Part shown: positions 1-64,000 of the stretch, piece by piece
Position numbering within the stretch: the stretch's first letter is position 1
Layout: each line of letters begins with the position of its first letter
Source of the DNA: Patescibacteria group bacterium
GTDB lineage: Bacteria > Patescibacteriota > Patescibacteriia > SG8-24
Direction of reading: 5' to 3'
NCBI GenBank assembly: GCA_041667185.1
Contig: JBAYFM010000005.1
Coordinates: forward strand, 9,285 to 73,284
Length of the DNA stretch: 64,000 nucleotides
Notes under the pieces: generated by a model
The model's database searches: none
The model's input: the letters and a program-made list of their open reading frames with translations, nothing else
Told to the model about the DNA's origin: nothing
Position numbers and translations under genes: made by a program

Positions 1-641
1 ACACTCTCCACGACCGCGTGGATGTCGAAAAGACGAACTGGTACATCACCTTCGACGAACCCGAACGGAAGAACTTCTTCCCGGCCAAGGTCGTCGGCGT
101 AGGCTTTCAGCATCGCGGCGATGACTTCTCGGTCTTCGAGGTAACCCTCGACGATGTGATCCCGGTCATCGGACTCGCCGAACATGATCCGGTCCTGGGC
201 GAGGACGTCAGTAACTTCGCCTCGCCGCTCGGTCTAGGCAAGCAGCTGTTCCGCGGTCACATCAGCATGGAAGCGCTCGATCGCCCGATCATCGACGGCG
301 ACATCAACTGGAAAGGCGCAACGCTCCTGCAGATGAGCTCCGGACCCGGTTCCTCGGGATCGTCCATCGTCAGCCGCCACCAAAAAGGCATCGTTGCCTT
401 CCTCGTCGGCGTGATCGCTGTCAGCAACTCGCCTAACATCGTGTCCATCCCGGTAAGCAAGTTCAAAAAGTTCTGGACCGAAGTCCAAGCTGGTACCTAC
501 AAGTGGTATAAGCAGGACGATGCCGCCGCAGCCGCCGGAACTTCGAAGTCGAAGGTCGACAAGCTCTGGAAACGCATCCATGTCGACGGTATCATCTACA
601 CCATCGGCAACGACGAACTCGATGAATCTTCCCAACCCTGA
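1..641 (+). CDS. putative trypsin-like serine protease domain protein (5' end outside window)
   Basis: Frame is open to the window edge. Gly/Ser-rich SSGPGSSGSS stretch resembles a protease active-site serine region. A terminator follows. Confidence 0.4.
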   Translation, partial: TLHDRVDVEKTNWYITFDEPERKNFFPAKVVGVGFQHRGDDFSVFEVTLDDVIPVIGLAEHDPVLGEDVSNFASPLGLGKQLFRGHISMEALDRPIIDGDINWKGATLLQMSSGPGSSGSSIVSRHQKGIVAFLVGVIAVSNSPNIVSIPVSKFKKFWTEVQAGTYKWYKQDDAAAAAGTSKSKVDKLWKRIHVDGIIYTIGNDELDESSQP

Positions 642-676
642 TCGGAGCCAGCTACCAAGCCGCCCCGCCACAGCCG

Positions 677-707
677 CCCCTCGCGCACCAGCGAGGGGAT
701 TTTTTTA
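677..707 (+). terminator. rho-independent terminator
   Basis: Hairpin CCCCTCGC-gcacca-GCGAGGGG followed by a T7 tract. Confidence 0.55.
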
Positions 708-785
708 TCCCGACCAAACGCCCGCGCCGACGATCAAAAAACCGGTCCCGCGCGGGACCGGCGCCATCATTCATCAGGATCGCGT

Positions 786-1319
786 TCACCTGATCGGCAG
801 AAAAATATCGTCGCAATCGTAACCGTTCAAAGCGCCACCATTCGGCCCGAATGACAACACTGCGACTGTCTGCGGCTGGACGGTCTTGGTCGCACAATTA
901 TCATAAGGCACGTAATCCGGATCGAACCAATAATCGTGGCTCCAGGGATCCTGCGCGATGTTCAAATACGGACCCGTCCAATTTTGGACATCCTTGGCGC
1001 TCCAAAAACAACCATTGCCCTGATCGCCGACCACCGGACTCGCGAGAAGACCGGCTTGGACGCCGGTGATCAGAACTTCGGGATTAGCGACCTGATTCGG
1101 CCGACAACCGTTGGGCCATTTGCCGGTATCGGATTCGAGCAGCGTGATCGCCGTCCGGATCTGTTTCAGATCCCCCAGCGCCTTGTTGTGCTGTGCCAAA
1201 GCGCGCGCCCGGACCGTACTTATGACAGCCAGAGTCGACAAAACACCGATGATGCTGATGACCACCAAAAGTTCAATGAGAGTGAAAGCTTTTCTGCTGG
1301 ATCTGAAATATCTGGACAT
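786..1319 (-). CDS. type IV pilin / pseudopilin-like protein with prepilin N-terminal methylation domain
   Basis: N-terminus RKAFTLIELLVVISIIGVL is a prepilin cleavage/methylation motif followed by a hydrophobic helix. Confidence 0.7.
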   Translation of the reverse strand: MSRYFRSSRKAFTLIELLVVISIIGVLSTLAVISTVRARALAQHNKALGDLKQIRTAITLLESDTGKWPNGCRPNQVANPEVLITGVQAGLLASPVVGDQGNGCFWSAKDVQNWTGPYLNIAQDPWSHDYWFDPDYVPYDNCATKTVQPQTVAVLSFGPNGGALNGYDCDDIFLPIR

Positions 1320-1346
1320 ACGCCGCCATTCCCGGCCGACGCCGTC

Positions 1347-1742
1347 CTATTTCACCCCGTGGCCGAACTCCTCGTCTTCTTCATCAGCGTCAGCATCGGC
1401 CTTGGTCTTATGGGTGCGGCCGTCAATATGATTCGGCGGAGCGTAAAGCGTATAGACCTTGAGCGGCTCCGTGCCGGTGTTCACGAAATTATGCTCCGTG
1501 CCGGGAGTCACGATGACGACATCGCCAGGAGCGATCGGCGACCGCTGGCCGTTCAGGATTGTTTCGCCATGACCTGACAGGAAGAACAGTGTCTGCTCGA
1601 CGTTCGGATGCGTTTCCTTGCCGATCTCGCCGCCTGGCGGAATAGCCATGACCACAAGCTGACTCTTCTGGCCGGTGAACAAGACCTGACGGAACAGGTC
1701 GTTCGCTTTCGTCAGATTGATGATATTTCCGATGTAACTCAT
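1347..1742 (-). CDS. cupin domain protein
   Basis: PPGGEIGKETHP...FFLSGHGE cupin metal-binding motifs, ~130 aa. Confidence 0.6.
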   Translation of the reverse strand: MSYIGNIINLTKANDLFRQVLFTGQKSQLVVMAIPPGGEIGKETHPNVEQTLFFLSGHGETILNGQRSPIAPGDVVIVTPGTEHNFVNTGTEPLKVYTLYAPPNHIDGRTHKTKADADADEEDEEFGHGVK

Positions 1743-1873
1743 ATGAGATTGATGAATACTTACCGCGCAAGTATATCATACCGTATCTCAAAAAACATCG
1801 CCGCTTCCAACCGCGATCCGGAATGAAAGATAAAAAAACCGCCAAGCTCAGCTTGGCGGCTGGGGGAGGACGG

Positions 1874-3076
1874 TCAGTGAAGGTCGAAATCCACGACGAC
1901 GCCGTAATGATCGGACATGTTAGTCTGAACCTGTTGGCTCGTCCAATCCAGGATACTGACCGTCTGATCAAAGACACGGAAAGCCTGCAGCGGTTCGAGG
2001 CCGCCTCCTTTCGGCGGATTGCGAACCAGCGCGTGATCGATCAGGATGTTGCTTTTGGAGACGTTCAGATAATTGCTGTCGCAGCAGCTGCAGAACGCCG
2101 GTTCGGCGTATTCCACCGGACTGACGAAACCGAGATCTGCGGTCAGTTTCCATGACGACCACATGAGCGCGGCATTGACCGGATCATTGCGCTGGCCGAA
2201 ATTCATGTCGCCGATGAGGAGCTCTGGGCGCCCCTCTGAACGGAACTTCAGCTTCTCGGAGATCAGCTCGATCTGCGCGCGCTGCTCGTCGCTCCAATCG
2301 CTGAAGGCCGGATGGGTCGGCGAGACGTCATTCCTGGACGACAGATGCGTGCAGGCCACTTCGACGGAGCCATGGCCGGGAACTTCGACCCTGGCCATGA
2401 GAGCGACGCGATTGGCGCCGCTCGATGGCAGATGTTCGACGCCCTTATCGATGAGCGGCCAACGCGAGGCCAAAATGATGCCATTGCGCCCGCCGTAGGT
2501 CCTGGAAGCGCCGGCGCCCGCGCCAGTGCAAGTCTCGACGACCTCGGAAGCGCTTTTGCCGGCGCAGGCCGTGAGACAATTCAGGCAAGACCGCGAGTGC
2601 AGGTAGAGCTGGATGCCGCTCGCCAGACATTTTCTGGCGGCGCAGGCCGTGAACTCTTCCGCTGGTTCGCTGCCGCAATTCTTCTGGGCGCAAGCCAATA
2701 TATCGTCGATCTCGCCGTCCGCGCAGCGATCCTTGCCGGTCTCGCCTTCGCCCTCGGTCTCGACGTAATAGACATTCTCCGGCGGCAAAGCAAGCGCGGC
2801 GACGATCGCGTCCCGGGCCTCTTTGGTCCAGACCTCTTGCAGGCAGACGAGGTCGAAATCCGAGTACGCCACGGCTTCGGCCACAAGCGCGATGCGTTGC
2901 GTGGCGAACGGCACGATCCCCGGCGCCAGGCCGGCGTTGAATGTCAGAGTCCTGAACAACGGTCTTTCCAGACTGGAAGCCATGGCCGGGATCGGCCGCA
3001 TGAGCTCCATTCTGGAAGCGGCGCAAGCCGAACAGACCACGACTGAAACAACGGACAGGGGGAGCAAAGATCTCAT
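1874..3076 (-). CDS. secreted endonuclease/exonuclease/phosphatase (EEP) family hydrolase with Cys-rich insert
   Basis: Signal peptide. FDLVCLQEV and SDHYGV EEP motifs. Internal segment of ~70 aa with more than 10 Cys. Confidence 0.65.
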   Translation of the reverse strand: MRSLLPLSVVSVVVCSACAASRMELMRPIPAMASSLERPLFRTLTFNAGLAPGIVPFATQRIALVAEAVAYSDFDLVCLQEVWTKEARDAIVAALALPPENVYYVETEGEGETGKDRCADGEIDDILACAQKNCGSEPAEEFTACAARKCLASGIQLYLHSRSCLNCLTACAGKSASEVVETCTGAGAGASRTYGGRNGIILASRWPLIDKGVEHLPSSGANRVALMARVEVPGHGSVEVACTHLSSRNDVSPTHPAFSDWSDEQRAQIELISEKLKFRSEGRPELLIGDMNFGQRNDPVNAALMWSSWKLTADLGFVSPVEYAEPAFCSCCDSNYLNVSKSNILIDHALVRNPPKGGGLEPLQAFRVFDQTVSILDWTSQQVQTNMSDHYGVVVDFDLH

Positions 3077-3236
3077 AGCGCCACCTCCGGTGACAAACTG
3101 GCCTGCCTTTTATTTCCAATGAAAAGAACAACAGGACACCATAGACCCCGGCGAATATAAGGTCAAGGCAGGTGCTTGTTTATGACGATATTTTATCTAG
3201 AATAAGCAAAATCAGCCGCCAAAATTACTTTTTTGC

Positions 3237-4178
3237 TCACTGGATGATCCGATACTCGTCCGGCTGCAAAGACAACGCCTGCGCGATCTGCGGAATATGC
3301 TCCGCGAGGCCTCTGCCCATAAAGACCAGTTTCGTCGGGCCGGAATATCTTTCCAGCTGCGCGAAATCGCAGCGGCCGAAGACGCAATTCGCGAGTTCGA
3401 TCCCCGCCGGCGTGCGCACCAGGCCTTTGATGCGATAAAAATATTCCGGCGGCAGGCCCTTGAACAACGCTTCGACAGCCGCGCGTTCATAACTCCGATC
3501 GGTCACGATCTGAAAAACTTCGACCTCGCGTTCGTGGTGTTCCGGATCGCGCCCCCGCTCGGCGAGCGCGACCTCTTCGGCTTTGGCGAACAGCCGCGAA
3601 TCGATGCCGAAGATGACGTCTGGACTCACCCGCCCGTGGTTGGTCTTGATCTTCGGCGTGGTCAGATTCAGCTCGTAAACGTCGTCGAGCGCGGTCTCGA
3701 GCTGGCGCTCGGTCAGAAGTTCGTGCTTGTTCACGAGGATCAGGTCCGTATACTGGGCCTGGATCTTCGCAGTGAAACTCTTATCGCGGTAGCCGGTGAA
3801 ATTCAGCACGTCGATCACGGTCACGATGCCATCGAGTTTCAAGGTCTGCGGATGACGATGGATCTCGACGGCGATCGGCGCCGGATAAGCCGAGCCGGAG
3901 GTCTCGACGATGATCCGGTCCGGATCGTATTTGGCGACGATCTCCTCGAGCGCCTCGCCGAGCCGGCCGACGAGCACACAGCACAAACAGCCGTTCAGGA
4001 TCTGCTGGACCTCGATATTGCTTTCCTTGGCGAGCTGGGAATCGACGTCCAGGTCGCCGAACTCGTTCTTCAGCCAGACGCAACGATAGGACGCCGGCAG
4101 CTGCTTGATCAGATTCAGGATGATGGTCGTCTTGCCGCTTCCTAGGTAGCCGGTGAAGACGGTGATGGGCGTGGGCAT
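3237..4178 (-). CDS. CobW/COG0523 G3E-family metallochaperone GTPase
   Basis: GYLGSGKTT Walker A. GCLCCV CxCC motif. CobW C-terminal-like region. Confidence 0.75.
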   Translation of the reverse strand: MPTPITVFTGYLGSGKTTIILNLIKQLPASYRCVWLKNEFGDLDVDSQLAKESNIEVQQILNGCLCCVLVGRLGEALEEIVAKYDPDRIIVETSGSAYPAPIAVEIHRHPQTLKLDGIVTVIDVLNFTGYRDKSFTAKIQAQYTDLILVNKHELLTERQLETALDDVYELNLTTPKIKTNHGRVSPDVIFGIDSRLFAKAEEVALAERGRDPEHHEREVEVFQIVTDRSYERAAVEALFKGLPPEYFYRIKGLVRTPAGIELANCVFGRCDFAQLERYSGPTKLVFMGRGLAEHIPQIAQALSLQPDEYRIIQ

Positions 4179-4202
4179 AATTCAGTGTTGACGGCTGCTC
4201 GA

Positions 4203-4664
4203 CTATTTATCCTCCGGTGCGGCGACGAGCAGCCAGCGAACATTCCGGCGGCGATGCCGACCATACCAGCGGCTGGTGAAATCTTTCATTCCGAGACGGT
4301 AACCGGAGCCGAGATCCGGATCATTCAGGATCAGTTTGCCATTCTCCAAGCCGATCACCACCGCGTAGTGACTGATCCCCTCTTCCGGCTCGCGATAATT
4401 GACGATTGCCGGTCGGCCGGCGGCCAGAGAGCGGCGCAGATCAGAAACATTGGCATTGCAGGCGGTCCGAACCCGAAGTCCGAAACTTCGGAGTCCGCGT
4501 GCCAGATCCGGACGCCGCGTGCCTGACCGGGAATTCGTATTCAACAGGACGCGAAGCCGCCGCTCGGAAACTCGCTGGCCCCAGAAACTCAAAATCATCC
4601 TCGCAGCCGCGGGGCCGCAGGTGAAGTCCGTGCTTTGGCGATGATACGGCACCTTCAGTTTCAT
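4203..4664 (-). CDS. peptidase C39-like (papain-fold cysteine peptidase) domain protein
   Basis: YHRQSTDFTCGPAAARMIL catalytic Cys region and downstream SHYAVVIG His region typical of C39-like domains. TATAAT immediately upstream of the ATG (possible leaderless transcript). Confidence 0.6.
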   Translation of the reverse strand: MKLKVPYHRQSTDFTCGPAAARMILSFWGQRVSERRLRVLLNTNSRSGTRRPDLARGLRSFGLRVRTACNANVSDLRRSLAAGRPAIVNYREPEEGISHYAVVIGLENGKLILNDPDLGSGYRLGMKDFTSRWYGRHRRRNVRWLLVAAPEDK

Positions 4665-4687
4665 ATGTATATTATATCATCTGTGGA

Positions 4688-4880
4688 CGGGTGGAGTTAG
4701 GGAGAGGTGGAGAGTGCTGAAGTGCGGGAGTGCTGGAGTTTTTATCGGGTCTCCCGCACTCCCCCACTCCTGCACTCTCCCGTTCGTTGAATCGGGGAGA
4801 GACGAAGAGGCGGAGTCAGATAAGCACTCTGACTCCGTCTCTCCCTGACTCCGTCTCTCCCACACTCCCTCACCCCCTCA
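4688..4880. repeat. dispersed composite inverted-repeat element, copy A
   Basis: Module 1 has GGAGTGCTG/GGAGTGCGGGAG arms around a TTTTTATCGGGTCTCCC core. Module 2 has GAGACGGAGTCAG arms. Same family as copies at 33.5, 35.0, 40.9, 42.8, 52.7 and 53.7 kb. Confidence 0.65.
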
Positions 4881-4881
4881 C

Positions 4882-5628
4882 CTACGCCACCCTCGTCAGC
4901 GGCCCGAAATGATGAACGACATCCTTGCGTTCGACGACGATCTCCCAGCCCCGCCGCCGCGCGTGGCGGTAGAGCACCATGTTCGGATTGAAACAGATCG
5001 GCTGCTCCACGAGCTGCAGGAACCGGATGTCGGATTGCGTGTCGCCCACCCCGATCGATCCCTTGAGCGTCAGATCGTTCCGGGCGATGGCGCGGCGCAG
5101 GATGACCGCCTTGTCCGAGATCATGTCCAGGAACAGCGTCGTGCCGGTGAACCGGTTGTTCTTATCCACTTCGTAGATGCGGCCATAGACCTTGTCGAAG
5201 CCGAGCTTGGCGCAGAACGGTTTCAGCACCTCGCGCGGCGAATTGGAGATGGCCAGCAGGAAATAGCCTTTCTTCTTCAGGTCGCGCACGAGGTCGCGGG
5301 TATAGCGGTAGACGCGGTCCTTGTGGAAATCAACCACGCGCTCGGCGACGCGCATGAACACATCGCTGTCCACGCCTTTGATATGACCCTCGAAAGCCTT
5401 GATGACCCCGCCGATGTAATCATCGTAGTGCCCGGTGCGGTCGAGCCAGCGCTGGTAGGGCTTTTCATACATCTTGCGCAGCTTCTTCTTGAAGATGCCG
5501 GCGTGGATCAAAGCCTCGGTGATCTCGATGAGCAGGCTCGATCTGAAGATCGTACCGTCGATGTCGAAGATCGCCACTTTGCGCTGGCCGGAGGCTTTTT
5601 TCGGCTTAACGATGGTCTTTTTAGCCAT
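4882..5628 (-). CDS. HAD-superfamily hydrolase (HAD-IB / phosphoserine phosphatase-like)
   Basis: IFDIDGTI motif I (DxDGT). GVGDTQSD motif IV. Confidence 0.7.
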   Translation of the reverse strand: MAKKTIVKPKKASGQRKVAIFDIDGTIFRSSLLIEITEALIHAGIFKKKLRKMYEKPYQRWLDRTGHYDDYIGGVIKAFEGHIKGVDSDVFMRVAERVVDFHKDRVYRYTRDLVRDLKKKGYFLLAISNSPREVLKPFCAKLGFDKVYGRIYEVDKNNRFTGTTLFLDMISDKAVILRRAIARNDLTLKGSIGVGDTQSDIRFLQLVEQPICFNPNMVLYRHARRRGWEIVVERKDVVHHFGPLTRVA

Positions 5629-5777
5629 AAGTCGCTGGTCTTAGATTAACTTATCTTCATTATGTCGGTTCTCCCGGCCTGACGCAACCCGGACCGCGGA
5701 CAGCCTTGATTTATCGCCCCGGCCATGGCAGGCTGGGACCAGTTCATTTCTGAGCCCTTTCCCAAAGGAGAAACCTG

Positions 5778-6416
5778 ATGACGTTCAAACGTTGGTTCCT
5801 GTTTCTGATAGCCGCGGCATTCCTCTGCTTCTACGGAATATTGGCAGTCGTCGGCCTGCAGATGAAACAGCTCGAAAAAAATCTGGATGCCATCAGTAAG
5901 CAGATCGACCTGCTCGATAGTTCGATCTCCGCCGGCATGAGCGATCTCGACAGCCTGAACGGCTTCACCCTGAACCGCAATCAGCTCGATCTGATCGAGG
6001 GCTTGTCCCCAGCCGAGATCACCGGTTCCAGCTCGAATCATATCGTGCTGCCGGTCGACCAGCGGCTCATGAACGTCGTCTGGCTCTGCGAAGACCAGAA
6101 ACCTTGCGAGCCCTGGTTCCTGCTTCGCACCATGCAACTCAACGCCGTGGCCAAAAATTACCTGGTCTGGTCGCCGGACCTCGGAGTCAAGTACTTCATC
6201 TCCGAGAATCGCGACTCCGGTTACTGGCGCACCGAGAATATAGGCGTCCACCGATTGCCCATAGAACAACGTCTGGTCAGCGTGAGCTGGATCTGTCCGC
6301 CGGACGCGCCCTGCGAACTGTACCCGGTCACGCGCCACATGGAGCGCGGCGAACAGGCTCGTGGCTACACTTTCACTGACGGACATCGCGCTTTCTATAT
6401 CTGGGAAACCGAATGA
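5778..6416 (+). CDS. hypothetical membrane-anchored protein with internal duplicated Cys-containing module
   Basis: SD AAAGGAG upstream. N-terminal TM. HIVLPVDQRLMNVVWLCEDQKPCEPW and HRLPIEQRLVSVSWICPPDAPCELY are paralogous halves. Confidence 0.55.
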   Translation: MTFKRWFLFLIAAAFLCFYGILAVVGLQMKQLEKNLDAISKQIDLLDSSISAGMSDLDSLNGFTLNRNQLDLIEGLSPAEITGSSSNHIVLPVDQRLMNVVWLCEDQKPCEPWFLLRTMQLNAVAKNYLVWSPDLGVKYFISENRDSGYWRTENIGVHRLPIEQRLVSVSWICPPDAPCELYPVTRHMERGEQARGYTFTDGHRAFYIWETE

Positions 6417-6436
6417 CCAAAACGTCTCATAACTAA

Positions 6437-6468
6437 AGCCGGCCCCTGCTCGGGGACCGGCTTTTTTA
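6437..6468 (+). terminator. rho-independent terminator
   Basis: GCCGGCCCC-tgct-CGGGGACCGGC hairpin followed by a T6 tract. Lies between convergent genes. Confidence 0.5.
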
Positions 6469-6491
6469 TTTACTCGCTGAAACCACGGCCT

Positions 6492-7271
6492 CTACGGCGT
6501 CACCGGCTGCGGCTCCGCGGCGGTTCCGAGTACAGCCTTGAGATCGGCACGCGCTTTCTCCACAGCAGTCTTCCAATCGGTCATAGCCTTCTCGACCGCG
6601 GCGCGGCGGGTCTCGTTCAGCTTGACGACGTCCGGTCCGACCTTAGCGGCAGCCTGAACAGCCATCCGCATGTCGGCGCGAGCCTGCTCGACCGCGGCGC
6701 GCAACGTCTCGCGGACCAGCGTCTGGTCGGCCGAGGTCGAGCCACAACTCGCCTTGGCCGCGTCCTCGGCAGCCTTCATATCGCTCTGGAATTTTTTGAC
6801 CGCGGCGTCAATAGCGGTCTTGCGAGCGGCCTTGGCCGCGTCGATCCCCTGGCGAAAAGCCGTATTGGCGGCATCGACGGCGGCGCGCCTAACTTCGCCG
6901 GCGGTCCGGATCGCCGACTGAAACGCCATGATCGCCGTCTTTTGGGCGTCGCCGACGAACTTAACCTGCAGCCGCGCCGCGACCTCGACGCTCTTGGCAT
7001 CCTGTCCCGCGCGCAATTCCATGAGCTGTGCATCGCGTTCGCCGCGGCGCGTGGTCATTTGCTTGTCGACCTCGGCGCGTTTGGCGCCGAGACGCAAGGC
7101 ACGTTCGGCAATCTTGGCCGCGAACCGTTCACTGGCCAAGCGGGAATTCAAAGCCGTACAAAAATTACGCTGTCCGGACGCTGTGGGTGCCGGCTGCTGC
7201 GCCAGGACCGCGAGCGGCAGAATCACGCCGATAGTCAAACCGGCCGCGATCAAAAATTTATTTGACCTCAT
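6492..7271 (-). CDS. secreted Ala-rich alpha-helical hypothetical protein
   Basis: Start chosen at MRSNKFLIAAGLTIGVILPLAVLAQQ (signal peptide). Low-complexity A/K/E-rich body. Confidence 0.5.
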   Translation of the reverse strand: MRSNKFLIAAGLTIGVILPLAVLAQQPAPTASGQRNFCTALNSRLASERFAAKIAERALRLGAKRAEVDKQMTTRRGERDAQLMELRAGQDAKSVEVAARLQVKFVGDAQKTAIMAFQSAIRTAGEVRRAAVDAANTAFRQGIDAAKAARKTAIDAAVKKFQSDMKAAEDAAKASCGSTSADQTLVRETLRAAVEQARADMRMAVQAAAKVGPDVVKLNETRRAAVEKAMTDWKTAVEKARADLKAVLGTAAEPQPVTP

Positions 7272-7536
7272 AGACGGATTCGCTGAAAGCCTGGACCTCG
7301 CCGTCCGCGGCATTTAATTGATTCATCTCGCCCGCCTCGCCCTCCAGGACTCCGGCCTCGCCGTCGGCGTCGTTGAGGATGGCATCGACATTGCTGTCCA
7401 CCGGATCGATCTTCGCCTCCTGTTGGATCGCCGGCAGCGTCGTGGTCGATTCCGGCGGAGTCGTCTTTGATTCGCAACCGGCTCCCACCGCGATGAGTCC
7501 GGCCAGAGTCGCCGTAATTAGCAGTTTATTCCTCAT
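7258..7536 (-). CDS. small acidic lipoprotein (hypothetical)
   Basis: Signal peptide with lipobox-like LIAVGAGC. D/E-rich mature part. Confidence 0.5.
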   Translation of the reverse strand: MRNKLLITATLAGLIAVGAGCESKTTPPESTTTLPAIQQEAKIDPVDSNVDAILNDADGEAGVLEGEAGEMNQLNAADGEVQAFSESVYEVK

Positions 7537-7592
7537 AAACGCCTAACGATTAAGTATTATTTCAAGATGATCATACCACAAAAATATCCGCC

Positions 7593-8336
7593 TTGGACAT
7601 CCGGCGCCGGGCGGCTATAATGACTCGACCTGTTCCGATCCGTCACCTGAACACCATGCCGATCAGACATTTAGGGATCATCCTCGACGGTAATCGCCGC
7701 TGGGCGAAAGCCCAAGGACTGCCGACGCTTGAAGGCCACCGCCGCGGCTACGAGAACCTGAAGACCATCGGTCTGGCGGCCCTCGACCGCGGCATCGAGC
7801 ATTTCTCAGTCTTCGTCTTTTCGACGGAGAACTGGCAGCGTTCCGCCGAAGAGGTCGGCTATCTCATGGACCTGCTGCTCCGGGCACTCACGAGCGAGGT
7901 CGGATTTTTCGTCGAGCACGGGGTGCGTTTGCGGATCATCGGCTCCCGCGACCGCCTGTCAGCGAAAATGATCGAGGCGATCGCCGCCGCGGAAAAAACA
8001 ACCGCCGCCGGACAACGCGGCCAGCTCAACCTCTGTCTGAACTATGGCGGCCGGCTCGAGATCGTCGAAGCCGTGAAAAAACTCATCGCCGACGGGATCG
8101 CGCCCGAAGCCGTCGATGAGGCCGCGATCGCGTCCCGGACCTGGTCGGCCGGCATCCCGGAACCAGATCTCATCATCCGCACCTCGGGCGAACAGCGCTT
8201 GTCCGGTTTCCTGACCTGGTCCGGCGTCTACAGCGAACTGCTTTTCGTAGACAAAAACTGGCCGGATTTTTCCATCGCCGACCTAGAGGACGCGATCGAG
8301 GATTTCAGCGAACGTGAACGGCGCTTCGGACGTTAA
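7593..8336 (+). CDS. uppS: undecaprenyl diphosphate synthase (isoprenyl transferase)
   Basis: ILDGNRRWA, FSTENW and RTSGEQRLSGFL motifs. N-terminus carries a duplicated PIRHL segment, so the true start may be ~7656. Confidence 0.85.
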   Translation: MDIRRRAAIMTRPVPIRHLNTMPIRHLGIILDGNRRWAKAQGLPTLEGHRRGYENLKTIGLAALDRGIEHFSVFVFSTENWQRSAEEVGYLMDLLLRALTSEVGFFVEHGVRLRIIGSRDRLSAKMIEAIAAAEKTTAAGQRGQLNLCLNYGGRLEIVEAVKKLIADGIAPEAVDEAAIASRTWSAGIPEPDLIIRTSGEQRLSGFLTWSGVYSELLFVDKNWPDFSIADLEDAIEDFSERERRFGR

Positions 8337-9154
8337 GCCTGGAGACTGGGCGACGACAGCTGCGGCTCCGGAGCCGGTTTTGGCGTTGCGGCTGCCGGAA
8401 CCGGAGCTGGCCGCAGCGCGCGCCAGTTCAGCCCGGCGGCCAAGAGATTGGCGGCGAGCAATCCGCCGATGAAGATCGTCGCTGGCTGGAACAGGATGGA
8501 CAGGAACGAACCGATCGCTGCGACGGCGGCGAACAGGAGCTGGCCGCGCGGCGCGAGCGGCGAAGTCCGCGGGTCGGTCAGCATGAAGAAGACGAAGAAC
8601 GATGAAATGCTGACATACAGATACAATTCCATCGTGAACGGCTGGCCGCTGAACCAGGATCTGGCGCCGAGCAAGCCGATGAAGACCGCGAGAAACGCCA
8701 GGATCTGGCGCCAGCGTCCGGTGAAGAAAGCCAGCAAGACCGAACCAGCGACGATCGTCAGCAGATGCGACGCGTCGATCCACCAGGAGAGCCTGACGCC
8801 CAGGAACAGGACGCCGCACAGCAATCCGAAAGCCGCCGGGTTGAAAATGTTCCGTCGCTGGATCTTCAGGAGATGTTTGGAGACGATCGCGATCGCCGTC
8901 ATTAGGACGACCGCGAACATGGAACTGCCGGGCGCCGCAACGCCAGCGATGATGAGCCCGGTGATGAGTCCTGATTCGGACAGCGCCAGACGGCGCGTGC
9001 GGCGATAACCGACGGCAGCCTCCAGGACCGCGGCCGTGCTGGCGGCGAGCAGTAGCTGCCACAGAATCGCTTCCGTTCCGAGCCGCCAGACGCTCGAGAC
9101 GGCAAGCAGCAGTATCAGCAGGATAGTGAGTTGTTTGACGTTCAATTTAGGCAT
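8333..9154 (-). CDS. polytopic membrane protein, last gene of the flavinylation module (possibly RnfD/NqrB-like, unverified)
   Basis: About 8 predicted TM helices. Overlaps the apbE stop by a few nt. Contains an NPAAFG motif. Confidence 0.5.
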   Translation of the reverse strand: MPKLNVKQLTILLILLLAVSSVWRLGTEAILWQLLLAASTAAVLEAAVGYRRTRRLALSESGLITGLIIAGVAAPGSSMFAVVLMTAIAIVSKHLLKIQRRNIFNPAAFGLLCGVLFLGVRLSWWIDASHLLTIVAGSVLLAFFTGRWRQILAFLAVFIGLLGARSWFSGQPFTMELYLYVSISSFFVFFMLTDPRTSPLAPRGQLLFAAVAAIGSFLSILFQPATIFIGGLLAANLLAAGLNWRALRPAPVPAAATPKPAPEPQLSSPSLQA

Positions 9155-10049
9155 AAGCGCGATGATTGATAAGCGCGGCGGCAAGTCTGGGACTGGCCTG
9201 GACCTCGCCGTCCGCGGCGATCGCCAGACAGGCGGCCCCGGCGTGGCTCTCGACGAACTCCGGAACCTCTCCGGGCGGCAGCAGGAAGGCGGCCGTGCTC
9301 AGGATGTCGGCGGCGGCGGCGCTAGGCGCGAAGACCGTGAGGCTGCCGGCGCGGTCGCCATTACGTCCGTCGCGGGCGTCAACCAGGTGTTCCCGGCCGA
9401 CAGCGCGCGCCGCGGCCGCGCGAAAATAATTACCCGACGTACAGACCGCGCCGCTCGCTGTTTTAATGACCGCGGCGATCAGTTCCGGATGCCGCGGATC
9501 GCGGATGCCGATGTCCCAGGCGTCCTGACCGGGCGGCAATCTTTTGACCGCGAGATCGCCGCCGGCTTCGATGATCACCGCCGCGTCGTCGGCGAAGGCC
9601 GCCAGCGCCCGATCAAGCGCTAAGCCTTTGACGATCGCATTCAAGTCGAGCACGGAACGCGGCGGCAAGGTCACGCGGCCGCTGGCGTCATCAATGACGA
9701 TCTGATCGAAAGTCGCGGCTGGCAGATCGCGGCCGACGAACCCCGGAGCCGTGAAACGACCGACGAGCGGATCGAAGCGGCCGCCGGTCTCGGCAGCAAC
9801 AGCCAAAGCGCTTTTGAGAGCCGACATGAATTCTGGCGAAACGGCGGTCGCGAGTCCGGCACAGGCGTTAATGGTCACGATTTCCGAATCCGGCCGAAAC
9901 AGGGAAAAGACCTTCTCCAGCTTTTCGAATTCCGCGAAAGCCGCGGCGGCCGACGCGGTCCAGTCCCGCAATGCCGAACCGGGATGGACCGTCACGGTCA
10001 CCCGGGTGTGCATGTGCGTTTCCTCGAATACCAGCGGCGCGGCAGGCAT
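9147..10049 (-). CDS. apbE: ApbE-family FAD:protein FMN transferase
   Basis: DLNAIVKG, EAGGD, TSGNY and HLVDARDG match ApbE conserved blocks. Confidence 0.75.
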   Translation of the reverse strand: MPAAPLVFEETHMHTRVTVTVHPGSALRDWTASAAAAFAEFEKLEKVFSLFRPDSEIVTINACAGLATAVSPEFMSALKSALAVAAETGGRFDPLVGRFTAPGFVGRDLPAATFDQIVIDDASGRVTLPPRSVLDLNAIVKGLALDRALAAFADDAAVIIEAGGDLAVKRLPPGQDAWDIGIRDPRHPELIAAVIKTASGAVCTSGNYFRAAAARAVGREHLVDARDGRNGDRAGSLTVFAPSAAAADILSTAAFLLPPGEVPEFVESHAGAACLAIAADGEVQASPRLAAALINHRAYA

Positions 10050-10670
10050 CTATTTTTGCGACAAGGCGACGATCTGCGCGAGGTCGTCGCGGAACGCGTC
10101 GCTCGTATAGGTCGCGCCAGAGACGCCGTCGATCTGGGCGCCCTGGGCCGCCAAGGCCTGCTGCACCAGATAGGTCACGGCGTAATACGACGGCGGCGAA
10201 TCCGGGATTGCGAGATTCTTGATGTCGGTCCACTTGCCGCCGGCGACCGTAACCTCGATGGTCATCAGCCCCCAGGGAGATCCGGAGCTGGCGGTATAAG
10301 CGCCGTCACGATAATTGCCGGAGGTCGCGGTCGGCGCTGTCGGCACGGGCGCCGCAGTATCCGCTGGTAACTGAGACTGAAAATCTTGAACTGGTCTCAA
10401 GGTCCGCGCTCGGTCATCATCGTCATCATTCCATTCATCCTCCCTTTCGCCATCATCGTCATCGAAATATCCGGCCGGCACGACAGGCCGCGCAACCTGA
10501 CCGGAAGCGGCAACCGTCTTGGCTGGCAGCGGCGCAGCGAATTGCGCCCTGGCCGCCTGATCCAGGTAAGCCCAAAAAGACAGCAGTGTGGAACCGCACA
10601 GCAAACTCACGAGCCACGGCCGGATCTTGCCCGGCACTGACCGCCAGATTCCAAGAAAAATATTTTTCAT
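10050..10670 (-). CDS. FMN-binding domain protein with covalent flavinylation motif
   Basis: Signal/TM anchor. FMN_bind-like block MTIEVTVAGGKWTDI...IDGVSGATYTSDAF with an S-G-A-T flavinyl-threonine motif. Acidic D/E linker. Confidence 0.7.
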   Translation of the reverse strand: MKNIFLGIWRSVPGKIRPWLVSLLCGSTLLSFWAYLDQAARAQFAAPLPAKTVAASGQVARPVVPAGYFDDDDGEREDEWNDDDDDRARTLRPVQDFQSQLPADTAAPVPTAPTATSGNYRDGAYTASSGSPWGLMTIEVTVAGGKWTDIKNLAIPDSPPSYYAVTYLVQQALAAQGAQIDGVSGATYTSDAFRDDLAQIVALSQK

Positions 10671-10677
10671 ACATCGA

Positions 10678-10932
10678 TCATTTCGCAAAAATACGGATCA
10701 GCTCGATCTTCTCGCCGCGCGTCATCCTCTTGATCGCCGCTTCCCGGCGCAGCGCGGCCGATCGCGAAGCATACGCCTGGACGCAGACCAGCCGAGCCGG
10801 CCGGCGGGAGCGCACGTACTTCGAACCGCGTCCGGCATTATGCTCGGCCAGACGTTTCACCGGATCGCGAGCGATGCCGGTATACAAACTGCCGTCGGCG
10901 CAGCGCGCCAGATAAACCGACCAACCAGACAT
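10678..10932 (-). CDS. GIY-YIG nuclease-family protein
   Basis: WSVYLARCADGSLYTGIARDPVKRLAEHNAG...KY GIY-YIG core. Confidence 0.65.
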   Translation of the reverse strand: MSGWSVYLARCADGSLYTGIARDPVKRLAEHNAGRGSKYVRSRRPARLVCVQAYASRSAALRREAAIKRMTRGEKIELIRIFAK

Positions 10933-11003
10933 AAAGGCTGGCTCATTATAGCGCATGCGGCGGTCAAACGCCCAGTCCCGCGAAGGATGGATTTTGCCGG
11001 CAG

Positions 11004-11864
11004 ATGAGGTATCATGCCTCCAGCAAGCCTATGAACCACTTCCGCAAGCCGCGAAAATTCAACCGCTTTGAGAACCGCCGAGATAAACCGGCCGGTCCGC
11101 GCCCGAATGACCAGCGCCAGGGCTGGCAAAATGTCGCCGGCTGGTATTCGAATTATCTCGAAGGCGCGGACACTTACCAGGAAACTGTCGTCTTCCCGGG
11201 CGTCCTCAAATTGCTCGGACTCAAACCGGGCGTGAGCTGTCTCGACATCGCCTGCGGCGAAGGCTCGTTCGCCGCCAAACTGGCGGCCAGCCGCGTCCGC
11301 GTCACCGGCTTCGACGCCGCGCCGGCGCTCGTCGAGCGGGCCAAGCGGCACGTGCCGCAGGGCGAGTTCCTGGTCGGCGACGCGCAGCACTTTCCGGCCG
11401 CTCTCCGCGGCCGTGATTTCGACGCCGCGACCTGCATCCTGGCCATCCAGAACATCCCCGACGCCGCCGCGGTCCTGAAGGAAGCCGCCGCGATCCTGAA
11501 ACCCGGCGCGCCGCTGGTGCTGGTCACCAACCATCCCTGCTTCCGCATCCCCCGCCAGAGCTCCTGGGGTTTCGATGACGCCAACAAGACGCAATTCCGC
11601 CGCGTCGACCGTTATCTCACGCCGCTCGACGTGCCGATCATCATGAACCCGGGCCGCGGCCAGGGCCGTCCGGTCACGACCACGACTTACCACCGGCCGA
11701 TCTCGGCCTACATCGCCACGCTCGCCGCCGCCGGTTTCGTTGTCGACGCGCTCGAAGAATGGATCTCGAATCGCGTCAGCGACTCCGGGCCGCGCGCCAA
11801 GGCCGAGAACCGCGCCCGCGAAGAATTCCCGCTGTTCCTGGCGATCCGGGCGCGCCACAGATAG
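11004..11864 (+). CDS. class I SAM-dependent methyltransferase
   Basis: LDIACGEGSF motif I and downstream motifs. Confidence 0.65.
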   Translation: MRYHASSKPMNHFRKPRKFNRFENRRDKPAGPRPNDQRQGWQNVAGWYSNYLEGADTYQETVVFPGVLKLLGLKPGVSCLDIACGEGSFAAKLAASRVRVTGFDAAPALVERAKRHVPQGEFLVGDAQHFPAALRGRDFDAATCILAIQNIPDAAAVLKEAAAILKPGAPLVLVTNHPCFRIPRQSSWGFDDANKTQFRRVDRYLTPLDVPIIMNPGRGQGRPVTTTTYHRPISAYIATLAAAGFVVDALEEWISNRVSDSGPRAKAENRAREEFPLFLAIRARHR

Positions 11865-11889
11865 CCGGAACGCGCCGCCGGCCAAAAGT

Positions 11890-13647
<1,758 letters not shown>

Positions 13648-13781
13648 ACCCCGATTTTCAAACCCGCCAGCCGCTTTCCGGCAGGCGATTTTTAGCGTAA
13701 AATTAAAGCCTGAATAAATATTCGACTCAATCGAGGCGGCGCTTAAAACACGCGCCGCGATTCCTCTTAAACTAAAACCTC

Positions 13782-16466
13782 ATGACGACACTGAACCCGC
13801 TCACCGCGGCCAAACCCTGGCACGCTCTGACCGCCGAAGAAGCCGTTGCGGCCCTGGGAACCGACGCTCGCACCGGCCTCACCGAAACTGAAACGCGGGC
13901 TCGGCTCAGCCAATACGGTTACAACCAGCTTACCAGCGCCGCGCCGCTGTCAATCATCGGCGTCCTGGCCAACCAATTCAAAAATCATCTCATCGCCATC
14001 CTGCTCGTCGCTACCGCACTCTCGATAATTCTCGGCCAAACTGTTGAAGCCACCGCGATCGGAGCGATCATCCTGTTCGCCGTGCTCCTTGGTTTCTACC
14101 AGGAATACCGCGCTGAGCGGGCCATCGAGGCCCTGCAAGAACTGGCCGCGCCGCTGGCCCTGACGCTGCGCGGCGGCGACGAGCGCAAAATTCCAGCCCA
14201 GGAACTCGTTCCTGGCGATATCATCCTCCTCAACGCTGGCGACCGCATTCCAGCCGACGCCAGATTGCTCGAAGAGATAACCCTTAAGATCGACGAAGCG
14301 GTTCTCACTGGCGAATCCGTCCCTGCTGAAAAAGACAGTCGCATAGTCATCGCTGACGACGCCGTCGTGGGCGACCGACGAAATATGGTTTTCGCCGGCA
14401 CCAGCGCGGTCTACGGCCGCGGCCGCGCCGTCGTCGTCGCGACCGGCATGCAGACCGAATTCGGACTCATCGCCGGACTGCTGCGCTCAGTCGAACGGAC
14501 GTCAACTCCGCTCCAGAAAAACCTCGCTCACATCGGACAGATCCTGACCAAAGCCGCTCTGGCGCTCGTCATCGGTATCGTCCTCCTGGGCGCCCTCCAG
14601 TCTCAACCCGTTCTCGAAATGATCATCTTTGGCATCGCGCTCGCGGTGGCGGTAGTTCCGGAAGCTCTGCCGGCCGTGGTCACGATTTCGCTCGCCATCG
14701 GCGTCCAACACATGGCCCGACGACACGCCCTGGTGCGGCATCTGCCAGCCGCCGAAACGCTCGGCAGCACCAGCATCATCTGCTCGGACAAGACCGGTAC
14801 GCTGACCAAGGACGAGATGACGGTACGAAAGATCCTGATCGATAGTGAAACCGTGATCGATGTCACCGGCAGCGGCTATCAACCGGTCGGCGAATTCCTA
14901 TCCAAAGGCGAACCTTATCCCGTGACTGCCAGCCTGCGGCTCCTGCTCCAGGCATCCGCGCTCTGTTCAGATGCCCATCTCGAGGAAACCGACGGAGTCT
15001 GGGACGTCAAAGGCGACTCGACCGAAGGCGCTCTTGTCGTAGCCGCCGAGAAAGCCGGACTCAAAAAAGTTTTTCTCGACGAGCGGCACCGGCGCGTAGC
15101 CGAGATCCCCTTCAACTCCGACAGCAAACGAATGACCACGCTTCATGAGACCGCGGCCGGAACCATGGCTTATGGCAAAGGCGCCGCCGAAGTGATCCTG
15201 GCGTCCTCGAACCGCTATCAGGTCGGCGACGAAGTGCGGCCGCTCACGGACGAAACGCGCGCCGCCATTCTTGAGACGGCCGAGATATTCGCGGCCCAAG
15301 CCCTGCGCGTGGTCGGAGTCGCCTACGCCGCGACGCCAGACATTGCGCTCGCAGAAACGGACATGGTGTTTCTGGGACTACTTGGGATGATGGATCCGCC
15401 GCGGCCAGAGGCCGGACCAGCGATCGCCCGCTGCCATGAAGCCGGCATCCGCGTAATGATGATCACTGGCGATCACCCAACGACAGCCAAAGCTGTGGCG
15501 CAGGAACTCGGACTTCTGCCGCCAGGCGCGAAGACGCTGACCGGCAAAGAGATCGCCGCGCTGAGCGAAACCGAACTCGAGGAACGCCTCCAGGATACGG
15601 CTGTCTGCGCCCGCGTCTCGCCCGCACACAAGCTGCGGATCGTCGCGGCATTGCAGCGTCTCGGTCACGTCGTGGCCATGACCGGCGACGGCGTGAATGA
15701 CGCGCCAGCGCTCAAAAAAGCCGACATCGGCATCGCCATGGGCATCACGGGCACCGATGTCTCTCGGGAAGCCGCCGACATGACGCTCACCGACGATAAT
15801 TTTGCTTCCATCGTCGCCGCCGTTGAGGAAGGCCGGATCATCTACGACAACATCAAAAAATATCTAAGTTATCTGCTCTCGTCGAACATCGGCGAAATCG
15901 GACTCGTGACTGGCGCCTCGCTCCTGGGTTTACCGCTGCCGCTCGCCGCCACCCAGATCCTCTACGTGAATCTCGCGACCGACGGACTCCCCGCTCTCGC
16001 CCTAGCATTCGATCCGTCGGAAAATGACACCATGCGCCGGCCGCCGCGCCGGCCGAACGATAACATCTTCAGCCGTCGGCTGATCGTGCTCATGACGACC
16101 GGCGGCCTCTGGTCCACACTCGTAAACCTGGGCCTGTTCGTTTGGTATCGCGACTCCGGCCACAGCACCGCCGAAACCATGACCATGGTATTCGTCTCGC
16201 TCGTCCTGATCCAATTCTTCAAAGCTTACAGTTTCCGTTCAATCCGCCATTCACTCTGGTCGCGGCCGTTCGCTAATCACGCTCTGAACTGGTCGATCGC
16301 CGCCGGCCTGCTCCTGCTGGGGCTCGTCATCTACCTGCCTTTCTTACATGCGCCGCTCAATACCATCGCTTTGGCTGGTGGCGACTGGCTAGTCGCTATC
16401 GTCGGTGCTGCCACGGTCCTACCGGTCCTGGAGCTCGCCAAAAAACTCCTGCGGCGCGCGCCATAG
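13782..16466 (+). CDS. cation-transporting P-type ATPase (P2/Ca-Mg type)
   Basis: DKTGTLT phosphorylation motif. TGDGVNDAPALK. Ten TM segments, 894 aa. Confidence 0.9.
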   Translation: MTTLNPLTAAKPWHALTAEEAVAALGTDARTGLTETETRARLSQYGYNQLTSAAPLSIIGVLANQFKNHLIAILLVATALSIILGQTVEATAIGAIILFAVLLGFYQEYRAERAIEALQELAAPLALTLRGGDERKIPAQELVPGDIILLNAGDRIPADARLLEEITLKIDEAVLTGESVPAEKDSRIVIADDAVVGDRRNMVFAGTSAVYGRGRAVVVATGMQTEFGLIAGLLRSVERTSTPLQKNLAHIGQILTKAALALVIGIVLLGALQSQPVLEMIIFGIALAVAVVPEALPAVVTISLAIGVQHMARRHALVRHLPAAETLGSTSIICSDKTGTLTKDEMTVRKILIDSETVIDVTGSGYQPVGEFLSKGEPYPVTASLRLLLQASALCSDAHLEETDGVWDVKGDSTEGALVVAAEKAGLKKVFLDERHRRVAEIPFNSDSKRMTTLHETAAGTMAYGKGAAEVILASSNRYQVGDEVRPLTDETRAAILETAEIFAAQALRVVGVAYAATPDIALAETDMVFLGLLGMMDPPRPEAGPAIARCHEAGIRVMMITGDHPTTAKAVAQELGLLPPGAKTLTGKEIAALSETELEERLQDTAVCARVSPAHKLRIVAALQRLGHVVAMTGDGVNDAPALKKADIGIAMGITGTDVSREAADMTLTDDNFASIVAAVEEGRIIYDNIKKYLSYLLSSNIGEIGLVTGASLLGLPLPLAATQILYVNLATDGLPALALAFDPSENDTMRRPPRRPNDNIFSRRLIVLMTTGGLWSTLVNLGLFVWYRDSGHSTAETMTMVFVSLVLIQFFKAYSFRSIRHSLWSRPFANHALNWSIAAGLLLLGLVIYLPFLHAPLNTIALAGGDWLVAIVGAATVLPVLELAKKLLRRAP

Positions 16467-16477
16467 GCGTTCGGGTA

Positions 16478-16516
16478 ATTTTAAAACGGCCGCGATCATG
16501 ATTGCGGCCGTTTTTT
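16478..16516. terminator. bidirectional terminator hairpin
   Basis: AAAACGGCCGC-gatcatgatt-GCGGCCGTTTTTT. Confidence 0.5.
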
Positions 16517-16870
16517 CGAACTCGCCGCCAGTCGGCTAAAACCACGCGCGACCAGAAAACCGACTGCCAGGGCCAGAGCCAAATCAGCAGCCAAGTTCAT
16601 GGCCGGCCCGCCGACGAGTCCCGGAGCTTCAATATCAAAACCGAAATCGAACTGCCAGCCGCGGCGCAATAATTCCGGCACCGACAGAGTCCGGACCAAA
16701 TCAGCCTCGGTATAAGTTTCGACCTCTTTGTGCAAATTCAAATACGGGAACGGCCAGCCGAAATAACGATTCGATCCGAACATGCAGCAGAGGCGTGGAT
16801 ACGAATACAGCGAAGATAGCGCGAACAAGACCAAACCGATCGCCGTACCGATGACCCGAATCCTGGGCAT
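16496..16870 (-). CDS. hypothetical small membrane protein
   Basis: Start at MPRIRVIG. Two hydrophobic segments. The 3' end runs into the terminator hairpin, so this may be non-coding. Confidence 0.35.
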   Translation of the reverse strand: MPRIRVIGTAIGLVLFALSSLYSYPRLCCMFGSNRYFGWPFPYLNLHKEVETYTEADLVRTLSVPELLRRGWQFDFGFDIEAPGLVGGPAMNLAADLALALAVGFLVARGFSRLAASSKKRPQS

Positions 16871-17098
16871 ATTCCTATTATTGTCATTCCCGCGAAGGCG
16901 GGAATCCAGCGCTTCCTCTGAACCGGATAATTCTACCCGATAAAAAATCGCTCGCAAATCCGGTGCCTGACACCTTTGTAAAAATTGAGCTTAAATTGAC
17001 CGCGGGTACCTGTCCCCAAAGCGACGCTCCTTGGATACTAGCCGATCAAAAAACCACCCCGCAGGACGGCACGCCAGCCAACGGCCAACGGCCAATGG

Positions 17099-17578
17099 CT
17101 AATAGCCGCCGCGCGGCGGACGGCGCTGCTGCTTGCGCTCGCTGTGGAGGCGCTTCTCATCAAGCCGCTGCCGCTTCTGGCCTCGGCTGACCCGAGTTTC
17201 GATGCGCTCTTTCTTCGGAGCGAGCGCCTCGGCCACGAGTTCCCGCAGCCGCCGCACGGCCTCGTCGCGATTCTGGGATTGCGAGCGTTCGTTCTGCGCG
17301 GCCAGGACGATCTCATCCTCGCTATTCAGACGATGGCCCGCCGCCGCGCGGATCAGCGCTTTCTGCTCCTCGCTGAAAACAGCCGACGCGCCGACGTTCC
17401 ATCGCAGCTGCGCCTTGGTCGAGGTCTTGTTCACGTTCTGGCCGCCCGGACCGGAAGACCGCACGAAATCAATGTTGATCTCGCGCTCCGGCACGTCCGG
17501 CGTCCCCTGCTCCTGATTTTCCCGGCCGACCGCCTGCTCCTCGAACACCGGCGGCCAACCCTCGCCTCGGAATGGCAT
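17099..17578 (-). CDS. arfB: peptidyl-tRNA hydrolase ArfB (alternative ribosome-rescue factor)
   Basis: SSGPGGQNVNK GGQ motif. Arg/Lys-rich C-terminal tail. Confidence 0.75.
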   Translation of the reverse strand: MPFRGEGWPPVFEEQAVGRENQEQGTPDVPEREINIDFVRSSGPGGQNVNKTSTKAQLRWNVGASAVFSEEQKALIRAAAGHRLNSEDEIVLAAQNERSQSQNRDEAVRRLRELVAEALAPKKERIETRVSRGQKRQRLDEKRLHSERKQQRRPPRGGY

Positions 17579-17773
17579 ATATTTTAATTATACCACTCTT
17601 AGCCACCACATCGACTGCGACCTGATAATGATCCGGACGGCAAAAAATACCGCCACCATGACAAGACGCCAACCTCTCCCGCTGAGCAAATTTTTTTGCT
17701 ATAATATAAGCTACGATCAATTGCGTTCCAGAAAATAGCGCACCGGAATCAGCACGACCAAAACACTGACCTT

Positions 17774-19441
17774 ATGGCGCAAAAAAGCATCTATTTCGAA
17801 GGGATCACTGCCGAAACGGACGAATTCAAGCGTCAGAGCCGCATGCTGACGATCTATTCGGCGGTTCTGATGACCCTGATCTTAACGTATGGCGTGTTCA
17901 GACTATTGAACGGCCTCTGGGCATCCGGATCAGCCGAAATCGTATTAGGCACGGGACTCGCGGTGAACTACCTTCTCTTCCTGAAGCATCGCAACCTGAC
18001 CTACGCGAAACCGGCAATTTCCCTTGTCACCCTGATCGTGAGCATCGTGATCCTGGTGAGCGGCGGCACCAATGGCACCGCCATCTATTGGGCGAATACT
18101 TTTCCATCCCTGATCTTCCTGCTTCAGGGCATCCGCGTGGGCCTGATCCACAACATCATCTTCTTCGCCTCGCATATCGCTTTCGCGTTAGCCGTGCAAG
18201 CCGGCATGGTGGAGTCATACTACACTTTCAATCAGCTGCAGCAATCCTGGGTGACCATGCTCATGTTGAATATTCTCGGTTACATCGCGGAAAGCGGCTG
18301 GGAAAAATCGCGCCGCACCATCGAAGCGCAGCGCGAACGTCTGCGCACGCTCCTCGCCGATCTGCCGGTCGGCGTCATCATGGTTGCCGCAGACGGCACG
18401 CCCTTAGCCGCCAACGACAGCGTTAAGATAATTTTCGGCCGGCCGATCCTCCCGACCATCAAAGCCAAAGATTTCGCGGAAGCCTACCACATAAGCAAAG
18501 AGAACGGCCAACCGCTCACCACGGATGAAATGCCGACGCTCGCGGCGCTTACGACCGGCAAACCGGTCATTCGCACAGGACTGTTCGTCACCCGCCCCGA
18601 CGGCTCAGTGACGGTCATTCGCGTATCTGCCGCCCCGATCATCGACGCTAAGGGCAAAGTGACGGCGGTCGTGGCTGTATACGAGGACATGACCAAGGAA
18701 CACGAGATCGATCAAATAAAATCCGAATTCGTCTCGCTCGCCAGCCACCAGCTCAAGACGCCGCTTACGGCGATCAAATGGACCGTCGAGTCGCTCCTGG
18801 ACGGAGCCGACACTATGACCGCGAACCAAAAGCAGATGCTCGCGGACATGGACACTACCGCCGAACGCCTGAACCGCCTCGTTTCCGACCTTCTGAATGT
18901 CTCGCGCATCGAGACGGGCCGAAAATTCAACATCGTCAAAAAACCGACGGATATCGCGGCCGTGATCAGAAAAGCCGCCGCCGAAGCCTCTGTTGTGGCA
19001 GCCAAACGACAGGTGGTCATCGACGCGTCGAAACTGCCCGACGACCTGATCTGCGATGTAGACGAGGCCAAGATCCATGAGGTCTTCGCGAACATCATCG
19101 GCAACGCGGTGAAATATTCGTCCGAAGCTGGGCGCGTGGAGATCGGGGTCAGCGCGACGGACCAGCGCGGCCCGACCATCTACGTGAAAGATGGCGGCAT
19201 CGGCATTCCGAAAACGCAGCAAGCCAAGGTCTTCCAGCGGTTTTTCCGCGCCTCAAACGTGGAGGCAGACATCGAGGGCACCGGACTAGGCCTCTACATC
19301 GTGAGAGCGATCGTCGAAAAACACGGCGGCCGAGTCTGGTTCGAATCCGAGGAAGGATTCGACACGACGTTCTTCGTCGCCCTGCCGGCCGTCGCGCCGA
19401 CACCGGCCGCCGATGATCCGGCCGTCGCGCCCAAAACCTGA
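17774..19441 (+). CDS. membrane sensor histidine kinase with PAS domain
   Basis: Six N-terminal TM helices. H-box SEFVSLASHQLKTPL. G-box GTGLGLYIV. No response regulator in window. Confidence 0.85.
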   Translation: MAQKSIYFEGITAETDEFKRQSRMLTIYSAVLMTLILTYGVFRLLNGLWASGSAEIVLGTGLAVNYLLFLKHRNLTYAKPAISLVTLIVSIVILVSGGTNGTAIYWANTFPSLIFLLQGIRVGLIHNIIFFASHIAFALAVQAGMVESYYTFNQLQQSWVTMLMLNILGYIAESGWEKSRRTIEAQRERLRTLLADLPVGVIMVAADGTPLAANDSVKIIFGRPILPTIKAKDFAEAYHISKENGQPLTTDEMPTLAALTTGKPVIRTGLFVTRPDGSVTVIRVSAAPIIDAKGKVTAVVAVYEDMTKEHEIDQIKSEFVSLASHQLKTPLTAIKWTVESLLDGADTMTANQKQMLADMDTTAERLNRLVSDLLNVSRIETGRKFNIVKKPTDIAAVIRKAAAEASVVAAKRQVVIDASKLPDDLICDVDEAKIHEVFANIIGNAVKYSSEAGRVEIGVSATDQRGPTIYVKDGGIGIPKTQQAKVFQRFFRASNVEADIEGTGLGLYIVRAIVEKHGGRVWFESEEGFDTTFFVALPAVAPTPAADDPAVAPKT

Positions 19442-19478
19442 CCAGCTCCCGCCGCCGACCAAAAACTACGCTAAAAAT

Positions 19479-19503
19479 CGGCCTCGCACAGGCCGGTTTT
19501 GTT
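19479..19503 (+). terminator. rho-independent terminator
   Basis: CGGCCT-cgcaca-GGCCG followed by GTTTTGTT. Confidence 0.45.
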
Positions 19504-19527
19504 CATCGTGTCCGAAACCTGGCACTA

Positions 19528-19556
19528 TTGACTTTTCACGCAATTCAAGCTAATTT
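19528..19556 (+). promoter_or_regulatory. candidate sigma70-type promoter
   Basis: TTGACT, 17-nt spacer, TAATTT, upstream of the 19595 gene. Confidence 0.35.
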
Positions 19557-19594
19557 TCAGCCGCGCTCTTTCCCAAACAGCCAAGGAGTACCGA

Positions 19595-20536
19595 ATGATC
19601 ACCGCGAAACGCGCGTTCTACGCCATCTTGGTCGTCCTGTCGTTCAGCGCCTGCAACAAGCGTCCCACCGAGAACGTCCCGGCCGAAAAACCCCGAGCTT
19701 CCTGGATCGGAGTCCAACTCGGCACAGTGACCGCCCAGGAACTGGCGGAAGCAGGGATCACGATCGCGGCAAATACGACCGCCGTCATGATCGTGGATGT
19801 CGTCCCGACAACCCCGGCCGACGGTGTCCTGAAGCAAAACGACATCTTGCTGAAAGTCGGCGCCGAACCGGCAACCGACTCTGATCGGGTCACCGAGACT
19901 ATCCAGAAATCGCCAGCCGGCCAAGCGATCGAAATAACCGTGCTACGCGATAACCGGGAAATGACCGTCGTGCTGGCCCCGGAAACTAAACCGCTGCCCA
20001 CGGCGCTGCTCGATCGCATCTACGTCGGCCGGCCTCTGGCTCCGTTGCCATCAGACGATGTCGAGGTCTTCGTACTGGACGGACAAGGCGGCATCGTGCC
20101 AGCCTCGAAGTGCGTCCCGCGAGACGGACAGACCTGCCCAAAATTGGACCATCAGAGCAAGCAGTTCGCTCTGGCCGCGGGCAAGGCCACGATCCTGCTG
20201 TCCTGGGCGCCGTGCGACCAATCCACCGAGAACACCGAGTTCCTCGCCGCTCTCAAGAGCTGGCATGACCGCTACGGCGCACAGGGTCTTGAGATCGTCT
20301 CCCTCATCCAGAATTCACCGTGTCGGTTGGCAGAATGCCAAAAATATATCCCGCTGCATCCGCACATGACGCTGGTGTACAATTACGGCCCCAGGCTGTT
20401 CCACGAGCTCACGGCTCCCAATGTCCTGGTGCTGGACAAGCAGGGCGTGGTCCGCGCCACGGCCGGCACGATCGCCTACCTGAGCGCGATCGCCAACGAC
20501 GTGCTTCCGAAACTCCTTGGCGAGCCTCAGCAATGA
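19595..20536 (+). CDS. lipoprotein with PDZ domain and thioredoxin-like (redoxin) domain
   Basis: SD AAGGAG. LSFSAC lipobox. PDZ-like GVQLG...ILLKVG. WAPCDQS CxxS thioredoxin-fold motif. Confidence 0.6.
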   Translation: MITAKRAFYAILVVLSFSACNKRPTENVPAEKPRASWIGVQLGTVTAQELAEAGITIAANTTAVMIVDVVPTTPADGVLKQNDILLKVGAEPATDSDRVTETIQKSPAGQAIEITVLRDNREMTVVLAPETKPLPTALLDRIYVGRPLAPLPSDDVEVFVLDGQGGIVPASKCVPRDGQTCPKLDHQSKQFALAAGKATILLSWAPCDQSTENTEFLAALKSWHDRYGAQGLEIVSLIQNSPCRLAECQKYIPLHPHMTLVYNYGPRLFHELTAPNVLVLDKQGVVRATAGTIAYLSAIANDVLPKLLGEPQQ

Positions 20537-20597
20537 TCCAAAAACGGGCAGCCTCTCTGGCCGCCCCTTTTTTATTGCCTGATCCGCTGCGCCGGGA

Positions 20598-20993
20598 CTA
20601 CTTATTGAGCCACGTCACGGTCAGCTGCAGCACCGTCGCAAAAGAAACCCAAAGCAGATACGGGATCTGGGCGTAAGCGATCCAGCGCGCCTGCGGAAAG
20701 ATCGCGACCATCGCCCAGACGAGCGTGCCCAGGACCAGCAGGATATCAGCGGCCGCCAGAAAATTATTCTTGAGTCCGAACTGGATGGGCGTGAACGCGA
20801 AATTAAAGATCAGGTTGAGGATGAACGGCAAAACGACGATGAAAGCGATCTTTTTCTGCGCGGCCAGCAGGAAAACGCGGCCGAACGAGACGGCGATCGC
20901 GATATACAAGACCGTCCAGACCGGCCCGAAGAGGTAAGCCGGCGGCGCCCAGGAGGGTTTCAGGAGTTGTTGATACCAGTCGTAAGTAGTCAT
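20598..20993 (-). CDS. tspO: TspO/MBR tryptophan-rich sensory protein
   Basis: WYQQLLKPSWAPPAYLFGPVWTVLY signature. Five TM helices. Confidence 0.8.
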   Translation of the reverse strand: MTTYDWYQQLLKPSWAPPAYLFGPVWTVLYIAIAVSFGRVFLLAAQKKIAFIVVLPFILNLIFNFAFTPIQFGLKNNFLAAADILLVLGTLVWAMVAIFPQARWIAYAQIPYLLWVSFATVLQLTVTWLNK

Positions 20994-21040
20994 AGGTGAA
21001 GTCCTTATTTTATAACCGACGCGCTCATGATGCCGCGGCG

Positions 21041-22891
21041 TCAAGGACACTTAGTGGCGTAACTGGCGTTCATACAGCCGGTAAAACACTTGCTTCGATC
21101 GGATCCAGCTTTCAACCAGGAGGAAATGCAGACGTTGGAACAATTAGACTTTTCGATCAGGTCGTTAATGGGATCGCAGCCGGCCAAACAGGCGTCATAG
21201 GGCCCCATACTATTATCAATGGCTTCACAGCCAGCTATACACTGATCATAGGCGTCTTGTTTAGCCTCTTCACAGTTCGGAGCTGGCGGCACAGGAGAAG
21301 GAGAAGGCGACGGTACCGGCGCGGGAGTCGGCACGATATCAAGATCGGGCATCGGCACGGGCTGAGGTCGAGGTTTCGGCGCGGGCACGGGCGCCGGCGG
21401 TACGGGATCAGAGTCCGGTTCCGGATCATCGAAAGGCTCCGGATCGACGAGAAGTTTCTTGGGCATCTCCGGGATCAGGAGCGAACCGAAAATGCCGTCC
21501 AGAACGCCGCCGCCTAAATACGTCATCTTTTTGAGAGGACCGTCGATGACAGCCTGTATATCCGCGCGCAGCGGCTGGTCCGGACGGGTTTTATCGATCG
21601 CCAAGAGCAGCCCCAGCACGTCATTCAAAGGACTGAGCCAGCCTGCCTTGGCGTCGTCGAGCGTATTCTCCATGATCTTGATCCCGGTCTTATCGTCCGC
21701 GACGGCTACGCCGACCGCCCACGGGACTTTCCAGCCTTTGACCGCGTCCAGGTCACCACGGACCATCACGTCGACCAGAATGGGCATGCCGACCGCGATC
21801 GCGACCCCGGCCGCGACCGGCAAGCCAGCCGTCGCCACCAGGCCGCCCGCCGCAAGATAGACCGGCAACATGGCGACGTTCATATAAAAACCAGCCGTCT
21901 CGTCCAGCGCGCCGCCGATCGTATTGAGCCAGCCGTTCGTATTCACGATCTTTTGACAGACGATGTCATTAAGCATGAGACCGCTCTGCATCTGGCTATC
22001 CGTATCGCCGATCACCATCGCCGAACAATCGGCTAAAGCGTCGGCCCTGGCGGCGGGTATGATCTCGAATGACGTCTCGTTGAGAGCCAGCATCCCCCGC
22101 TCCTCAAGCAGACCGAGGAAGCCGGCATAGAAAGCGTCGAGCCAAGCGAGATCATCGACGCTGAGGATTACCTTCGCTCCGCCGGCAATCGGCACGGCGA
22201 CCCTGGCCTTGGAATCATCGACGATCGTCGTCACCGCCGCGAACAGCTCTCGCAACGACCGCTCCGACTTCACGAACGACGGCTTGAGCTCCGACAGATC
22301 GGCCGGCAGACCGTCAGCCGCTTTCTTGAGGATGCTCGCACTCATGGCCAAAAACGCCCGGGCAATCTCTCCTTTTCTGATCTTACCGGCATCAGTACCT
22401 TTCAAAAAACTCGGGATCGCCGGCGCATAGATAAAGATGTTCCTGATCTCGTTCGATGTCCGGACTTCCAACTGATTACCGTCATTTTTGACCTGAACCA
22501 CCCGAAAAGAAACCTGATCGGGAGCGAACGCTCCTTTGGCTTTGTCGTACGCGATCGGCGGAACCGCGGCGATGACCTCGGTCGGTGTGACGCGTAGCGC
22601 CGGAATCGTCAGAATCTCGCCAATGTGCGTAGTGTAGATCACCGAAGTCGCAGCCGCTGCATCAAGACCCGCGCCTCTGATGGAAATAACATCGAACGGA
22701 TAGACCCCGTACTTGTCGAACTTGATGGCAATACTGCCATCGGCGGGCTGCTCAATAGTCTGCGACTTCTGATCAGCGACCAGCGACGAATCATGTAATT
22801 TATTCCACAAAAAGAACAGCGCCGGCAGGCCCAGGATGATGACGACCGCTGCCGTGATCCGTGTCGATCTCTTATCAATTCTTATTCTCAT
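21041..22891 (-). CDS. large membrane-anchored hypothetical protein with Pro-rich linker and C-terminal Cys-rich domain
   Basis: N-terminal TM. Mid hydrophobic segment. P-rich linker (PVPPAPVPAPKPRPQP...). Ten Cys in the last 75 aa. No recognisable family. Confidence 0.6.
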   Translation of the reverse strand: MRIRIDKRSTRITAAVVIILGLPALFFLWNKLHDSSLVADQKSQTIEQPADGSIAIKFDKYGVYPFDVISIRGAGLDAAAATSVIYTTHIGEILTIPALRVTPTEVIAAVPPIAYDKAKGAFAPDQVSFRVVQVKNDGNQLEVRTSNEIRNIFIYAPAIPSFLKGTDAGKIRKGEIARAFLAMSASILKKAADGLPADLSELKPSFVKSERSLRELFAAVTTIVDDSKARVAVPIAGGAKVILSVDDLAWLDAFYAGFLGLLEERGMLALNETSFEIIPAARADALADCSAMVIGDTDSQMQSGLMLNDIVCQKIVNTNGWLNTIGGALDETAGFYMNVAMLPVYLAAGGLVATAGLPVAAGVAIAVGMPILVDVMVRGDLDAVKGWKVPWAVGVAVADDKTGIKIMENTLDDAKAGWLSPLNDVLGLLLAIDKTRPDQPLRADIQAVIDGPLKKMTYLGGGVLDGIFGSLLIPEMPKKLLVDPEPFDDPEPDSDPVPPAPVPAPKPRPQPVPMPDLDIVPTPAPVPSPSPSPVPPAPNCEEAKQDAYDQCIAGCEAIDNSMGPYDACLAGCDPINDLIEKSNCSNVCISSWLKAGSDRSKCFTGCMNASYATKCP

Positions 22892-23015
22892 ATCGGCCTC
22901 GTTTTAGGTACGGCCCGCTTAGCGGAGAAAAATGCCCGGCGGGGGCTGAATTTCGCTTTAATTATAGTTCAATTCCAGCCCAAAGTATACGCGCAGCCGC
23001 TCCAACCGACTGACT

Positions 23016-23050
23016 TATCCCCAAAAGGTGTCAGGTACCTTTTGGGGATA
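23016..23050. promoter_or_regulatory. perfect 14-bp inverted repeat (candidate operator) in divergent promoter region
   Basis: TATCCCCAAAAGGT-gtcaggt-ACCTTTTGGGGATA. Confidence 0.45.
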
Positions 23051-23123
23051 ACTTCGAGGCAGAATTGACTGAGAACGGCGGATGCCGCAAACTGACCGCG
23101 TTGTTCTTTCCAGGAGGTTACCC

Positions 23124-23639
23124 ATGATCAGTTCGCCAACGACGCTTCGCGGAGTTCTCCATCTTTGGACCGAAACCGGCACCGAAGGCGGCTACTGGTC
23201 TTTCCAGGACGAGCGCTTCATCACGCCGAACACCACGCGCTTCTCCTGCCGCAAGTGCGGCGCCTGCTGGGACAAGACCAGCCACCCCGCCGTCCCGCCC
23301 GTGGACGATCCAGCCAGCGGCCACCGGACTCTGTTCGGCGATTCGTACTGCGCGCCCGGCGCGCACGACTTCCAGCTGACCTGCGCGGAAGACTGGTCCT
23401 ACGAAGGCCTGCACGTCCTGAAGGACGGCGACAAACTGGTCATCTTCGATAAGACCGACCCTTCCAGAGTACTCTGGTCGGGTACGATCAGTCTGCGCCA
23501 ATATCCGCTCTTCACGGAAGATGCGTCCGGCTACTGGATCCATGCCACCCAAAAAGGCATCGACCGCCAGCAATGGGCGGGATGGTTCTTAAGAGAATAT
23601 CCGGCCGAGCTTACACCCGCGCCGGATACGACGCCCTAG
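23124..23639 (+). CDS. hypothetical protein
   Basis: SD AGGAGG 7 nt upstream of ATG. Cys/Trp-containing. No known motif. Confidence 0.5.
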   Translation: MISSPTTLRGVLHLWTETGTEGGYWSFQDERFITPNTTRFSCRKCGACWDKTSHPAVPPVDDPASGHRTLFGDSYCAPGAHDFQLTCAEDWSYEGLHVLKDGDKLVIFDKTDPSRVLWSGTISLRQYPLFTEDASGYWIHATQKGIDRQQWAGWFLREYPAELTPAPDTTP

Positions 23640-23660
23640 TTCATCAGCTCTTCGGTTCAC

Positions 23661-23691
23661 AACTCCTCCCGACTGGGAGGAGTTTATTTTT
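23661..23691 (+). terminator. rho-independent terminator
   Basis: AACTCCTCCC-gact-GGGAGGAGTT followed by a T-tract. Confidence 0.55.
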
Positions 23692-23756
23692 GGTTGATTT
23701 GACTTTACCGCCGCCTCGGATAACATAGCCGCAGGTTCTTTACATGGGAGATCATC

Positions 23757-24365
23757 ATGGCAGAATCGTTCATCATCGCGATCGCCGGAGGATCCGGATC
23801 CGGAAAATCCACGCTCACCGACAACCTCGCGCACTCGGCGTTGGCTGGCCGCGTTTCCGTCTTGCGACTCGATTATTATTTCCGGCCCGAAAACCGCATA
23901 CCGCTCGCCGCGGACGGCTCGCTCAATTACGACCATCCATCAGCCCTGGATATCCGTCGTTTCGTGCTGGATCTGCGGATACTGCGCCAGGGCCAGCCTG
24001 TCGAAGTGAACATCCAGGATCCGCGAATGGCCCGGATCGAACAGGTGGCGGAAGGCGGAACCAAGCGCATTCCGGCGGCACCCATCATCGTCGTTGACGG
24101 TTTCCTGGCGCTCTGGCCGCCGGCCGCGCGATCGCTATTTGATTTCTCGGTCTTCCTCGACGCTCCTGTCGACCTGAGGCTCAAACGGCGGCTGCCGGTC
24201 CAAAACCGACGCTATCTCGAAGAGGTCTTCCAGCCCATGGAGGCGCGCTACGTGATGCCGACGAAAACTTATGCCGATCTGGTCCTCAACGTCGCCGCGC
24301 TGCCGCCCGATCTCGTCCTCCAGCAGGTGCTGGACGCGCTGCAGCTCCGCCACCGGGAACACTGA
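23757..24365 (+). CDS. udk: uridine kinase / PRK-family nucleoside kinase
   Basis: IAIAGGSGSGKST P-loop. Uridine kinase-like length and motifs. Confidence 0.7.
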   Translation: MAESFIIAIAGGSGSGKSTLTDNLAHSALAGRVSVLRLDYYFRPENRIPLAADGSLNYDHPSALDIRRFVLDLRILRQGQPVEVNIQDPRMARIEQVAEGGTKRIPAAPIIVVDGFLALWPPAARSLFDFSVFLDAPVDLRLKRRLPVQNRRYLEEVFQPMEARYVMPTKTYADLVLNVAALPPDLVLQQVLDALQLRHREH

Positions 24366-24385
24366 CCGCGAACAAAGCTTTCCCA

Positions 24386-24412
24386 AAGCCCGCTACCCGG
24401 GCTTTTTATTTT
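24386..24412 (+). terminator. rho-independent terminator
   Basis: AAGCCCG-cta-CCGGGCTT followed by a T-tract. Confidence 0.5.
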
Positions 24413-24581
24413 TACAGAAAATCATCGCGGCGGGATCGCGCCCGCTTGTTTTCGGCGAAAAACGGGAGTATATTATTCCAGCGCAGCCGCGAGCTCTTTA
24501 CAGCCGACCCGAACGTCTGGTAATAATTATGCGCGCGCTCGGCAAGTATCCAACCGCTCGCCGCCAGATAAAAACCGATCC

Positions 24582-24655
24582 GGGGGAGTAGTTAAATGGT
24601 ATAACTGCGGTCTCCAAAACCGCTATCGTGGGTTCGATTCCTACCTCCCCCGCCA
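24582..24655 (+). tRNA. tRNA-Trp (anticodon CCA), CCA-encoded
   Basis: Cloverleaf GGGGGAG/CTCCCCC acceptor, anticodon loop CTCCAAA, T-loop GGTTCGATTCC. Confidence 0.9.
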
Positions 24656-24660
24656 TCTAA

Positions 24661-24693
24661 AAGCAGCATTCCGATCCAGAATGCTGCTTTTAG
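24661..24693 (+). terminator. rho-independent terminator after tRNA-Trp
   Basis: AAGCAGCATTC-cgatcca-GAATGCTGCTTTT. Confidence 0.55.
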
Positions 24694-24712
24694 TATTCCT
24701 GAAACTCGCTTG

Positions 24713-24743
24713 CCAAAAGCCGCCGGTTTTGGGCCGACGGCTT
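24713..24743 (-). terminator. rho-independent terminator after rpmG
   Basis: Minus-strand GCCGTCGG-cccaaaa-CCGGCGGC followed by TTTTGG. Confidence 0.45.
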
Positions 24744-24747
24744 CCAA

Positions 24748-24903
24748 TTACTTGGTCTCCTTGTGAGGCGCGTGCTTCTTGCACCATTTGCAGAACTTGG
24801 CGAGCTCCAGGCGCTCCTTGAGCTTCTTCTTGTTCTTCTTGGACTGGTAATTGACGCGCTTGCAGGCGGTGCATTCCAGTTTGATGAGTGATTCCTGAGA
24901 CAT
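24748..24903 (-). CDS. rpmG: 50S ribosomal protein L33
   Basis: [27 protein letters not shown]...[14 protein letters not shown]. Start taken at the internal Met. Confidence 0.85.
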
Positions 24904-24965
24904 ATGATCTAATGGATAGTGTTCCGGGAGCTTACCCCCCTTTTCCAAATGTGTCCAGTATTGAG

Positions 24966-25041
24966 TGGAGCCACCTCCCGGGATCGAACCGGGGACCTAC
25001 AGTTTACAAAACTGTTGCTCTACCGGCTGAGCTAAGGTGGC
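24966..25041 (-). tRNA. tRNA-Thr (anticodon TGT)
   Basis: GCCACCTTAGCTCAG... anticodon loop TTTGTAA. T-loop GGTTCGATCC. CCA encoded. Confidence 0.9.
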
Positions 25042-25179
25042 GCAGCTTGCCACCCGAAGCTTCCGCTCCAGACAGCAGTAGTCCCCCTTCGCTGAAGCTT
25101 CCTCCTCCGCTAAAGCCATGGAGAACAAATCAGGTGACACCCTTCGCCTTCTCACTTCTCGGTGTCAGGAAGCGGAGGG
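25042..25179. repeat. structured inter-tRNA spacer, copy 1 of a duplicated ~140-nt spacer
   Basis: Shares CCACCCGAAGCTTCCGCTCC...CCCCCTTCGCTGAA...CAGGAAGCG(A/G)AGGGTGG with spacer 25265-25424. Contains nested hairpins. Confidence 0.5.
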
Positions 25180-25264
25180 TGGTGGGCAGGCTAGGATTCG
25201 AACCTAGGAAGGCATAGCCAGCAGATTTACAGTCTGCCCCGTTTGACCGCTTCGGTACCTGCCC
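25180..25264 (-). tRNA. tRNA-Tyr (anticodon GTA), long variable arm
   Basis: GGGCAGG acceptor. Anticodon loop CTGTAAA. Variable-arm hairpin GGCTATGCC. CCA encoded. Confidence 0.9.
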
Positions 25265-25424
25265 TTGCAGCCCGCCGCCCAAATCCTTGGACAGGAGCTC
25301 CCGCCTCGCGGCGGGTATTGGTTTACCACCCGAAGCTTCCGCTCCGAGCAGCATGTCCCCCTTCGCTGAAACTTCGGGGGACCACCCTTCGCTCTCTCAT
25401 TCTTATGGATCAGGAAGCGAAGGG
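25265..25424. repeat. structured inter-tRNA spacer, copy 2
   Basis: Same architecture as 25042-25179. Confidence 0.5.
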
Positions 25425-25500
25425 TGGAGCCGACGACCGGGATTGAACCGGTGACCTTCTCCTTACCATGGAGATGCTCTACCAGCTGAGCTACGTCGGC
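25425..25500 (-). tRNA. tRNA-Thr (anticodon GGT)
   Basis: GCCGACGTAGCTCAGCTGGTAGAGC... anticodon loop ATGGTAA. CCA encoded. Confidence 0.9.
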
Positions 25501-25555
25501 GTATCGCGTATGATTTTTTGATGAACTTCCTGAGCACACCTTATTAGAGATGCTC

Positions 25556-25686
25556 TACGGCGCAGGTCGGTCCGCGGCAGCGGACTGACATTATAGACTA
25601 AAGCGCCGGTGGGCGCCACTTCTCGCCGTATGCCGCCTGGTCCCTGGGCGCAGCCCAGGGCGGCATACCAGCTGAGCTACGTCGGC
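25556..25686 (-). pseudogene. partial 5' copy of tRNA-Thr(GGT), nt 1-32, split in the D-loop by a 98-bp structured insert
   Basis: Minus strand reads GCCGACGTAGCTCAGCTGGTA, then a 98-nt insert (25568-25665) flanked by TA, then GTAGAGCATCTCT. The ~35-bp upstream region is also duplicated at 25687-25720. Confidence 0.5.
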
Positions 25687-25758
25687 GTATCGCGTATTAT
25701 TTTTTGATGAACTTCCTGGGGTTGTGTACAACTTTTTGACGACCGAGAAATATTATAC

Positions 25759-26664
25759 CTATTTTCCTTTTTTGGGAATTTTTAAGACGGTGCCAACCGG
25801 CATCGCCGCTATCCTGTCGTATAAAGACTGGAGCTTCTGGTTGTCGGGGTTCGCCGCCTTAAGCTGACCGAACACCTCCATCGCCCTGCCTTTATCGCCT
25901 ACCAGTATACACGCCTCTATTAACAAATCAAGATGTTTGGGGTTCGCCGGCTCATGGGCCACCGCGCCCTCAAGCGCCTCCCTGGCCCCGGCCACATCCC
26001 CCATCGCCCGGCAGGCGTTGCTCAGGTCGAAATAACTTTTGGCGATCTCGGCCTGGACGGCCGGCGGCGCCGAACACGGAACGGTCCGGCGATGATGATC
26101 GGCGGCGTGTCCGTGGGCGGATTGATCCTTCACGCTGAGCCGCACCAGAAATTCGAACGTCTCCTTGGCCTGGGAATAATTCTTGGCCTCCAGATAGATC
26201 TGTCCGAGCCCGCGGTAGGCTTCGGCGTTGCGCTGGTCGAGCTTGATAGCCTCCAGATATTTCTTCTCAGCCTCCGGCGTCTTGCCGAGCACCAGGAGTT
26301 CGGACGCCTCGGCGATCAGTTGGGCGGCGGACTCGCGGACTTCGGCCACGGTCGGAGTCGGCGGCACTGTAGCCGGTTCCTGGAATTTCTTCTCGAGCTG
26401 CAGCAGCCGGCGATATTGCGCCCGGAAACCGGCGCGGATCCGGCCGAAGAACGGTCCCACACGATCGCAGAACCGGCGCCAGGAGTCGATCGACATGCGG
26501 CCGACCCGTTCATGGATGATCTCTTTCTTCTTTTTATTCTCGCGCTCCTTGGGCAGCGTCGCTGTGTCGATGAGCGTCAGCTGCGGGAACTTGCGGGCCA
26601 GGATCACGGCAACGCCAAGCAAGCTGCCGATGACGATGCTGAAAGCCACGAGATAGAAAGTCAT
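25759..26664 (-). CDS. membrane-anchored TPR-repeat protein
   Basis: N-terminal TM (MTFYLVAFSIVIGSLLGVAVIL). TPR-like AEAYRGLGQIYLEAKNYSQAKETFEFL repeats. Confidence 0.65.
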   Translation of the reverse strand: MTFYLVAFSIVIGSLLGVAVILARKFPQLTLIDTATLPKERENKKKKEIIHERVGRMSIDSWRRFCDRVGPFFGRIRAGFRAQYRRLLQLEKKFQEPATVPPTPTVAEVRESAAQLIAEASELLVLGKTPEAEKKYLEAIKLDQRNAEAYRGLGQIYLEAKNYSQAKETFEFLVRLSVKDQSAHGHAADHHRRTVPCSAPPAVQAEIAKSYFDLSNACRAMGDVAGAREALEGAVAHEPANPKHLDLLIEACILVGDKGRAMEVFGQLKAANPDNQKLQSLYDRIAAMPVGTVLKIPKKGK

Positions 26665-26672
26665 AAGATTGA

Positions 26673-27449
26673 TCAACCGGCGTCAGCGGCGAGCTCCGCC
26701 ATCTTCACGAACTCCGCGGCCCGAAGCGAGGCGCCGCCGACGAGCGCACCCTGGATGAGATCGACGGCCAGGAAAGCGGCCAGATTCTGGGTGTCGGCCG
26801 AACCGCCGTAGATGATGGAAAAATACTGCTCGACGATGTCGTTCGGCAGGAGGTCGTAAAGAGTTTCCTTGATGAGCCGGTGCATCGACGCGGCGTCGTC
26901 CGGCGCCACGGCCTGGCCAGTGCCGATGACCCAGCGCGGCTCATAGGCGATGATGATCCGCTGCGTGCCCACCGGACGATTGTCCTGCAGTGCGGCCCTG
27001 ACCTGGCCGATGACCACGGAGTCGCGCTTGCCGGCGCGGCGTTCTTCGAGCGTCTCGCCGACGCAAATGACCGGAGTGATGCTGTGCCGCAAGAGAGCCG
27101 CGACCTTCTTCTGGACCATCGCGTCGGTTTCGCCGAGGAAACCGCGGCGCTCCGAATGGCCGACGATGCAGAACTCGCAGCCCAGCTCCTTGAGCGTCGC
27201 GGCGGCGATCTCGCCGGTGAACGCACCCTTATCCTCCCAGAAGACGTCCTGCGCGCCCATGGCGACCGAAGTGCCGTTCACGATCTTGTGGACCGCATCC
27301 AAAGACACGTGCGACGGACAGACCACCACGACCGTGTCGGGCTGGCCCGCGCCCTGGGCGCCCCACAGCTTCACGACCTCGCGCGCCAATTCGACGCTCG
27401 CGGCGGCGTTCAGCTGCATTTTCCAGTTGGCGATCAGGTAGCGCTTCAT
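26673..27449 (-). CDS. tpiA: triosephosphate isomerase
   Basis: ANWKM, GHSERR and GGASL motifs. Confidence 0.9.
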   Translation of the reverse strand: MKRYLIANWKMQLNAAASVELAREVVKLWGAQGAGQPDTVVVVCPSHVSLDAVHKIVNGTSVAMGAQDVFWEDKGAFTGEIAAATLKELGCEFCIVGHSERRGFLGETDAMVQKKVAALLRHSITPVICVGETLEERRAGKRDSVVIGQVRAALQDNRPVGTQRIIIAYEPRWVIGTGQAVAPDDAASMHRLIKETLYDLLPNDIVEQYFSIIYGGSADTQNLAAFLAVDLIQGALVGGASLRAAEFVKMAELAADAG

Positions 27450-28747
27450 AAGAGCTCGGCGTGTTTCGTGAAAGCCGTTCCGTCCTCGTAAGGACCGATG
27501 ATGGCGGTGGTCATGCGCTTGGCGCGGAAGATGTCGGCGGCGACGCGCCGGACTTCGTCTTTCGTGACCGCGGCGATCTTCTTGAGCTTGTCCTCGGGCG
27601 TATCGGTGCGCCGGACCAGGAGCTCCTGCTTGGCGTACCAGTCGGCGAGCTGGCTCGAATCCTCAAGCCCCAGCACCGTGCGGCCCTTGATGTTCTCCTT
27701 GGCGCGGGACAGCTCTTCAGCCGTGACGTCGGAGCTGGCAATCTTGTGGAGTTCCTTGACGATGATATTGAGCGCCTGCTCGAGGCGATCCTTGGCGAGA
27801 CCGGCCTGGATGGCGAGCGTGCCGACATCCTGATACGGATTGGACGCGGAGCGGATGAAATAAGCCAGCCCCTCTTTTTCGCGGACGGTCAGGAACAGGC
27901 GCGAGCTCATGGTGCCGCCGAGGATATTACTCATCACGTTCAGAGCCGCGAGGCGCGGGTGGCCGTACGGATAGGCCGGGAAACCCAGCGCCAGCTGGAC
28001 CTGTTCGGTCTCCTTGGTGAGCAGTCGAACGCGCGGTTTGTTGTAGCAGGTCCGGCCGGCAGCGAAAGGCAGATACGGCTTCGCGGCCTTGCCCGGCTTG
28101 CGGCTCCCCCATTTCTGTCTGATGAGCGCCAGCGCCTCCTCCTCGTCGAACTTGCCGGCGATCGCCACGACCGTGCGTTCCGGCGCGTAGTAGGCGTCGC
28201 GATATTTCACGAGCTCCTCGCGACCGATGCCCATCATGGTCTCGACGGTTCCGGTGATGCGGCGGCCGAGCGGCGTGCCGCAGAAAACCTCCTGCTCCAT
28301 CAGTTCCTCGACGAGCATCAGCGGATTATCCTCGTACATGCGGATCTCCTCGATGATGACCTTGCGTTCGGAATCCAGGTCCTGAGGACGATACAGCGAA
28401 TGATAAACCATGTCCTCGAGCATGTCGGCCGCCAGCTCGAGTTTGTCGGCCTGAAGCTTGATGTAATAGCCGGTGTAATCCTTGCTGGTGAAAGCGTTGT
28501 ATTCCGCGCCGACCGCATCGAGATCGCGCGAAATGGACATGGTGTTGGGGCGGCGTTCCGTACCCTTGAACATCATGTGCTCGATGTAGTGCGAGGCGCC
28601 GGACAAGGCCTCGGTCTCATAACGCGAACCGACCTCATAAAGAGTGAGGACCGTGACCGAAGACACGTCCTTGTGGGGCACCAGGATGACGCGGGTGCCG
28701 TTCGGAAGCTCGATCTTCTTGTAAGCGCTCATAAACGGCGTCAGCAA
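27446..28747 (-). CDS. M16-family zinc peptidase (insulinase-like)
   Basis: [11 protein letters not shown] HxxEH zinc motif. 433 aa. Confidence 0.8.
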
Positions 28748-30120
28748 CCGAGCTTGGAAGCGAGATAAGCCTCGACCTCGGCGATAGCGACGCGCTCCTG
28801 AGCCATGGTGTCGCGATCGCGGACGGTCACTTTCTGGTCGTTCGGGGTCTCGAAATCCACCGTGAGACAGAACGGCGTGCCGATCTCGTCCTGGCGGCGG
28901 TAGCGGCGGCCGATGGAACCGGACTCGTCGTACTGGACGGACCAGCGTTTGGCGAGCTGCGCGCGAAGCTTCTTGCTGATCTCGGCGAGCGGTTCTTTCT
29001 TCGACAGCGGCAGGATCGCGGCCTTGACCGGCGCGAGCGTCGGATGCAACCGCAGCACGACCTCGACCTCCTTGTCAGCTTCGGTGGTCGTCGTGCGGCC
29101 GCCTTCAACCTCGTCGTAAGCGTCGATGAGCAGCGCGAGCACGGCGCGGTCGAGTCCGAGCGACGGTTCGATGACGTATGGCAGATAGCGCTCGTTCGTG
29201 ACATCGTCGCGATAGCTCAGATCCTGGCCGCTCGCCTGCGAATGCTGCTTGAGATCGAAATCCGTCCGATTGGCGCAGCCCCAGAGTTCCGCCCAGCCCC
29301 ACGGGAACTCGTATTCGAGATCCACCGTGCGCTTGGAATAATGCGACAGGTCTTCCTTGGGATGTTCGTAATAGCGGAACTTCTCGCTCTTGCCGCCGAG
29401 TCTCACGAACCAATCCATCATGAAAGCCTTCCAGGTCTCGAACCATTCTTCGTCAGTGCCGGGCTTCACGAAAAATTCCAACTCCATCTGTTCGAACTCG
29501 CGGGTGCGGAAAGTGAAATTGCCGGGCGTGATCTCGTTCCGGAACGCCTTGCCGGTCTGGGCGATGCCGAACGGGATGCGTTTTCGGGAGGTCTGCTGGG
29601 CGTTCAGGAAATTGACGAAGATGCCCTGCGCGGTCTCGGGGCGCAGGTAGACGACCGCGGCCGCGTCCTCGAGCGGGCCCATGAACGTCTTGAACATCAT
29701 GTTGAACTGGCGGATGTCCGTGAGCTCGCTGTCGCACTCTGGGCACCTGATGTCCTTGATCGTCAGCGGTTTCTCGCGGAGGCCTTTCATTTCGCGCGAA
29801 CGAGCCTCGAGCAGATGATCGGCGCGGAAGCGCTTCTTGCAGCCTTTGCAATCCACGAGCGGGTCAGTGAAGCTCTGCAGGTGGCCGGAAGCCTCCCAGA
29901 CTTTCGGCGCCATGAGGATAGCCGAATCCAGCCCGACGACGTCGTCGCGCTCCTGGACCACGGCGCGCCACCAGGCTTGCCGGACGTTATTCTTGAGCAG
30001 GACGCCTAACGGACCGTAGTCGTAAGCCGAACCCAGGCCGCCATAGATCTCGGAGCCGGGAAAAATGAAGCCGCGGCGCTTGGCCAGGGCAACGATCTTC
30101 TCCATTTGCTTCTCTTTCAT
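28741..30120 (-). CDS. glyQS: glycine--tRNA ligase (alpha2 dimeric type)
   Basis: [14 protein letters not shown] and class II motifs. Start set at MKEKQMEK (30120). Upstream extension of the listed ORF is unlikely. Confidence 0.9.
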
Positions 30121-30753
30121 AATAATAAAAACTGCTTTTAACAGGGTCGTGCTGGATAAAAATAGCATAACGGCCGCTGAGTTACAATGAGATCGGCTTG
30201 GCCGGATCGATAGCGCCGTCTTCCCAGCCGCCGCTGCCGCTAGCACCACGGATAAGCTGAAGAGTGTCCCAGGCTCTCCGGGCCTTCGCTGGGTTTAGCC
30301 GAAATATTTTTGGGGACAGTCCCCAAAAAAAAGACTCCGTCACGAGTGTGGCGGGGTCTTGGCAACAAAAAAATCCCGGAAAACGAGCTGGAGATGGAAC
30401 TTGGGTTATTCCGCAAGCGGACTCCCAAGCGACGGCGCTTCCATTGGTTACTGCCAGTCGAAACCGGCTGCTACCGACTTCTGCGCCACCTAGACCTTAG
30501 AGCCGAAGCCCGGCGGTCTAGGTACCCCCTCCATTTCGTTTTCCGGGATCAATTTCAATGAACATAGTAATGTAGCACATCCTTTCAAGATTGTCAAGGG
30601 TTGATGACAATTATTGCTGCGGGCAGACTCAACCGCGCCTTATTTAGCCTTAAAGTAGCCCTTGATAGGCCCTAGTCGGCAAGTTAACAATCTATAACAA
30701 AACGGCCGGCCCCAGACCGACCGCTTGGTTTCTTTGACTATCCGCAACGCTGC

Positions 30754-31308
30754 CTAGATGGTCATGATATCTTTCTCCTTCTCCTCCCCGGCAGACTTGA
30801 TCTTGTCGTTGAAGCCCGCCACCATCTTCTCCAGCTGTTCGAGCATCCGGTATTTGTCGTCCTCCGGAATCTCCTTGTCTTTCTCCTTGCGGATGATTTC
30901 CGCCTTGGCGTTCTCGCGCACGCCGCGGATGCCGATCCGAGCCTGCTCCAGTTTATCGCTCATGATCTTGGCGAGCTCCCGGCGACTCTCCTCGGTCAGC
31001 GCGGGCATGGAGATGCGGATGATCTTGCCCTGGATGACCGGATTCAGTCCGGTCTTGGCCTCCTGGATGCCGCGTTCGATATCTTTGAGCAGGTTCTTGT
31101 CCCAGGGATCGATGACGATGGTACGGGCGTCGGGCGTCGAGATCGAAGCCAGCCCCACGATCGGCGTCCGCGCGCCGTAGGCTTCGACCTGAATGTTCTC
31201 GACGAGCGCGGGCGTAGCGCGGCCGGTGCGGAGCGTCTTGAGTTCAAGATGCAGGAACTCGATGACCTCTTCGAAATCGTCGACGAGCGAAGTAAGGATG
31301 TCGGACAT
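30754..31308 (-). CDS. frr: ribosome recycling factor
   Basis: Full-length RRF-like. VEAYGARTP and characteristic coiled-coil C-terminus. Confidence 0.9.
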   Translation of the reverse strand: MSDILTSLVDDFEEVIEFLHLELKTLRTGRATPALVENIQVEAYGARTPIVGLASISTPDARTIVIDPWDKNLLKDIERGIQEAKTGLNPVIQGKIIRISMPALTEESRRELAKIMSDKLEQARIGIRGVRENAKAEIIRKEKDKEIPEDDKYRMLEQLEKMVAGFNDKIKSAGEEKEKDIMTI

Positions 31309-31322
31309 ATTCAGGAATGGAT

Positions 31323-32390
31323 TTATTGCTTGAACTTGGTCACGCCCAGGTACAGCACCGCGGAATTACGCTCGTCGATGTGGAGCACCGTGGCCGCCCG
31401 GCTCGTAGGCAAGCGCTTGGTATTCCAGTTGGCTCCGCCGTTCGCGGTCTTGTAGAAATTGGTCGCGGTGCCGTAATAAATAACGTTGGGATCCTTGGGA
31501 TCGATGGCCAGCGAATAGATGCTGACCGAACCCGGGGCGGTCAGGAGATCGATCTTCTGCCAGGTGTCGCCACCATCAGCCGAACGGATCAAGCCATACT
31601 TCGAAGCCAGGATCATGATCTTGGGGTCGGAGACGCCGAACGCCAGGTCGCTGAACTCGCGGGCGCCGGAGAAATCCTTGTATTTCTGGCTCAGATCATC
31701 CCACTTGGCGCCACCGTCCGTGGTGCGCCAGATGCCGTTCGATTTCGTCGCCACGTAGACGCGGCGCGAATCGGCGCCGCTCACATAGATCCGCATGATG
31801 TCGTCGTTGTTGAAGATCTTGATGTTGTCCCAGTAATTCCCGCCGTCAACGCTCTTCAGCAGATCACCGGCGCTCGTCGCGATCCAGACGACGTTCGGAT
31901 CGTAATGGTCGATGGCCACAGCCTTGATCCGCTTGTCCGTCCGCGTATCCGTGAACGGCACGGTAAAGGTCCGGGAGCAATCGTCGGTCCGGAGCAGTTT
32001 ATTCTCGGAAGTGGCGTAGATGATGCATTTGTCCTTGGGGTGCACGGCGATCGAGGAGACCCGGCCGCGGCTGACGGCGCCAGGCTGATACCAGGATTCG
32101 CCGCCGTCGTAGGTGAAATACAGACCCTGTTCGGTGGTGCCGATATAGAGCGCATTCGGATCCTGCGGATCCTGAACGATGGTCGCCACGGAGGCGCCGT
32201 TGAAATTGCGCCGCTCGCCGGTGATCGTCGGCATGGCGTTCTTCTGCGCCCAAGCGTCGCCCTTGTTGGTCGATTTATAGATGCCGCCGTCGCCCAGGCT
32301 GGACGTGGTGGAACCGATGGAGATGCAGCCGGCGCCGGCGAAGATCAAGACGGCCGCGGCCATTCCGAACAGGGTTAAGGACTTGCGCAT
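31323..32390 (-). CDS. lipoprotein with BNR/Asp-box repeats (beta-propeller, Ycf48-like)
   Basis: Signal peptide plus AGAGC lipobox. Six SxDxGxxW Asp-box motifs (STNKGDAW, TYDGGESW, SVDGGNYW, TTDGGAKW, SADGGDTW, TANGGANW). Confidence 0.65.
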   Translation of the reverse strand: MRKSLTLFGMAAAVLIFAGAGCISIGSTTSSLGDGGIYKSTNKGDAWAQKNAMPTITGERRNFNGASVATIVQDPQDPNALYIGTTEQGLYFTYDGGESWYQPGAVSRGRVSSIAVHPKDKCIIYATSENKLLRTDDCSRTFTVPFTDTRTDKRIKAVAIDHYDPNVVWIATSAGDLLKSVDGGNYWDNIKIFNNDDIMRIYVSGADSRRVYVATKSNGIWRTTDGGAKWDDLSQKYKDFSGAREFSDLAFGVSDPKIMILASKYGLIRSADGGDTWQKIDLLTAPGSVSIYSLAIDPKDPNVIYYGTATNFYKTANGGANWNTKRLPTSRAATVLHIDERNSAVLYLGVTKFKQ

Positions 32391-32492
32391 GTTGCTCTGG
32401 TTAGGGGTTTCTTCGGATTTTTGAGCGCGTCAGCGTCCGTTCAGGCCGGATGCCTGGCGGGACTCTAAAGTAAGGACAATTTTAGCACGGCC

Positions 32493-33491
32493 TCAGGCTA
32501 AATCAAAGGCCAAAGCCAGCGAGCCCCAGACGCCGCGTAGTCCGATATTCTCATCGATGAGTTTGCGCGCGGCGATGGCTGCCTCGAGGACGCGGACCGC
32601 GCCGGCGGTCTGGAGCGCATCCGACCAGGCCGTGAGCGCCGGCAGCGCATCAACGTGCACGATCTTCTCGCCCGCGCCAGCGGCCACGAGCAGGACATCG
32701 CGCAGCAGTTCGATGAGCAGATCAAGGATCCTGTGCCCCTCGACCGCCGCCTCGTTGAACGGAAGTTTTTCCGGCACCAAACTCTCGAGCAGGCGCCAGC
32801 GCTCGGTCGGACCGGCGGCAGCGAGCTGCAGCAGCTGGTTGCGGCGTTCGAGCAGCGCTTCGAGCGCCGCCGGTTCGCGCCAGAGTTCGATAGCCTTGCC
32901 CGGGCAGCCGGCGGCGAGACGCGCCAATAATTCAGATCGGCCGATCTCGCAGCCGAGGCTGCGCAGATGTTCGGCGATCGCCGCGGCGGCCACGCGGCCG
33001 AAAGTCAGCACCTGGCAGCGCGACCTGACCGTCGGCGAGACCGCGGCGGCGGACTCGGCGAGCAGGATGATCAGGGTCTTGTCTTTCGGTTCTTCGAGGC
33101 TCTTGAGCAGCGCGTTCCCGGCTTCTTTATTCAACAGCTCGGCTCCGTCGAGAATCACGACCTTCCAGACGCCGGCCATGGCGCCGAGCGCCAGCCAGCC
33201 GCGCAGCGCATGGACCTGATCGAGAACGATATCCGCGCGCAGCTTGTCGGTCTTGGGATCGCGCCCGCGCTCGACGACGCGGAAATCCGGATGGCGGTCG
33301 AGCGGTGTTTCCGCGCCCAGGACCAATTCGGCCGCGCGCCGGGCCGCGGCCATCTTGCCGATCTGCGCCGGACCGGCGAAAAGATAGGCGTGCGCCAGCC
33401 GACCGCGCGAAAAAGCCCGGCTGAGAAGCTCCAGGTTCTGCTCGTGGCCGATGACGGTTGAAGATTGCGGTCCGGAAACGGCAGATTTCAT
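32493..33491 (-). CDS. holB: DNA polymerase III subunit delta'
   Basis: AYLFAGPAQIGK P-loop-like. LNKEAGNALLKSLEEP. Confidence 0.8.
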   Translation of the reverse strand: MKSAVSGPQSSTVIGHEQNLELLSRAFSRGRLAHAYLFAGPAQIGKMAAARRAAELVLGAETPLDRHPDFRVVERGRDPKTDKLRADIVLDQVHALRGWLALGAMAGVWKVVILDGAELLNKEAGNALLKSLEEPKDKTLIILLAESAAAVSPTVRSRCQVLTFGRVAAAAIAEHLRSLGCEIGRSELLARLAAGCPGKAIELWREPAALEALLERRNQLLQLAAAGPTERWRLLESLVPEKLPFNEAAVEGHRILDLLIELLRDVLLVAAGAGEKIVHVDALPALTAWSDALQTAGAVRVLEAAIAARKLIDENIGLRGVWGSLALAFDLA

Positions 33492-33537
33492 ATCTTGGCT
33501 CTCCGCAGTATAGCACTGGCCTTTGGCTAATGGCTAT

Positions 33538-33627
33538 TAGGAGAGACGGAGTCAGGAAGAGACGGAGTCAGGGAGTGCTGGAGTGCTGGAGTTTTTGTCG
33601 GGTCTCCCCGACTTCGCAACTTCGCGA
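33538..33627. repeat. dispersed composite inverted-repeat element, copy B (left border of orphan island)
   Basis: GAGACGGAGTCAGG (x2), then GGAGTGCTGGAGTGCTGGAG, then TTTTTGTCGGGTCTCCCCGAC core. Confidence 0.65.
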
Positions 33628-33659
33628 AATTCAAGCTCTTGTCGCATCACCAGCCACGA

Positions 33660-33688
33660 TTGACAAGCAGCGATATTTCTGCTAAGTT
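33660..33688 (+). promoter_or_regulatory. candidate sigma70 promoter plus downstream palindrome GTCAC-tagcc-GTGAC
   Basis: TTGACA, 17-nt spacer, TAAGTT. Inverted repeat at 33694-33708. Confidence 0.4.
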
Positions 33689-33740
33689 GCCCTGTCACTA
33701 GCCGTGACCAAGTCGCCCTTTCCCAAACCAGGAGGAACAC

Positions 33741-33983
33741 ATGAACGCGAACACCAGACAGGTCTTCACAAGCAGCAGCGTTGGCGCGGAGAACAAGCCT
33801 GAAAAGACCCTTTCGCCAGACGACCTGCTCAAGGAGATTGCGGACTCAAGATGGAACCGGCTCAGCCACAACTCCCGGTGTGTCGACGCGCGAGCCAAGC
33901 TCATCATCAAGCGCTTGCCGCTCTGGTTCTACAAGGAACCAAACAAGAACTGGTTCTACAAGGAACCGATCAAGAAAGGTTGA
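33741..33983 (+). CDS. small hypothetical protein (80 aa) with C-terminal micro-duplication
   Basis: SD AGGAGG 6 nt upstream. The WFYKEPNKN / WFYKEPIKKG duplication is 27 nt long. Confidence 0.4.
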   Translation: MNANTRQVFTSSSVGAENKPEKTLSPDDLLKEIADSRWNRLSHNSRCVDARAKLIIKRLPLWFYKEPNKNWFYKEPIKKG

Positions 33984-34077
33984 GGACTCGAGATGGAACC
34001 GGCTCAGTCACAACTCCCAGTGCGTCGACATGCGAGAAATGTATGTCCTCGGACGTTTGCCGCTCTGGTTCTTCTAG
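33975..34077 (+). pseudogene. frameshifted duplicate of the 3' half of the 33741 ORF
   Basis: About 100 nt at ~80% identity to 33838-33935, read in another frame (EDSRWNRLSHNSQCVDMREMYVLGRLPLWFF vs ADSRWNRLSHNSRCVDARAKLIIKRLPLWFY). Confidence 0.4.
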
Positions 34078-34103
34078 CCGGAACGACCCGCTCGACAGAA
34101 AAA

Positions 34104-34131
34104 CCTGGCATCAGCTTTGCCAGGTTTTTTT
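34104..34131 (+). terminator. rho-independent terminator
   Basis: CCTGGCA-tcagctt-TGCCAGG followed by a T7 tract. Confidence 0.55.
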
Positions 34132-34206
34132 ATTTGTTCTCAGCCAAATTTTGGATATTCAGCCTAAATAAGCCTAAATCATTGTCGATAACTTTGTCAG
34201 CCACCC

Positions 34207-34235
34207 TTGACAAAATACCAAATCCGTGCTATATT
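34207..34235 (+). promoter_or_regulatory. strong candidate sigma70 promoter in AT-rich segment
   Basis: TTGACA, 17-nt spacer, TATATT. Local GC is far below the window average. Confidence 0.5.
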
Positions 34236-34312
34236 ACTCGCACGATAGTCATTATCTAGAGTCGTACCTTACAACCAACCATGAGCCTAAAAAGCTCGAT
34301 CGGAGACAGACC

Positions 34313-34876
34313 ATGGTGTTTCATGACAACAGCGAGCCGAAGTACTATCTGCGCTTCTCGATGCGCAGACGCGGCACGATCAAGGACACCAACCTGATCG
34401 AGCGTGATCCCCTGAGGTACGAGGGTCGGACGAACGACGAGATCCTCATCGCCCGCGGCGAAAACCCGGAAGCCCTGATCGACTTCCGCAGCGCTGAGAA
34501 CGATCTGATCGCTTCGATCGACGACGATCTCGTCGAACCGACGTTCTGCTCGGCCAAGTCCGCTCCGGACGATGTGTTCGATCATGTCTACGAATATCTC
34601 TACTTGCAATGGCTCGACGAACTCGCAAACGATGATCTCGGCGAACGCAACGGCTTTCGCGACATCATGTCGCCGTCCTACGCGCCAGATGTCACCGTCG
34701 TCCCGCGATTCGTCGGCCGCCGGATCGATGATCTGCCCCGCCGCATCGGCAGCCAGCGTCTGGCCGAGTACACGAACCCCAACCTCATCGAGGATCGTCA
34801 GGACGGATGCCGCGCCGCGGAACTCCGCAGCTGGAAGAATCTGCGCATCCTCAGGCAGTTCGATCGCCACCGGTGA
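34313..34876 (+). CDS. orphan hypothetical protein (acidic, no recognisable domain)
   Basis: SD GGAG. Start at MVFHDNSEPKYY. A longer alternative start lies at 34226. Confidence 0.5.
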   Translation: MVFHDNSEPKYYLRFSMRRRGTIKDTNLIERDPLRYEGRTNDEILIARGENPEALIDFRSAENDLIASIDDDLVEPTFCSAKSAPDDVFDHVYEYLYLQWLDELANDDLGERNGFRDIMSPSYAPDVTVVPRFVGRRIDDLPRRIGSQRLAEYTNPNLIEDRQDGCRAAELRSWKNLRILRQFDRHR

Positions 34877-34954
34877 GCACGACCGAAGTCTCATGGTTCC
34901 CGCCTCTAAGAGACCCCTGTTCCGTTCTGGAATGGGGGTCTTTTCAATTTAAAG

Positions 34955-35046
34955 AGAGAGTGCGGGAGTGCAGGAGAGACGGAGTTGGGGAGATTTGAGA
35001 ACTTCGTCTCTCCCTGACTCCGTTTCTCCCTGACTCCCCCACTCCT
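34955..35046. repeat. dispersed composite inverted-repeat element, copy C (right border of orphan island)
   Basis: GAGTGCGGGAGTGCAGGAGAGACGGAGTTGGGGAG ... CTCCCTGACTCCGTTTCTCCCTGACTCCCCCACTCC. Confidence 0.65.
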
Positions 35047-35049
35047 AAA

Positions 35050-35080
35050 AAGTGTCAGCCTCTTGACACTATTTTTTATA
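35050..35080 (+). terminator. candidate terminator
   Basis: AGTGTCAGCCTCTTGACACT hairpin followed by ATTTTTTA. Confidence 0.4.
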
Positions 35081-35130
35081 TCCCCTACTGTCCGAGTACC
35101 CATGGGTCATTTAATTCACCTAACCCCGCT

Positions 35131-35745
35131 ATGCGGTACACGAAGTACTACTTCGCTTTGGGCGTCGTCGCGGCCGTCGGGACCTCGACTTTCGCTCTGA
35201 CCGCGCTGGCCTCCAAACCTATGCCAGCCACGCCGAAAGACGCCGAGAACGGGCTTCAAGCCCGACCGGCCGAACTGCGAGCCGCAGCCTTAAAGAATGT
35301 CCGCCGTTTCCGCGGACGCGACGAGCTGCGCCTGGACTACCAGGCGACATCGTCTAATCCTTATCGCGACGACGCGTCGCTCATCGAAACCTATGTCGAT
35401 GATGAGGGCAACGAGTATTGGGTCGATCGGGCAACTGACGCTTTGGTCCAAATGGGTCCGGCAGCGGGTGCCGATACGCCGGCATACGCGGCTCGACCGG
35501 AGGACCGACTTCCGGTCGCGGCGCTGAGGACTCTCGCGCTGCAATACGCGGAAGCGGCGCGTCCCGGTTTTGCGGAACGCCTGAGCACGCTGCATCCGCT
35601 CGAAGATAACCGGGAGCGGCGGATCTATTTCTTCCGCTGGGACGATTTCTCGGCGCCGGTCGGTGAATCCGAGCTGCCGCCGTTCCTCCAGGTGGCCATC
35701 AGGGCCGACGGGCGGCTGGCGAGCTTCACCGACACGCTGCGCTGA
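35131..35745 (+). CDS. secreted hypothetical protein
   Basis: N-terminal signal peptide. No recognisable motif. Confidence 0.55.
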   Translation: MRYTKYYFALGVVAAVGTSTFALTALASKPMPATPKDAENGLQARPAELRAAALKNVRRFRGRDELRLDYQATSSNPYRDDASLIETYVDDEGNEYWVDRATDALVQMGPAAGADTPAYAARPEDRLPVAALRTLALQYAEAARPGFAERLSTLHPLEDNRERRIYFFRWDDFSAPVGESELPPFLQVAIRADGRLASFTDTLR

Positions 35746-36274
35746 CCCAGCGCGGAACTATCAGGCGAAAACGAAAAAGACCAGGTCGCCGAGCGACGAA
35801 ATAAACATCAACTTTCAGAACAGTGAACGTCGGATATCGGCGGCCAACCAGCGGCTGACAGATGATGGATAGCTTGAGAGTCGCTGGTTCGGAGAGAGCG
35901 CGCTCTTTGACACGACCCGAAAACGAGACAAGACGAAAACCGACGGAGTTGCGTGGGAACTCCGCCGGTTTTTCGTTCGGTATGTCCTGACACGGCGATG
36001 GCGAGACCGCCGCCGGACACCTCCGTATTATGGTGTCCTTGCGGCGGTGGTCTCGCCGACGTCTAACTCACTCAAAAATTGCTTCGTTGACAAGCGCTCG
36101 GCCTGCGGAGGCGGCAAGGCATTGCCGCCTGGCCTCACGATAAGTAGACGAGTCTTCCGCAAGGTGTGCTGCGCACATTTTTAAAATGCCCGGCGTCTGA
36201 ATGCCAGGCAACGGACTTCTTTCATTTTATTTTCCTCACCTCCACGACGGACTAATCGCCGCAATCGAATTCAT

Positions 36275-36634
36275 TCAACGCTCAAGACCTTCCAATTCCA
36301 GCGCGATTAGTCCGAACTTCTTGATCTTCTCCCTGTAGCCGGGGAAACTCTCGTACATCGCCTTGAGCGCCGCGGCCGTCCGGACGTCCGGATTGATGTC
36401 CCTGACGCGATAGCGCCTAAGGAGCGCCGGCAACGACCGGAAAATACGCGCGCTTTTCACTATTTTCGCGAAACTATCGCGGCCGCAGACGAACAATATC
36501 TGATCGCCGCCCGCGATATCGCGGTATCTCTCGGTGGCCGCCCGCGTCTCGACGGTCTTTTCACCAGACCTGACGGAATCAAAAATATCCCTGTCGATCT
36601 CCCGGAACCGCAGTCTGTACGTCTTGCCAGCCAT
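36275..36634 (-). CDS. ASCH (PUA-like) domain protein
   Basis: 119 aa, MAGKTYRLRFREIDRDIFDSVRSGEKTVETR ASCH-like N-terminus. The remainder of the listed 343-aa ORF is an out-of-frame overlap with murD. Confidence 0.5.
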   Translation of the reverse strand: MAGKTYRLRFREIDRDIFDSVRSGEKTVETRAATERYRDIAGGDQILFVCGRDSFAKIVKSARIFRSLPALLRRYRVRDINPDVRTAAALKAMYESFPGYREKIKKFGLIALELEGLER

Positions 36635-36636
36635 AG

Positions 36637-38121
36637 TCAGCGCAATTTCTTCACCTCCGCGACGAACTGGTCGCCGCGGTCGAATTCGTTGATGAAGAGG
36701 CCGAAGCTGGCGCAGCCGGGCGATAACAAGATAACGTCGCCACGCTCGGCTTGCATCAGAGCCAGCTTCACGGCCTCGGGCATGGTCTTGGCCATTCCCC
36801 GCAGGACCTTGTTGCCGGCCGCGGCGAGCGCCGCTTCCATCTTCACGGTCGCCGCGCCCTCGAACAGGACGAGATATTTCACGTGGCGGCGGACCTGTTT
36901 GGCCCAGTCCTCGAACCGCAAAGCTTTGTCCGCGCCACCGGCAAGCAGAATGATCTTCTTGGTCTGACCAGCGGACAAAGCGCGCAAAGCTGCGATCGCG
37001 GCGTCCGGCGTGGTCGCCGTCGTGTCGTTCACGAACCTGATCCCGCGCTTGGCCGCGATCTCTTCGAGCCGACCGGGCACGCCGTGAAACTCGCGGACGA
37101 CCTTGGCGATGGTCTGAACCGGAATACCCATGACCGCGGCGGCCGCGCAAGCCGCGAGCACGTTGCCGACGTTGTGGCTGCCGAGGATCTTGAGCGAGCG
37201 GAGCGGCAGCAGTGTCGTTTCTTTGCCGCCCGCGGCCAGCACGATCTTGCCGGTTCGCACGAAACAACCCTCGGCTTTCTTGACCGGCTTCTCCGCGAAC
37301 CACCACACTCGCGGCTGGCCGCTAGCCAATAGCTTATGGCCGATAGCTGCTAGCCGTCCGTCGCCGGCGTTCAGAATAGCCGTGTCCCCCGCTCCCTGGA
37401 ACATCACGTTCAGTTCCTTGGCGCGGGCGTAATCATCCATGCTGTTATTATAACGGTTCAAGTGATCCTCCATGATGTTCGTGATCACGGCGACGCGCGG
37501 ACTCAGCCGATGTTTCTCCAGGCCTTCGAGCTGCCAGGACGAAAGTTCCAGCACGATCGGCGGCGGGGCGACCGGTTTCTTCCGCGCCTTCATCTCCAGG
37601 AGCCCGTCGAGAGCGTCCATGGGCGAAATGCGGATGTTGCCGCCGACCACCGTGCGGCGGTCGTGAGCCTCGCAGATGTCCGCGAGCAGCGTCGTCGTGG
37701 TCGTCTTGCCCTTGGTGCCAGTGACGGCCGTGATGGGATACGGACAGAGCAAAAAAAACAGGCTGATATCGGATTCCACCGGCACCTGGCGACTGCGCGC
37801 CCGGGACAGGAACGGGTTGTCGCGGGGCACGGCCGGATTCTGGATGACCATGTTGGCCTCCGTGAAGTCTTTTTCCTCGTGACGACCCAGGACGTAGATG
37901 AAGCGATGGACGTCGGACTCGCCGAAACAGAACACGGCTTCCTGATAAGTTTTTTCCAATTCCGCCACGGAAGCGGCGAGCTGGGCGGGATCCTTGAGAT
38001 CGGTCACCGTGACGACCGCGCCGTGGCGCATCAGCCACTTGGCGATGCCGACGCCGCCGCCATGGAGGCCCAGCCCCATGACGGTGATCTTTTTATTTCG
38101 GAACCACTCCAGACCGTACAT
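36637..38121 (-). CDS. murD: UDP-N-acetylmuramoylalanine--D-glutamate ligase
   Basis: ITVMGLGLHGGG Rossmann region. GTKGKTTTTTLLA P-loop. Mur ligase C-terminal region. Start at MYGLEWF. Confidence 0.85.
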   Translation of the reverse strand: MYGLEWFRNKKITVMGLGLHGGGVGIAKWLMRHGAVVTVTDLKDPAQLAASVAELEKTYQEAVFCFGESDVHRFIYVLGRHEEKDFTEANMVIQNPAVPRDNPFLSRARSRQVPVESDISLFFLLCPYPITAVTGTKGKTTTTTLLADICEAHDRRTVVGGNIRISPMDALDGLLEMKARKKPVAPPPIVLELSSWQLEGLEKHRLSPRVAVITNIMEDHLNRYNNSMDDYARAKELNVMFQGAGDTAILNAGDGRLAAIGHKLLASGQPRVWWFAEKPVKKAEGCFVRTGKIVLAAGGKETTLLPLRSLKILGSHNVGNVLAACAAAAVMGIPVQTIAKVVREFHGVPGRLEEIAAKRGIRFVNDTTATTPDAAIAALRALSAGQTKKIILLAGGADKALRFEDWAKQVRRHVKYLVLFEGAATVKMEAALAAAGNKVLRGMAKTMPEAVKLALMQAERGDVILLSPGCASFGLFINEFDRGDQFVAEVKKLR

Positions 38122-38135
38122 AAATGATGGCGTTC

Positions 38136-38870
38136 TCAAGTGCGCGGGACGACCTCTGCGGGCGGATGACCGGGCCGATGCTTGTGGTTCATGTGCGCGC
38201 CCTTTTCCCGGAATTGCGCCCGCGCGAGCCGCACGGCAGCCATCGCGGCCGCGACCTCGAACCACATGGAAAGATAACCGGCGAGTCCGCGCCAAAAACC
38301 GACCTTGGCCATCTTGCGCGTGATACTGAGTCCAGACAAGACCACGAAGCCATAAGCCAAACGATTGGCGCGGCAAAAATAATTGAGCGCCGTCTCGGTC
38401 TTGAAACCGCGCAGATAACTTTCAGGCAACAGGTCGAAGATCTCGCGCCGCAACGCCCGTTCGCCGCTCACGAGCGGCAATAATTTCGCGATCGCGGTCC
38501 AGACCGGGCCGCGATCCCGCAGGCCGACATTCATCTGGCGGACGCCCGCGACCACGGGCTCGAGAAGCAGCCGGACGTGTTCCGTCGTGAGTCCCTGGAG
38601 ATCGGCGTCGAAAAAACAGACGATCGCGGCGTCGGTGTGCATGACGCCGTGAGCGAGGGCTGAGCCCTTGCCATACTTGAACGGCAATTCATGGACCAGC
38701 GTGGCGCCGGCGGCGCGCGCTTCTTCGGCCGTCGCGTCGGTAGAGCCGTCGGAGACGACGATGATCTCGTCGAACCGGCCGGAAGCGGCCGCGGTCCGGA
38801 CGACCTGGCCGATCCGGCCCGCTTCATTGAACGCCGGCACCACGGCCGCGGTCTTCGGTCCTCCGGTCAT
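38136..38870 (-). CDS. family 2 glycosyltransferase (dolichyl-phosphate sugar transferase-like)
   Basis: VVPAFNEAGRI, IIVVSDGSTD and FFDADL DxD motifs. Confidence 0.75.
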   Translation of the reverse strand: MTGGPKTAAVVPAFNEAGRIGQVVRTAAASGRFDEIIVVSDGSTDATAEEARAAGATLVHELPFKYGKGSALAHGVMHTDAAIVCFFDADLQGLTTEHVRLLLEPVVAGVRQMNVGLRDRGPVWTAIAKLLPLVSGERALRREIFDLLPESYLRGFKTETALNYFCRANRLAYGFVVLSGLSITRKMAKVGFWRGLAGYLSMWFEVAAAMAAVRLARAQFREKGAHMNHKHRPGHPPAEVVPRT

Positions 38871-38872
38871 AG

Positions 38873-39448
38873 CTATTTCGAACGCAGCGACAATTCGTAA
38901 AGCACCTCTTCGGCGCGGCGCAGGTTATTCTTGGCCTGATCGAACTTGTTGCGGAGATAACCGCCGAGGTCCATGTCCAAAAGTTCCGCCACGATCGCCT
39001 CCATGAGTTCTTTGATGCGTTTGACCTCGTCGAGCTTGCCCTCGGTCGCGAGCCGCACCTGGCGGCGCTGCAGTTCGCCGGTGAGATCCGACAATCCGGA
39101 AAGATAGATCTCGTAATCGACGTTCTCGATCTCGACGCGGCCGACATCGCCCGTGGCGAGATAGCGGCGATACAATTCGGCCTCGACGAACTCTTCGAGC
39201 GCCGCCCGGAACGATCCCTCGGCCGAGACGTCGAGTTGCGAACCGACCGCTTTCACGATCGCAGCCAGGCCGGAACCGGCCTCTTCGAGCAGTTTGGCCG
39301 CGGCCGCCGCATCGTCGCGATGCAACGCGAAGATGGCGCGCTTCGACGCCGACAGGGCGTCGCCGGACGATTTGATGACCTCGCGCCGGGACGCTTCGTA
39401 AACAGCGACCTGCGAGCGCACTTCGGAAAGATATTCCCGATCCAACAT
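38873..39448 (-). CDS. hypothetical alpha-helical protein
   Basis: 191 aa. No confidently recognisable family. Confidence 0.45.
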   Translation of the reverse strand: MLDREYLSEVRSQVAVYEASRREVIKSSGDALSASKRAIFALHRDDAAAAAKLLEEAGSGLAAIVKAVGSQLDVSAEGSFRAALEEFVEAELYRRYLATGDVGRVEIENVDYEIYLSGLSDLTGELQRRQVRLATEGKLDEVKRIKELMEAIVAELLDMDLGGYLRNKFDQAKNNLRRAEEVLYELSLRSK

Positions 39449-39535
39449 AAATGTGACGATAAAACCGTGACTGAACCTGAACTAAAGAATATGGCTCCGG
39501 GAGCTATTAATCAAGCCGCGCGATGCCGTCGCGGC

Positions 39536-40868
39536 TCACTGGCCGAACGGTTTGCGGAATTCGAACCATTGTTTGTCGAGCGCGTCGGTGAGATAAAGCG
39601 AGCCGTTCAAACTGATGTAGACGCCGTCGCGGCCCGGCGTCAGGAAGATATCCGACCGCGCCCAGTGCGTCAGCGGCCCGAACTCGAGGAACTTGTACCA
39701 GTCGCGGCCGTTCAGCGAAACGATGATCCCGAACTTGCCGGCGAAAGACGCGACCTCGTTGGCTTCGGTGTGGAACGCGGCGTAATAGACGCCGTTCCAG
39801 GTCAACAGGCTGTAAGTGTAGCCGGCATAACCGTACGTGACTGGACTCCAGACCTCCCGCAGCTTGTCGGCAGCCACGTCATACATCGCGATCCCGTGAG
39901 CCTGCAAGCGATCAGGTCCGAACAGGATCCCGGCATTATCTTTCATGATGGTCGCCGCCGTGAAGCCCTCGTCCCAGATCTGGCGCCAGGTCTTGCCGGC
40001 GTCTTTCGAGACGAGCGTGTAGCGGGCCACGTCGCCCGTGCCGACGTAGAGATCGCCGTCATGCCAAAACACAGCGTGCAGGTGGCGCAGCCGGAACCGG
40101 TCGTCGCCCGCGGCGTAAGTGACCGCGTCCTTGGGATAGAGCTGCTGAAAATCGATCCAGGGCGACCAAGTCAGGCCGTCGTCGGTGCTGCGGTACAGGA
40201 CCGCCTGATTGTAGGCGTGCTGCGTTCCGTAGATCGTACCGTTCCGGTCGTCGGCGATCGTCCAGAAAGTGCCGCCGATCTCTTTCGAGACCAGATCCCA
40301 ATTCTCGCCGACGTCGGCCGAGCGGTAGAGATCGCCCGGCAGGTCGAAATGCGCGTAGAGATTGCCGCGACTGTCGCCATCGAGGAAGATGTCGCCGGGG
40401 CGCTGATTCTCGTTCAGGACGCGCCGGACCGTCCCGTCATCGACGGACATCTTATAGATGGAACGCCAACCGTCGAATTCGACGACGGCCATGAGCAGCG
40501 AGCGGCTCGGGGCGTGAAAATAAATGCGGCCCACGTCGCCGATCGCTGGCGCGACGGTAATCGGCCGGAGGCCCTGGGAATTGATCTGCCCGATCGTGGC
40601 GCGCGGCAAGGGCGGCGGTTCCGGCGTCGGCGGCACGGCCTCCTCGATCGTGATCGGCGGCGTTTCGGGAGCGGCGGTTTCGGCCGCCGGTGCAGTGGCG
40701 GGTTCGGCAGCAGGCGGCGGTCCGGCGACCTCTTTCTGGGGTGCGGCCGGAGCGATGACCGTCGGCCGCGACGAAAAAACGAACAACCCGGCGGCTGCGG
40801 CAAACAAGACCGCGACCAGGAGCGCAAGCAGGACGTCAATTGGTTTGAGCTTGAACATAAAAGATCCT
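39536..40868 (-). CDS. membrane-anchored BNR/Asp-box repeat protein
   Basis: Start at MFKLKPIDVLLALLVAVLF (TM). Asp-box-like SADVGENW, STDDGLTW and SKDAGKTW. Upstream extension of the listed ORF is a translation of repeat D. Confidence 0.55.
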
Positions 40869-40887
40869 GGTTTCAGCTTAACATAAT

Positions 40888-40962
40888 TTGGGAGAGTGCT
40901 GGAGTGCGGGAGAGACGGAGTCACGTCGTTCGCGAACGACGTGACGGAGTCATGGAATTCTG
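40888..40962. repeat. dispersed composite inverted-repeat element, copy D
   Basis: GGAGAGTGCTGGAGTGCGGGAGAGACGGAGTC plus perfect 26-nt palindrome GTCACGTCGTTCGCGAACGACGTGAC. Confidence 0.6.
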
Positions 40963-40965
40963 CGG

Positions 40966-40997
40966 AATTGAAAAAGCTCGCTCCGGACGGAGCGAGC
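40966..40997 (-). terminator. rho-independent terminator
   Basis: Minus-strand GCTCGCTCC-gtcc-GGAGCGAGC followed by TTTTTC. Confidence 0.45.
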
Positions 40998-41007
40998 TCA
41001 AGGTAGG

Positions 41008-42546
41008 TCAGACGCATTCACGGAACGCGTCTTCTTCGGGCAGATATTCCATCAGATCTATAGAGAACTCTTCACCACGATGTTTGACGAGTCCGTAGGT
41101 CAGCCGCTGGATGGACTCGACGCTGAGCCTCACCGCGAAGATCCGGATGAATCCGGAGATCAGGGCGAAGACCAGCATGATGGCGATCGGCGTCTTCAGA
41201 TCGGCCAAACCGTACTCCCAGATGCGCCAGCCCTCTTTCGGAAAGCTAGTGAACAGGAAAACGGTCATGGCTCCGACGAGCGCCGCCCAACCGGACATCT
41301 TGGTGATCTGTCGGGCGAGCCGCAATTCGCCGGTCTGGACGAAATGCAGGAGCACACGCACCGGCAATTCGAAACAGCGCAACCGCCGCCACTTGAGTTC
41401 GATCAGCGGCTCGACCAATCGGTACATGAGCGTCCAGGAGCCAGTGTTCACGTAAGTGCCGTCCGGATCGGAGGTGCGGCGCCACTCATGAGTATGACCC
41501 ATGATGATGGCTTTCGCTCCCCGCTCCTGACGCAGACGTTTCGCGTACTCGTCGATGCGACAAGCCGTGAAGGTCTCCAGCACGATGCGCAAAGTATTGC
41601 GGATGCTGGACTTGCGCCGGATGTCCCAAAAGGCGAACAATGCGTTGAACACGAAGCTCCACATGAGCACCGCGCCCGCGTAGAACGTCCAACCCCAGCG
41701 ATGCAGAGCCGCGTTCTTCCACAAGCCGCGATAGTTCAGGAGCCGACCGATCAGCGGATTCTTCTGCTTCAGGCTGATCATGGGACCGCACGCCAGATAA
41801 GAACCGTAAGGCTGGTTCAGGATCGGACGCTCGATCGGCACGCCGAAACGCTTCGTCAGGATCACCGCTTCCGGATCGACCCGATTCTGAGCCTCGGCGT
41901 TCATGCCGTGGTAATAAAGCACGCCGCGATGCAGATCCATGAACTCTGAACTGTGATCGATGAAGCGGATGCGGCTCGCGGCTTCGGCGTCGGTTCCGGC
42001 GATGCGCGCCCGGACCAGTTCCTGGACCTTTTTCCAGACCAGGATCAGGTCGTGGTTGCCGGCGAAAATGTCCAGGCGACAATTGGGCCGGCGCACGAAC
42101 CGGAACAGCGCGTCGAAGAAATCCGCGTGACCATCGATGATCTTGCTCATCTGCAGGACGCCGGTCTCTTCGTACGGCGGAACGGAGAAATGTCCGTTGA
42201 TCGAGACCGCGAGCGGATCGAACATGTCGCCCAGAAGCCGCAAGCGCAGCAGCGGGGCGGAACCATGAAGCGAGACCGCCTTGTCCAGGAACCGCACGAA
42301 CACGCGATCATCCGGGAAATCCTCGAGCGGATTCAGCGGACTGATCTTGGTCGGGACGTCGTACTCGAACAGACTTGCGCACCAGCGCCAGACCCGGCGC
42401 AGGAGCGACGGTCGGGAGCGCACGCGCGCCGCCAGACCCTCGGACATGTGCAGGTCGCTGACCACATAAATCACCTCATCGACTGCGGCCTTTCCGGTGT
42501 CACCGGAAGGCTGGTTGTTGGCAACCACTACTTCCGATGTCTCCAT
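41008..42546 (-). CDS. calcineurin-like metallophosphoesterase with C-terminal membrane region
   Basis: VVSDLHM, GDMFD, GNHD and MGHTHE metallophosphatase motifs. Three hydrophobic helices near the C-terminus. Confidence 0.7.
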   Translation of the reverse strand: METSEVVVANNQPSGDTGKAAVDEVIYVVSDLHMSEGLAARVRSRPSLLRRVWRWCASLFEYDVPTKISPLNPLEDFPDDRVFVRFLDKAVSLHGSAPLLRLRLLGDMFDPLAVSINGHFSVPPYEETGVLQMSKIIDGHADFFDALFRFVRRPNCRLDIFAGNHDLILVWKKVQELVRARIAGTDAEAASRIRFIDHSSEFMDLHRGVLYYHGMNAEAQNRVDPEAVILTKRFGVPIERPILNQPYGSYLACGPMISLKQKNPLIGRLLNYRGLWKNAALHRWGWTFYAGAVLMWSFVFNALFAFWDIRRKSSIRNTLRIVLETFTACRIDEYAKRLRQERGAKAIIMGHTHEWRRTSDPDGTYVNTGSWTLMYRLVEPLIELKWRRLRCFELPVRVLLHFVQTGELRLARQITKMSGWAALVGAMTVFLFTSFPKEGWRIWEYGLADLKTPIAIMLVFALISGFIRIFAVRLSVESIQRLTYGLVKHRGEEFSIDLMEYLPEEDAFRECV

Positions 42547-42653
42547 GAAAGCCTCCTTGTTTTTGGATTTTTAAGGAACTTTTAGGCGGAAAAGGGCCGA
42601 TTTACCCCTTACCGCAACATACTATTTAAGCACAAAATAGGCCGTTTGTCAAT

Positions 42654-43036
42654 GAGGGGAGTGCGGGAGAGACGGAGTTGGGAAGAGACGGAGTCAGGGA
42701 GTGCTGGAGTGCGGGAGAAATGGAGTTATCAAAACTCCCCCACTCCTCCACTCCCGCACTCTCCCATTCATTGGATCAGAGAGATGCGGAGAGACGGAGA
42801 TACGGAGTGCTGGAGTACTGAAGTGCTGGAGAGACGGAGTCACGTCGCTCGCGAACGACGTGGCGGAGTGCTGGAGTACTGGAGTTCTGGAGAGACGGAG
42901 TATCAAAACTCCCCCACTCCTCCACTCCCGCACTCTCCCGTTCAGTGGATCAGAGAGATGCGGAGATACGGAGTACTGGAGTACTGAGATGCTGGAGAGA
43001 CGGAGTCACGTCGCTCGCGAACGACGTGACGGGGTT
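42654..43036. repeat. dispersed composite inverted-repeat element, copy E (two tandem ~175-bp units)
   Basis: Each unit has module-1 arms around an ATCAAAACTCCCCCACTCC core, module 2, and palindrome GTCACGTCGCTCGCGAACGACGTG(A/G)C. Confidence 0.7.
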
Positions 43037-43053
43037 GCCAGGAACCGGGGAAC

Positions 43054-44193
43054 TCAACGGCTCAGTTTCGCGTACAGTTCCGCCGTGGCGGCGGCGATCC
43101 GGTCCCAGTCGTATTCCCTGGCCGCCCAGGCGCGCGAGCGCGCGCCGCGTTCGGCCACGACCTCGGGATGATTGAAAAGCGCTTCCAGCTTCTCGCGCAG
43201 ATCGGCGACGTCGGCTTTGACGAAAGTGATGCCGGTGTCGCCGACGGGTTCGAGATTCTCTGGAATGTCGGAGACCAGCACGCAGCGCCCGGCCGACATG
43301 GCTTCGATGATCGAGACCGACAGCCCCTCGGCTTCCGACGGGTGGACGTAAAGGTAGGCGTTCGCGAACAGCTGCCGCAGCGCGTCGCCGCTCTGGAAAC
43401 CGGTGAACACGATGGCAGAATTCCCGGCGCTGAGGTTGCGGATGTAGTCGGCGTACTCGCCGCCGAAACCCGGCGCGCCGGCGATGACCAGTTTCTTGCC
43501 GGTCGCGAGATCGCCGAAAGCCTCGATCAGATGATGGATGCCCTTCTGCCGGACCAGCCGGGCGACGGTCAGGATATAACCATCGGGTTCCAGGCCCCAG
43601 GTCTTCAGACGGTCGGAACCGGGATATCCTTCGAAACGCGAACCGTTGGGGATGTAGACCGTTTCCGCGCGGAACTGCTCGCGGCAATAGCGCTGGATGG
43701 TCTTCGAGACCGCGATGGTGGCGTGCGCGAACCGGACCGCGCACCATTCGCCGAAATACAGGTACGCCTGAGCCAGGCTCCCCCACTTCGGATGCAGCCG
43801 GTCGATGCTGTGAAACGTGATCACGACCCGGGCTCGCGGCTTGAACAATTTCGGTATCCAGGCCAGGGTCGCCGGACCGACGCCATGATAATGGACGATG
43901 TCGGCCGGCCGGAACAAGACCGCGATCGAGGCAAGAAAAGTGTGGGTCAGCGTATCCAGGCTTTTGGTGGGGATGGACGGCAGGCGCAGCAGCCGAATGC
44001 CGTTCCAGGACGCTTCCTTGGTGCCAACGAACCGCGGCCGGACATAAGCGCTCACGTCATGGCCCATGGCGGCCAGGCGGACGCCCAACTCTTCCACGTG
44101 GCGCTCGATGCCGCCGGAATCAGCCCGAACCGGCAGCCCTTTAAGGCCGATCATGACGATCCTGAGTTTTTTCCCGTTAAAAGCTTGATCCAT
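43054..44193 (-). CDS. family 4 (GT-B) glycosyltransferase
   Basis: EGLSVSIIEAMSAGRCVLVSD EX7E-type motif. GT4 architecture. Confidence 0.8.
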   Translation of the reverse strand: MDQAFNGKKLRIVMIGLKGLPVRADSGGIERHVEELGVRLAAMGHDVSAYVRPRFVGTKEASWNGIRLLRLPSIPTKSLDTLTHTFLASIAVLFRPADIVHYHGVGPATLAWIPKLFKPRARVVITFHSIDRLHPKWGSLAQAYLYFGEWCAVRFAHATIAVSKTIQRYCREQFRAETVYIPNGSRFEGYPGSDRLKTWGLEPDGYILTVARLVRQKGIHHLIEAFGDLATGKKLVIAGAPGFGGEYADYIRNLSAGNSAIVFTGFQSGDALRQLFANAYLYVHPSEAEGLSVSIIEAMSAGRCVLVSDIPENLEPVGDTGITFVKADVADLREKLEALFNHPEVVAERGARSRAWAAREYDWDRIAAATAELYAKLSR

Positions 44194-44350
44194 AGGCTGC
44201 GGCAGTCGTTCTGCTCCTCCTTAAGTTTATCACGGCCTGGCCCAATCAAGAACCCGCTTGCCTCCAGACGCAAAAGATGAAAAGATGGCGCTGCGCACGC
44301 ATCTCATGAATATTTTGACCGCGTACCGGTCGAATCCATAGGAGACGATC

Positions 44351-45478
44351 ATGAACGCACGCTCAGTTCTTTTCATGCCACTGATCTTTGGTATCGCTGT
44401 GGCGGCAACCGCCACCGAGGCGCCGAGCGCGACGGAATCAATGCCGTCGACCGCCGCCCTGATCGAAAAGATGGCCGCGGCCAGGGCTCTGGTCGCCGTG
44501 CACAACGTCCGCATCAGCCATGACGGGACCAATGCCGTCATCGCCGTCTGGAGCGGCGCGTCCGAAGACCCAATCAGGGTCGTCGAACTCCGCTCTTGCC
44601 GGACCAGCGCGTCCGATCTCGCCGTCGAATGCCGACGCTACACCAGATCGAGCGTCGAGTACGTCGTCACCGCGCCCGCGAACACGCTAGTGCTCGCCGC
44701 CAAGACGCGCACCTGCATCGATCATCGCTGCCGCCGGACCCAGACCGCGACCCAGACGCCCTACGCCGCGATGATCCATACGCCCGGGATGGTCGCGGTC
44801 GGCCGGAGATATCTGGACAGCCTCGTCCTCAGCGCCAAGGCCGAACTCGACAAGCTGGAAACGCCTTCGCTGGCCGTGCCCGGCTCCCGCGTCACGGACC
44901 TGGCGCTTGAGCGTATCCTGGCCGCGATCCCGATCGTCGAGCACGGACGTTCCGACCAGGTCGAGGAACTCGGCATCAGGCACGTGGTCGAGGAATTTCT
45001 GGTGTTCCTGGCCGCGAACGGCGAAAACGCTTTCGCCGGCACGATCTCGCGAGCCAACGCCCGCGGCATCGCCCAATTCATCAGCAGCAGCTACCAGCTC
45101 ACCCGGACGCGCTACAAGAACGCCCAGCTGATCGCCGACTTCCGCTCCGGAACGGATGATCACCTGAACGCGGTCAAGGCGCAATTCTGCCTGGCGGACT
45201 GGACGCTCACGGAGCTTTCGTCAGAAAGTCTCGCCAAGCTGCGGATCCCGCTCTTCGAGGAAGATCTCGGCGCCTACATCGCCGCGGCCTACAACGGCGG
45301 TGAACATCGGGCCGCGCGGGCCCACCGCCGCTACCCGGAGTCCTGGGAAAAATCGGGTCGCGGGCTGTTCCGCGAAACGATCGGCTACGTCAACTTTTTC
45401 CGCCTGGTCTATCGCCAGCTCTGGATCGATCCGGACATCAAGATGGCGGCGACCCAAGACCGCACTTTCGACCCCTGA
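44351..45478 (+). CDS. secreted hypothetical protein (possible lytic-transglycosylase-like C-terminal region, weak)
   Basis: SD AGGAG. Signal peptide. AAAYNGG resembles the SLT AYNAG block. Confidence 0.45.
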   Translation: MNARSVLFMPLIFGIAVAATATEAPSATESMPSTAALIEKMAAARALVAVHNVRISHDGTNAVIAVWSGASEDPIRVVELRSCRTSASDLAVECRRYTRSSVEYVVTAPANTLVLAAKTRTCIDHRCRRTQTATQTPYAAMIHTPGMVAVGRRYLDSLVLSAKAELDKLETPSLAVPGSRVTDLALERILAAIPIVEHGRSDQVEELGIRHVVEEFLVFLAANGENAFAGTISRANARGIAQFISSSYQLTRTRYKNAQLIADFRSGTDDHLNAVKAQFCLADWTLTELSSESLAKLRIPLFEEDLGAYIAAAYNGGEHRAARAHRRYPESWEKSGRGLFRETIGYVNFFRLVYRQLWIDPDIKMAATQDRTFDP

Positions 45479-45630
45479 CGCAACGACATCTCAAGACCTC
45501 GGTCCATGCGGCCGGGGTTTTTCTTGCGGCCAATGATACGAACGGACGGCTAGGGCCGTTATTTTTAAACTCAAGGCGCGCTGCCGACGTCCGAAGGGAC
45601 GTCACGATGACCATTTCCAAACGGATATCA

Positions 45631-45674
45631 CCCAAAAATAAATGGGCCGCATGAGATTAGATCTCACACGGCCC
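45631..45674 (-). terminator. rho-independent terminator
   Basis: Minus-strand GGGCCGTGTGAGATCTAATCTCATGCGGCCC followed by ATTTATTTTTGGG. Confidence 0.5.
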
Positions 45675-45688
45675 GAGGGTCCAGGCGA

Positions 45689-46309
45689 TTAAACGCCGGA
45701 CTTGCGAACGACGAGAAACCGACCGAAACTGTCATCAAAACATTTCCAACGTTGCTCGGAACTGAGTTTCAGCTGGCGACAGCAGTGGTTCGACCACAGA
45801 TACGGGACATGACAATGACCGCACGGATCCACCCACGAGGAGCCGAGGGCGAAGATGTGACCTTCACCATTCCATTTTATCCTGGCATAAGCGAGCAACT
45901 CGACAAGGGTCGCACTGCGATAACCATTCTGGTCGATGATGCGACGCAGATCGGCGGTGGACGTATATCGAAGGTCATCGTGGTCGCGAATGTTCAAGAC
46001 TACGATGTCCGATATGTCCGCAACCGGATCGGAGAGCGAAAAATTACGCTCATTGATGTCGGGGTCGACGATGTAACGAAAAGCCAAGTCGGCGGCCACC
46101 TGGGCAAAGGTGACTGTCTCTTTTACCTCGGCGGCGCCGATAACGAGCTTGGCCATCTTCCGGATGGTCGATCGGCCAGCACCCTTGTTGAGGGCGAACA
46201 GATGTTCGTCACTGCCGCCCAGATCAATGATGTCGGTGCGAAGCTTCAGGATGAGATCACCGATGAAACCCGCTCCCGCCACGATCGTCGAATCGTTCTT
46301 CTTTCCCAT
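45689..46309 (-). CDS. hypothetical protein with Cys/His-rich C-terminus
   Basis: SD GGAGTAGGAG. ...WVDPCGHCHVPYLWSNHCC... No recognisable family. Confidence 0.5.
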   Translation of the reverse strand: MGKKNDSTIVAGAGFIGDLILKLRTDIIDLGGSDEHLFALNKGAGRSTIRKMAKLVIGAAEVKETVTFAQVAADLAFRYIVDPDINERNFSLSDPVADISDIVVLNIRDHDDLRYTSTADLRRIIDQNGYRSATLVELLAYARIKWNGEGHIFALGSSWVDPCGHCHVPYLWSNHCCRQLKLSSEQRWKCFDDSFGRFLVVRKSGV

Positions 46310-46410
46310 GCTCCTACTCCTTTTCCGTGGGCTCGTCCCTCATCCCGCGTCATGCGGAACACCAGACTCGCCTTGAAAGGTACTACTTAAGGGCTAGGTT
46401 GGCACCAGTA

Positions 46411-46675
46411 GGCGGCTTTGTCAAAAGAAATAGCCCCATCCCTGCGGGATGAGGCTCTTTCTTATGGTGGGTCGGCTGCCGGGGATTCCTCCTCCCCCAC
46501 CGCTCGCTACTTGGGGCCCCTGCCCCAAGTGCTCACGGCTCCTCCGGAGCCCGCCGCTCCGCAACGCACCATACTAGGTGCGTTGGCGGAGTCGGCTTCG
46601 AATCCCAGACGACCCTGCGCAAAAGAAATAGCCCCATCCCTGCGGGATGAGGCTCTTTCTTATGGTGGGTCGGCT
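46411..46675. repeat. att-like 57/58-bp direct repeats (tRNA-Lys 3' end plus terminator) flanking a 150-bp structured segment
   Basis: 46411-46467 and 46618-46675 are near-identical (CAAAAGAAATAGCCCCATCCCTGCGGGATGAGGCTCTTTCTTATGGTGGGTCGGCTG). The intervening DNA has four or more GC hairpins. Confidence 0.6.
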
Positions 46676-46738
46676 GGGATTCGAACCCAGGACCATCAGC
46701 TTAAAAGGCTGTTGCTCTACCAGACTGAGCTACCGACC
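46662..46738 (-). tRNA. tRNA-Lys (anticodon TTT)
   Basis: GGGTCGGTAGCTCAGTCTGGTAGAGC... anticodon loop CTTTTAA. T-loop GGTTCGAATCC. CCA encoded. Confidence 0.9.
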
Positions 46739-46777
46739 CATAACGAACTGGTTGTTGTCGAACTAACCGTCTTTATT

Positions 46778-47037
46778 TGTTGCTCTACGACGCAGTTCAG
46801 TCGCTCTGCGACTGAACATTACAGATGCGCGGCTAAGGCCGCAACTCATCGTCGCAAGCCGTACTATCGGACGAACGGAGTCGCCGCGGCGGCGAAGTTC
46901 TGTTCGGCGGCTTACGACGCAGTTCAGTCGCTCTGCGACTGAACATTACAGATGCGCGGCTAAGGCCGCAACTCATCGTCGCAAGCCAGCATTAAAGTCC
47001 ATCTTCTTTCAGAATCAAGCTGGCTTACCAGACTGAG
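46778..47037 (-). pseudogene. partial 5' copy of tRNA-Lys split at the D-loop TA by a 229-bp insert
   Basis: Minus strand reads GGGTCGGTAGCTCAGTCTGGTA (47016-47037), then an insert (46787-47015), then TAGAGCAAC (46778-46786). TA is duplicated at both junctions. Confidence 0.45.
46787..46983. repeat. two 73-bp direct repeats, each folding into a two-hairpin dumbbell, separated by 51 bp
   Basis: Copies 46787-46859 and 46911-46983 are identical (CGACGCAGTTCAGTCGCTCTGCGACTGAAC...GCGCGGCTAAGGCCGC...CGTCGCAAGCC). Confidence 0.6.
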
Positions 47038-47223
47038 CTACCGACCCATGACGACGCTGTTTTTGATTTTGTCCGTCTCACATCAAACCGCTTGCCACCC
47101 GCAGATCCGCAGGAGTGGAGGGTGGGGCTACCGACCTATAACGAACGAACTTTATCGAAAACGCGGAGGAAGCGTAACAAAATCCCCCGCGTTCATCAAC
47201 TCTCTTCCAAAACGCCTACCGAT

Positions 47224-47448
47224 TTACATCTCGCCGGTCTCGGCCAAAAAGTCGTCGAACCGGGCCTGCAGCGATTCCTTGATCGACATCAGATCCTCAT
47301 CGTCGTCCATCTCCTGGAACTGCATCTTATCCTCAAGAAGTTCCTCGATGATCTGATCCCACTGCTCCCGCTCGAAAGCGCCCTCGGCGGTCGCTTTCTC
47401 TTTGGCCTCCACGAACAGCTCTTCAAGATCGAACGCTAAATTATCCAT
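47224..47448 (-). CDS. small highly acidic hypothetical protein
   Basis: 74 aa, D/E-rich. No motif. Confidence 0.4.
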   Translation of the reverse strand: MDNLAFDLEELFVEAKEKATAEGAFEREQWDQIIEELLEDKMQFQEMDDDEDLMSIKESLQARFDDFLAETGEM

Positions 47449-47563
47449 AAATGCGGATTAAAATATGACGTGCGCAATGATAGCACGAATCGGTTTCCAG
47501 GCAAGCCCCCAAAGTGCTTTCTTAAAATGACCCGCAAAAATATCGCTCAACCAAGCTTAATAA

Positions 47564-47592
47564 TTGACTTTTGAAAAAATTCGTGCTAATCT
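47564..47592 (+). promoter_or_regulatory. candidate sigma70 promoter
   Basis: TTGACT, 17-nt spacer, TAATCT, in an AT-rich segment upstream of the 47617 gene. Confidence 0.45.
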
Positions 47593-47616
47593 AAAATTGT
47601 CATTAATCACAAAACT

Positions 47617-48426
47617 ATGTCCGGAGAACAACCGCGGGAACTCAACCTGGAGGATATCATCAACAAGACCGAACCGACCTCCAGCCAGGACAGCTCCAAA
47701 ACTGAACCGGCCGAAAAAAACCGCGATGCGGCCCAGGACGCTCAGCAGCCGGCTGCTGGCGAAGAATCCCGGCTGGCCAAAACCTCGGTCTTCCAAGCCG
47801 AGACCAAAAAGCTGGCTGATAAATACGAAGGCGTGCGCGACGAAGTGGCCCGCCTGTCGCAGGAACTCAACTCCGGAAAACTCGACCCGAAACAAGCCAA
47901 GTTCAAACAGGACTTCCGGGAAAACCTGAAGCAGGATTATTTCCGCGAGCTGGTCGACAGCGTCGTGACCAGCGACACCAAATTAGGGACGGAAGTCGTC
48001 AAACTGGGCATGGATTATCCCGAGATCGCCAAAGACCATCCGTACCAGGACATGCTCAAGGAGCTCAGCAACAACATCCTGGAGACGACCCAGGCCAAAA
48101 GCCAGTTCGAAGCCCTGATCGCGGGGTCGCAGACTGGCGAGGTCGCGGTCCAGAAGCTTCGCGAGCGGATCACACAGAACATGGATGGTTTCATGAAAGG
48201 CGCCAGGTCCAAACTGGAGAATCAGTTCGGAGCGCGGGGCGAGCGGGCGAAAAAACTGGCGGCCAACCGGGCCAAGATCCAGCCGCCCAAGGTCCTCGAA
48301 TTCAAGACCAAACGGCAGCTGCTGCGCGAGCAGCTCAAAGGTTTCTTCGACGAGGTCCAGGAGCGGCTCGGCAATAAACCCGAGGATCAAGAAAAAGAAA
48401 AGCCGGCGCGAGATAAAGCCGCCTGA
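47617..48426 (+). CDS. hypothetical coiled-coil protein
   Basis: 269 aa, K/E/Q-rich. Predicted long helices. No TM. Confidence 0.55.
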   Translation: MSGEQPRELNLEDIINKTEPTSSQDSSKTEPAEKNRDAAQDAQQPAAGEESRLAKTSVFQAETKKLADKYEGVRDEVARLSQELNSGKLDPKQAKFKQDFRENLKQDYFRELVDSVVTSDTKLGTEVVKLGMDYPEIAKDHPYQDMLKELSNNILETTQAKSQFEALIAGSQTGEVAVQKLRERITQNMDGFMKGARSKLENQFGARGERAKKLAANRAKIQPPKVLEFKTKRQLLREQLKGFFDEVQERLGNKPEDQEKEKPARDKAA

Positions 48427-48518
48427 TACTGAGACAGATAAAAAAATACCTCGCCGCCCGGCGGGGTGTTTTGATTCTGAATATCCCGAGCTGACGCTCG
48501 GGATCGAATTAAAGTGGC

Positions 48519-48548
48519 GAAAAAAATCCGCCAACAAGGTTGGCGGAC
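48519..48548 (-). terminator. rho-independent terminator
   Basis: Minus-strand TCCGCCAACC-ttg-TTGGCGGA followed by a T7 tract. Confidence 0.4.
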
Positions 48549-48578
48549 GGCGGAAAGGACCTGGCGGCGCACGGCGGC

Positions 48579-49022
48579 CTAGACGGTCTGGTCGCGATGA
48601 CGGATGAGATGCTCCAAGCGATAAAGCCTGGCGAACAGGGCGGCGAAATACCGCGCCATTTCCCGCAGCTCAGGATCACTCTCGTCCTGCCAGACCTCGG
48701 CCCAGATGGCGTGGAGACCGGCGGTCTCGGGATCGTTCTCCATCAGGCGCAGCTCCTCGTCCGCGAACTCGCGGCGCGGCGTGTCATGGACGATGGCGGC
48801 GGCGGCTTGCGCGCTCGCGAGTTTCGGAGCGTGAAGGGTCCGGCGGAACAGTTCAGACAGGATCCGCTCGCAACACGGACGGAAAGTCGAAGTTTCGGCG
48901 GGCAGCAGCGCCGCGACCGGAGCGTAGACCGGATAACGGCCGATGAACCGCTGAATGTGCCCGGCTGCAGCGCGTGGCAAACGCGTGATGTTCGTCATCG
49001 AAGCTTCCATGGAGGCCTCCAT
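48579..49022 (-). CDS. hypothetical protein
   Basis: 147 aa. Tandem MEAS-MEAS at the N-terminus makes the start ambiguous. Confidence 0.45.
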   Translation of the reverse strand: MEASMEASMTNITRLPRAAAGHIQRFIGRYPVYAPVAALLPAETSTFRPCCERILSELFRRTLHAPKLASAQAAAAIVHDTPRREFADEELRLMENDPETAGLHAIWAEVWQDESDPELREMARYFAALFARLYRLEHLIRHRDQTV

Positions 49023-49183
49023 TTCGGGTGTCTGGATCCGTGCAGCACCCGAACTGATGCCGGGTTCGGCTGTGAAAGAACTGGCTATCTAAGCAGTAAT
49101 TCGGCCAAAAGTCAAGGGTGACGGCCTGAATCCGGCTCCCGGCGTGCCAAAAAAAAAGACGGGCGGCGAGGCCGTCCGTCAGG

Positions 49184-49639
49184 TCAGTTCAGGAGTTTGG
49201 AAGGGATGATGCTGGGAACGACACGAACGCCTGCCGTCGTTCGGGGCGCGGTCTTTGAGTCGGCTGGACGCGCTTCAGCACGTCCGTCGTGCTGCCGCTT
49301 GGCCGCCGCGAGCGACTCTCTCCGGGCCCGCATCTGATCCGTGACCTGCTTGCAAGCCTCGGCCAATTTTTTCAACTTAGCAGTGGACTCCGCCTGCGCC
49401 AGCCGGGCCTTCTCCATGACCTCGGCGGTCTTGCGCAACTGATCAACAGTATTGTTCAGCGATTCAGCGACCTGCTCGAAAGGATTTTTCCAACCCAAGG
49501 CTTTAGCCTCCTTCTCCCAATGTTCGGACCGTTCCTGGGCGGACTTCAGCTGATCCCGAAGTTCCAGGCGGTCCTGATACGATATGAGCGCGATGAATGC
49601 GGCGGCGACGAACAGACACCAAGCAATGATCGCGAACAT
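49184..49639 (-). CDS. membrane-anchored coiled-coil hypothetical protein
   Basis: N-terminal TM (MFAIIAWCLFVAAAFIALI), then a heptad-rich helix. Confidence 0.5.
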   Translation of the reverse strand: MFAIIAWCLFVAAAFIALISYQDRLELRDQLKSAQERSEHWEKEAKALGWKNPFEQVAESLNNTVDQLRKTAEVMEKARLAQAESTAKLKKLAEACKQVTDQMRARRESLAAAKRQHDGRAEARPADSKTAPRTTAGVRVVPSIIPSKLLN

Positions 49640-49720
49640 GATCCTCTCCTTGCCTGATCAAAAGAGCGAGGGAATCCTACCCCTCGCCCCGCCGTTTGGC
49701 AACACCGAACAACAAACCGC

Positions 49721-52096
49721 TCAAGCCGCTTTCTGGCCCGTATCGCGGTAAGCCTCGTCCATCCGGCCGCGCGTCGAGATCAGCAGTTCCCGCTCCCGGT
49801 TGGCCTGCTCCAGACGCGCCGCCAAATTGATGATCTTGGCGTCTTTGGCGCTCGATTCCTGTCTGACCGACCCGAGTTCCTGCTCCAGATCGCGGATCTT
49901 GGCGTGGACCTCGATCATCCGGTCGACCAGTTCGCGCTTGTTGTCCCAGACGTTATGCGCCGTTTCCGCCTGCCGGTCGACGTAGGCGCGGATCTCAGAT
50001 TCGAGATCCTCGAAACTCCGGCCGCTCTCCACCCAGGCGTCCAACTTGTCCTTGCCGCCCTGTTCGGCGAAGATCGCTTTCTTGGAAAAATCCGTCCGGG
50101 CATCGACCTGGCTCTTGAAAAGAGCATCGGCCTGATAAGCCGGATCGCGCCGCTCGCCGATCAGCAGCTTGAACCGCGAGACCGCTTTCTCCTGTTCGAT
50201 GTCCATGTCGGCGATCTTGGTCATGAGATCGGCTTTGACGTTCCACAAGCGTTCCGGATCATCCTCGAGCTCGGCCTTATCCAACCGGCCGGCGGTCGCC
50301 AGATCCTCGAAAACCTGTTCCATGAACGCCGTGTCGCAGCTGCCGGTATTGAAGTTGAGTTTGGTCGGGGCGTACTCGGGCTGGGAACGCGGCCCGCGCG
50401 GCACCCGTCCCTTGGCATCGCGCAGCTCGGCGATCTTCTTCATGACCTTGGCGACCTCATCCATGCCCCCGTCGATCTGCAGGGTGTATTCGTCGCCGCC
50501 ATACCGGAACGCGCGCCCTTCGACGCCGGCCTCCTCGATCGCCTGCTCCATGATCTGCGCGGCCAGCCGCGTGGCGGCGTCGCCGATCTCCGTGCCGCCT
50601 TTCTGATCGAAATACTTGAGGAAGGCCATGTCCACGAAAACGACCGAGACGTCCTTGCCCTCCTTGAGCGCCTGGCCCAAATTTTCATAATGCACGCCGC
50701 GATCCTGGAGCCCGGTGCTCGCGTCGCTCTTGGTCCGTTCGACTTCGTATTCCAACCGGAGCAATTCCGCTTCTTTGCCTTCGCCGGCGGCGTCAGCCGA
50801 CTCCTTGAGTTCGGCCAACCGGCGCAGACCTTTCAGGTCGCCGCCCTCCGGGATCTTCGCGATGCGCTGCTTCTCGCCGGTCTCGTCTTCGCCGGCCTCC
50901 TCGAATTTCGGCCGGCCATCGGCGCGGGCCTTCAACCGGCGCTGGATGATCTCCTGCTCGACTTTGTTCACCCGCCGCGCTTCGAAGATCCGGATGTTGG
51001 CGGCTTCTTCGGCCAGATCCCTAGTCCGCTCCGGGGATAATTTCAGAATGCTCTCGACCGTCACAGCGCCGGCGGGATCCTCCTTCAGGCCCTCGACGTT
51101 GCTGAGGCCTTTTTTCAGATAATTCTCGAAGATCTTGGCGGCGTGCTCGACGCCCTGTTCCGCCGCGGCCGTCTGGAGACGCTGAATGCGGCCGGCAAAC
51201 TTGGCCTTTTCCAGGGAATGGTTCGCCATGTTCTTCACGAGATCCACCAGCTCGCGCGCCGCGTCCTCGCCGGCATCGAGGCGTTCGGATCCGGCGGCCA
51301 GCTGCGATTCGTTGAGCAGCCCGACCGCGTCCTTGAAATTCAGCCCGACCGCGGCGACCGGAGCCGCTTCGGCGACGCCCTCCACCCGCGGCTTGGCGGC
51401 GTTGACCTCGGCCATGATCTCCTGGAAATCCTGCTCGTCGATGTCGCTGAAATCGACCATGAACTCGTTGGCGTCGTAGCGCAGGAGCGTGTAATCGGCC
51501 TGGTGATCCGGCTTGTCGCGCAAACGGTCCCGCACGATCCTCTCGATCGTCCGCGCGGTCTCGGTGAGCGCCGCGTCGCCGGCCGCGTGGCCGCCGCCTT
51601 CCTTATTGAACCGGTCGAGCTCGCCCATGTTGACGACCAGCAACCGGCGCCGCTCCTGGCTCGCGTCCAGCGCGAACTCGCCGTTCTCGCGCTGTTCGAT
51701 CGCGGCCCGTTCCTGGCCTTCCGCGCGCTTGAACAGATCCTGCGTCTCGCGGCCGAATCGCTTGAACTTGAAAGCGCCCGAAGCGTCGCGCTCGGCGTTG
51801 AACAGTTCCAGTTTTTTCTCGCTGATCGAGGCGGCAAGCGCGGCGTCCGCGAGCTCCAGGCGCTTTTCTTCGAGCGCTTCCGCGAGCCCGGCTTCGGCGC
51901 CGTGGCCGACCTGCGACTGATCGATCCGGGACAACTCGTCGGTCAGGGACCGCTTCTTGTCCTGCGAGCCGGCCAGGCCGGCTTCCAGCTTCAACTTCTC
52001 CTGGTAGCCGGTCAGGCCGCCGAACTTGGCAATCTCCGACTCCTCTTCGGCCGAAAGGGCCTCGCGCTTATTTTCCAGCTTGGGATCTGGCGACAT
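49721..52096 (-). CDS. large coiled-coil protein with two GGDEF-like (nucleotidyl cyclase palm) domains, the first degenerate
   Basis: Domain 1 is VVNMGELDRFNKEGGGHAAGDAAL...RYDANEF (GGDEF changed to DANEF). Domain 2 is VFVDMAFLKYFDQKGGTEIGDAATRL...RYGGDEY. Confidence 0.65.
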   Translation of the reverse strand: MSPDPKLENKREALSAEEESEIAKFGGLTGYQEKLKLEAGLAGSQDKKRSLTDELSRIDQSQVGHGAEAGLAEALEEKRLELADAALAASISEKKLELFNAERDASGAFKFKRFGRETQDLFKRAEGQERAAIEQRENGEFALDASQERRRLLVVNMGELDRFNKEGGGHAAGDAALTETARTIERIVRDRLRDKPDHQADYTLLRYDANEFMVDFSDIDEQDFQEIMAEVNAAKPRVEGVAEAAPVAAVGLNFKDAVGLLNESQLAAGSERLDAGEDAARELVDLVKNMANHSLEKAKFAGRIQRLQTAAAEQGVEHAAKIFENYLKKGLSNVEGLKEDPAGAVTVESILKLSPERTRDLAEEAANIRIFEARRVNKVEQEIIQRRLKARADGRPKFEEAGEDETGEKQRIAKIPEGGDLKGLRRLAELKESADAAGEGKEAELLRLEYEVERTKSDASTGLQDRGVHYENLGQALKEGKDVSVVFVDMAFLKYFDQKGGTEIGDAATRLAAQIMEQAIEEAGVEGRAFRYGGDEYTLQIDGGMDEVAKVMKKIAELRDAKGRVPRGPRSQPEYAPTKLNFNTGSCDTAFMEQVFEDLATAGRLDKAELEDDPERLWNVKADLMTKIADMDIEQEKAVSRFKLLIGERRDPAYQADALFKSQVDARTDFSKKAIFAEQGGKDKLDAWVESGRSFEDLESEIRAYVDRQAETAHNVWDNKRELVDRMIEVHAKIRDLEQELGSVRQESSAKDAKIINLAARLEQANRERELLISTRGRMDEAYRDTGQKAA

Positions 52097-52197
52097 ATGC
52101 CTTAATTATCGGTTAAAAACGGCTTCGTGTCAAAGCGGTGCGGCGCTGAAAAATCCCCCGGCTGGCGCCCGATGGGCAGATAAAAAAAGCGACCATC

Positions 52198-52488
52198 TCA
52201 GAGAGGGTCGCTCAGCATCTGCTTGAGTCTGGCGAGAACCATTTTGCGCCGGCCGCCTAGTATCGGCCGAAGCCTTTCGACCAGCTGGCTGACCTCGTCA
52301 TCGGAAAGATGATCGATGTCGGCGTGGCTGAGCGGTTCTTGGCGCGGCAGGATCTCGCGCACGAGTCGAAGCGAATCGTCGAAATTGCTCGAGTGATCCG
52401 GATGATAGAGCATCCGGAGGAGTTCCTGACGCGCTGTCAGCTCCGGAACCTGATCGGTCGTTGATCGCGGATGTCGAGAAGCGCACAT
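52198..52488 (-). CDS. small hypothetical protein
   Basis: 96 aa. No motif. Could start at an internal Met. Confidence 0.35.
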   Translation of the reverse strand: MCASRHPRSTTDQVPELTARQELLRMLYHPDHSSNFDDSLRLVREILPRQEPLSHADIDHLSDDEVSQLVERLRPILGGRRKMVLARLKQMLSDPL

Positions 52489-52597
52489 GGTCTGCCGCCT
52501 TTCTGGGCTTCGTGGCCTGAGATTGCGTAAGGTCCGACTCCGGCGAGGATCGCCAGAGAACCAAAAAAGCTAGCAAAAAATTTCAGTGTTGTCAAGG

Positions 52598-52836
52598 GGG
52601 GTGAGGATGCAGAAGTGCTGGAGTGCGGGAGTTCGGAAGTGCGGGAGTACAGGAGTTTTTGTCGGGTCTCCCCGACTCCAGAACTTCAGTACTCCAGGAC
52701 AGGTGCCTGACACCGAAGGACTCAGGAGTGCGGGAGTTCGGAAGTGCTGAAGTGCTGGAGTTCGTGTCTGGTCTAACTGACTCCAGCTCTCCAGCACTCC
52801 AGAACTTCAGAACTTCAGATTCCCGTTCATAAAGAA
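52598..52836. repeat. dispersed composite inverted-repeat element, copy F
   Basis: GGAGTGCGGGAGTTCGGAAGTGCGGGAG...GGAGTTTTTGTCGGGTCTCCCCGACTCC core ... CCCGTTCATAAAGAAAAGCGCC terminus. Confidence 0.65.
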
Positions 52837-52886
52837 AAGCGCCGGGCCGCGAGTGTGCGGTCCGACGCTGAAGTGTAACGAGAACG

Positions 52887-53633
52887 TCAGATTTCCGAAC
52901 TGGTTTGATCTTGCTTGTCTTTGGCTATGAGCCAGCGGCCAAGATGCCGCCAGATGTCGAGGCGTGTCAACAACATGACCAATCCGTAGACCAGACCGAA
53001 GCCCAAACCAAGGACCAGGACGTAGACCAGACTGTAAACCAGACCATAGACTAGACCTAAGCCCAAACCGAGGACTAGGCCGGGGACCAGACCGAAGCCC
53101 AAACCAAGGACTAGGCCGGGGACCAGGACGTAGACCAGGCCATAGACCAGACCATAGACCAGACTGTAGACCAAGCCGTAGACCAGACCGAGGACCAATC
53201 CGTAGACCAGACCGAAGCCCAAACCAAGGACTAGGCCGGGGACCAGGACGTAGACCAGGCCGTAGACCAGGCCAGGGACCAGACCGATGATCAGACCAAC
53301 GATCAAGGCACTTTGAAGATCATCCTCAATGCTTGATCGAATGGTTACAACCAGCACGATGAGAGCGGCCAAGATAGCTGCCGCTGGCACGTCCCACCAG
53401 CGGGAGACAGCGAAAGGCAACTCTAGCGTCCAGTTTTCTGCTATTGGAATGATGGCTGTCGAGGGCACCGAACCGGTGCACAGGTACCAGACCGTCCAGA
53501 AAGCGGCAGTCAGACTCGCGGCCCGAAGGGCCCATTTGAAGAAAATCCGAGCCAGTTTTCTCTTTGGAATCATTTGACGCTCCTTTGTCGTTTGTGAAGG
53601 TTCAAGATCCGCACGCAAGATGCGGGCCACCAT
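52887..53633 (-). CDS. membrane protein made of ~25 tandem GLVY/GLVP/GLGF tetrapeptide repeats
   Basis: Two N-terminal TM helices, then (GLV[YP]GLVxGLG[FL])n for ~110 aa, then a short charged tail. The internal MIPKRK is an alternative start. Confidence 0.6.
   Translation of the reverse strand: MVARILRADLEPSQTTKERQMIPKRKLARIFFKWALRAASLTAAFWTVWYLCTGSVPSTAIIPIAENWTLELPFAVSRWWDVPAAAILAALIVLVVTIRSSIEDDLQSALIVGLIIGLVPGLVYGLVYVLVPGLVLGLGFGLVYGLVLGLVYGLVYSLVYGLVYGLVYVLVPGLVLGLGFGLVPGLVLGLGLGLVYGLVYSLVYVLVLGLGFGLVYGLVMLLTRLDIWRHLGRWLIAKDKQDQTSSEI
52975..53290. repeat. tandem 12-nt coding repeat (GTAGACCAGACC variants) with ~120-nt higher-order units
   Basis: Direct inspection. The unit GACCGAAGCCCAAACCAAGGACTAGGCCGGGGACCAG recurs three times. 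Confidence 0.6.
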
Positions 53634-53667
53634 TTATTATCATTACAATGCTGTTTGGTCAATTATC

Positions 53668-53805
53668 GGAGTACGGGAGTGCTGAAGTACTGGAGGACTG
53701 AAGTGCTGAAGTGCTGGAGTGCTGGAGTCGGGGAGACCAGACAAAAACTCCTGTACTCCCTCACTCCAGTACTCCCCCACTCCCGCACTCTCCCGTTCAT
53801 AAAAA
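53668..53805. repeat. dispersed composite inverted-repeat element, copy G (inverted relative to F)
   Basis: GGAGTCGGGGAGACCAGACAAAAACTCC is the reverse complement of the F core. The terminus CCCGTTCATAAAAAAGCGCC overlaps the murG stop codon. Confidence 0.65.
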
Positions 53806-54891
53806 AGCGCCAGACCGCCGACGCAGAAGTTTCAGGATGAGATCGGCCAGCTTGGCGGCCGCGGCGGGATCATTCAGCCGAGCCAGGCTCTGGCCGATGG
53901 AGGCCAGCCGCTCCCGGCTGCGCAAAAGCATCAGGATCTGGGCGGCGAAACCATCCGGACCGACCTGGCGTTCATCAACGACCGGCACACCGGCCTCGCG
54001 CCCGTAAAAAGCCGCGTTGTCTTCCTGATGCGAAGCCGGCATCGGCACGATGATCGTCGGTTTGCCGAGCGCGGCCAGCTCCGTGAGCGCGCCCATGCCG
54101 GCGCGCGTGACCACGAGATCAGCGACCGCGTAAGCATGCCGGATCTCGCCCGTGAGGAACTCGATCTCATGGTAGCGGTCCGCAGCCACTTCGCCGGTCG
54201 CTTTGCCCTTGCCGGTCAGATGAATGATCTGGCAGGCCGGCGTCAGGGCCGGAACGGCCGCGCGGACCAGGCTGTTGAGTCCGGTCGCTCCGGTGCCGCC
54301 GCCGAGGATCAGCACCGTCGGCACGCCGGCAACGAGGCCGAACAAGCGCCGCGCTTCCTCAGCCGACCCGGTGAACAGCTCCGGCCGCACGGGATTGCCG
54401 GTCCAGACCGGATGCTGGCGCGGAAAATCAGCCAGGGACTTCTGCAGAGCCACGGAGACCGAAGCGGCGAACGGCGCGGACAAGCGGTTGGCGAGGCCGG
54501 GGCCGATATCCATCTGATGGATGTGAACCGGGATCCGGCGCAACGCCGCGGCCCAGACGACCGGCACGGCGACGAAGCCGCCGGCGCTCACGACGACGCC
54601 AGCCCGCAACCGGCCCAGCAGGATCCAGGCTTCGCCGAAGCCGCGCAGGATGCGGAACAGATCAAGGAAATTCTCCCCGGACAGGTAGCGGCGGAATTTT
54701 CCGGAACTCACGGCCTGAAATTCCATGCCGGCTTCGCGGACCAGCCGGGACTCAGGACCCGACCCGGTCCCGATCCAGACGAGATCGGTCCGGGGATCGG
54801 CGCGGCGGATGACCGCGGCGACCGCCAGGAGCGGCGTCACCGAACCCAGGGTCCCGCCGCCGGTGAAAATTATCTTCTTGCGATCATTCAT
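53797..54891 (-). CDS. murG: undecaprenyldiphospho-muramoylpentapeptide beta-N-acetylglucosaminyltransferase
   Basis: KIIFTGGGTLGSVTP N-terminus. GT28 architecture. dcw context. Confidence 0.85.
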   Translation of the reverse strand: MNDRKKIIFTGGGTLGSVTPLLAVAAVIRRADPRTDLVWIGTGSGPESRLVREAGMEFQAVSSGKFRRYLSGENFLDLFRILRGFGEAWILLGRLRAGVVVSAGGFVAVPVVWAAALRRIPVHIHQMDIGPGLANRLSAPFAASVSVALQKSLADFPRQHPVWTGNPVRPELFTGSAEEARRLFGLVAGVPTVLILGGGTGATGLNSLVRAAVPALTPACQIIHLTGKGKATGEVAADRYHEIEFLTGEIRHAYAVADLVVTRAGMGALTELAALGKPTIIVPMPASHQEDNAAFYGREAGVPVVDERQVGPDGFAAQILMLLRSRERLASIGQSLARLNDPAAAAKLADLILKLLRRRSGAFL

Positions 54892-54900
54892 AAGAAGAGC

Positions 54901-56019
54901 TCAGAACCAGCGACGCGCGTGGTCGCCGCCGTGAGCGGCGATATTGGCCAAGAGACCGACGGCGCCCAGCAGGATCATGAGCGCAGTGCCGCCATAGCTC
55001 ACGAACGGCAACGGCAGGCCGGTCACCGGGAACAAGCCGAGCATCGAACCGATGTTGAACAGGCTCTGGAAAAAGATCCAGGCCACGATGCCGACCGCGA
55101 GCAGCCGTCCGAAATCATCGGGCGCTCTCCGAGCTGCGCGCAGACCGCGCCAGATGAAAGACATGAGCAAGATCAGGAATCCGATGACCAGAACGAACCC
55201 CAATTCCTCGGCCATGACGGCGAAGATCGAGTCGCCGATGACCTCCGGCAGATAGAGATATTTTTGCCGCGAATGCCCCAAGCCCAGGCCCAACAGGCCG
55301 CCGGAACCGATCGCCAGATAAGCCTGATTGATGTGATAACCGATGCCCAGCGGATCGAGCTCCGGATGCAGGAAAGTGGTCAGGCGCTGAGCCCGATATG
55401 GCACCGCTTTCACCAGCGCGAAAAAAGCGACAGCCGCGGCGGCGAGCAAGCCGAAAAGATGCGACCAGGAGGCGCCGGCGGCGAAGAACAGCGCGGCGGC
55501 GGCGACCACGATGATGATCAGGCTGCCGAGATCCGGCTGCAGGAGCACAGGCGCGGCCACGAGTCCGAGGGTGATGAGGAACGGCAGCGTCCCCTGCTGC
55601 CAGTCGCGGGCGCCGGCCTCGCCGACCCGTTCGAACCAGGCGGCCAAAAAGACCAGCAGAGCGAGTTTAGCCGCTTCCGCCGGCTGGAAGGACAGCCCGG
55701 CGACATTGATCCAGCTGCGCGCCGAACTCCAGTCGGCTGACAGGCCGGGGAGGAACACCAGGAGCAGCAGGATCAGGCCGAGGATGAAGAACTGCAGGGA
55801 GAAACGGCGCCAGAACCGATAATCCACGTTCGAGGTCACTAAAAAAAGCGCGAGCCCAGGCAGCAGTCCGTAAAGCACCTGGTGCCGGAGATACCAGTAG
55901 CCGTCCTGAAATTTCTGATAAGCGATGGGGCCGGAAGCGGAGGTGAGGACCACGAGCCCGAAGAGCACCAAACCGGCCGCCAGCGCCAAGAATACGAGAT
56001 CGGGCTTGTTCTTGGTCAT
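54901..56019 (-). CDS. ftsW: SEDS-family peptidoglycan glycosyltransferase FtsW/RodA
   Basis: Ten TM segments. Conserved SEDS blocks. Between lon and murG. Confidence 0.85.
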   Translation of the reverse strand: MTKNKPDLVFLALAAGLVLFGLVVLTSASGPIAYQKFQDGYWYLRHQVLYGLLPGLALFLVTSNVDYRFWRRFSLQFFILGLILLLLVFLPGLSADWSSARSWINVAGLSFQPAEAAKLALLVFLAAWFERVGEAGARDWQQGTLPFLITLGLVAAPVLLQPDLGSLIIIVVAAAALFFAAGASWSHLFGLLAAAAVAFFALVKAVPYRAQRLTTFLHPELDPLGIGYHINQAYLAIGSGGLLGLGLGHSRQKYLYLPEVIGDSIFAVMAEELGFVLVIGFLILLMSFIWRGLRAARRAPDDFGRLLAVGIVAWIFFQSLFNIGSMLGLFPVTGLPLPFVSYGGTALMILLGAVGLLANIAAHGGDHARRWF

Positions 56020-56022
56020 AGC

Positions 56023-58467
56023 TTACTGCCGTCGGCTGTTCCGGCGCGAGCGGCGCACCTCGGCCTGGCTGGGACGCCGCGCGGGCGCGACCGCTGGCCG
56101 CTCCAGCGCCGCTTTGAGCACTTCTGACATGTCCGCCGCGAAAACGAAACGGATCTCTTTCCGGACCGCCGCCGGCACATCAACCAGATCTTTCTTGTTG
56201 GCCGCCGGCAGGATCACGGTGCGGATGCCGTAACGATGCGCCGCCAGGACCTTTTCCTTGACGCCGCCGATCTCGAGGACGCGTCCGTGAAGCGTGACTT
56301 CGCCGGTCATCGCGAGACCGGAGCGCACCGGCGCGCCGGTCAGCATCGAGACCAGCGCTGTCGCCATGGCCGCGCCGGCCGAGGGACCATCCTTGGGTAC
56401 GGCGCCGGCGGGCACGTGAATGTGGACATCGGCTTCCTTATCGAACCCGGCCTTGGCTCCCAGGCTAGTGGCCGCCGAGCGCGCGAATGAGAAAGCCGTT
56501 TGGGCGGATTCCTGCATGACCTGTCCCAGATGTCCGGTGAGCGTCAGTTTGCCCTGGCCAGGCACGCGCACAGCCTCGATCTGCAGGACGTCGCCGCCGG
56601 CTTCGGTCCAGGCGAGCCCGGTCACGATCCCCGGACGGCCGGCGGTGCCGTCGGTGGCCGTCGGCGAGAATTTTTCCGGACCGAGCAATTTCGCCAGTTC
56701 AGCGGCTTCGATGATCCGGCCTTTTTTATTGGCCGCCGCGCGACCGCGCTCGGCCAGGCCGCGCGCGATCTTCCGGCAGACCGCGGCGATGGCGCGTTCG
56801 AGCGCGCGCACGCCGGCCTCGCGCGTGTAGCCGCTGATCATCCGGCGCAGCGCTGCGTCGGCGAACCGGCAATCCCTGGCCGCGAGGCCGTTATCCTTGA
56901 GCGTCTTGGGCACGAGATGATCCTTGGCGATCCGCAATTTCTCTTCTTCGGTGTAACCGGGGAACTCGATCACCTCCAGCCGGTCGCGCAGCGCCGGCGG
57001 CACGGTGTCGAGGATGTTGGCCGTGGTGATGAAGAAAGTTTCGGAGAGATCGAACGGGACCTCGAGATAGTGATCGGAAAAAGCGTTGTTCTGTTCGGGA
57101 TCGAGCGCTTCGAGCAGAGCCGCCGAAGGATCGCCGCGGAAATCCGCGCCGATCTTGTCGATCTCGTCGAGCATGAACACCGGATTCCTGGTCTTGGCCG
57201 TGTTGATGCCCTGGATGATGCGGCCGGGCAGCGCGCCGACGTAGGTGCGGCGATGGCCGCGGATCTCCGCTTCGTCGCGGACGCCGCCGAGGCTCAGGCG
57301 CTGGAACTTGCGGCCGAGCGCGCGGGCGATCGACTTGCCGACCGAGGTCTTGCCGGTGCCGGGCGGCCCGGCGAAACACAGGATCGGCCCACGGATCTTG
57401 CCGACCAGTTTCTGCACGGCCAGATATTCGAGGATGCGCTCCTTGACCTTGGCGAGGCCGTAATGATCCTCGTCGAGGATGCGCGCGGCCGCGGCGATGT
57501 CGACCTCGGCCTCGTCGCGCCGGTGCCAGGGCAGGTCGCAGAGCCACTCCAGATAGGTGCGCAGATACGACAACTCTGGACTGAACGACGGCAGCGCGCG
57601 CAAGCGTTCATATTCTTTCAACGCCTTTTCGAGCACCACCGGCGGCAGCCCGGCTTTCTCGATCCGCTCTTTCAGATCCTCGGATTCCGGCCGGTGTCCC
57701 AGATCCTCGAGTTCGTGCTCAATGGTCTTCAGCTGCTCGCGCAAAAAAACCTCGCGCTGCATCTTGTCGAGTTCCTGGCCGGCGTCGGTCTGGATCTTGG
57801 ACGCGATCTGCAGCATCTTGAGCTGCCGCGTGAGCGCGCGAGCCGTCAGATTGAGCTTATTTTCGATGCTGTCAGCTTCGAGCACGGCCTGTTTTTCTCC
57901 GACGCGAAGATCCAGATTGGCGGCGATGAGATCGCCGAGCATCCAGGGATCGGAGACGTTCATGATCACGAGCAGCGTGTCGAAAGGCACGTTCGCGCCC
58001 AGACTCACGGCCTGGCGCACCTGGGAAAGCAGGCTGTACATCAGAGCCTCGACCTGTTCGGTCTTCTTGCCCGACGGCCCCGGCAGCAGGCTGACCTCAG
58101 CCTCGAGATACGCCGCGTTGTCGGTGAACGGACCGATCCTGACGCGCGCGATGCCGTCGACCATGAGCCGCTGGCTGCCGTCGGGCTGCGCCGCCGCCTC
58201 GCGCACTTTCACGAGCGTGCCGACGGCGTAGATATCCTTCGGACCGGCGTCCTCAGCCTCGGAGTCCTTCTGCGCCGCGACCACGAGCAAGCGGCCGCGG
58301 CGAGTCGCCTCGGCCAAGGCCTTGAGCGAACGCGCGCGGCGGACGATGATCGGCAAAGAGACCCGCGGAAAAACGACCGTATCCCTGAGCGCGATGATCG
58401 GCAGCCGCCGGCGCTCCTGGCCCGCGAGCATTTCCTGTTCGCCGCGCTCTTCCGGTTTCAGCGCCAT
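56023..58467 (-). CDS. lon: ATP-dependent Lon protease
   Basis: LON N-domain. GPPGTGKTS Walker A. PKDGPSAGAAMATALVS catalytic Ser-Lys region. Confidence 0.9.
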   Translation of the reverse strand: MALKPEERGEQEMLAGQERRRLPIIALRDTVVFPRVSLPIIVRRARSLKALAEATRRGRLLVVAAQKDSEAEDAGPKDIYAVGTLVKVREAAAQPDGSQRLMVDGIARVRIGPFTDNAAYLEAEVSLLPGPSGKKTEQVEALMYSLLSQVRQAVSLGANVPFDTLLVIMNVSDPWMLGDLIAANLDLRVGEKQAVLEADSIENKLNLTARALTRQLKMLQIASKIQTDAGQELDKMQREVFLREQLKTIEHELEDLGHRPESEDLKERIEKAGLPPVVLEKALKEYERLRALPSFSPELSYLRTYLEWLCDLPWHRRDEAEVDIAAAARILDEDHYGLAKVKERILEYLAVQKLVGKIRGPILCFAGPPGTGKTSVGKSIARALGRKFQRLSLGGVRDEAEIRGHRRTYVGALPGRIIQGINTAKTRNPVFMLDEIDKIGADFRGDPSAALLEALDPEQNNAFSDHYLEVPFDLSETFFITTANILDTVPPALRDRLEVIEFPGYTEEEKLRIAKDHLVPKTLKDNGLAARDCRFADAALRRMISGYTREAGVRALERAIAAVCRKIARGLAERGRAAANKKGRIIEAAELAKLLGPEKFSPTATDGTAGRPGIVTGLAWTEAGGDVLQIEAVRVPGQGKLTLTGHLGQVMQESAQTAFSFARSAATSLGAKAGFDKEADVHIHVPAGAVPKDGPSAGAAMATALVSMLTGAPVRSGLAMTGEVTLHGRVLEIGGVKEKVLAAHRYGIRTVILPAANKKDLVDVPAAVRKEIRFVFAADMSEVLKAALERPAVAPARRPSQAEVRRSRRNSRRQ

Positions 58468-58473
58468 AGCAGG

Positions 58474-59535
58474 CTAGAAGAAACCGTGATCGACCATGGC
58501 AATGACCAGGCCGCTCACGGCCGAGACGCCGGCGATGATCCAGAACCGCATGACCACTTTGGGTTCGGTCCAGCCGATGGCCTCGAAATGATGATGGATG
58601 GGAGTGGAGAGAAAGACTTTCTTGTGGCGGATCTTCTTCGAGATCATCTGGATGATGACGGAGACGGACTCGACCACGAAGACCAGGCCGATGACCGGCA
58701 GGAGCAGCGCTGAATTCGTGAGCATGGCCACGACGCCGAGCGTGATACCGAGCGCCATGGCGCCGGTGTCGCCCATGAAGAAGCGCGCCGGATTGATATT
58801 GAACCATAGGAAAGCCAGCAGGCCGCCGGCGATGACGCCGCAAAAAGTGGCGAGATCGGTCTTGCCCTGCAGGAAAGCGATGGCGCCGAAAGCCGCGTAA
58901 CTCGAAAGCAGCACGCCGCCGGCCAGGCCGTCGAGGCCGTCGGTCTCATTGACCGAGAACGACGTGGCCACGAGCACCAGGATGAAGAACGGGATGTACC
59001 ACCAGCCGATGTTGAAGTCGCCGACGAACGGCACGCGCAGCAGATCCCACTCCAGCTTGTAATAGAACCACCAGGCGCCAACGGCGGCGATGGCGGTGTA
59101 GAGCAGCAGCCGATGCCGCATCCGGAGTCCGCCGCCGTGCGGCCCGATGCGCCGGACGTTATAATAATCGTCCACGAGCCCGACGAGCGCCGAAGCCAGG
59201 AGCGCGCCGACCGGCAGCAGCGTCTGTTCGCGCGAGAAGAAATCCAGCCGCGCCAGCATCGGCGAACCGGTGAGCTGCGCGCCGAAATGGAAGACCAGCA
59301 TGACCGCGCACGTGGTCGCCCAGATCAGGATGCCGCCCATGGTCGGCGTCCCCCGCTTGGCCTCGTGCAACTTGGCGAAAATGGGAGCCGAACCGTCGTC
59401 ACGGATCTGCTTGCCCAGTTTGTATCTGTATAAAAAATGGGTCAGAAGCGGCGTCCAGAGCACGGCGACGATGAATGACAACGAAGACAGCAGGAAGACC
59501 TTGATGACGCTGAAAAGTAGCATAGGGGCGAACAA
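58474..59535 (-). CDS. mraY: phospho-N-acetylmuramoyl-pentapeptide transferase
   Basis: Ten TM segments. GTPTMGG. DDxxN and HHH motifs typical of MraY. Confidence 0.9.
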   Translation of the reverse strand: MFAPMLLFSVIKVFLLSSLSFIVAVLWTPLLTHFLYRYKLGKQIRDDGSAPIFAKLHEAKRGTPTMGGILIWATTCAVMLVFHFGAQLTGSPMLARLDFFSREQTLLPVGALLASALVGLVDDYYNVRRIGPHGGGLRMRHRLLLYTAIAAVGAWWFYYKLEWDLLRVPFVGDFNIGWWYIPFFILVLVATSFSVNETDGLDGLAGGVLLSSYAAFGAIAFLQGKTDLATFCGVIAGGLLAFLWFNINPARFFMGDTGAMALGITLGVVAMLTNSALLLPVIGLVFVVESVSVIIQMISKKIRHKKVFLSTPIHHHFEAIGWTEPKVVMRFWIIAGVSAVSGLVIAMVDHGFF

Positions 59536-59545
59536 CCGAAGCGGA

Positions 59546-59926
59546 TCAACCGTTGATCCTGATGACTAAAAACGACGCGGCCGCGAGCATGGCTTCGATG
59601 GCGAGCGTGGCCGTCCAGATCAAGTGGCCATACAGACGGTGCTTCTTGGCCAGTATACCCGAGAACAGAGCGTTGCTGAAGAAAACCATGACGCCCAGGC
59701 CCGGAAAGATGAAAATCTTCCACCACTCCGCCACCCAGTCAACGCCGAGCTCGGCGGTGTAATGCAGGCGCAGGAAATCCAGCTGGCCGAAACGCGGCAG
59801 CAAAAAAACGAGGACCAGGACGAAATTGACGGCCAGCAAAATACCCGCGGCCGCGGTTAACGCCAAACCGCTCCGGCCATTGATTCCGAACGCCACGCCG
59901 AGGTTGTTTGTATCGTTCCGAGGCAT
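59546..59926 (-). CDS. small hypothetical membrane protein
   Basis: 126 aa, three hydrophobic helices, immediately upstream of mraY. Confidence 0.5.
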   Translation of the reverse strand: MPRNDTNNLGVAFGINGRSGLALTAAAGILLAVNFVLVLVFLLPRFGQLDFLRLHYTAELGVDWVAEWWKIFIFPGLGVMVFFSNALFSGILAKKHRLYGHLIWTATLAIEAMLAAASFLVIRING

Positions 59927-60061
59927 AAGTTAAGCAGCCCAAGAGTATCATCGCCTGAAAGACCAGACAAGGGCGACAGTCTGCGCGGGAGGAGCCAAAA
60001 CATCGCCCTCTTAAATATGTATACAGCCAGACCATCGATATGGTAAAATATCCATATCCCT

Positions 60062-61807
60062 ATGCTTAATAATGAGTTATTAAAGAAGATCTTGCGGGAG
60101 ACCGGGACTTTCGACGCCCGGGGCCTCGCCGACCTTCTTTCCGAAGCGAAAACAGCCGATCCCGACATGCCGTTCGAAACCTTCCTGCTGAAGGTCAAAA
60201 AGATGCCGGAAGAGATGCTTTACCGCATCGCCGCGCAATATTACAAACTGCCGTTCATCAACCTGCGCGACATTCCCATCCGGCAGGACATCCTTTTCCT
60301 GATCCCCGAACCGATCGCCATCTCCCACAAGATCGTCGCTTTCGAAAAGACCGCCGACGAACTGCGCGTCGCCACGCTCGAACCGACCGACCTGCAGACT
60401 TTCGAATTCCTGCGCCGCAAAGCCAATCTGCGGATCAAAGTCTATTTCACCACGCCCTCGTCCATCGACGAGTCGATGAAACAGTACCGCCAGAGCCTCA
60501 GCGCCGAACTCGGCGCGCTCACCCAGGTCCCGAAAAAGGAAGGCGAGGGATCGTCGGTGGAAGAAGAGAAAGAACTTTCCAAACTCGCCGAAGACATCCC
60601 GATCGTGCGCGTCGTCGATTCCATCCTCGAACATGCGATCCTCGAAGGCGCTTCCGACATCCACATCGAACCGACCGAAACCGAGGTCGTGGTCCGCTTC
60701 CGCGTCGACGGCGTGCTCCGGCCGGTCATGACCTTCCCGCGGCTCGTCGCCTCCGGCATCGTGGCCCGCATCAAGATCCTCTCGAACCTGAAACTCGACG
60801 AACACCGCCTGCCGCAGGACGGTCGCTTCAAGATCGAAGGCAAGAGCTACAAGTTCTCGATGCGCGTCTCGATCCTGCCGGTCATCGACGGCGAGAAGAT
60901 CGTCATGCGCCTCCTGGCCGAGACCGCGACCGCGCTCACGCTCGACCAGCTCGGCTTCCAACCCAAGGCCAAAGCGATCGTCGCGCGCAACATCAAGAAG
61001 CCGCACGGCATCATCTTCGTCACCGGCCCGACCGGTTCGGGCAAATCCACGACGCTCTACTCGATCCTGGGCATCCTCAACACGCCGAAGGTCAACATCT
61101 CCACCATCGAAGACCCGGTCGAGTACCGCATGGCCGGCGTGAACCAGAGCCAGGTCAACCCGCGCATCGGCTTCACTTTCGCCGGCGGCCTGCGCGCTCT
61201 CCTGCGCCAGGACCCGAACGTCATCATGGTCGGCGAGGTCCGCGACGAAGAGACCGCCAGCATCGCCGTCCAGGCCGCCATGACCGGCCACCTCGTGCTC
61301 GGCACCCTCCACACGAATGACGCCGCCACCGCTCTCCCCCGTCTCATCGACATGCACGTCCCGGCCTTTCTCATCGGCTTCACCGCCAACATGATCGTCG
61401 GCCAACGGCTCGTCCGCAAGATCTGTCCCGGCTGCGTCCGCTCCTACAAGATGCCGCCCCACGCCATCGAGCAGCTGCGCGAGCAGATCAAGATCGACTC
61501 CATCTGGAAAACGCTGCAGCGCGAAGAGGTCATCGGCAAAGACCAGAAGATCGAAGACACGACATTCTGGCGCGGTTCGGGTTGCGCCCAGTGCGGCCAC
61601 GAGGGCTATAAAGGACGCCTCGGCATCTACGAGGTTCTCGAGGTCACCACAGACATCGCCAAACTCATCGGCGCCTCGGCGAGCGCCGACGAGATCCTGA
61701 CCGCGGCCGTCAAAGGCGGCATGATCAGCATGATCGAGGACGGTTTCATGAAGGCGGTCAAAGCCATGACCACGATCGAGGAAATCCTCCGCGTAACCAA
61801 AGACTAG
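60062..61807 (+). CDS. pilB: type IV pilus assembly ATPase PilB / GspE family
   Basis: GspE N-domain. Walker A GPTGSGKSTTLYS. Asp box. His box GHLVLGTLHTNDAA. Zn-finger-like CPGC...CAQC. Confidence 0.85.
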   Translation: MLNNELLKKILRETGTFDARGLADLLSEAKTADPDMPFETFLLKVKKMPEEMLYRIAAQYYKLPFINLRDIPIRQDILFLIPEPIAISHKIVAFEKTADELRVATLEPTDLQTFEFLRRKANLRIKVYFTTPSSIDESMKQYRQSLSAELGALTQVPKKEGEGSSVEEEKELSKLAEDIPIVRVVDSILEHAILEGASDIHIEPTETEVVVRFRVDGVLRPVMTFPRLVASGIVARIKILSNLKLDEHRLPQDGRFKIEGKSYKFSMRVSILPVIDGEKIVMRLLAETATALTLDQLGFQPKAKAIVARNIKKPHGIIFVTGPTGSGKSTTLYSILGILNTPKVNISTIEDPVEYRMAGVNQSQVNPRIGFTFAGGLRALLRQDPNVIMVGEVRDEETASIAVQAAMTGHLVLGTLHTNDAATALPRLIDMHVPAFLIGFTANMIVGQRLVRKICPGCVRSYKMPPHAIEQLREQIKIDSIWKTLQREEVIGKDQKIEDTTFWRGSGCAQCGHEGYKGRLGIYEVLEVTTDIAKLIGASASADEILTAAVKGGMISMIEDGFMKAVKAMTTIEEILRVTKD

Positions 61808-61808
61808 T

Positions 61809-62903
61809 GTGCCAAGCCTCTCCGAACGAGTGGACCAGTTCCTGCTCAAGCACCAATCCATCCCGCTGACCCAGAAGGTGTTCTTCACCGAAAACTTGCG
61901 GGTCATGATCAAGGCCGGCCTGTCCATGACCGAATCCCTGAACACGCTGGCGCTCCAGGCCGAATCCAAATTCTTCCAGAAGATCATTCGCCTCATCAAA
62001 GACGAAGTGGAGGGCGGCAAACTGATGTCCGCGGGGTTGGCGAAATTCCCCGGCGTCTTCCCGCCGGTCTTCGTCAGCATGATCCAGATCGGCGAGGTCT
62101 CCGGCACGCTCGACGAAGTGCTGAACGAACTCACCATGCAGATGAAGAAGGATTATAACCTACGCTCCAAGGTCAAGGGCGCTATGACCTACCCGATCGT
62201 CATCCTCGTCGCCATGTCGGGCATCACCGGCGGCCTCCTGGTCTTCGTGCTACCGAAACTCATCGGCATCTTCAAGGAATTCGGCGACGTCCAGCTCCCG
62301 CTCGCCACGCGCATCCTCATCTGGATCAGCGATTTCACGCAGGTCAACGGCCTCTGGGTGCTGATCGGCTTCATCGCCCTGGCGATCTCGTTCGTCGTCT
62401 TCGCGCGGACCACCCAGGGACGCTCGCTCATCCACATGATGATCATCTCCATGCCGATCATCGGACCGATCGCCAAAAAAGTTAATCTGGCCCGCTTCTC
62501 CCGCACCCTCTCAGGCCTGCTCAAGACCGACATCCCGGTCGTCCAGTCGCTCACCGTCACTTCGGACGTGCTCGGCAATGTCCATTACCGGGCGTCGCTC
62601 CTGGAAGCGGCCGAACACATCAAGACCGGCGAAACCATTTCCCGCAGCCTCAGCGCCCACCCCAAACTCTACCCGCCGCTCGTCATCCAGATGATCATGG
62701 TCGGCGAACGCTCCGGCAACGTCGACTCGCTCCTGGCCGAGATCGCCGAATTCTACGAGCAGCAGGTCGACAACATCCTGAACAACCTGTCGTCCATCAT
62801 CGAACCGATCCTCATCCTGATGCTCGGCGGCATGGTCGGCGGTATCGCTCTCGCCGTGATCACGCCGATGTACTCGCTGACCCAGGCCGTGGCCGAACAA
62901 TAA
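61809..62903 (+). CDS. pilC: type IV pilus inner-membrane platform protein PilC / GspF family
   Basis: Two GspF-like repeats, three TM segments, follows pilB. Confidence 0.8.
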   Translation: MPSLSERVDQFLLKHQSIPLTQKVFFTENLRVMIKAGLSMTESLNTLALQAESKFFQKIIRLIKDEVEGGKLMSAGLAKFPGVFPPVFVSMIQIGEVSGTLDEVLNELTMQMKKDYNLRSKVKGAMTYPIVILVAMSGITGGLLVFVLPKLIGIFKEFGDVQLPLATRILIWISDFTQVNGLWVLIGFIALAISFVVFARTTQGRSLIHMMIISMPIIGPIAKKVNLARFSRTLSGLLKTDIPVVQSLTVTSDVLGNVHYRASLLEAAEHIKTGETISRSLSAHPKLYPPLVIQMIMVGERSGNVDSLLAEIAEFYEQQVDNILNNLSSIIEPILILMLGGMVGGIALAVITPMYSLTQAVAEQ

Positions 62904-62915
62904 AACGACAGTCTC

Positions 62916-63884
62916 ATGAAACTCTATCGACTCCCCGGCCGCTCCCGGCTCGCCGGGTTCACTCTGGCAGAGGTCCTGATCACGATCATGGTCGTGGCCG
63001 TGCTTTTGACGGTCTACACGACCATGCTTACCGGCTCGTTCTTTTTGCGCCGGTCGCAATACAACACCCAAGCCGCCAACTTCATCCAGGAAGAGATCGA
63101 CACCCTGCGCGTCCTGCCGTACGCCGAACTGCTGACGCGGACCAACGGCAATTTCCTCGGCGTGGCCCTGCAGCGCGGCGCCTGGAAAGTCGTGGACGAC
63201 GGCGGACGACGGCTGGCCCTCACGACCGCGGCTCCGGCGCTGGGAGATGAGACCGGCCTCGCGCTCGTCCCAGGCAATTATCGCGACGACTTCACGTTCA
63301 GCGCCCAGATCAAGGTACCGACGGCGGCCGCGAGCGGCGGCAGCGCCGGGATCGCTTTCCGCTACCGCGACGCGGAGAATCATTACCGGTTCCGTTTCAG
63401 TTACACCACCCCGACCGGACTCGCGCTCGACAAGGTCTATCACGGCGTCGCCACGACCGTCTGGTCCTCAGCCAAAGCTTTCAGCAAAGATACCTGGTAC
63501 ACCCTGCAGGTCAGCGCCGCGGGCAATATCATCACCGTGACCCAGGGAGCCACGACGACAACCTATACCGACGCGAGCAACCCGCTGCTCACAGGCGATC
63601 TGGCGCTGATCTCCCGGAGCGGAGCCATCGCGAGCTATGACGATGTTTCCGTGACCGAGAACGCCGCCACGACCGTCTGGAACTTCAACGCTGACGCCCT
63701 GAATCTCCTGCCCAAGGCCTGGCAGCGCCTGAGCTATGCCGACCTGACCGGCGGCACCGGCACACTGACCATCGAGGACTACCTGGGCGAAACCAGCATG
63801 AAAAAAGCGACCGTAACGATCTCCTGGAGCGACGCCGGCAAAACGCGGCATGCCACCGGCTCAACCCTGATCGGCAGCAACTGA
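62916..63884 (+). CDS. prepilin-type N-terminal methylation domain protein (large pseudopilin/minor pilin-like)
   Basis: AGFTLAEVLITIMVVAVLL prepilin motif. 322 aa. Confidence 0.65.
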   Translation: MKLYRLPGRSRLAGFTLAEVLITIMVVAVLLTVYTTMLTGSFFLRRSQYNTQAANFIQEEIDTLRVLPYAELLTRTNGNFLGVALQRGAWKVVDDGGRRLALTTAAPALGDETGLALVPGNYRDDFTFSAQIKVPTAAASGGSAGIAFRYRDAENHYRFRFSYTTPTGLALDKVYHGVATTVWSSAKAFSKDTWYTLQVSAAGNIITVTQGATTTTYTDASNPLLTGDLALISRSGAIASYDDVSVTENAATTVWNFNADALNLLPKAWQRLSYADLTGGTGTLTIEDYLGETSMKKATVTISWSDAGKTRHATGSTLIGSN

Positions 63885-63886
63885 TA

Positions 63887-64000
63887 TGCGCGCTTACTCC
63901 CCCCTCCGGCCGCGGCGGTCAGCCGGCGTCTCTCTCATGGAGACGATCGTGGTCGTCGGCGTCATGGCGCTCATCATGCTGATCATCTCGCAGATCTTCG
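63887..64000 (+). CDS. second prepilin-type protein (3' end outside window)
   Basis: MRAYSPLRPRRSAGVSLMETIVVVGVMALIML prepilin cleavage/methylation motif. Confidence 0.5.

Follow-up and report, generated by a model that had tools for sequence, protein, structure and literature searches.

Genes and expression signals beside holB

In a 64,000-nucleotide stretch of Patescibacteria DNA, the whole of which is here called the window, the spacer between holB and a conserved neighbour gene of 204 aa contains two independent transcription units, one with an 80-aa gene and the other with a 187-aa gene. The preliminary description had placed this segment between holB and a secreted-protein gene, and both assignments hold: holB (32493-33491, minus strand) matches PF13177 in a Pfam profile search (E 1e-31), and the 204-aa protein has, by inspection, a hydrophobic N-terminal signal or anchor. 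The features of the segment and its margins, in window coordinates, are as follows.

33507-33536, minus strand: holB promoter-like site, TAGCCA-18-TGcTATACT (promoter scan), divergent from the segment
33540-33626, unstranded: left 8-nt-periodic array, seven GGAGNNNN units and then three degenerate complementary units
33660-33688, plus strand: small-gene promoter P1, TTGACA-17-TAAGTT plus TGn extended -10 (pattern scan)
33741-33983, plus strand: small ORF, 80 aa, AGGAGG 6 nt upstream of the start
33835-33935, plus strand: tandem-duplication copy 1, in frame, the present 3' half of the small ORF
33923-33976, plus strand: 27-nt in-frame micro-duplication (WFYKEPNKN / WFYKEPIKK), period 27, 2.0 copies, 92% matches
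33977-34077, plus strand: tandem-duplication copy 2, +1 frame, no start codon, within the 3' UTR
34097-34131, plus strand: intrinsic terminator of the small gene, -19.7 kcal/mol, z = -4.8
34161-34179, plus strand: 10-bp-phased direct repeat AGCCTAAATA/AGCCTAAAT, lying some 30-45 bp upstream of the -35 of P2
34195-34235, plus strand: promoter P2, TGTCAGCCACCCTTGACA-17-TGcTATATT, with a palindrome spanning the -35 (promoter scan)
34242-34312, plus strand: 5' leader of the 187-aa gene, the transcription start being placed from the -10 position
34313-34876, plus strand: gene of the 187-aa acidic protein (pI 5.0), founder of a five-member family
34908-34944, plus strand: intrinsic terminator of the 187-aa gene, -26.5 kcal/mol, z = -4.3
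34957-35048, unstranded: right 8-nt-periodic array, a long near-perfect hairpin
35051-35070, plus strand: hairpin AGTGTCAGCCTCTTGACACT with a T-run, z = -4.2, including the TTGACA of the 204-aa neighbour's promoter
35131-35745, plus strand: conserved right-hand neighbour gene, 204 aa, exported or anchored protein; context only, outside the module

Comparison loci, labelled L004, L005, L006, L014 and L015, lie on short metagenomic contigs from uncultured Patescibacteria. Two near-consensus sigma-70 promoters had been proposed, and both are present where described, but P1 does not deserve the term because its -10 hexamer matches just three of six consensus positions; its TTGACA and TGn-TA are nonetheless kept in L004 and L005. 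P2 (TTGACA-17-TATATT at 34207-34235, with a TGn extended -10) agrees with the consensus at 11 of 12 positions plus the TG, and is unchanged across four lineages. The pattern TTGACA-N14-TGnTAnnnT occurs four times in the 64 kb, against 0.01 expected by chance, and the glyS promoter shares the lineage-typical type of those in the module. We considered and rejected an origin of P2 as a duplicate of the neighbour gene's promoter, the likeness being confined to the 18-20-nt TGTCAG…CTTGACA palindrome. The phased repeat upstream of P2 is kept in L004, L005 and L015; it could serve as an activator site or in the manner of an UP element. At the margins, the TATACT -10 of the holB promoter-like site is found, by reading, at the same position in L004 and L005, and the sequence of the hairpin at 35051-35070 recurs in L004, L005, L014 and L015.

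The leader of the 187-aa gene has a CA-rich core (34253-34297, 45 nt) with a short hairpin behind it; the core is 90-97% identical to that of L004, and the motif CGTACCTT.CAACC is kept as far as L015. No significant fold was detected in the leader relative to shuffled sequence (z about 0), and a structured 5' leader or riboswitch was discarded, the only recurring element being a hairpin of 4-6 bp. Rfam matches in the segment all score far below the gathering thresholds and mostly involve miRNA-precursor models, which we judge spurious because such models fit the long hairpin. An upstream ORF or N-terminal extension was likewise rejected: past the presumed transcription start, the in-frame stretch offers no start codon, in L005 it is interrupted by an in-frame stop, and an out-of-frame ATG is not conserved.

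Both units end, as first described, in clean terminators. The one behind the small gene is potentially bidirectional, since it combines an A-run and a T-run, and has an equivalent hairpin in L004; the one behind the 187-aa gene shows stem-preserving changes in L004 and L005 and is visible in L015. Hexamers at 17-nt spacing, conservation across loci and a GC hairpin with a T-run downstream together point to sigma-70 units. Each gene has a strong housekeeping-type promoter (TTGACA, 17-nt spacer, extended -10) and ends in an intrinsic terminator of its own. The Shine-Dalgarno sequences are also conserved at the orthologous loci. Expression of both genes is read from consensus signals only.

Composition speaks against a recent import. 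The GC content had been thought to fall far below a background of about 65%; a dip to 39% does exist (34101-34300, one of two such dips in the window), but the window mean is 60.3%, and the low GC is limited to the intergenic promoter stretch between the two genes. GC3 is 0.78 in the small gene and 0.79 in the 187-aa gene, compared with 0.73-0.87 in surrounding genes. The GC of the 187-aa gene by codon position (0.63/0.39/0.79) follows the pattern of native genes, and a 212-aa ORF antisense to it has a GC3 of 0.62.

The larger product had been presented as an acidic orphan of 188 aa with no recognizable domain; its length is 187 aa, and the remainder stands. Reading frame and motifs are conserved across the five sequences of its family, whose products are predicted to be soluble and acidic, of about 190-215 aa. 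The sole invariant parts are an acidic helix (D90, Y93, Y97, L101 and A105) and a basic C-terminal segment (IG.RR … SWK … Q..RH). AlphaFold2 models reached a pLDDT of 29 with the single sequence and 41 with a three-sequence alignment, and are unusable.

Tandem duplication in the small gene

The 80-aa ORF with its strong Shine-Dalgarno sequence, the 27-nt micro-duplication and the frameshifted second copy of about 100 nt were all recovered as first reported. Homologues of the small ORF are a 76-aa ORF in L004 (E 2e-6) and an 82-aa ORF in L005, pairwise comparisons being significant at E 2e-6 to 1e-3. The predicted product is hydrophilic and of about 65-82 aa across lineages. Conservation lies in its C-terminal half, W..L..(D/N)(P/S)(N/R/Q) … (G/K)R(L/R)P(L/F), with the C-termini GRLPLWFF (ancestral, window), GRRPFEF and GRLPFFHPQ.

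Copies 1 and 2 are 78% identical and spaced by 142 nt. The translation of copy 2 ends in …GRLPLWFF, directly followed by a stop; in a MAFFT alignment the 3' end of the L004 small ORF aligns with copy 2 and not with copy 1, and copy 2 has the GRLP motif and the stop-then-terminator layout common to L004 and L005. Removal of one 142-nt unit leaves a 64-aa in-frame ORF. On these alignments, the frameshifted copy 2 represents the original 3' end of the small gene. A 142-nt (3n+1) tandem duplication of the 3' half pushed this end out of frame into the 3' UTR. Copy 1 was left without its stop codon and acquired a lysine-rich tail, in which the micro-duplication now sits, and the protein switched from acidic to basic (pI 5.7 to 9.9).

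The 22 differences between the copies are spread 7/8/7 over the codon positions and thus give no sign of selection on both copies; 13 of them fall within 24 nt, a clustering that simple drift does not explain. Translation of copy 2 by re-initiation or frameshifting was dismissed, there being no start codon in frame and no convincing slippery site at the GGU-UGA junction. The copies were also compared with DGR repeats and set aside as such, for their differences involve all four bases and not template adenines only; a Pfam search of the segment for a reverse-transcriptase domain was negative.

Orthologous loci, homologues and flanking repeats

Orthologous loci display a variable gene content at a fixed place. 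In L004 the order is RRF-BNR-holB, a lipoprotein gene, the 76-aa ORF, a 200-aa homologue of the 187-aa protein and the homologue of the 204-aa neighbour. In L005 holB is followed by the 82-aa ORF, an extra small unit with its own promoter and terminator, and a 215-aa homologue. In L015 a 202-aa homologue directly adjoins holB, with no small ORF, and a 253-aa neighbour follows; L014 has a partial homologue and then the neighbour homologue. In L006 both genes are absent and holB, 51% identical to that of the window, directly adjoins the neighbour homologue. Counted as orphan units per spacer, the series runs from none in L006 through one in L015, two in the window and two plus a mini-unit in L005 to three in L004. 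Small and large genes occur together in three lineages, and the small gene is an optional companion, as one lineage (L015) is without it. A synteny comparison, suggested at the outset as a check on acquisition, gives a divided answer: the module is absent from one genome, but four more contigs, representing three further lineages, keep the 187-aa gene next to a holB that is 55-82% identical to that of the window. Because at least one relative does not have it, the segment appears as a lineage-restricted addition between holB and the neighbour, although loss and gain both fit, the module-less genome being a single one. Rates of change differ sharply within the locus. Relative to the nearest relative, L004, the flanking proteins are 82-91% identical and the module proteins just 42% and 35%.

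The families themselves are very small. Four relatives of the 187-aa protein (L004, L005, L014 and L015), all beside holB, emerged when an exhaustive scan was combined with a search by DNA pattern, and the resulting count of five members covers about 15 billion predicted proteins plus a metagenome scan; no non-syntenic homologue appeared among 1.8 billion cluster representatives. Word-indexed homology searches with both proteins returned only the query itself, a three-member profile search added no further members, and family-profile scans of GTDB representative genomes, JGI metagenomes and IMG/VR gave no matches. The metagenome family-profile scan overlooked the L005 contig, which a later DNA-pattern search recovered. 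Neither protein matched Pfam, NCBIfam, PHROGs, PADLOC, PDB, phage, plasmid or IMG/VR entries, and no toxin or antitoxin domain was found in any family member with Pfam, NCBIfam and PADLOC. A likeness to PCNA in PDB (E 0.07, non-significant) was discounted, as it was gone with the five-sequence profile.

The segment had also been described as bracketed by repeats. Arrays do lie on both sides, and over 51 nt an arm of the left one shows 80% complementarity to one belonging to the right array, but they do not mark the boundary of a unit. The right array folds strongly (-61.8 kcal/mol, z = -9), and the left one is degenerate and folds at the level of shuffled sequence (z = 0). Such 8-nt-periodic hairpin arrays occupy seven intergenic regions of the window. 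The left array is absent at the same position in L004, L005 and L015, and the right one has a degenerate counterpart in L004 and none in L005 or L015. We therefore dismissed the idea that a mobile unit has these arrays for its terminal inverted repeats, since they belong to a dispersed family and are absent or vestigial at orthologous loci that carry the genes. More plausibly, they would be later-arriving copies of a genome-wide intergenic hairpin family.

Origin and possible roles of the module

Taken together, these comparisons suggest that the segment is probably a vertically inherited, lineage-restricted stretch of chromosome in the variable spacer between holB and its neighbour, carrying two independent monocistronic genes. 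The horizontal acquisition first envisaged is, as a recent event, not supported, given native GC3, a fixed site beside holB in the carriers, and nothing in the way of integrase, tRNA or target-site duplication: ORF inspection and Pfam revealed no integrase or transposase gene within 33492-35130, tRNA genes come no closer than about 8 kb, and no target-site duplication or direct-repeat att sites were found, the sequences just outside the arrays not being direct repeats. A phage derivation, also raised, finds no support in the searches of PHROG, phage, plasmid and IMG/VR collections. The 187-aa protein changes very fast while its promoter, the phased repeat and the CA-rich, largely unstructured leader stay near-unchanged, and from this conservation we infer that expression of the gene is high and probably constitutive. 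With low confidence, the protein may be a cytoplasmic binding or adaptor factor, with the invariant acidic helix and the basic segment as candidate surfaces. The very fast divergence of the module proteins may stem from a part in an arms race and not from a housekeeping-like role.

The arms-race theme is taken further by an explanation that we regard as possible but rather unlikely, in which the genes are old, horizontally acquired conflict cargo (host/phage interaction, defence or anti-defence) in an integration or recombination hot spot, with a composition since ameliorated to that of the host; evolution would then be fast because the genes take part in conflict. The absence from L006, the lineage-dependent content of zero, one, two or three lineage-specific genes, a divergence about four times faster than that of the flanking proteins, the acidic product, and homologues that are exclusively syntenic in the cluster representatives would all suit such cargo. 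It is harder to reconcile with the native GC3, the fixed position in all carriers, promoters of the type seen at glyS, and the failure to find mobility genes, att sites, a target-site duplication or any match in PADLOC, PHROG, phage, plasmid and IMG/VR searches.

Somewhat less probable still is that the spacer serves as a gene nursery, whose orphan genes arose de novo or diverged beyond recognition. Each gene would have formed when a terminator was paired with a consensus promoter and leader of the lineage-typical kind, and the rise from no orphan unit to three across the lineages is what this reading builds on. The expression signals would be the main target of selection, with the proteins still free to explore sequence space, and the small protein's new tail, a product of the out-of-frame duplication, would mark one more step along this path.

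The invariant adjacency to holB in all carriers invites a functional reading, which we hold improbable: as lineage-specific replisome accessories, the genes would stay beside holB, which encodes the clamp-loader delta', because of shared function or regulation, and a hydrophobic motif at the C-terminus would let the small protein bind the beta sliding clamp. The known terminal motif for clamp binding, QL(D/S)LF, has a conserved Gln followed by Leu/Phe hydrophobics, in flexible termini (PMC6511837). The small-protein C-termini loosely resemble it, and the hydrophobic residues are present, but the defining glutamine is missing from all three, and in the window genome the motif is no longer C-terminal. 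Furthermore, L015 dispenses with the small gene, the sole PDB hint (PCNA) faded with a better profile, and adjacency to holB may equal simple inherited synteny.

A toxin-antitoxin-like pair had been put forward; the small and acidic proteins would then neutralise each other, and the adjacency of two small genes, one with an acidic product, their co-occurrence in three lineages and shared fast evolution would agree with it. Yet the genes are separate units 330 nt apart, with the small-gene terminator and P2 (34207) between them; L005 has an additional transcription unit in that interval, in L015 the large gene occurs on its own, toxin and antitoxin domains are missing from the Pfam, NCBIfam and PADLOC results, and the small protein is hydrophilic, unlike type I toxins. 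We consider such a pair very improbable. A reading in which the ORFs are accidental and the two strong promoters yield functional non-coding RNAs instead is scarcely credible, for although leader 34253-34297 is better conserved than coding sequence and high-GC genomes yield long spurious ORFs, such as the antisense one here, the sense frames have a native codon-position GC pattern, protein-level similarity outlasts DNA similarity, the Shine-Dalgarno is conserved, Rfam gives spurious hairpin matches only and the leader has no significant fold.

The analysis disposes of a false lead: the segment does not appear to be a cassette of mobile, phage or toxin-antitoxin type, and the repeats on either side of it do not form the ends of an element. 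It also delimits two very small protein families, both restricted to a single Patescibacteria clade, with fixed holB synteny and unusually conserved expression signals. About a third of the genes in such organisms have no annotation; should the two turn out to be abundant, they would become candidate players in clade-specific biology. As a compact series of zero to three orphan genes in one spacer, the locus could serve studies of orphan-gene origin, and the small gene offers a clear case of a gene end remodelled by out-of-frame tandem duplication.

Several known systems bear comparison. The bracketing arrays recall REP/BIME repeats in being dispersed, strictly intergenic, hairpin-forming and often placed after terminators or between promoters, but are unlike them in that they comprise tandem 8-nt units (GGAG plus four variable bases) of few types, their arm lengths vary between copies and no associated transposase was identified. 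TIGR arrays, reported in phages and parasitic bacteria, have units of about 36 nt, made of two different 8-12-nt repeats and two 9-nt spacers, beside a Nop-domain Tas gene (PMC12045711). Conserved and variable bases alternate at a short period in our arrays as in those of TIGR-Tas; we nevertheless rejected the identification, given a period of 8 nt, self-complementary hairpins and no adjoining Nop-domain gene in Pfam searches. With genomic islands and MITE-like cassettes the segment shares inverted repeat arms on both sides, an AT-rich stretch, orphan content and absence in one relative; unlike them, it has native codon composition and no integrase, tRNA or target-site duplication, and its apparent ends belong to a dispersed hairpin family missing at orthologous gene-carrying loci. 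Type II toxin-antitoxin systems are likewise formed by two small, adjacent, lineage-restricted genes, one with an acidic product, but here there is no operon, each gene 330 nt from the other with its own promoter and terminator, no known domain, and a partner that is dispensable in one lineage. The orphan genes of variable spacers in Patescibacteria/CPR offer a further parallel: they have no homologues outside a narrow clade, diverge fast, use ordinary promoters, Shine-Dalgarno sequences and terminators, and occupy spacers whose gene content varies among relatives. The module stands apart from them in its exceptionally small family of five sequences and in regulatory DNA that is far better conserved than the proteins.

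The gene pair and its expression signals

The window belongs to a metagenome-assembled genome of Patescibacteria, and the same stretch occurs at 99.9-100% identity in three other public assemblies, which add no variation. Two genes, whose products NCBI names hypothetical proteins WCT10_02610 and WCT10_02615, lie between holB and a neighbour encoding a 204-aa protein.

Features of the locus
32493-33491 (-), holB, left neighbour (DNA_pol3_delta2 match, E 1e-31)
33540-33626, left array of GGAGNNNN octamers
33660-33688, promoter P1 of the small gene, TTGACA-17-TAAGTT
33741-33983, 80-aa ORF (small gene), AGGAGG 6 nt upstream
33923-33976, 27-nt in-frame micro-duplication
33977-34077, copy 2 of the small ORF's 3' half, lying 142 nt downstream in the +1 frame with 78% identity
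34097-34131, terminator after the small gene
34101-34300, AT-rich stretch, 39% GC
34207-34235, promoter P2 of the large gene, TTGACA-17-TATATT with TG
34313-34876, 187-aa ORF (large gene), pI 5.0
34908-34944, terminator after the large gene
34957-35048, right octamer array, hairpin of -61.8 kcal/mol
35131-35745 (+), right neighbour gene, 204-aa protein with N-terminal hydrophobic segment

Four corrections apart, the preliminary description had observed these features accurately, including the strong Shine-Dalgarno sequence and micro-duplication of the 80-aa ORF, its frameshifted second copy of ~100 nt, and a terminator closing each transcription unit. Both promoters, described as near-consensus sigma-70, are present, but the -10 hexamer of P1 agrees with the consensus at only 3 of 6 positions; the acidic orphan protein has 187 residues, not 188, and window GC is 60.3% rather than ~65%. 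The only other window stretch with GC down to about 39-42% is 47401-47700.

Neither protein matches Pfam, NCBIfam, PHROGs or PADLOC at E ≤ 1, and the large one has no recognisable domain, as first described. Two homologues give sub-threshold Pfam matches only (E 0.01 and 2.6), PDB sequence and profile searches return nothing significant, phage collections, plasmid collections and IMG/VR contain no match, and the AlphaFold2 models are unusable (pLDDT 29 and 41). When 1.84 billion cluster representatives were searched exhaustively with phmmer, the 187-aa protein had two relatives, P0003 (45% identity, E 1e-27) and P0004 (32%, E 9e-6), and a DNA pattern search with the conserved neighbouring promoter added two loci with relatives, L014 and L015. 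Two motifs recur in all five large-protein sequences, D..Y...Y...L...A in an acidic helix and IG.RR…SWK…Q..RH at the C-terminus, and the gaps among the sequences keep the frame. Upstream of the large gene, the related loci L004 and L005 carry small-ORF homologues of 76 aa (E 2e-6) and 82 aa, respectively, which match one another (E 1e-3). GC3 is 0.78 and 0.79 for the two ORFs versus 0.73-0.87 in neighbours, and GC is distributed over codon positions as in native genes; the long ORF antisense to the 187-aa gene (GC3 0.62) lacks that pattern. The native GC3, the frame-keeping homologues of the large protein and the small-ORF homologues show both ORFs to be real protein-coding genes.

The pattern TTGACA-N14-TGnTAnnnT has four matches in the window against 0.01 expected, two of them being P1 and P2. 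The P2 region is invariant in four lineages, with phased AGCCTAAATA repeats, TGTCAG….CTTGACAAAA, and TGCTATATT, and a segment of the leader, 34253-34297, shares 90-97% identity with L004, equalling the best-conserved coding stretch. This leader is CA-rich and has no significant fold; a short hairpin precedes the Shine-Dalgarno sequence, and its stem persists in L005 and L015 while the bases differ. Such conservation of leader and P2 suggests selection for strong expression. Three promoters, those of the 187-aa gene, of the 204-aa gene and of glyS (34195-34212, 35053-35068 and 30592-30609(-)), have a palindrome made of the TTGACA -35 element and an inverted partner, TGTCA(G), 6-8 nt upstream. 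Kept across lineages, and also found in L004, L005, L014, L015 and L006, the palindrome may serve as an operator or be a hybrid of terminator and promoter.

The holB spacer among relatives

Gene order at related loci
L004: RRF, BNR protein, holB(-), extra 225-aa lipoprotein gene, 76-aa ORF, 200-aa homologue, start of the 204-aa neighbour
L005: holB(-), 82-aa ORF, extra promoter-plus-terminator mini-unit, 215-aa homologue, neighbour's promoter
L015: holB directly divergent from 202-aa homologue, then neighbour; no small ORF
L006 (GTDB Patescibacteria genome): holB directly divergent from neighbour's homologue, ~300 nt AT-rich spacer; both module genes absent

Three further lineages (L004/L014, L005 and L015), whose holB is 55-82% identical to the window's (55% in L015), keep the large gene at the same place next to holB, and the small gene is found in L004 and L005; in L006 (holB 51%) the synteny comparison proposed at the outset finds the module missing. 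Fixed position and native GC3 argue against a recent date for the horizontal acquisition first suggested; ancient insertion and loss in L006 cannot be told apart. Relative to L004, the flanking proteins are well conserved (RRF 91%, holB 82%, BNR protein 82%, neighbour's N-terminus 89%) versus 42% for the 187-aa and 35% for the small protein.

The spacer holds zero to three lineage-specific transcription units. The 225-aa lipoprotein-like gene (L004 3871-4548), without Pfam match and with its own promoter and terminator, sits between holB and the small ORF and is inserted in the L004 lineage only. An extra unit in L005 (1085-1285), separating the small ORF from the 215-aa gene, comprises a consensus promoter (TTGACA…TGCTATTCT), ~150 nt and a terminator; it holds a Shine-Dalgarno sequence ahead of a start-stop mini-ORF, ATG-TAA, and could be a small RNA.

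Intergenic repeats

The island had been described as bounded by repeat copies. These belong to one family of dispersed, strictly intergenic arrays (tandem 8-nt units of GGAG plus four variable bases) present in seven window regions (4693-4871, 33540-33626, 34957-35048, 40893-40960, 42658-43047, 52612-52819 and 53668-53794) and in L006 (790-851). Most pair a GGAG-type with a complementary CTCC-type arm into long hairpins, down to -62 kcal/mol; the left array (33540-33626) now folds no better than shuffled sequence. With both arm types in every element, any two arrays mimic inverted repeats, hence the complementary arms of the left and right arrays (pair I4). L004 has only a degenerate right-hand copy, and L005 and L015 none, though the large gene is present; since module genes occur with a degenerate copy or none, the arrays are later arrivals, not cassette ends. 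We know of no described repeat family with this 8-nt substructure. TIGR arrays were rejected as a match, having ~36-nt units and an adjacent Nop-domain gene (PMC12045711).

Octamer hairpin arrays also lie on both sides of two genes without Pfam match, encoding a 512-aa protein (41015-42553(-)) and a 248-aa membrane protein (52887-53633(-)) composed mainly of tetrapeptide repeats, GLVY/GLVL, with a 12-nt period in the DNA; it may simply be that arrays accumulate in the ample spacers next to lineage-specific genes. A 530-nt gene-free stretch that follows the 204-aa gene (35746-36274) contains several strong hairpins and a ~100-nt element (especially 36089-36186) with three L006 copies (1767-1802, 3713-3784 and 4454-4551), two of which flank a 36%-GC 195-aa gene that resembles a genuine foreign insert; the one Rfam match was sub-threshold (Xoo2, E 0.33). 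Identical direct repeats of 57 nt (46422-46478/46620-46676) and 75 nt (46786-46860/46913-46987) lie close to a tRNA-Lys gene (46663-46739).

Small-gene remodelling and the nature of the module

Copy 2 is the ancestral end of the small gene, because MAFFT pairs the L004 small ORF's 3' end with it and not with copy 1, it retains the GRLP motif of the family, it terminates just ahead of the terminator as in orthologues, and removal of one 142-nt unit restores an orthologue-like in-frame ORF of 64 aa (pI 5.7; the present 80-aa protein has pI 9.9). A 3n+1 tandem duplication pushed this end into the 3' UTR, copy 1 thereafter reading through into former 3' UTR sequence and gaining the 27-nt duplication. 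In its own frame copy 2 lacks a start codon, and its 22 differences from copy 1 spread 7/8/7 over codon positions, which gives no evidence for protein-level selection on both copies. Thirteen of the 22 fall within 24 nt (post hoc Fisher p = 5e-5), where orthologues too vary most; a diversity-generating retroelement is excluded, the differences not being adenine-specific.

The module consists of two units, each monocistronic and with a conserved sigma-70 promoter and terminator; reading frames are conserved, synteny is fixed, and the proteins diverge fast. Both proteins would be soluble, cytoplasmic and strongly, probably constitutively, expressed, the large one acting as a binding factor by way of two invariant parts, an acidic helix and a basic C-terminal segment, and the small one as a dispensable companion. 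A replisome-accessory role would rest only on adjacency to holB and on the small protein's C-terminus, which loosely resembles a clamp-binding motif but lacks its defining glutamine (PMC6511837). The toxin-antitoxin pair or phage module of the preliminary description is unlikely, given separate transcription units, a dispensable partner, no relevant domains and no phage, plasmid, IMG/VR or PADLOC matches. The module is a clade-restricted orphan gene pair in a variable spacer, of modest interest, mainly as a clean case of turnover among orphan genes and of a C-terminus remodelled by out-of-frame duplication.

Follow-up and report, generated by a model that had tools for sequence, protein, structure and literature searches.

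Directly downstream of tRNA-Lys in the 64-kb window (the whole 64,000-nt stretch of DNA analyzed here) lies a short segment that probably encodes a small structured RNA belonging to the tRNA-linked repeat (TLR) type, in an uncultured member of the Patescibacteria (CPR). This segment, hereafter the element, is best read as a new TLR-like small RNA that is not homologous to the TLRs of Escherichia coli. The unit is ordered tRNA-Lys, terminator T1, the element of ~150 nt and terminator T2; the element lies on the same strand as tRNA-Lys and begins 47 nt past the tRNA's 3′ end (Table 1).

The tRNA-Lys gene's 3′ end is part of an exact direct repeat whose two copies, A and B, are spaced 198 nt start to start with 141 nt in between. 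As the bases bordering the copies differ on both sides, the length of the repeat is 57 nt. The first-pass annotation had correctly recognized a direct repeat; its alternative length of 58 bp and its spacing of 150 bp were not borne out. The composition that it had proposed, the last ~14 nt of tRNA-Lys with CCA plus a terminator, was confirmed: read on the minus strand, each copy consists of CAGCCGACCCACCA, which is the last 14 nt of tRNA-Lys including CCA, and 43 nt containing an intrinsic terminator, which has a stem of 11 bp and, after it, AUUUCUUUUG. A terminator scan recognized both copies, and did so on the minus (tRNA) strand only. No third copy of the repeat was found within the 64-kb window, and the tRNA-end 14-mer had no further match there (0.03 expected by chance). 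The U-tract of T2 overlaps the predicted −35 box (TTGACA) in the promoter of the downstream gene, which encodes a protein of 206 amino acids.

The first-pass annotation had also raised the prospect that the repeat was duplicated during assembly. This was rejected, as two assemblies made independently (ENA ERZ27249449 and JGI 3300037810) contain this 914-nt intergenic arrangement in identical form, and both junctions were seen independently in contigs of related organisms, T1 to element in L039 and L040, and element to repeat to terminator in L043. The ERZ27249449 contig carries a k141_ name, and the k-mers used in that assembly presumably exceeded the repeat length.

Table 1 Features of the tRNA-Lys locus in the window.
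Feature	Position	Strand	Evidence or remark
tRNA-Lys(UUU) gene, CCA encoded	46663-46739	minus	ARAGORN; Rfam RF00005, 74 bits
Direct repeat, copy A	46620-46676	minus	exact, 57 nt
Direct repeat, copy B	46422-46478	minus	exact, 57 nt
Terminator T1, part of repeat copy A	46620-46662	minus	terminator scan; repeat family D3
T1 hairpin AGCCUCAUCCC-GCA-GGGAUGGGGCU, then AUUUCUUUUG	46630-46654	minus	
Terminator T2, exact copy of T1	46422-46464	minus	repeat search; terminator scan
Element	46465-46615	minus	
5′ arm GGGUCGUCUGGGAUUCGAAGCC	46594-46615	minus	inverted repeat I1, 22 nt, 91% complementary; folds
Hairpin 1: GCCG-A-CUCCGC-C-AACGCACC / loop UAGUAU / GGUGCGUU-GCGGAG-CGGC	46553-46596	minus	minimum-free-energy fold
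Hairpin 2: GGCUCC-GGA-GGAGCC, with GGAGGAG motif	46537-46551	minus	minimum-free-energy fold
Hairpin 3: core CUUGGGGC-AGGG-GCCCCAAG	46502-46536	minus	minimum-free-energy fold
Hairpin 4: GGGGA-GGAGGAA-UCCCC	46481-46497	minus	minimum-free-energy fold
3′ arm: CAGCCGACCC + ACCA, the last 14 nt of tRNA-Lys	46465-46478	minus	start of copy B
INS, two tandem ~110-nt three-hairpin copies	46913-47025, 46786-46912	minus	repeat searches
Exact copy of tRNA-Lys nt 1–22, GGGTCGGTAGCTCAGTCTGGTA	47026-47047	minus	100% conserved in all relatives
More degenerate tRNA-Lys 5′ copy	47116-47155		

The four hairpins listed by the first-pass annotation are all present in the minus-strand sequence and in the minimum-free-energy fold of the element on that strand (−93.3 kcal/mol, z = −5.9). 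The plus strand folds equally well (z = −6.6); with z at about −6 on both strands, folding energy alone therefore shows neither the strand nor an action at the RNA level. The 5′ motif GGGTCGTCTGGGATTCGAAGCC, which had been described as an imitation of the acceptor/T-arm at the 5′ side, is indeed there but is actually a 22-nt inverted copy of the T-loop, T-stem and acceptor 3′ strand of the tRNA, to which it is 91% complementary. Its partner may be either the tRNA 3′ end (20 of 22 positions) or the 3′ repeat of the element itself. Because the 5′ arm is an inverted copy of the tRNA 3′ end, it pairs with the 3′ repeat and leaves an ACCA tail, and the two arms can thus close the molecule in a long terminal helix with that tail free. 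As modeled, this arm-closed helix can resemble a tRNA acceptor/T-stem minihelix; in the window its acceptor-like end is imperfect (one U-C mismatch, one 4-nt bulge), and in the homologous locus L028 this end is shorter. Within the 3′ repeat of the window, 14 nt match the tRNA exactly and 7 more (GAATCCC) match after a 4-nt insertion. A constrained fold showed that an alternative pairing, of GAAUCCC in hairpin 4 with GGGAUUC in the 5′ arm, is equal in energy (−93.1 vs −93.3 kcal/mol).

Using the 3′ half of tRNA-Lys, we fetched 13 metagenome loci. Three of these (L028, L026 and L023) display the order tRNA, terminator, structured segment of 100–150 nt, tRNA-end copy and terminator. Their tRNA-end copies run from the T-loop to CCA (20 nt in L028, 19 nt in L026 and L023), and their segments fold with z = −4.2 to −5.1. 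The segment of L028, a more distant contig, is a homologue of the window element, to which it is 67% identical along 130 nt (E = 1.5e-9 in a search among the collected sequences only), and follows a tRNA-Lys gene of the CUU isoacceptor, the window element following UUU. The related strains L039 and L040/41, at 77–90% nucleotide identity, retain the element after T1. In L043, also a more distant contig, the 3′ half of the element is 87% identical to that of the window, while T2, the promoter/5′UTR and the coding sequence are 68–69% identical and the neighboring protein 45%; its repeat matches the window tRNA end at 19 of 20 positions. The 5′ arm is kept in L039, L040, L038 and L028. L038, a close relative from sample ERZ27228609, diverges 14 nt into the element and its contig stops 46 nt further on; the element may thus be absent or replaced in some strains.

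The pattern of substitution points to selection on structure. In alignment A2, 11 of the 18 pairs of hairpin 1 have changed on both sides in a compensatory manner, a covariation that comes from only 4–5 sequences and is confined to this hairpin. Paired cells amount to 89.7% for hairpin 1, compared with 77% in shuffles (0 of 500 reach the observed value) and 37–46% when the partners are slid, and RNAalifold independently predicts the same hairpin. With these compensatory changes, and with the element conserved above its flanks, the first-pass option of a very small tRNA-attached structured RNA is favored. Hairpin 2 shows 94% pairing across sequences with no covariation, and its GGAGGAG motif, one of two conserved purine-rich motifs inside the element (the other being GGGGGAGGAGGAA), is retained in L039, L028 and L043. 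The stem of hairpin 3 is also present in L043, and L028 has a different hairpin at this place. Hairpin 4 carries the purine-rich motif GGGGGAGGAGGAAUCCC, which L028 retains and L043 nearly retains. The CUGGG × CCCGG pairing of L028 contains a U-G wobble and pairs on the tRNA-sense strand only.

A covariance model of hairpins 1–2 (R1) run over 271 kb of collected sequence matched only its own training sequences. Scanning of GTDB genomes with the tRNA 5′ 27-mer yielded mostly tRNA-Lys(CUU) genes of Peribacteria and one locus of Magasanikbacteria, none of them with an element. A spurious plus-strand ORF over the element found no homologues when used as a protein query.

In each of the 22 E. coli TLRs, the last 18–19 nt repeat exactly the upstream tRNA or rRNA 3′ end; the rrn TLRs are bordered by terminators T1 and T2, are produced by read-through and are then processed, and the TLR repeat has been suggested to be a processing signal (PMC8144298, where the TLR literature cited includes Egan & Landy 1978 and Rudd 1999). 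When this layout was looked for in our loci, a same-strand position directly downstream of a tRNA was found in the window, L028, L039 and L040, and a 3′ end copying the tRNA end in the window (14 + 7 nt), L028 (20 nt), and L026 and L023 (19 nt each). A terminal stem between the 5′ and 3′ ends was found in the window, L028 and L026. In the tyrT/tyrV region of E. coli K-12, the 5′ GGGGAAGGAU of each RtT/TLR unit is complementary to its 3′ AUCCUUCCCC (CACCACCA), and the minimum-free-energy fold of rttR closes exactly on the GGGGAAGGAU × AUCCUUCCCC stem. This 5′ complement forming a terminal stem was seen here in E. coli RtT and lies outside the published TLR definition.

The element thus resembles the E. 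coli TLRs (RtT/rttR, RF00391; RrA/RrB/RrF) in its strand, its position directly 3′ of a tRNA or 5S gene, its size class of ~100–180 nt, the T-loop-to-CCA copy at its end, the complementary 5′ part, the terminal stem with an NCCA tail and the GC-rich hairpins inside; like the rrn TLRs, it sits between T1 and T2. It differs from them in having no sequence or profile similarity, across the distance from Patescibacteria/CPR to Enterobacteria. The RtT model (RF00391, gathering score 45 bits) gave no match at E ≤ 10 over 46300-47300, and four E. coli units run as a positive control scored 133–137 bits. The Rfam scan that the first-pass annotation had suggested returned no RtT; tmRNA_permuted matched weakly, at 18.3 bits. 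In further contrast to the E. coli TLRs, the exact repeat of the window comprises 14 tRNA nucleotides yet all 43 terminator nucleotides, the element folds far more strongly than rttR (z of about −6 vs −1.1), and it is accompanied by a mirror-image element on the 5′ side.

Two other kinds of RNA share some of these traits. 3′ETS-leuZ of E. coli is a small RNA from the 3′ external transcribed spacer of a tRNA operon (mentioned in PMC8144298). Like the product predicted for our element, it is a non-tRNA RNA from a tRNA transcription unit, freed by tRNA processing. However, it precedes the operon terminator and has no tRNA-end repeat, whereas the element follows a terminator and owns both a tRNA-end copy and a terminator. 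Non-tRNA substrates of RNase P that carry an acceptor/T-stem-like helix and a 3′ NCCA include the precursors of tmRNA and of 4.5S RNA, and the C4 RNA of phages P1/P7. The terminal helix modeled for the element, whose 3′ ACCA overhang is the same as in tRNA-Lys, would be similar, but the window helix has a mismatch and a bulge and the helix end is not conserved in L028.

These features suggest a model in which the tRNA and the candidate RNA are probably transcribed together, the latter being trimmed by the enzymes that process tRNA. RNA polymerase would pass T1, itself a good terminator, and stop at T2, or would initiate at an unrecognized promoter. The tRNA-like terminal helix with its NCCA could let the tRNA-maturation machinery set the ends of the RNA: RNase P would cleave 5′ of G46615, and position 46465 would be where 3′ trimming takes place and the CCA enzyme acts. 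The outcome would be a stable RNA of ~150 nt whose abundance tracks tRNA-Lys transcription. Most likely, its exposed GGAGG-type motifs would bind a protein or else the anti-Shine-Dalgarno sequence of the ribosome, as suggested by the analogous rrn TLR small RNAs of E. coli (RrA/RrB/RrF), which bind CsrA and Hfq. As for the repeat, it most probably arose by duplication or recombination at the T-loop/3′ end of the tRNA and may now be retained as a supplier of processing and termination signals.

Two more specific functions were considered. The resemblance to CsrA-type GGA sponges (CsrB/RsmZ) is an analogy only, as enrichment over dinucleotide shuffles in the window element is not significant for GGA (7 vs 4.9 expected, P = 0.14, with 4 of the 7 unpaired in the minimum-free-energy fold) or GGAG (5, P = 0.06); for GGAG in L028, P = 0.014. 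A mini-ORF after GGAGGAG (GUG plus 9 codons in the window) has a start that is not conserved in L039 and L043.

Among alternative explanations, site-specific integration is unlikely, though it accounts for several observations. The segment could derive from a tyrosine-integrase element that recombined at the T-loop/3′ end of tRNA-Lys and was later mostly deleted, or be a 150-bp cis-mobilizable mini-element moved in trans, and the repeats would be attL and attR. As in genomic islands integrated at tRNA genes, and in their derivatives that lack an integrase (CIMEs), an insert is flanked by direct repeats of a tRNA 3′ end. In homologous and analogous loci the T-loop is where the repeat starts; in L028, L026 and L023 it begins with (G)AATCCCGGCCGACCCACCA and spans 19–20 nt. 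Integrases that target tRNA genes usually have an identity block starting in the T-loop. L024 contains a true islet (HigB/HigA, 893 nt) with a tRNA-Lys fragment at its boundary, and homologous elements stand behind two isoacceptor genes (window, UUU; L028, CUU). The 5′ arm of L028, moreover, carries CUGGG, unlike its own tRNA (CCGGG), while the 3′ repeat matches that tRNA; this would be expected of an interior that had moved and a 3′ repeat supplied by the target. The divergence of L038 inside the element is also consistent with integration.

Several lines of evidence argue against this. The insert is gene-free and only 141 nt long, and Pfam scans of the neighboring genes (roughly 35–58 kb), which include a Mur ligase, glycosyltransferases, MurG, FtsW and Lon, found no integrase, recombinase or other mobility gene within ~10 kb. 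There is no third repeat in the 64 kb, and searches of phages, plasmids and IMG/VR returned nothing matching the segment. Scans of IMG/VR with the tRNA 3′ end and three element motifs returned nothing relevant, the sole match (L035) being a chance one inside a coding region. Unlike an att site, the repeat takes in the whole terminator in the window (43 nt, exact) and in L026, which integration does not predict. The interior is conserved above its flanks and covaries like a structured RNA, its hairpin being kept by compensatory changes, as a neutral scar would not be. The first-pass annotation had proposed comparing related genomes, with a shared arrangement counting against att sites; L039, L040/41, L043 and L028 carry that arrangement, which largely speaks against the att reading, and in an empty-site comparison among a few relatives L039 and L040/41 keep the element, L038 diverging as described above. 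With no integrase within ~10 kb, no third repeat and relatives that keep the arrangement, the remnant of a deleted integrative element that had been offered as the other option fares poorly.

Less probable still is a decayed tandem duplicate of the tRNA-Lys gene and its terminator, in which the ends (GGGUCG... and ...CAGCCGACCCACCA) were kept and the middle was scrambled or expanded. The element does begin with GGGUCG like the tRNA and end with its last 14 nt and an identical terminator; partial tandem copies do occur in CPR contigs, as in L019 with three 77-nt partial tRNA-Gly copies, and the TLR units of E. coli hold T-arm-like remnants. Yet the 141-nt interior is about twice a tRNA body, has no D arm or anticodon arm, and shows structural selection on a non-tRNA hairpin. 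Over 46465-46619, neither RF00005 (even at E ≤ 10) nor ARAGORN detected a tRNA. For the 5′ arm, the best explanation is a reverse complement of the 3′ end (20/22), not a tRNA 5′ half, and the homologue in L028 follows a different isoacceptor gene.

It is very unlikely that the element acts only in cis, as a dual-terminator/insulator spacer or a single-stranded DNA structure that blocks read-through into the 206-aa gene and yields no free RNA. Two identical terminators 198 nt apart, the overlap of the downstream −35 box with the T2 U-tract, the equal folding of both strands and the element-then-gene order common to the window and L043 would fit such a spacer. A second terminator, however, needs no conserved 141-nt multi-hairpin interior, tRNA-end copy or complementary 5′ arm. 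Moreover, the same gene family occurs with the same promoter and 5′UTR but without the element in L007, L011 and L042, and the downstream genes of L028, L026 and L023 are unrelated. Homologues of the 206-aa protein (45–50% identity) are mostly found elsewhere, beside RT and Avd or a serine recombinase and without tRNA-Lys; as a source of synteny, L043 alone among their loci is informative.

A miniature or two-piece tmRNA-like molecule, suggested by the acceptor-like helix with its ACCA tail, by the 5′ motif GGGUCGUCUGGGAUUCGAAG that resembles a tmRNA 5′ end and by Rfam tmRNA_permuted (18.3 bits, E = 0.22, in the window; 14 bits in L028), is effectively refuted: ARAGORN is negative, the score is far under the 47-bit gathering threshold, the third acceptor pair is G-C and not G-U (no G3-U70), GGAGGAA replaces the T-loop, no candidate tag reading frame is conserved, hairpin 1 changes by compensatory substitutions, and L039 and L043 lack the GUG that follows GGAGGAG. 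The resemblance is a trivial consequence of the origin of the 5′ arm as reverse complement of a T-loop with the palindrome UUCGAA in it.

Upstream of tRNA-Lys and of tRNA-Thr, another conserved structured element was found, with INS sequence at 46786-47047 and 25557-25686. At the tRNA-Lys locus it takes the form of the tandem INS copies, which are the mirror-image, 5′-side counterpart of the 3′ element: they are preceded by a copy of tRNA-Lys nt 1–22 and followed by GAGCAACA (tRNA nt 23–30). Relatives carry a single INS copy at 88–95% identity. The first-pass annotation had passed over these 5′-side mirror duplications, as well as the inverted tRNA-end motif and the layout of the E. coli tRNA-linked repeats.

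Taken as a TLR-type structured RNA, the element shows that the E. coli TLR layout recurs at great phylogenetic distance, in a phylum with reduced genomes, where unrelated sequence makes it up and compensatory substitutions maintain it, and this recurrence argues that the layout is selected rather than accidental. It also provides a compact, testable model, in which the enzymes of tRNA maturation would be recruited by a tRNA-like terminal helix formed from the tRNA-end copy and its complement. A caution for annotation is that a short direct repeat of a tRNA 3′ end need not be an att site. The E. coli TLRs have been known since 1978 and are usually dismissed as recombination debris; to our knowledge they have no established function, and most are still unassigned. 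A broader and more tentative idea, which we hold to be possible rather than probable, is that CPR tRNA genes are flanked on both sides by conserved structured RNAs borrowing pieces of the tRNA: on its 5′ side INS behind a copy of tRNA nt 1–22, and on its 3′ side a TLR-like element that closes on an acceptor/T-stem mimic ending in ACCA. RNase P, 3′ trimming and the CCA enzyme would then make stable regulatory RNAs in amounts proportional to tRNA transcription, in a way not described before. If such a two-sided system is real, the TLRs of E. coli, which have lacked an explanation since 1978, would belong as one branch to a functional class that is widespread.

Flanking the structured element 3' of tRNA-Lys(UUU) is an exact 57-nt direct repeat of the tRNA 3' end and its terminator, as the first-pass annotation had proposed; the two direct copies lie 141 nt apart, rather than the 150 bp given there, and the bases beyond them differ at both ends. 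Each copy, taken on the minus strand, opens with CAGCCGACCCACCA, the 14 final nt of the tRNA, and continues for 43 nt that hold an intrinsic terminator (T1 after the tRNA and T2, its exact copy, after the element); a terminator scan called T1 and T2 on the tRNA strand only. This 14-mer has no further occurrence in the 64 kb, where 0.03 matches are expected by chance. Two independent assemblies, an ENA contig named k141_ (presumably built from k-mers exceeding the repeat in length) and a JGI contig, match the 914-nt intergenic region without a difference, which rules out an assembly artefact. Logan contigs (taken as k = 31) end 30 nt inside the repeats, as expected of true repeats.

Features of the tRNA-Lys locus and related loci (window coordinates unless a contig is named; L numbers denote metagenome or relative contigs compared with the window)
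Feature	Location	Strand	Details
tRNA-Lys(UUU)	46663-46739	minus	CCA encoded; ARAGORN; Rfam tRNA 74 bits
57-nt direct repeat	46422-46478 and 46620-46676		exact
Structured element	46465-46615	minus	
INS, three-hairpin element	46786-47025	minus	two tandem copies of ~110 nt, after the nt 1-22 copy
Exact copy of tRNA-Lys nt 1-22	47026-47047	minus	mirror-image 5' construction
Degenerate tRNA-Lys 5'-fragment copy	47116-47155	minus	further upstream
INS at tRNA-Thr(GGU)	25557-25686 (about)	minus	70% identity over 86 nt to tRNA-Lys INS, E = 9e-7
206-aa protein gene	45689-46309	minus	no Pfam domain
Promoter (TTGACA, 17 nt, CAAyCT) and 5'UTR motif (GTACCTTTC..GGCAAGCCCGGGGTTCCGCAnnnnGCGGGAnGAGGGGCGAGCC, covarying hairpin)	46310-46425	minus	
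Same promoter and motif	L007 3880-4000; L042 1650-1770; L043 165-288		

At its 5' end the element carries the tRNA 3' region in reverse complement, and at its 3' end a direct copy of the same region, so its termini are able to pair. Its start had been described as an acceptor/T-arm imitation; the likeness to the tRNA holds, in the form of a 22-nt inverted copy (inverted repeat I1), 91% complementary, of the T-loop, T-stem and acceptor 3' strand. The terminal helix comprises 9 pairs with one mismatch, a 4-nt bulge and then 7 pairs in the window; in the metagenome contig L028, pairing holds at 13 of 14 positions, one of them a U-G wobble valid on the tRNA-sense strand only. The ACCA tail stays unpaired beyond this helix, which, as modelled, is an imitation of the acceptor/T-stem stack of tRNA-Lys. 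All four hairpins quoted in the first-pass annotation occur in the minimum-free-energy fold of the minus strand (-93.3 kcal/mol, z = -5.9), and a fold with the extended terminal stem is as stable as that with the GGAGGAA-loop hairpin (-93.1 vs -93.3 kcal/mol). The plus strand also folds strongly (z = -6.6), and fold energy thus carries no strand information; the tRNA strand is indicated by the terminators and the U-G wobble pair. Between T1 and the element, no sigma-70-like promoter was detected.

Of the 13 loci recovered by a metagenome scan with the tRNA-Lys 3' half, three (L028, L026 and L023) share the same layout: tRNA-Lys, a terminator, a strongly folding insert of 100-150 nt (z = -4.2 to -5.1), a second copy of the tRNA end spanning T-loop to CCA (19-20 nt) and a terminator. 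The L028 insert is homologous to the window element (67% identity over 130 nt, E = 1.5e-9 against the sequences compared here), with CTGGGATTCGAAGCCGAC, GCGGCGGGCTnCGGAGGAG and GGGGGAGGAGGAATCCC common to both. Closer relatives (L038, L039 and L040/L041; 77-90% nucleotide identity) were found via the 74-aa upstream protein, and the element directly follows T1 in L039 and L040/41. In L043, found via a 45%-identical homologue of the 206-aa protein, the element 3' half and the tRNA-end copy are present, with a different terminator. Identity between L043 and the window is 87% in the element 3' half, as against 68-69% for T2, the promoter/5'UTR and the coding sequence. In hairpin 1, standard pairs make up 89.7% of cells across the window, L039, L028 and L040, compared with 77% in column shuffles (a value this high came up in 0 of 500) and 37-46% with slid partners; both sides changed in 11 of 18 pairs, and RNAalifold independently recovers the helix. 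This covariation and the conservation of the element against its flanks, comparisons resting on four to five sequences, support a small tRNA-attached structured RNA, which the first-pass annotation had offered as its alternative. Hairpin 2 shows conservation but no covariation, and L028 has a different hairpin in place of hairpin 3.

Among known systems, the nearest is the tRNA-linked repeat (TLR) family of E. coli, of which K-12 has 22 members at ten loci (PMC8144298). The rrn TLRs lie between terminators T1 and T2 of their own, are transcribed by read-through with subsequent processing, and in vitro they bind Hfq and CsrA; the authors proposed the repeat as a processing signal, and the tRNA-linked members have no known function (PMC8144298). 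In the sequence read here, every RtT unit of the K-12 tyrT-tyrV operon has on its 5' side GGGGAAGGAU, the complement of AUCCUUCCCC(CACCACCA) on its 3' side, and this stem closes the rttR fold. The window element has the same design, a terminal stem formed by the 5' complement of a 3' tRNA-end copy. However, the E. coli units score 133-137 bits with Rfam RtT, whereas the window gives no match at E <= 10. By layout the element therefore belongs with the TLR kind, as an unrelated sequence family in a distant phylum.

The competing view, that the repeats are the att footprint of an integrative element, now a scar or a mini element, is mostly not supported. It would accommodate the repeat starting in the T-loop in L028, L026 and L023, the occurrence of the element behind two different isoacceptor genes, an L028 5' arm unlike its own tRNA beside a 3' repeat that matches it, and the departure of L038 inside the element. 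L038 is near-identical to L039 upstream and leaves all others 14 nt into the element, just before the contig end (L038 846-891), so an alternative or empty allele is possible; its last 46 nt match none of the compared sequences, and it represents either an allele without the element or with a replacement, or a chimeric contig end. Yet the repeat extends through the terminator, the interior is conserved and covarying, and there is neither a third repeat in the 64 kb nor any phage, plasmid or viral match. Mobility genes are likewise missing nearby: no integrase or recombinase is found among the genes within ~10 kb on either side, where the recognisable ones are housekeeping (MurD-like ligase, GT2 and GT4 glycosyltransferases, translin-family protein, MurG, FtsW, Lon and a GGDEF protein). 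A genuine islet, in contrast, is present in L024, where an insert of 893 nt encoding a HigB/HigA-like toxin-antitoxin pair (L024 6990-7960) is flanked by tRNA-Lys(UUU) and a 48-nt tRNA copy from anticodon loop to 3' end, a conventional att-bounded arrangement. A decayed tandem tRNA copy is unlikely, given an interior of 141 nt, no detected cloverleaf and a 5' arm that is an inverted 3' end, not a 5'-half copy. A pure dual-terminator spacer leaves both the conserved interior and the tRNA-end mimic unexplained, and tmRNA-like readings were rejected.

For the structured RNA, we propose that read-through of T1 would yield a transcript ending at T2; RNase P, together with 3' trimming and CCA maintenance, would set its ends, and it may accumulate as a stable ~150-nt RNA. 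Its conserved GGAGG-type motifs suggest that it might bind a protein or an anti-Shine-Dalgarno sequence; GGA/GGAG enrichment in the element is not significant. A short ORF after the first such motif is not conserved and was discarded.

NCBI attributes the neighbouring 206-aa protein to a "Patescibacteria group bacterium" MAG. Homologues (37-50% identity) adjoin an RVT_1 reverse transcriptase and/or a bAvd-type accessory protein (L007, L008, L010), and that in L010 also neighbours a large serine recombinase; this suggests that the family is the target protein of a diversity-generating retroelement. Near the gene in the window, no reverse transcriptase was seen. The conserved promoter and 5'UTR motif precede all examined family members except those in L010 and L044; the motif, for which an Rfam E-value scan of its window region gave no match, could be an undescribed leader or riboswitch-like motif. 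Upstream of the L044 family gene sits a tRNA-like sequence (L044 165-240) with a good acceptor stem, T-arm and CCA (GGGCCCAGC...GGAGTTCGATTCTCCATGGGTCCACCA), which ARAGORN does not call. Self-comparison also revealed a ~170-nt tandem repeat (87% identity; 42689-43032) close to, or in overlap with, the 3' end of the GT4 glycosyltransferase ORF (43054-44193, minus).

On the 5' side of tRNA-Lys, the INS pair is followed by GAGCAACA (tRNA nt 23-30), a spacer and the intact tRNA. L038, L039 and L040 carry one INS copy (88-95% identity) and keep the 22-mer at 100%. The INS at tRNA-Thr(GGU) follows a copy of nt 1-21 of that tRNA and precedes GAGCATCTC, 186 nt upstream of the intact tRNA-Thr; its hairpins are compensatory relative to the tRNA-Lys INS, a 32-nt leader is duplicated too, and it has no Rfam match. 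In the RNAalifold consensus of INS, 8 of 29 pairs are compensatory and G-U pairs favour the tRNA strand. Past its second terminator, L028 (700-830) has another inverted tRNA 3'-end copy (GTCGGTCGGGATTCGAACGG) and then an INS-like three-hairpin sequence; both element families thus co-occur in its organism too. Peribacteria contigs (L015 2770-2960 and 7530-7726; L019 1-250) bear tandem 93-nt units upstream of tRNA-Ile, each with tRNA-Ile nt 1-18 and then a hairpin, and similar tandem units upstream of tRNA-Lys(CUU); in L019, tRNA-Gly(GCC) is followed by a tandem array of three partial tRNA-Gly copies of 77 nt whose 5' acceptor strand is defective. Duplicated tRNA ends around structured inserts therefore seem common in CPR genomes.

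Follow-up and report, generated by a model that had tools for sequence, protein, structure and literature searches.

A membrane-protein gene with an extended glycine-zipper array in a probable cassette inserted downstream of murG in a CPR lineage

Introduction

CPR bacteria (Patescibacteria) have tiny genomes dominated by genes without assigned function. The stretch of 64,000 nucleotides analyzed here, referred to as the window (contig JBAYFM010000005.1 of assembly GCA_041667185.1, positions 9,285 to 73,284), contains directly downstream of murG an open reading frame whose product consists to a large extent of consecutive tetrapeptides of the GLVY type. A preliminary description of the locus proposed that the gene is bracketed by inverted copies of a dispersed repeat and might act as a phase-variable locus or encode a holin-like protein. 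Three questions are therefore raised by the locus: whether the frame is a real gene, how it came to lie between murG and its neighbor, and what the array of tetrapeptides signifies.

Results

The 3′ end of murG was compared with that of three relatives lacking the insert, namely L032 (MurG 79% identical), L035 (63%), and L033 (65%), which read ...TCTTGACAA... with no gene in between. In these relatives, the murG TGA lies within the −35 box of the following 96-aa gene (TCTTGACA), and the protein ends with RRRS, whereas the window version continues to RRRS-GAFL. As judged by this alignment, the insertion (Table 1) removed the ancestral TGA; murG now reads on through GAFL and stops at a TGA in the terminus of a hairpin element, its final four sense codons and the stop (53797 to 53811) all coming from inserted DNA. 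The same alignment shows that the downstream TTGACA box was left intact, and its TTGACA-N17-TAnnTT promoter layout was also found in L032, L035, and L033. An origin of the murG stop codon in inserted DNA had been postulated in the preliminary description and was borne out by the comparison. The conserved repeat terminus, to which the entire end of murG had been ascribed, does supply the TGA: positions 53797 to 53799 are part of a TGAAYGG terminus present in six of seven element copies, the seventh having CGAACGG. It does not supply the last four codons, however, as GGC GCT TTT TTA matches the 3′ half of the cassette terminator rather than generic element sequence. The 20-mer described earlier is a composite of element terminus and terminator tail, with one exact occurrence and one near copy. 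The murG 3′ end also contains a hybrid terminator-like hairpin, the right arm and T-tract of which are insert-derived; it aligns with the cassette terminator apart from a deletion of 12 nt, and its predicted fold is weak (RNAfold, −9.4 kcal/mol, z = −1.5). No target-site duplication beyond 1 to 2 nt was detected at the insert junctions, and neither the list of open reading frames nor a Pfam search at the locus revealed a transposase-like or integrase gene in or adjoining the insert. The 96-aa gene matched no model of Pfam or NCBIfam.

Table 1. Features at the murG locus of the window (strand "." for the palindromic elements)
Feature	Position	Strand	Remarks
Conserved 96-aa gene	52198..52488	-	Directly after murG in L032 (96 aa) and L035 (91 aa)
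Ancestral promoter of 96-aa gene	52567..52595	-	TTGACA, 17 nt, TAGCTT
Lineage-specific insertion	about 52596..53811	-	About 1216 bp; follows murG codon TCT and precedes downstream −35 box TTGACA; boundaries uncertain by 1-2 nt
Hairpin element H1	52598..52712	.	RNAfold −37.8 kcal/mol, z −2.7
Hairpin element H2	52725..52828	.	RNAfold −48.9 kcal/mol, z −4.4
Intrinsic terminator of cassette	52829..52869	-	12-bp stem + UUUUCUUUA; conserved in paralogue
CDS of 228-aa membrane protein	52887..53573	-	SD AAGGAG at 53580-53585; gene call at the ENA copy of the locus also 228 aa
Basic amphipathic C-terminal tail	52890..52973	-	LLTRLDIWRHLGRWLIAKDKQ...; found in P0001 and part of the family
27 tetrapeptide units (aa 93-200), extended glycine zipper	52974..53297	-	12-nt repeat, 120-nt higher-order unit
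Conserved N-terminal domain (aa 1-84)	53322..53573	-	TM1, β-hairpin loop with GSVP...LPFxVSRWWD, TM2; from alignments and profile
Promoter-like site of cassette	53634..53662	-	TTGACC (53657-53662), 17 nt, TAATAA (53634-53639); read from sequence
Hairpin element H3	53663..53799	.	Inverted repeat I3; terminus TGAACGGGAG supplies murG TGA
murG (364 aa)	53797..54891	-	Pfam GT28 N and C domains; 100% identical protein P0023 in public data
Hybrid terminator-like hairpin in murG 3′ end	53800..53824	-	GCGTCGG-CGGT-CTGGCGC + T6; terminator scan

The flanks of the gene are formed by long hairpins, whose arms are built from units of approximately 8 nt (GGAGTGCT and similar). H1 and H3 are inverted copies (86% complementary over 87 nt), and to this extent the earlier notion of bracketing by inverted repeats holds; the junction of approximately 25 nt, GGCGCTTTT(CT)TTATGAACGGGA, is instead a direct repeat (53790-53818 and 52820-52850), reaching approximately 55 nt if weaker stem-arm similarity is counted. 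H2 and H3 are preceded by an identical ATGAACGGGA junction. H3 folds at −64.4 kcal/mol (z = −4.9), and its terminus is common to other copies. In general, the elements are multicopy, noncoding, palindromic, and intergenic, with fold z values of −2.7 to −4.9. They occur at four loci in the window, including copies at 4680-4870 and 42650-43030, and further copies were found in L001 and in the relatives L065 and L076. A metagenome scan with the 17- to 18-nt element terminus was too unspecific, returning at least 114 mostly chance matches; among the matches listed, L065 was the only true copy, and L076 has elements nearby. Rfam yielded only sub-threshold matches to miRNA precursors, i.e., to generic hairpins. 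The locus of the homologue P0002 contains no hairpin elements, which suggests that the association of gene and hairpins is lineage specific.

The open reading frame list contains a frame from 52887 to 53633 on the minus strand, the latter position marking an upstream in-frame ATG that had been taken as the start. The likely start is instead the ATG at 53573 (MIPKRK...), giving a protein of 228 rather than 248 aa, since an AAGGAG motif precedes it by 6 nt, the homologues can all be aligned from this methionine, and in a paralogue the upstream ATG is not in frame. The promoter-like site of the cassette, with TAATAA as its −10 element, was not called by a consensus promoter scanner; we nevertheless retained this designation because the site is conserved in the paralogue, where the region upstream of the gene is 85% identical to its counterpart in the window. 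The cassette terminator was predicted to fold with −25.5 kcal/mol (z = −4.5). Its counterpart in the paralogue is conserved and separated from the hairpin element by 27 nt, which places the U-tract outside the dispersed repeat proper; contrary to the initial proposal, the U-tract is thus part of the gene's own terminator. With a Shine-Dalgarno sequence, a promoter-like site, a terminator, and an N-terminal region conserved across a family, the gene can be regarded as real, as initially assumed.

AlphaFold2 (AF2) predicted the N-terminal domain with high confidence (pLDDT of 90 to 97) and placed the two transmembrane helices noted before at residues 4 to 33 and 58 to 84, both within this domain. 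In an alignment of 14 sequences, G34, S57, and W60 are invariant and P37, L52, P53, R58, and D61 nearly so, while P37 is the sole invariant residue in an alignment of 88 sequences. The array comprises 27 units, close to the approximately 25 reported at first, and TRF analysis of its DNA agreed with a 12-nt unit in a higher order of about 120 nt: a period of 12 was found with 26 copies (52987-53298; 69% match) and a period of 120 with 2.3 copies (84% match), including an exact 57-nt repeat at a spacing of 120 nt. The first position of the unit is occupied by G (22/27), V (3/27), or S (2/27), so that the (G/A/S)xxxGxxxG glycine-zipper motif is satisfied; V stands at the third position in 22 units and Y at the fourth in 12. 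Leucine at the second position is found in all 27 units via three synonymous codons, and GLVY is written in six DNA versions within the array, which points to selection acting on the peptide. The 108 residues of the array include no charged residue and have a mean KD hydropathy of 2.0. AF2 modeled the array as two helices (residues 86 to 141 and 146 to 203) with moderate confidence (pLDDT of 54 to 87 for the array; pTM of 0.42), and it is predicted to be embedded in the membrane rather than exposed at the surface. Since helices of approximately 57 residues exceed a simple bilayer crossing, topologies with two, four, or more passes as well as an oligomer are all conceivable. A C-terminal tail motif, W-[LMIF]-x-[AGV]-x, occurs in 55 of 158 family members.

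The preliminary description was correct in that the protein belongs to no recognized family: a Pfam search with the window protein and 88 family members gave no model, NCBIfam had no match for the family, and PHROGs and PADLOC had none for five members, apart from isolated weak matches in these libraries. Weak matches to the Pfam models Gly-zipper_YMGG and Gly-zipper_Omp (E of about 1e-3) were obtained for 2 of the 88 members but not for the window protein. A PDB sequence search with the window protein returned only transmembrane matches at chance level, no experimentally studied or annotated relative was found, and in the literature searched neither the family nor the hairpin repeats were found described. 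The protein is nonetheless not an orphan oddity. Homologues were detected with E values of 7e-40 to 1e-13, and a profile of the N-terminal domain retrieved at least 776 clusters (50% identity) at E ≤ 1e-3, 394 of them at E ≤ 1e-10, mostly from CPR-labeled MAGs; of 25 family loci in GTDB genomes, the majority are likewise labeled CPR. By sequence, the protein is thus a member of a large conserved family without a name or a curated model. The family-wide unit, derived from 791 units, is G-L(76%)-[VGAI]-[FVALY]. The longest run of units has a median of 6 and a maximum of 20 across the family, compared with 27 in the window protein. Homologues have their own 12-nt-based repeats, with higher orders of 24, 36, 48, 72, or 120 nt. 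Because the unit number (0 to 27, the window protein included) differs widely among members and between the two paralogues, the array can be said to expand and contract on an evolutionary timescale.

A counterpart of the cassette encodes the paralogue P0001 on L001. Its flanks are 82 to 85% identical to those in the window, and it has the same promoter and terminator as well as hairpin elements on both sides. P0001 probably belongs to the same MAG, as suggested by the nearness of the NCBI accessions MFA6603947 and MFA6603729.

Discussion

The locus as a whole is best explained by a self-contained gene cassette that entered one CPR lineage between murG and the gene following it, a reading to which we assign a probability of roughly 0.6. 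The cassette would consist of a hairpin element, the promoter-like site, the Shine-Dalgarno sequence, the 228-aa coding sequence, the intrinsic terminator, and two more hairpin elements, in this order. It probably arrived by duplication of the paralogous cassette, likely through recombination at dispersed copies of the hairpin or terminator repeats, given that the locus has neither a transposase nor an integrase gene. In the window, the array would have grown to 27 units via tandem duplication of 12 and 120 nt. The resulting 108 residues may form long, tightly packed α-helices in the membrane, a glycine-zipper helical hairpin as predicted by AF2, and probably drive self-association, with the specific function presumably carried by the conserved N-terminal module. 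Array length would drift through unequal recombination or slippage and have no role as an on/off switch.

The position next to murG might be functional, the protein serving as an accessory factor in the membrane for building peptidoglycan or a polyprenyl-phosphate-linked envelope and acting with MurG, FtsW, or MraY-type enzymes. Elsewhere, family genes are located between ftsW and murG (L013), at 3 kb downstream of murG and preceded by an M23 peptidase gene (L007), beside an SLT transglycosylase gene (L015), and beside a Glycos_transf_4 gene (MraY/WecA-like; L017). Of the 25 non-index loci, two are found no more than 4 kb from murG, for which a rough Poisson estimate gives a p of about 0.02, although the number of loci is small and the choice of test was made with the data already in view. 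Most family loci, however, have unrelated neighbors (uvrC/uvrA, SHMT, LeuRS, NAD synthase, dnaE), an all-versus-all neighbor search across the family loci revealed no family-wide conserved neighbor, and in the relatives compared above the gene is missing from the murG locus, which speaks against an inherited linkage. The link to murG/ftsW-type genes is therefore weak and only a lead, and such a role is unlikely on present evidence.

We consider it rather improbable, too, that the gene is a contingency or variable-number locus, in which array length changes often within populations and yields functional variants. Such a locus would be in keeping with the DNA-level tandem repeats, including the exact 57-nt repeat, and with the large differences in array length within the family and from one of the two paralogues to the other. 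Coding tandem repeats whose number varies between alleles or paralogues are also a feature of in-frame VNTR surface proteins, such as the streptococcal alpha C protein and the fungal Als adhesins; the repeats of those proteins, however, are hydrophilic, surface exposed, and near-identical in DNA, whereas the window array is imperfect and probably membrane embedded. At 69% match for period 12, its copies offer little of that uniformity, and three assemblies (the window's contig, ENA k141, and JGI) are base-identical over 9,095 bp, although these may not be independent samples. A phase-variable switch in the strict sense was rejected: the 12-nt units lie in frame within the coding sequence, and changes in their number cannot toggle expression. 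The suggestion of a phase-variable or contingency locus was hence left unsupported.

A more far-reaching proposal would make the family a CPR-specific self-assembling "proteolipid," whose length-tuned zipper organizes polyprenyl-phosphate-linked intermediates or MurG/FtsW/MraY-like enzymes and which spread as transposase-free cassettes via octamer-periodic hairpin recombination. If true, it would establish a new envelope-synthesis accessory factor in ultrasmall bacteria together with a new route of gene mobility; we regard it as a long shot.

Still less probable is a holin-like or toxic pore-forming protein belonging to a mobile element such as a phage. Pore formers such as VacA and pinholin contain glycine zippers, and the protein is small, very hydrophobic, equipped with a charged C-terminal tail, and encoded in an inserted segment. 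Against this function, which had been suggested early on and found no support, stand the negative PHROGs and PADLOC searches, the absence of family members from IMG/VR viral contigs, and the ordinary chromosomal contexts of the family in many CPR genomes; near the locus there is no endolysin, integrase, or other phage gene, the neighbors being murG and the conserved 96-aa gene. That the frame is a spurious by-product of a noncoding DNA repeat, as might be imagined given that the 12-nt consensus unit is stop-free in all three minus-strand frames, is effectively ruled out by family conservation, with the nonrepeat N-terminal domain and C-terminal tail conserved in frame, the peptide preserved through synonymous codon variation, and expression signals (Shine-Dalgarno sequence, promoter-like site, terminator) all present.

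No current paradigm is altered by these results. An apparent oddity becomes a defined family of at least 776 clusters with a confidently predicted N-terminal module, and this family offers structural and membrane biologists a concrete object of study. The locus is also a natural illustration of how an insertion can reshape the 3′ end of the essential murG while keeping the promoter of its neighbor, how hairpin repeats can flank a probably duplicated gene cassette although no recombinase is seen, and how coding tandem repeats in many lineages can each undergo their own expansion with the peptide motif under selection. The arrays of the family are the longest glycine-zipper arrays found described in the literature searched.

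The transmembrane glycine zipper has the motif (G/A/S)xxxGxxxG (Kim et al. 2005 PNAS, as cited in PMC8890360). It shares with the window array glycines at i, i+4, and i+8 in hydrophobic helices and close helix-helix packing (predicted in the case of the window), but comprises two to three units in one transmembrane helix, compared with 27 consecutive units. The nearest analogue described is the long GlyZip domain of calcyanin (CcyA) from cyanobacteria and Methylococcaceae, likened here by its published description; its (GlyZip)3 consists of three motifs of ~50 aa, each with a central conserved Gly-Pro and matched by pCALF HMMs (PMC8890360; bioRxiv 10.64898/2025.12.07.689555). Both proteins have long apolar arrays in which Gly or another small residue and hydrophobic residues recur with a period of four, at a length well beyond that of classical three-unit zippers. 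AlphaFold predicts for both a hairpin of two helices in tight packing, Pro-containing units occur in each, and neither has a solved structure. By eye, the window array has 2.3 copies of a 40-aa higher-order unit, which shows V-P-G where calcyanin has G-P. Calcyanin differs in having exactly three repeats with polar and aromatic signatures, whereas the window family has a free number of G-L-x-x units. The N-terminal domains are unrelated (CoBaHMA and others in calcyanin; a two-TM module, mostly in CPR-labeled MAGs, in the window family), as is, as far as known, the biology of calcyanin (iACC biomineralization).

The hairpin elements resemble REP, BIME, Correia, and MITE repeats in being short, noncoding, multicopy, and strongly hairpin-forming, in their exclusively intergenic location by terminators and promoters, in being common to related genomes, and in breaking short-read assemblies. 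They are unlike these repeats in their arms of tandem 8-nt units, in loops occurring in both orientations, and in belonging to no Rfam family; they also show no terminal duplication and no transposase or RAYT partner in or adjoining the insert. In one relative, the arm of a hairpin contains 14 perfect tandem copies of AGTGCTGG.

Comparison of murG 3′ ends

The locus downstream of murG is a cassette that has REP-like repeats on either side and encodes an extended glycine-zipper membrane protein. Besides a public copy of the window MurG with 100% identity, relatives were found at 79% (L032), 65% (L033), and 63% (L035) identity. In L032 and L035, murG is followed directly by an orthologue of the 96-aa protein gene and then by the gene for a GGDEF protein, and L033 likewise lacks the cassette. 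In all three relatives murG ends with TCT TGA, the TGA lying inside the −35 hexamer of a downstream promoter of the form TTGACA-N17-TAnnTT (TCTTGACA), and this overlap of the coding end with the next promoter is conserved. The window reads CGG TCT / GGC GCT TTT TTA TGA ACGGGAG ... CACCCCCC / TTGACAACAC. Set against the junction of the relatives, this indicates that about 1216 bp were inserted exactly at that point, and parsimony over the three relatives favors an insertion on the window lineage. The insert extends the murG reading frame by the residues GAFL and provides its new TGA; the downstream −35 box stayed intact. The insert coincides with the interval 52598-53805 delimited in the preliminary description; its proposal that inserted repeat DNA supplies the murG stop agrees with the cassette-free junctions, and the TGA lies in the element terminus.

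The conserved 96-aa protein, encoded between murG and the GGDEF protein gene in L032 and L035, has no Pfam or NCBIfam match; a 57-aa gene occupies its position in L033, where no GGDEF protein was called. The 791-aa protein, located downstream of the 96-aa gene in the relatives too, has long charged coiled-coil-like regions and two stretches matching Pfam GGDEF, the best at residues 457 to 556 with a GGDEY motif and the other, upstream, with GGGHAAGD. A full-length Lon protease gene separates mraY from ftsW in the window; ftsW directly follows mraY in L033 and L035, and the dcw cluster thus appears to have taken up a second insertion in this lineage.

Features of the insert, in minus-strand order, and of related sites
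Feature	Location	Remarks
Insert	52596-53811	~1216 bp
First junction		GGCGCTTTTTTA-TGAACGGGAG
Hairpin H3	53663-53799	-64 kcal/mol, z -4.9
Promoter-like site		TTGACC-N17-TAATAA
Leader		60 nt
SD, then CDS	52887-53573 (-)	228 aa
12-nt repeat array	52987-53298	within CDS
Intrinsic terminator		12-bp stem + UUUUCUUUA; -25.5 kcal/mol, z -4.5
Second junction		...GGCGCTTTTCTTTA-TGAACGGGAA
Hairpin H2	52725-52828	
Hairpin H1	52598-52712	
Insert end		CCCCCC
96-aa protein gene	52198-52488 (-)	
791-aa protein gene	49721-52096 (-)	
lon	56023-58467 (-)	
mraY	58474-59535	
Hairpin-repeat clusters	4680-4870; 42650-43030	
TGA-in-TTGACA overlap	L032 1915-1950; L035 4565-4600; L033 4585-4620	relatives
Tandem octamers	L076 1-110	contig end
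Separate hairpin element	L076 630-725	

Hairpin elements of the insert

The hairpin arms consist of tandem 8-nt units, e.g., GGAGTGCT and GAAGTGCT. The flanking copies had been described as lying in opposite orientation, and the loops of H1 and H2 are indeed inverted relative to that of H3 (I1: 87 nt, 86% complementary); the two junctions, however, form a direct repeat, with approximately 25 nt clearly shared, GGCGCTTTT(CT)TTATGAACGGGA, or approximately 55 nt when the weaker similarity of the stem arms is counted. Since a flipped loop is an expected outcome of recombination between inverted arms, we consider orientation to be little informative. Further copies of the element are present in both hairpin-repeat clusters of the window and on L065, L076, and L001, the last being the contig of the paralogue P0001. 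Their generic terminus, GATCCAATGAACGGGAGAGTGCGGGAG, identifies TGAAYGG as element sequence and thereby as the source of the murG stop. The preceding codons G-A-F-L (GGCGCTTTTTT), also attributed to the repeat terminus before, instead reproduce part of the cassette terminator, making the terminus composite; in the paralogue, the terminator is 27 nt away from the hairpin element. In the terminator scan and fold, GCGTCGG of murG and the inserted GGCGC-T6 form a weak terminator-like hairpin.

The window hairpins are similar to REP, Correia, or MITE elements; unlike these, they are octamer-periodic and have no known mobilizing enzyme. In minus-strand RNA of the H3 region, a GGAG (Shine-Dalgarno-like) run in one arm faces a CUCC run in the other, as in each hairpin; were it transcribed after murG, SD-like and anti-SD-like sequences would base-pair in the hairpin. 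The two further composite clusters of the window are both intergenic. The one starting at 42650 comprises two tandem units of ~180 nt, including the perfect palindrome CACGTCGCTCGCGAACGACGTG, and ends (minus strand) directly 5′ of a promoter-like site, TTGACA-N17-TTAAAT, of gene 41008-42546. L076 (Ga0172379_10001609, from a related genome) carries at least 14 perfect tandem octamers, AGTGCTGG, so that the unit is able to expand into long pure arrays, and a separate hairpin element with the terminus CACTCTCCCGTTCATTGGA.

The tetrapeptide array

The frame initially assigned to the gene, 52887-53633 on the minus strand, is open, but translation probably starts at ATG 53573 (MIPKRK...), because AAGGAG lies 6 nt 5′ of this codon, all homologues align beginning at its Met, the ENA gene callers picked the resulting product length of 228 aa, and P0001 has the upstream ATG in a different frame. 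Tandem Repeats Finder reported a 12-nt period with 26 copies (69% matches) and a higher-order unit of 120 nt with 2.3 copies (84%). In the translation, residues 93 to 200 form 27 tetrapeptides, i.e., GLVY (10), GLVL (4), GLGF (3), GLVP, VLVP, and SLVY (2 each), and GLII, GLGL, VLVL, and GLVM (1 each). This 108-residue array has no charged residues and a mean Kyte-Doolittle hydropathy of 2.0. Position 2 is Leu in 27/27 units, encoded by CTG, TTG, or CTA, and GLVY occurs in six DNA versions, which argues that the peptide motif is being kept and not merely the DNA repeat. An exact 57-nt repeat at 120-nt spacing within the array DNA marks a recent 10-unit duplication.

A phase-variable or contingency locus had been considered. 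The array clearly undergoes expansion and contraction on evolutionary time; however, slippage is unable to turn the gene off, given imperfect units whose 12-nt length is divisible by three. Over 9,095 bp that include the array, the ENA (k141) and JGI contigs do not differ from the window, which is weak evidence for array stability, as these assemblies may share the same or related samples; the break of a Logan contig falls within H3 rather than within the array. Rather than a family of known function with an identical repeat count, a family with varying counts was found.

Paralogous cassette and origin of the insert

The best homologue, P0001 (50% amino acid identity; NCBI MFA6603947, WCT10_03870), is encoded on a 927-bp Logan contig of run SRR6484324, which also holds part of the window sequence. 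Its cassette matches that of the window with 85% identity upstream (hairpin end, TTGACC promoter, leader, and SD), 82% in the terminator region, and 75 to 81% in the N- and C-terminal coding parts, and both contig ends fall inside hairpin elements; hairpin, promoter, gene, terminator, and hairpin appear to have been duplicated as one block. Judging from their NCBI accessions, which differ by 218, P0001 and the window MurG probably belong to one MAG. The P0001 array is shorter and broken by a polar loop, NQLYGQDYD, which makes the uniform GLVY array of the window the derived state. An ORF and Pfam scan revealed no recombinase gene in or beside the insert. We favor arrival of the cassette by homologous or microhomology-mediated recombination at dispersed repeats; Campbell-type integration is one possible route and would account for the direct-repeat junction.

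Protein family

Clear homologues from a search of 5.8 billion proteins (E 7e-40 to 1e-13) share the N-terminal module RWSL..FW..WYL..GSVP....LPFxVSRWWD..PIWS, followed by G-L-x-x repeats and often then by a W..WLLA[RK] tail. Among 1.84 billion representatives, an N-terminal profile of 85 positions matched 776 clusters with a cutoff of E<=1e-3 and 394 with one of E<=1e-10; the matched domain is nearly always N-terminal, in proteins with a median length of 188 aa. By these matches, the window protein belongs to a large unnamed family. As anticipated, no curated family covers it: Pfam, NCBIfam, PHROGs, and PADLOC searches gave no match, a Pfam search with 88 members yielded nothing except single weak matches (among them two Gly-zipper models), and a PDB sequence search retrieved no relative. 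Most of the 25 family loci in GTDB genomes come from MAGs labeled Saccharibacteria, Microgenomates, Staskawiczbacteria, Falkowbacteria, Kazan, Nealsonbacteria, Uhrbacteria, or "Patescibacteria group"; other labels, as given, are Nanoarchaeia (one) and Gammaproteobacteria (two), with Planctomycetales and Fastidiosipila as two marginal matches.

Array length varies strongly within the family: the longest Gly period-4 run reaches 20 at most, with a median of 6 (n=158 members), and in some members the C-terminal part is merely a degenerate hydrophobic region. Across the family, the unit is G, L (76%), [V/G/A/I], [F/V/A/L/Y]. Many members have their own 12-nt DNA arrays, with higher orders of 24, 36, 48, 72, and 120 nt and differing consensus units, which points to recurrent, lineage-specific array expansion. 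Several genomes contain two paralogues with unequal array lengths; loci L009 and L011, on contig CAZBLV010000010.1, have 3 and 20 GxxxG motifs, respectively, and L005 and L008 are paralogues within one MAG. GLV[YFW]-type arrays without the family N-terminal domain occur in unrelated proteins of other organisms (P0012, P0015, P0016, and P0017), and such arrays thus arose more than once; some unrelated GLV[YFW]-array proteins end with the motif RVGGG.RF.H..IQ..LA.

The nearest described object is the calcyanin GlyZip, with long period-4 Gly/hydrophobic arrays, AlphaFold3-predicted Gly-zipper helical hairpins, and no solved structure (PMC8890360; bioRxiv 10.64898/2025.12.07.689555). The likeness is architectural, and calcyanin's defining three-fold organization of ~50 aa is absent from the window protein. 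Classical glycine zippers have 2 to 3 units (Kim et al. 2005, as cited in PMC8890360), in contrast to 27 here.

Predicted structure and genomic neighborhood

The AlphaFold2 model, built on an 88-sequence alignment, shows an N-terminal module with pLDDT values of 90 to 97, consisting of a helix (residues 4 to 33), a β-hairpin (residues 38 to 45 and 48 to 57), and a second helix (residues 58 to 84). According to the positive-inside rule, five K/R within the first 14 residues suggest that the N-terminus is inside; the conserved aromatic loop would then be outside, and the array would leave from the cytoplasmic face. We regard the product as a predicted integral membrane protein in which the conserved N-terminal module would do the specific job and the glycine-zipper array would pack helices tightly and probably oligomerize. 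The holin-like or phage-related role proposed earlier found no support, with no match in PHROGs and no family member on IMG/VR viral contigs. Nor was support found for a defense role (no PADLOC match).

Comparison of the neighbors of family loci revealed no neighborhood conserved family-wide. In L013, ftsW and murG flank the family gene, which is antisense; in L007, the family gene is found 3 kb downstream of murG and comes after gltX and an M23 peptidase gene; it abuts genes for an SLT transglycosylase in L015, a Glycos_transf_4 (MraY/WecA-like) protein in L017, and a CDP-alcohol phosphatidyltransferase in L006. With the index locus excluded, 2/25 loci are at most 4 kb from murG (rough Poisson p ~0.02 in a post hoc test assuming ~1-Mb genomes), a weak lead for the hypothesis that the family is linked to murG or envelope genes.
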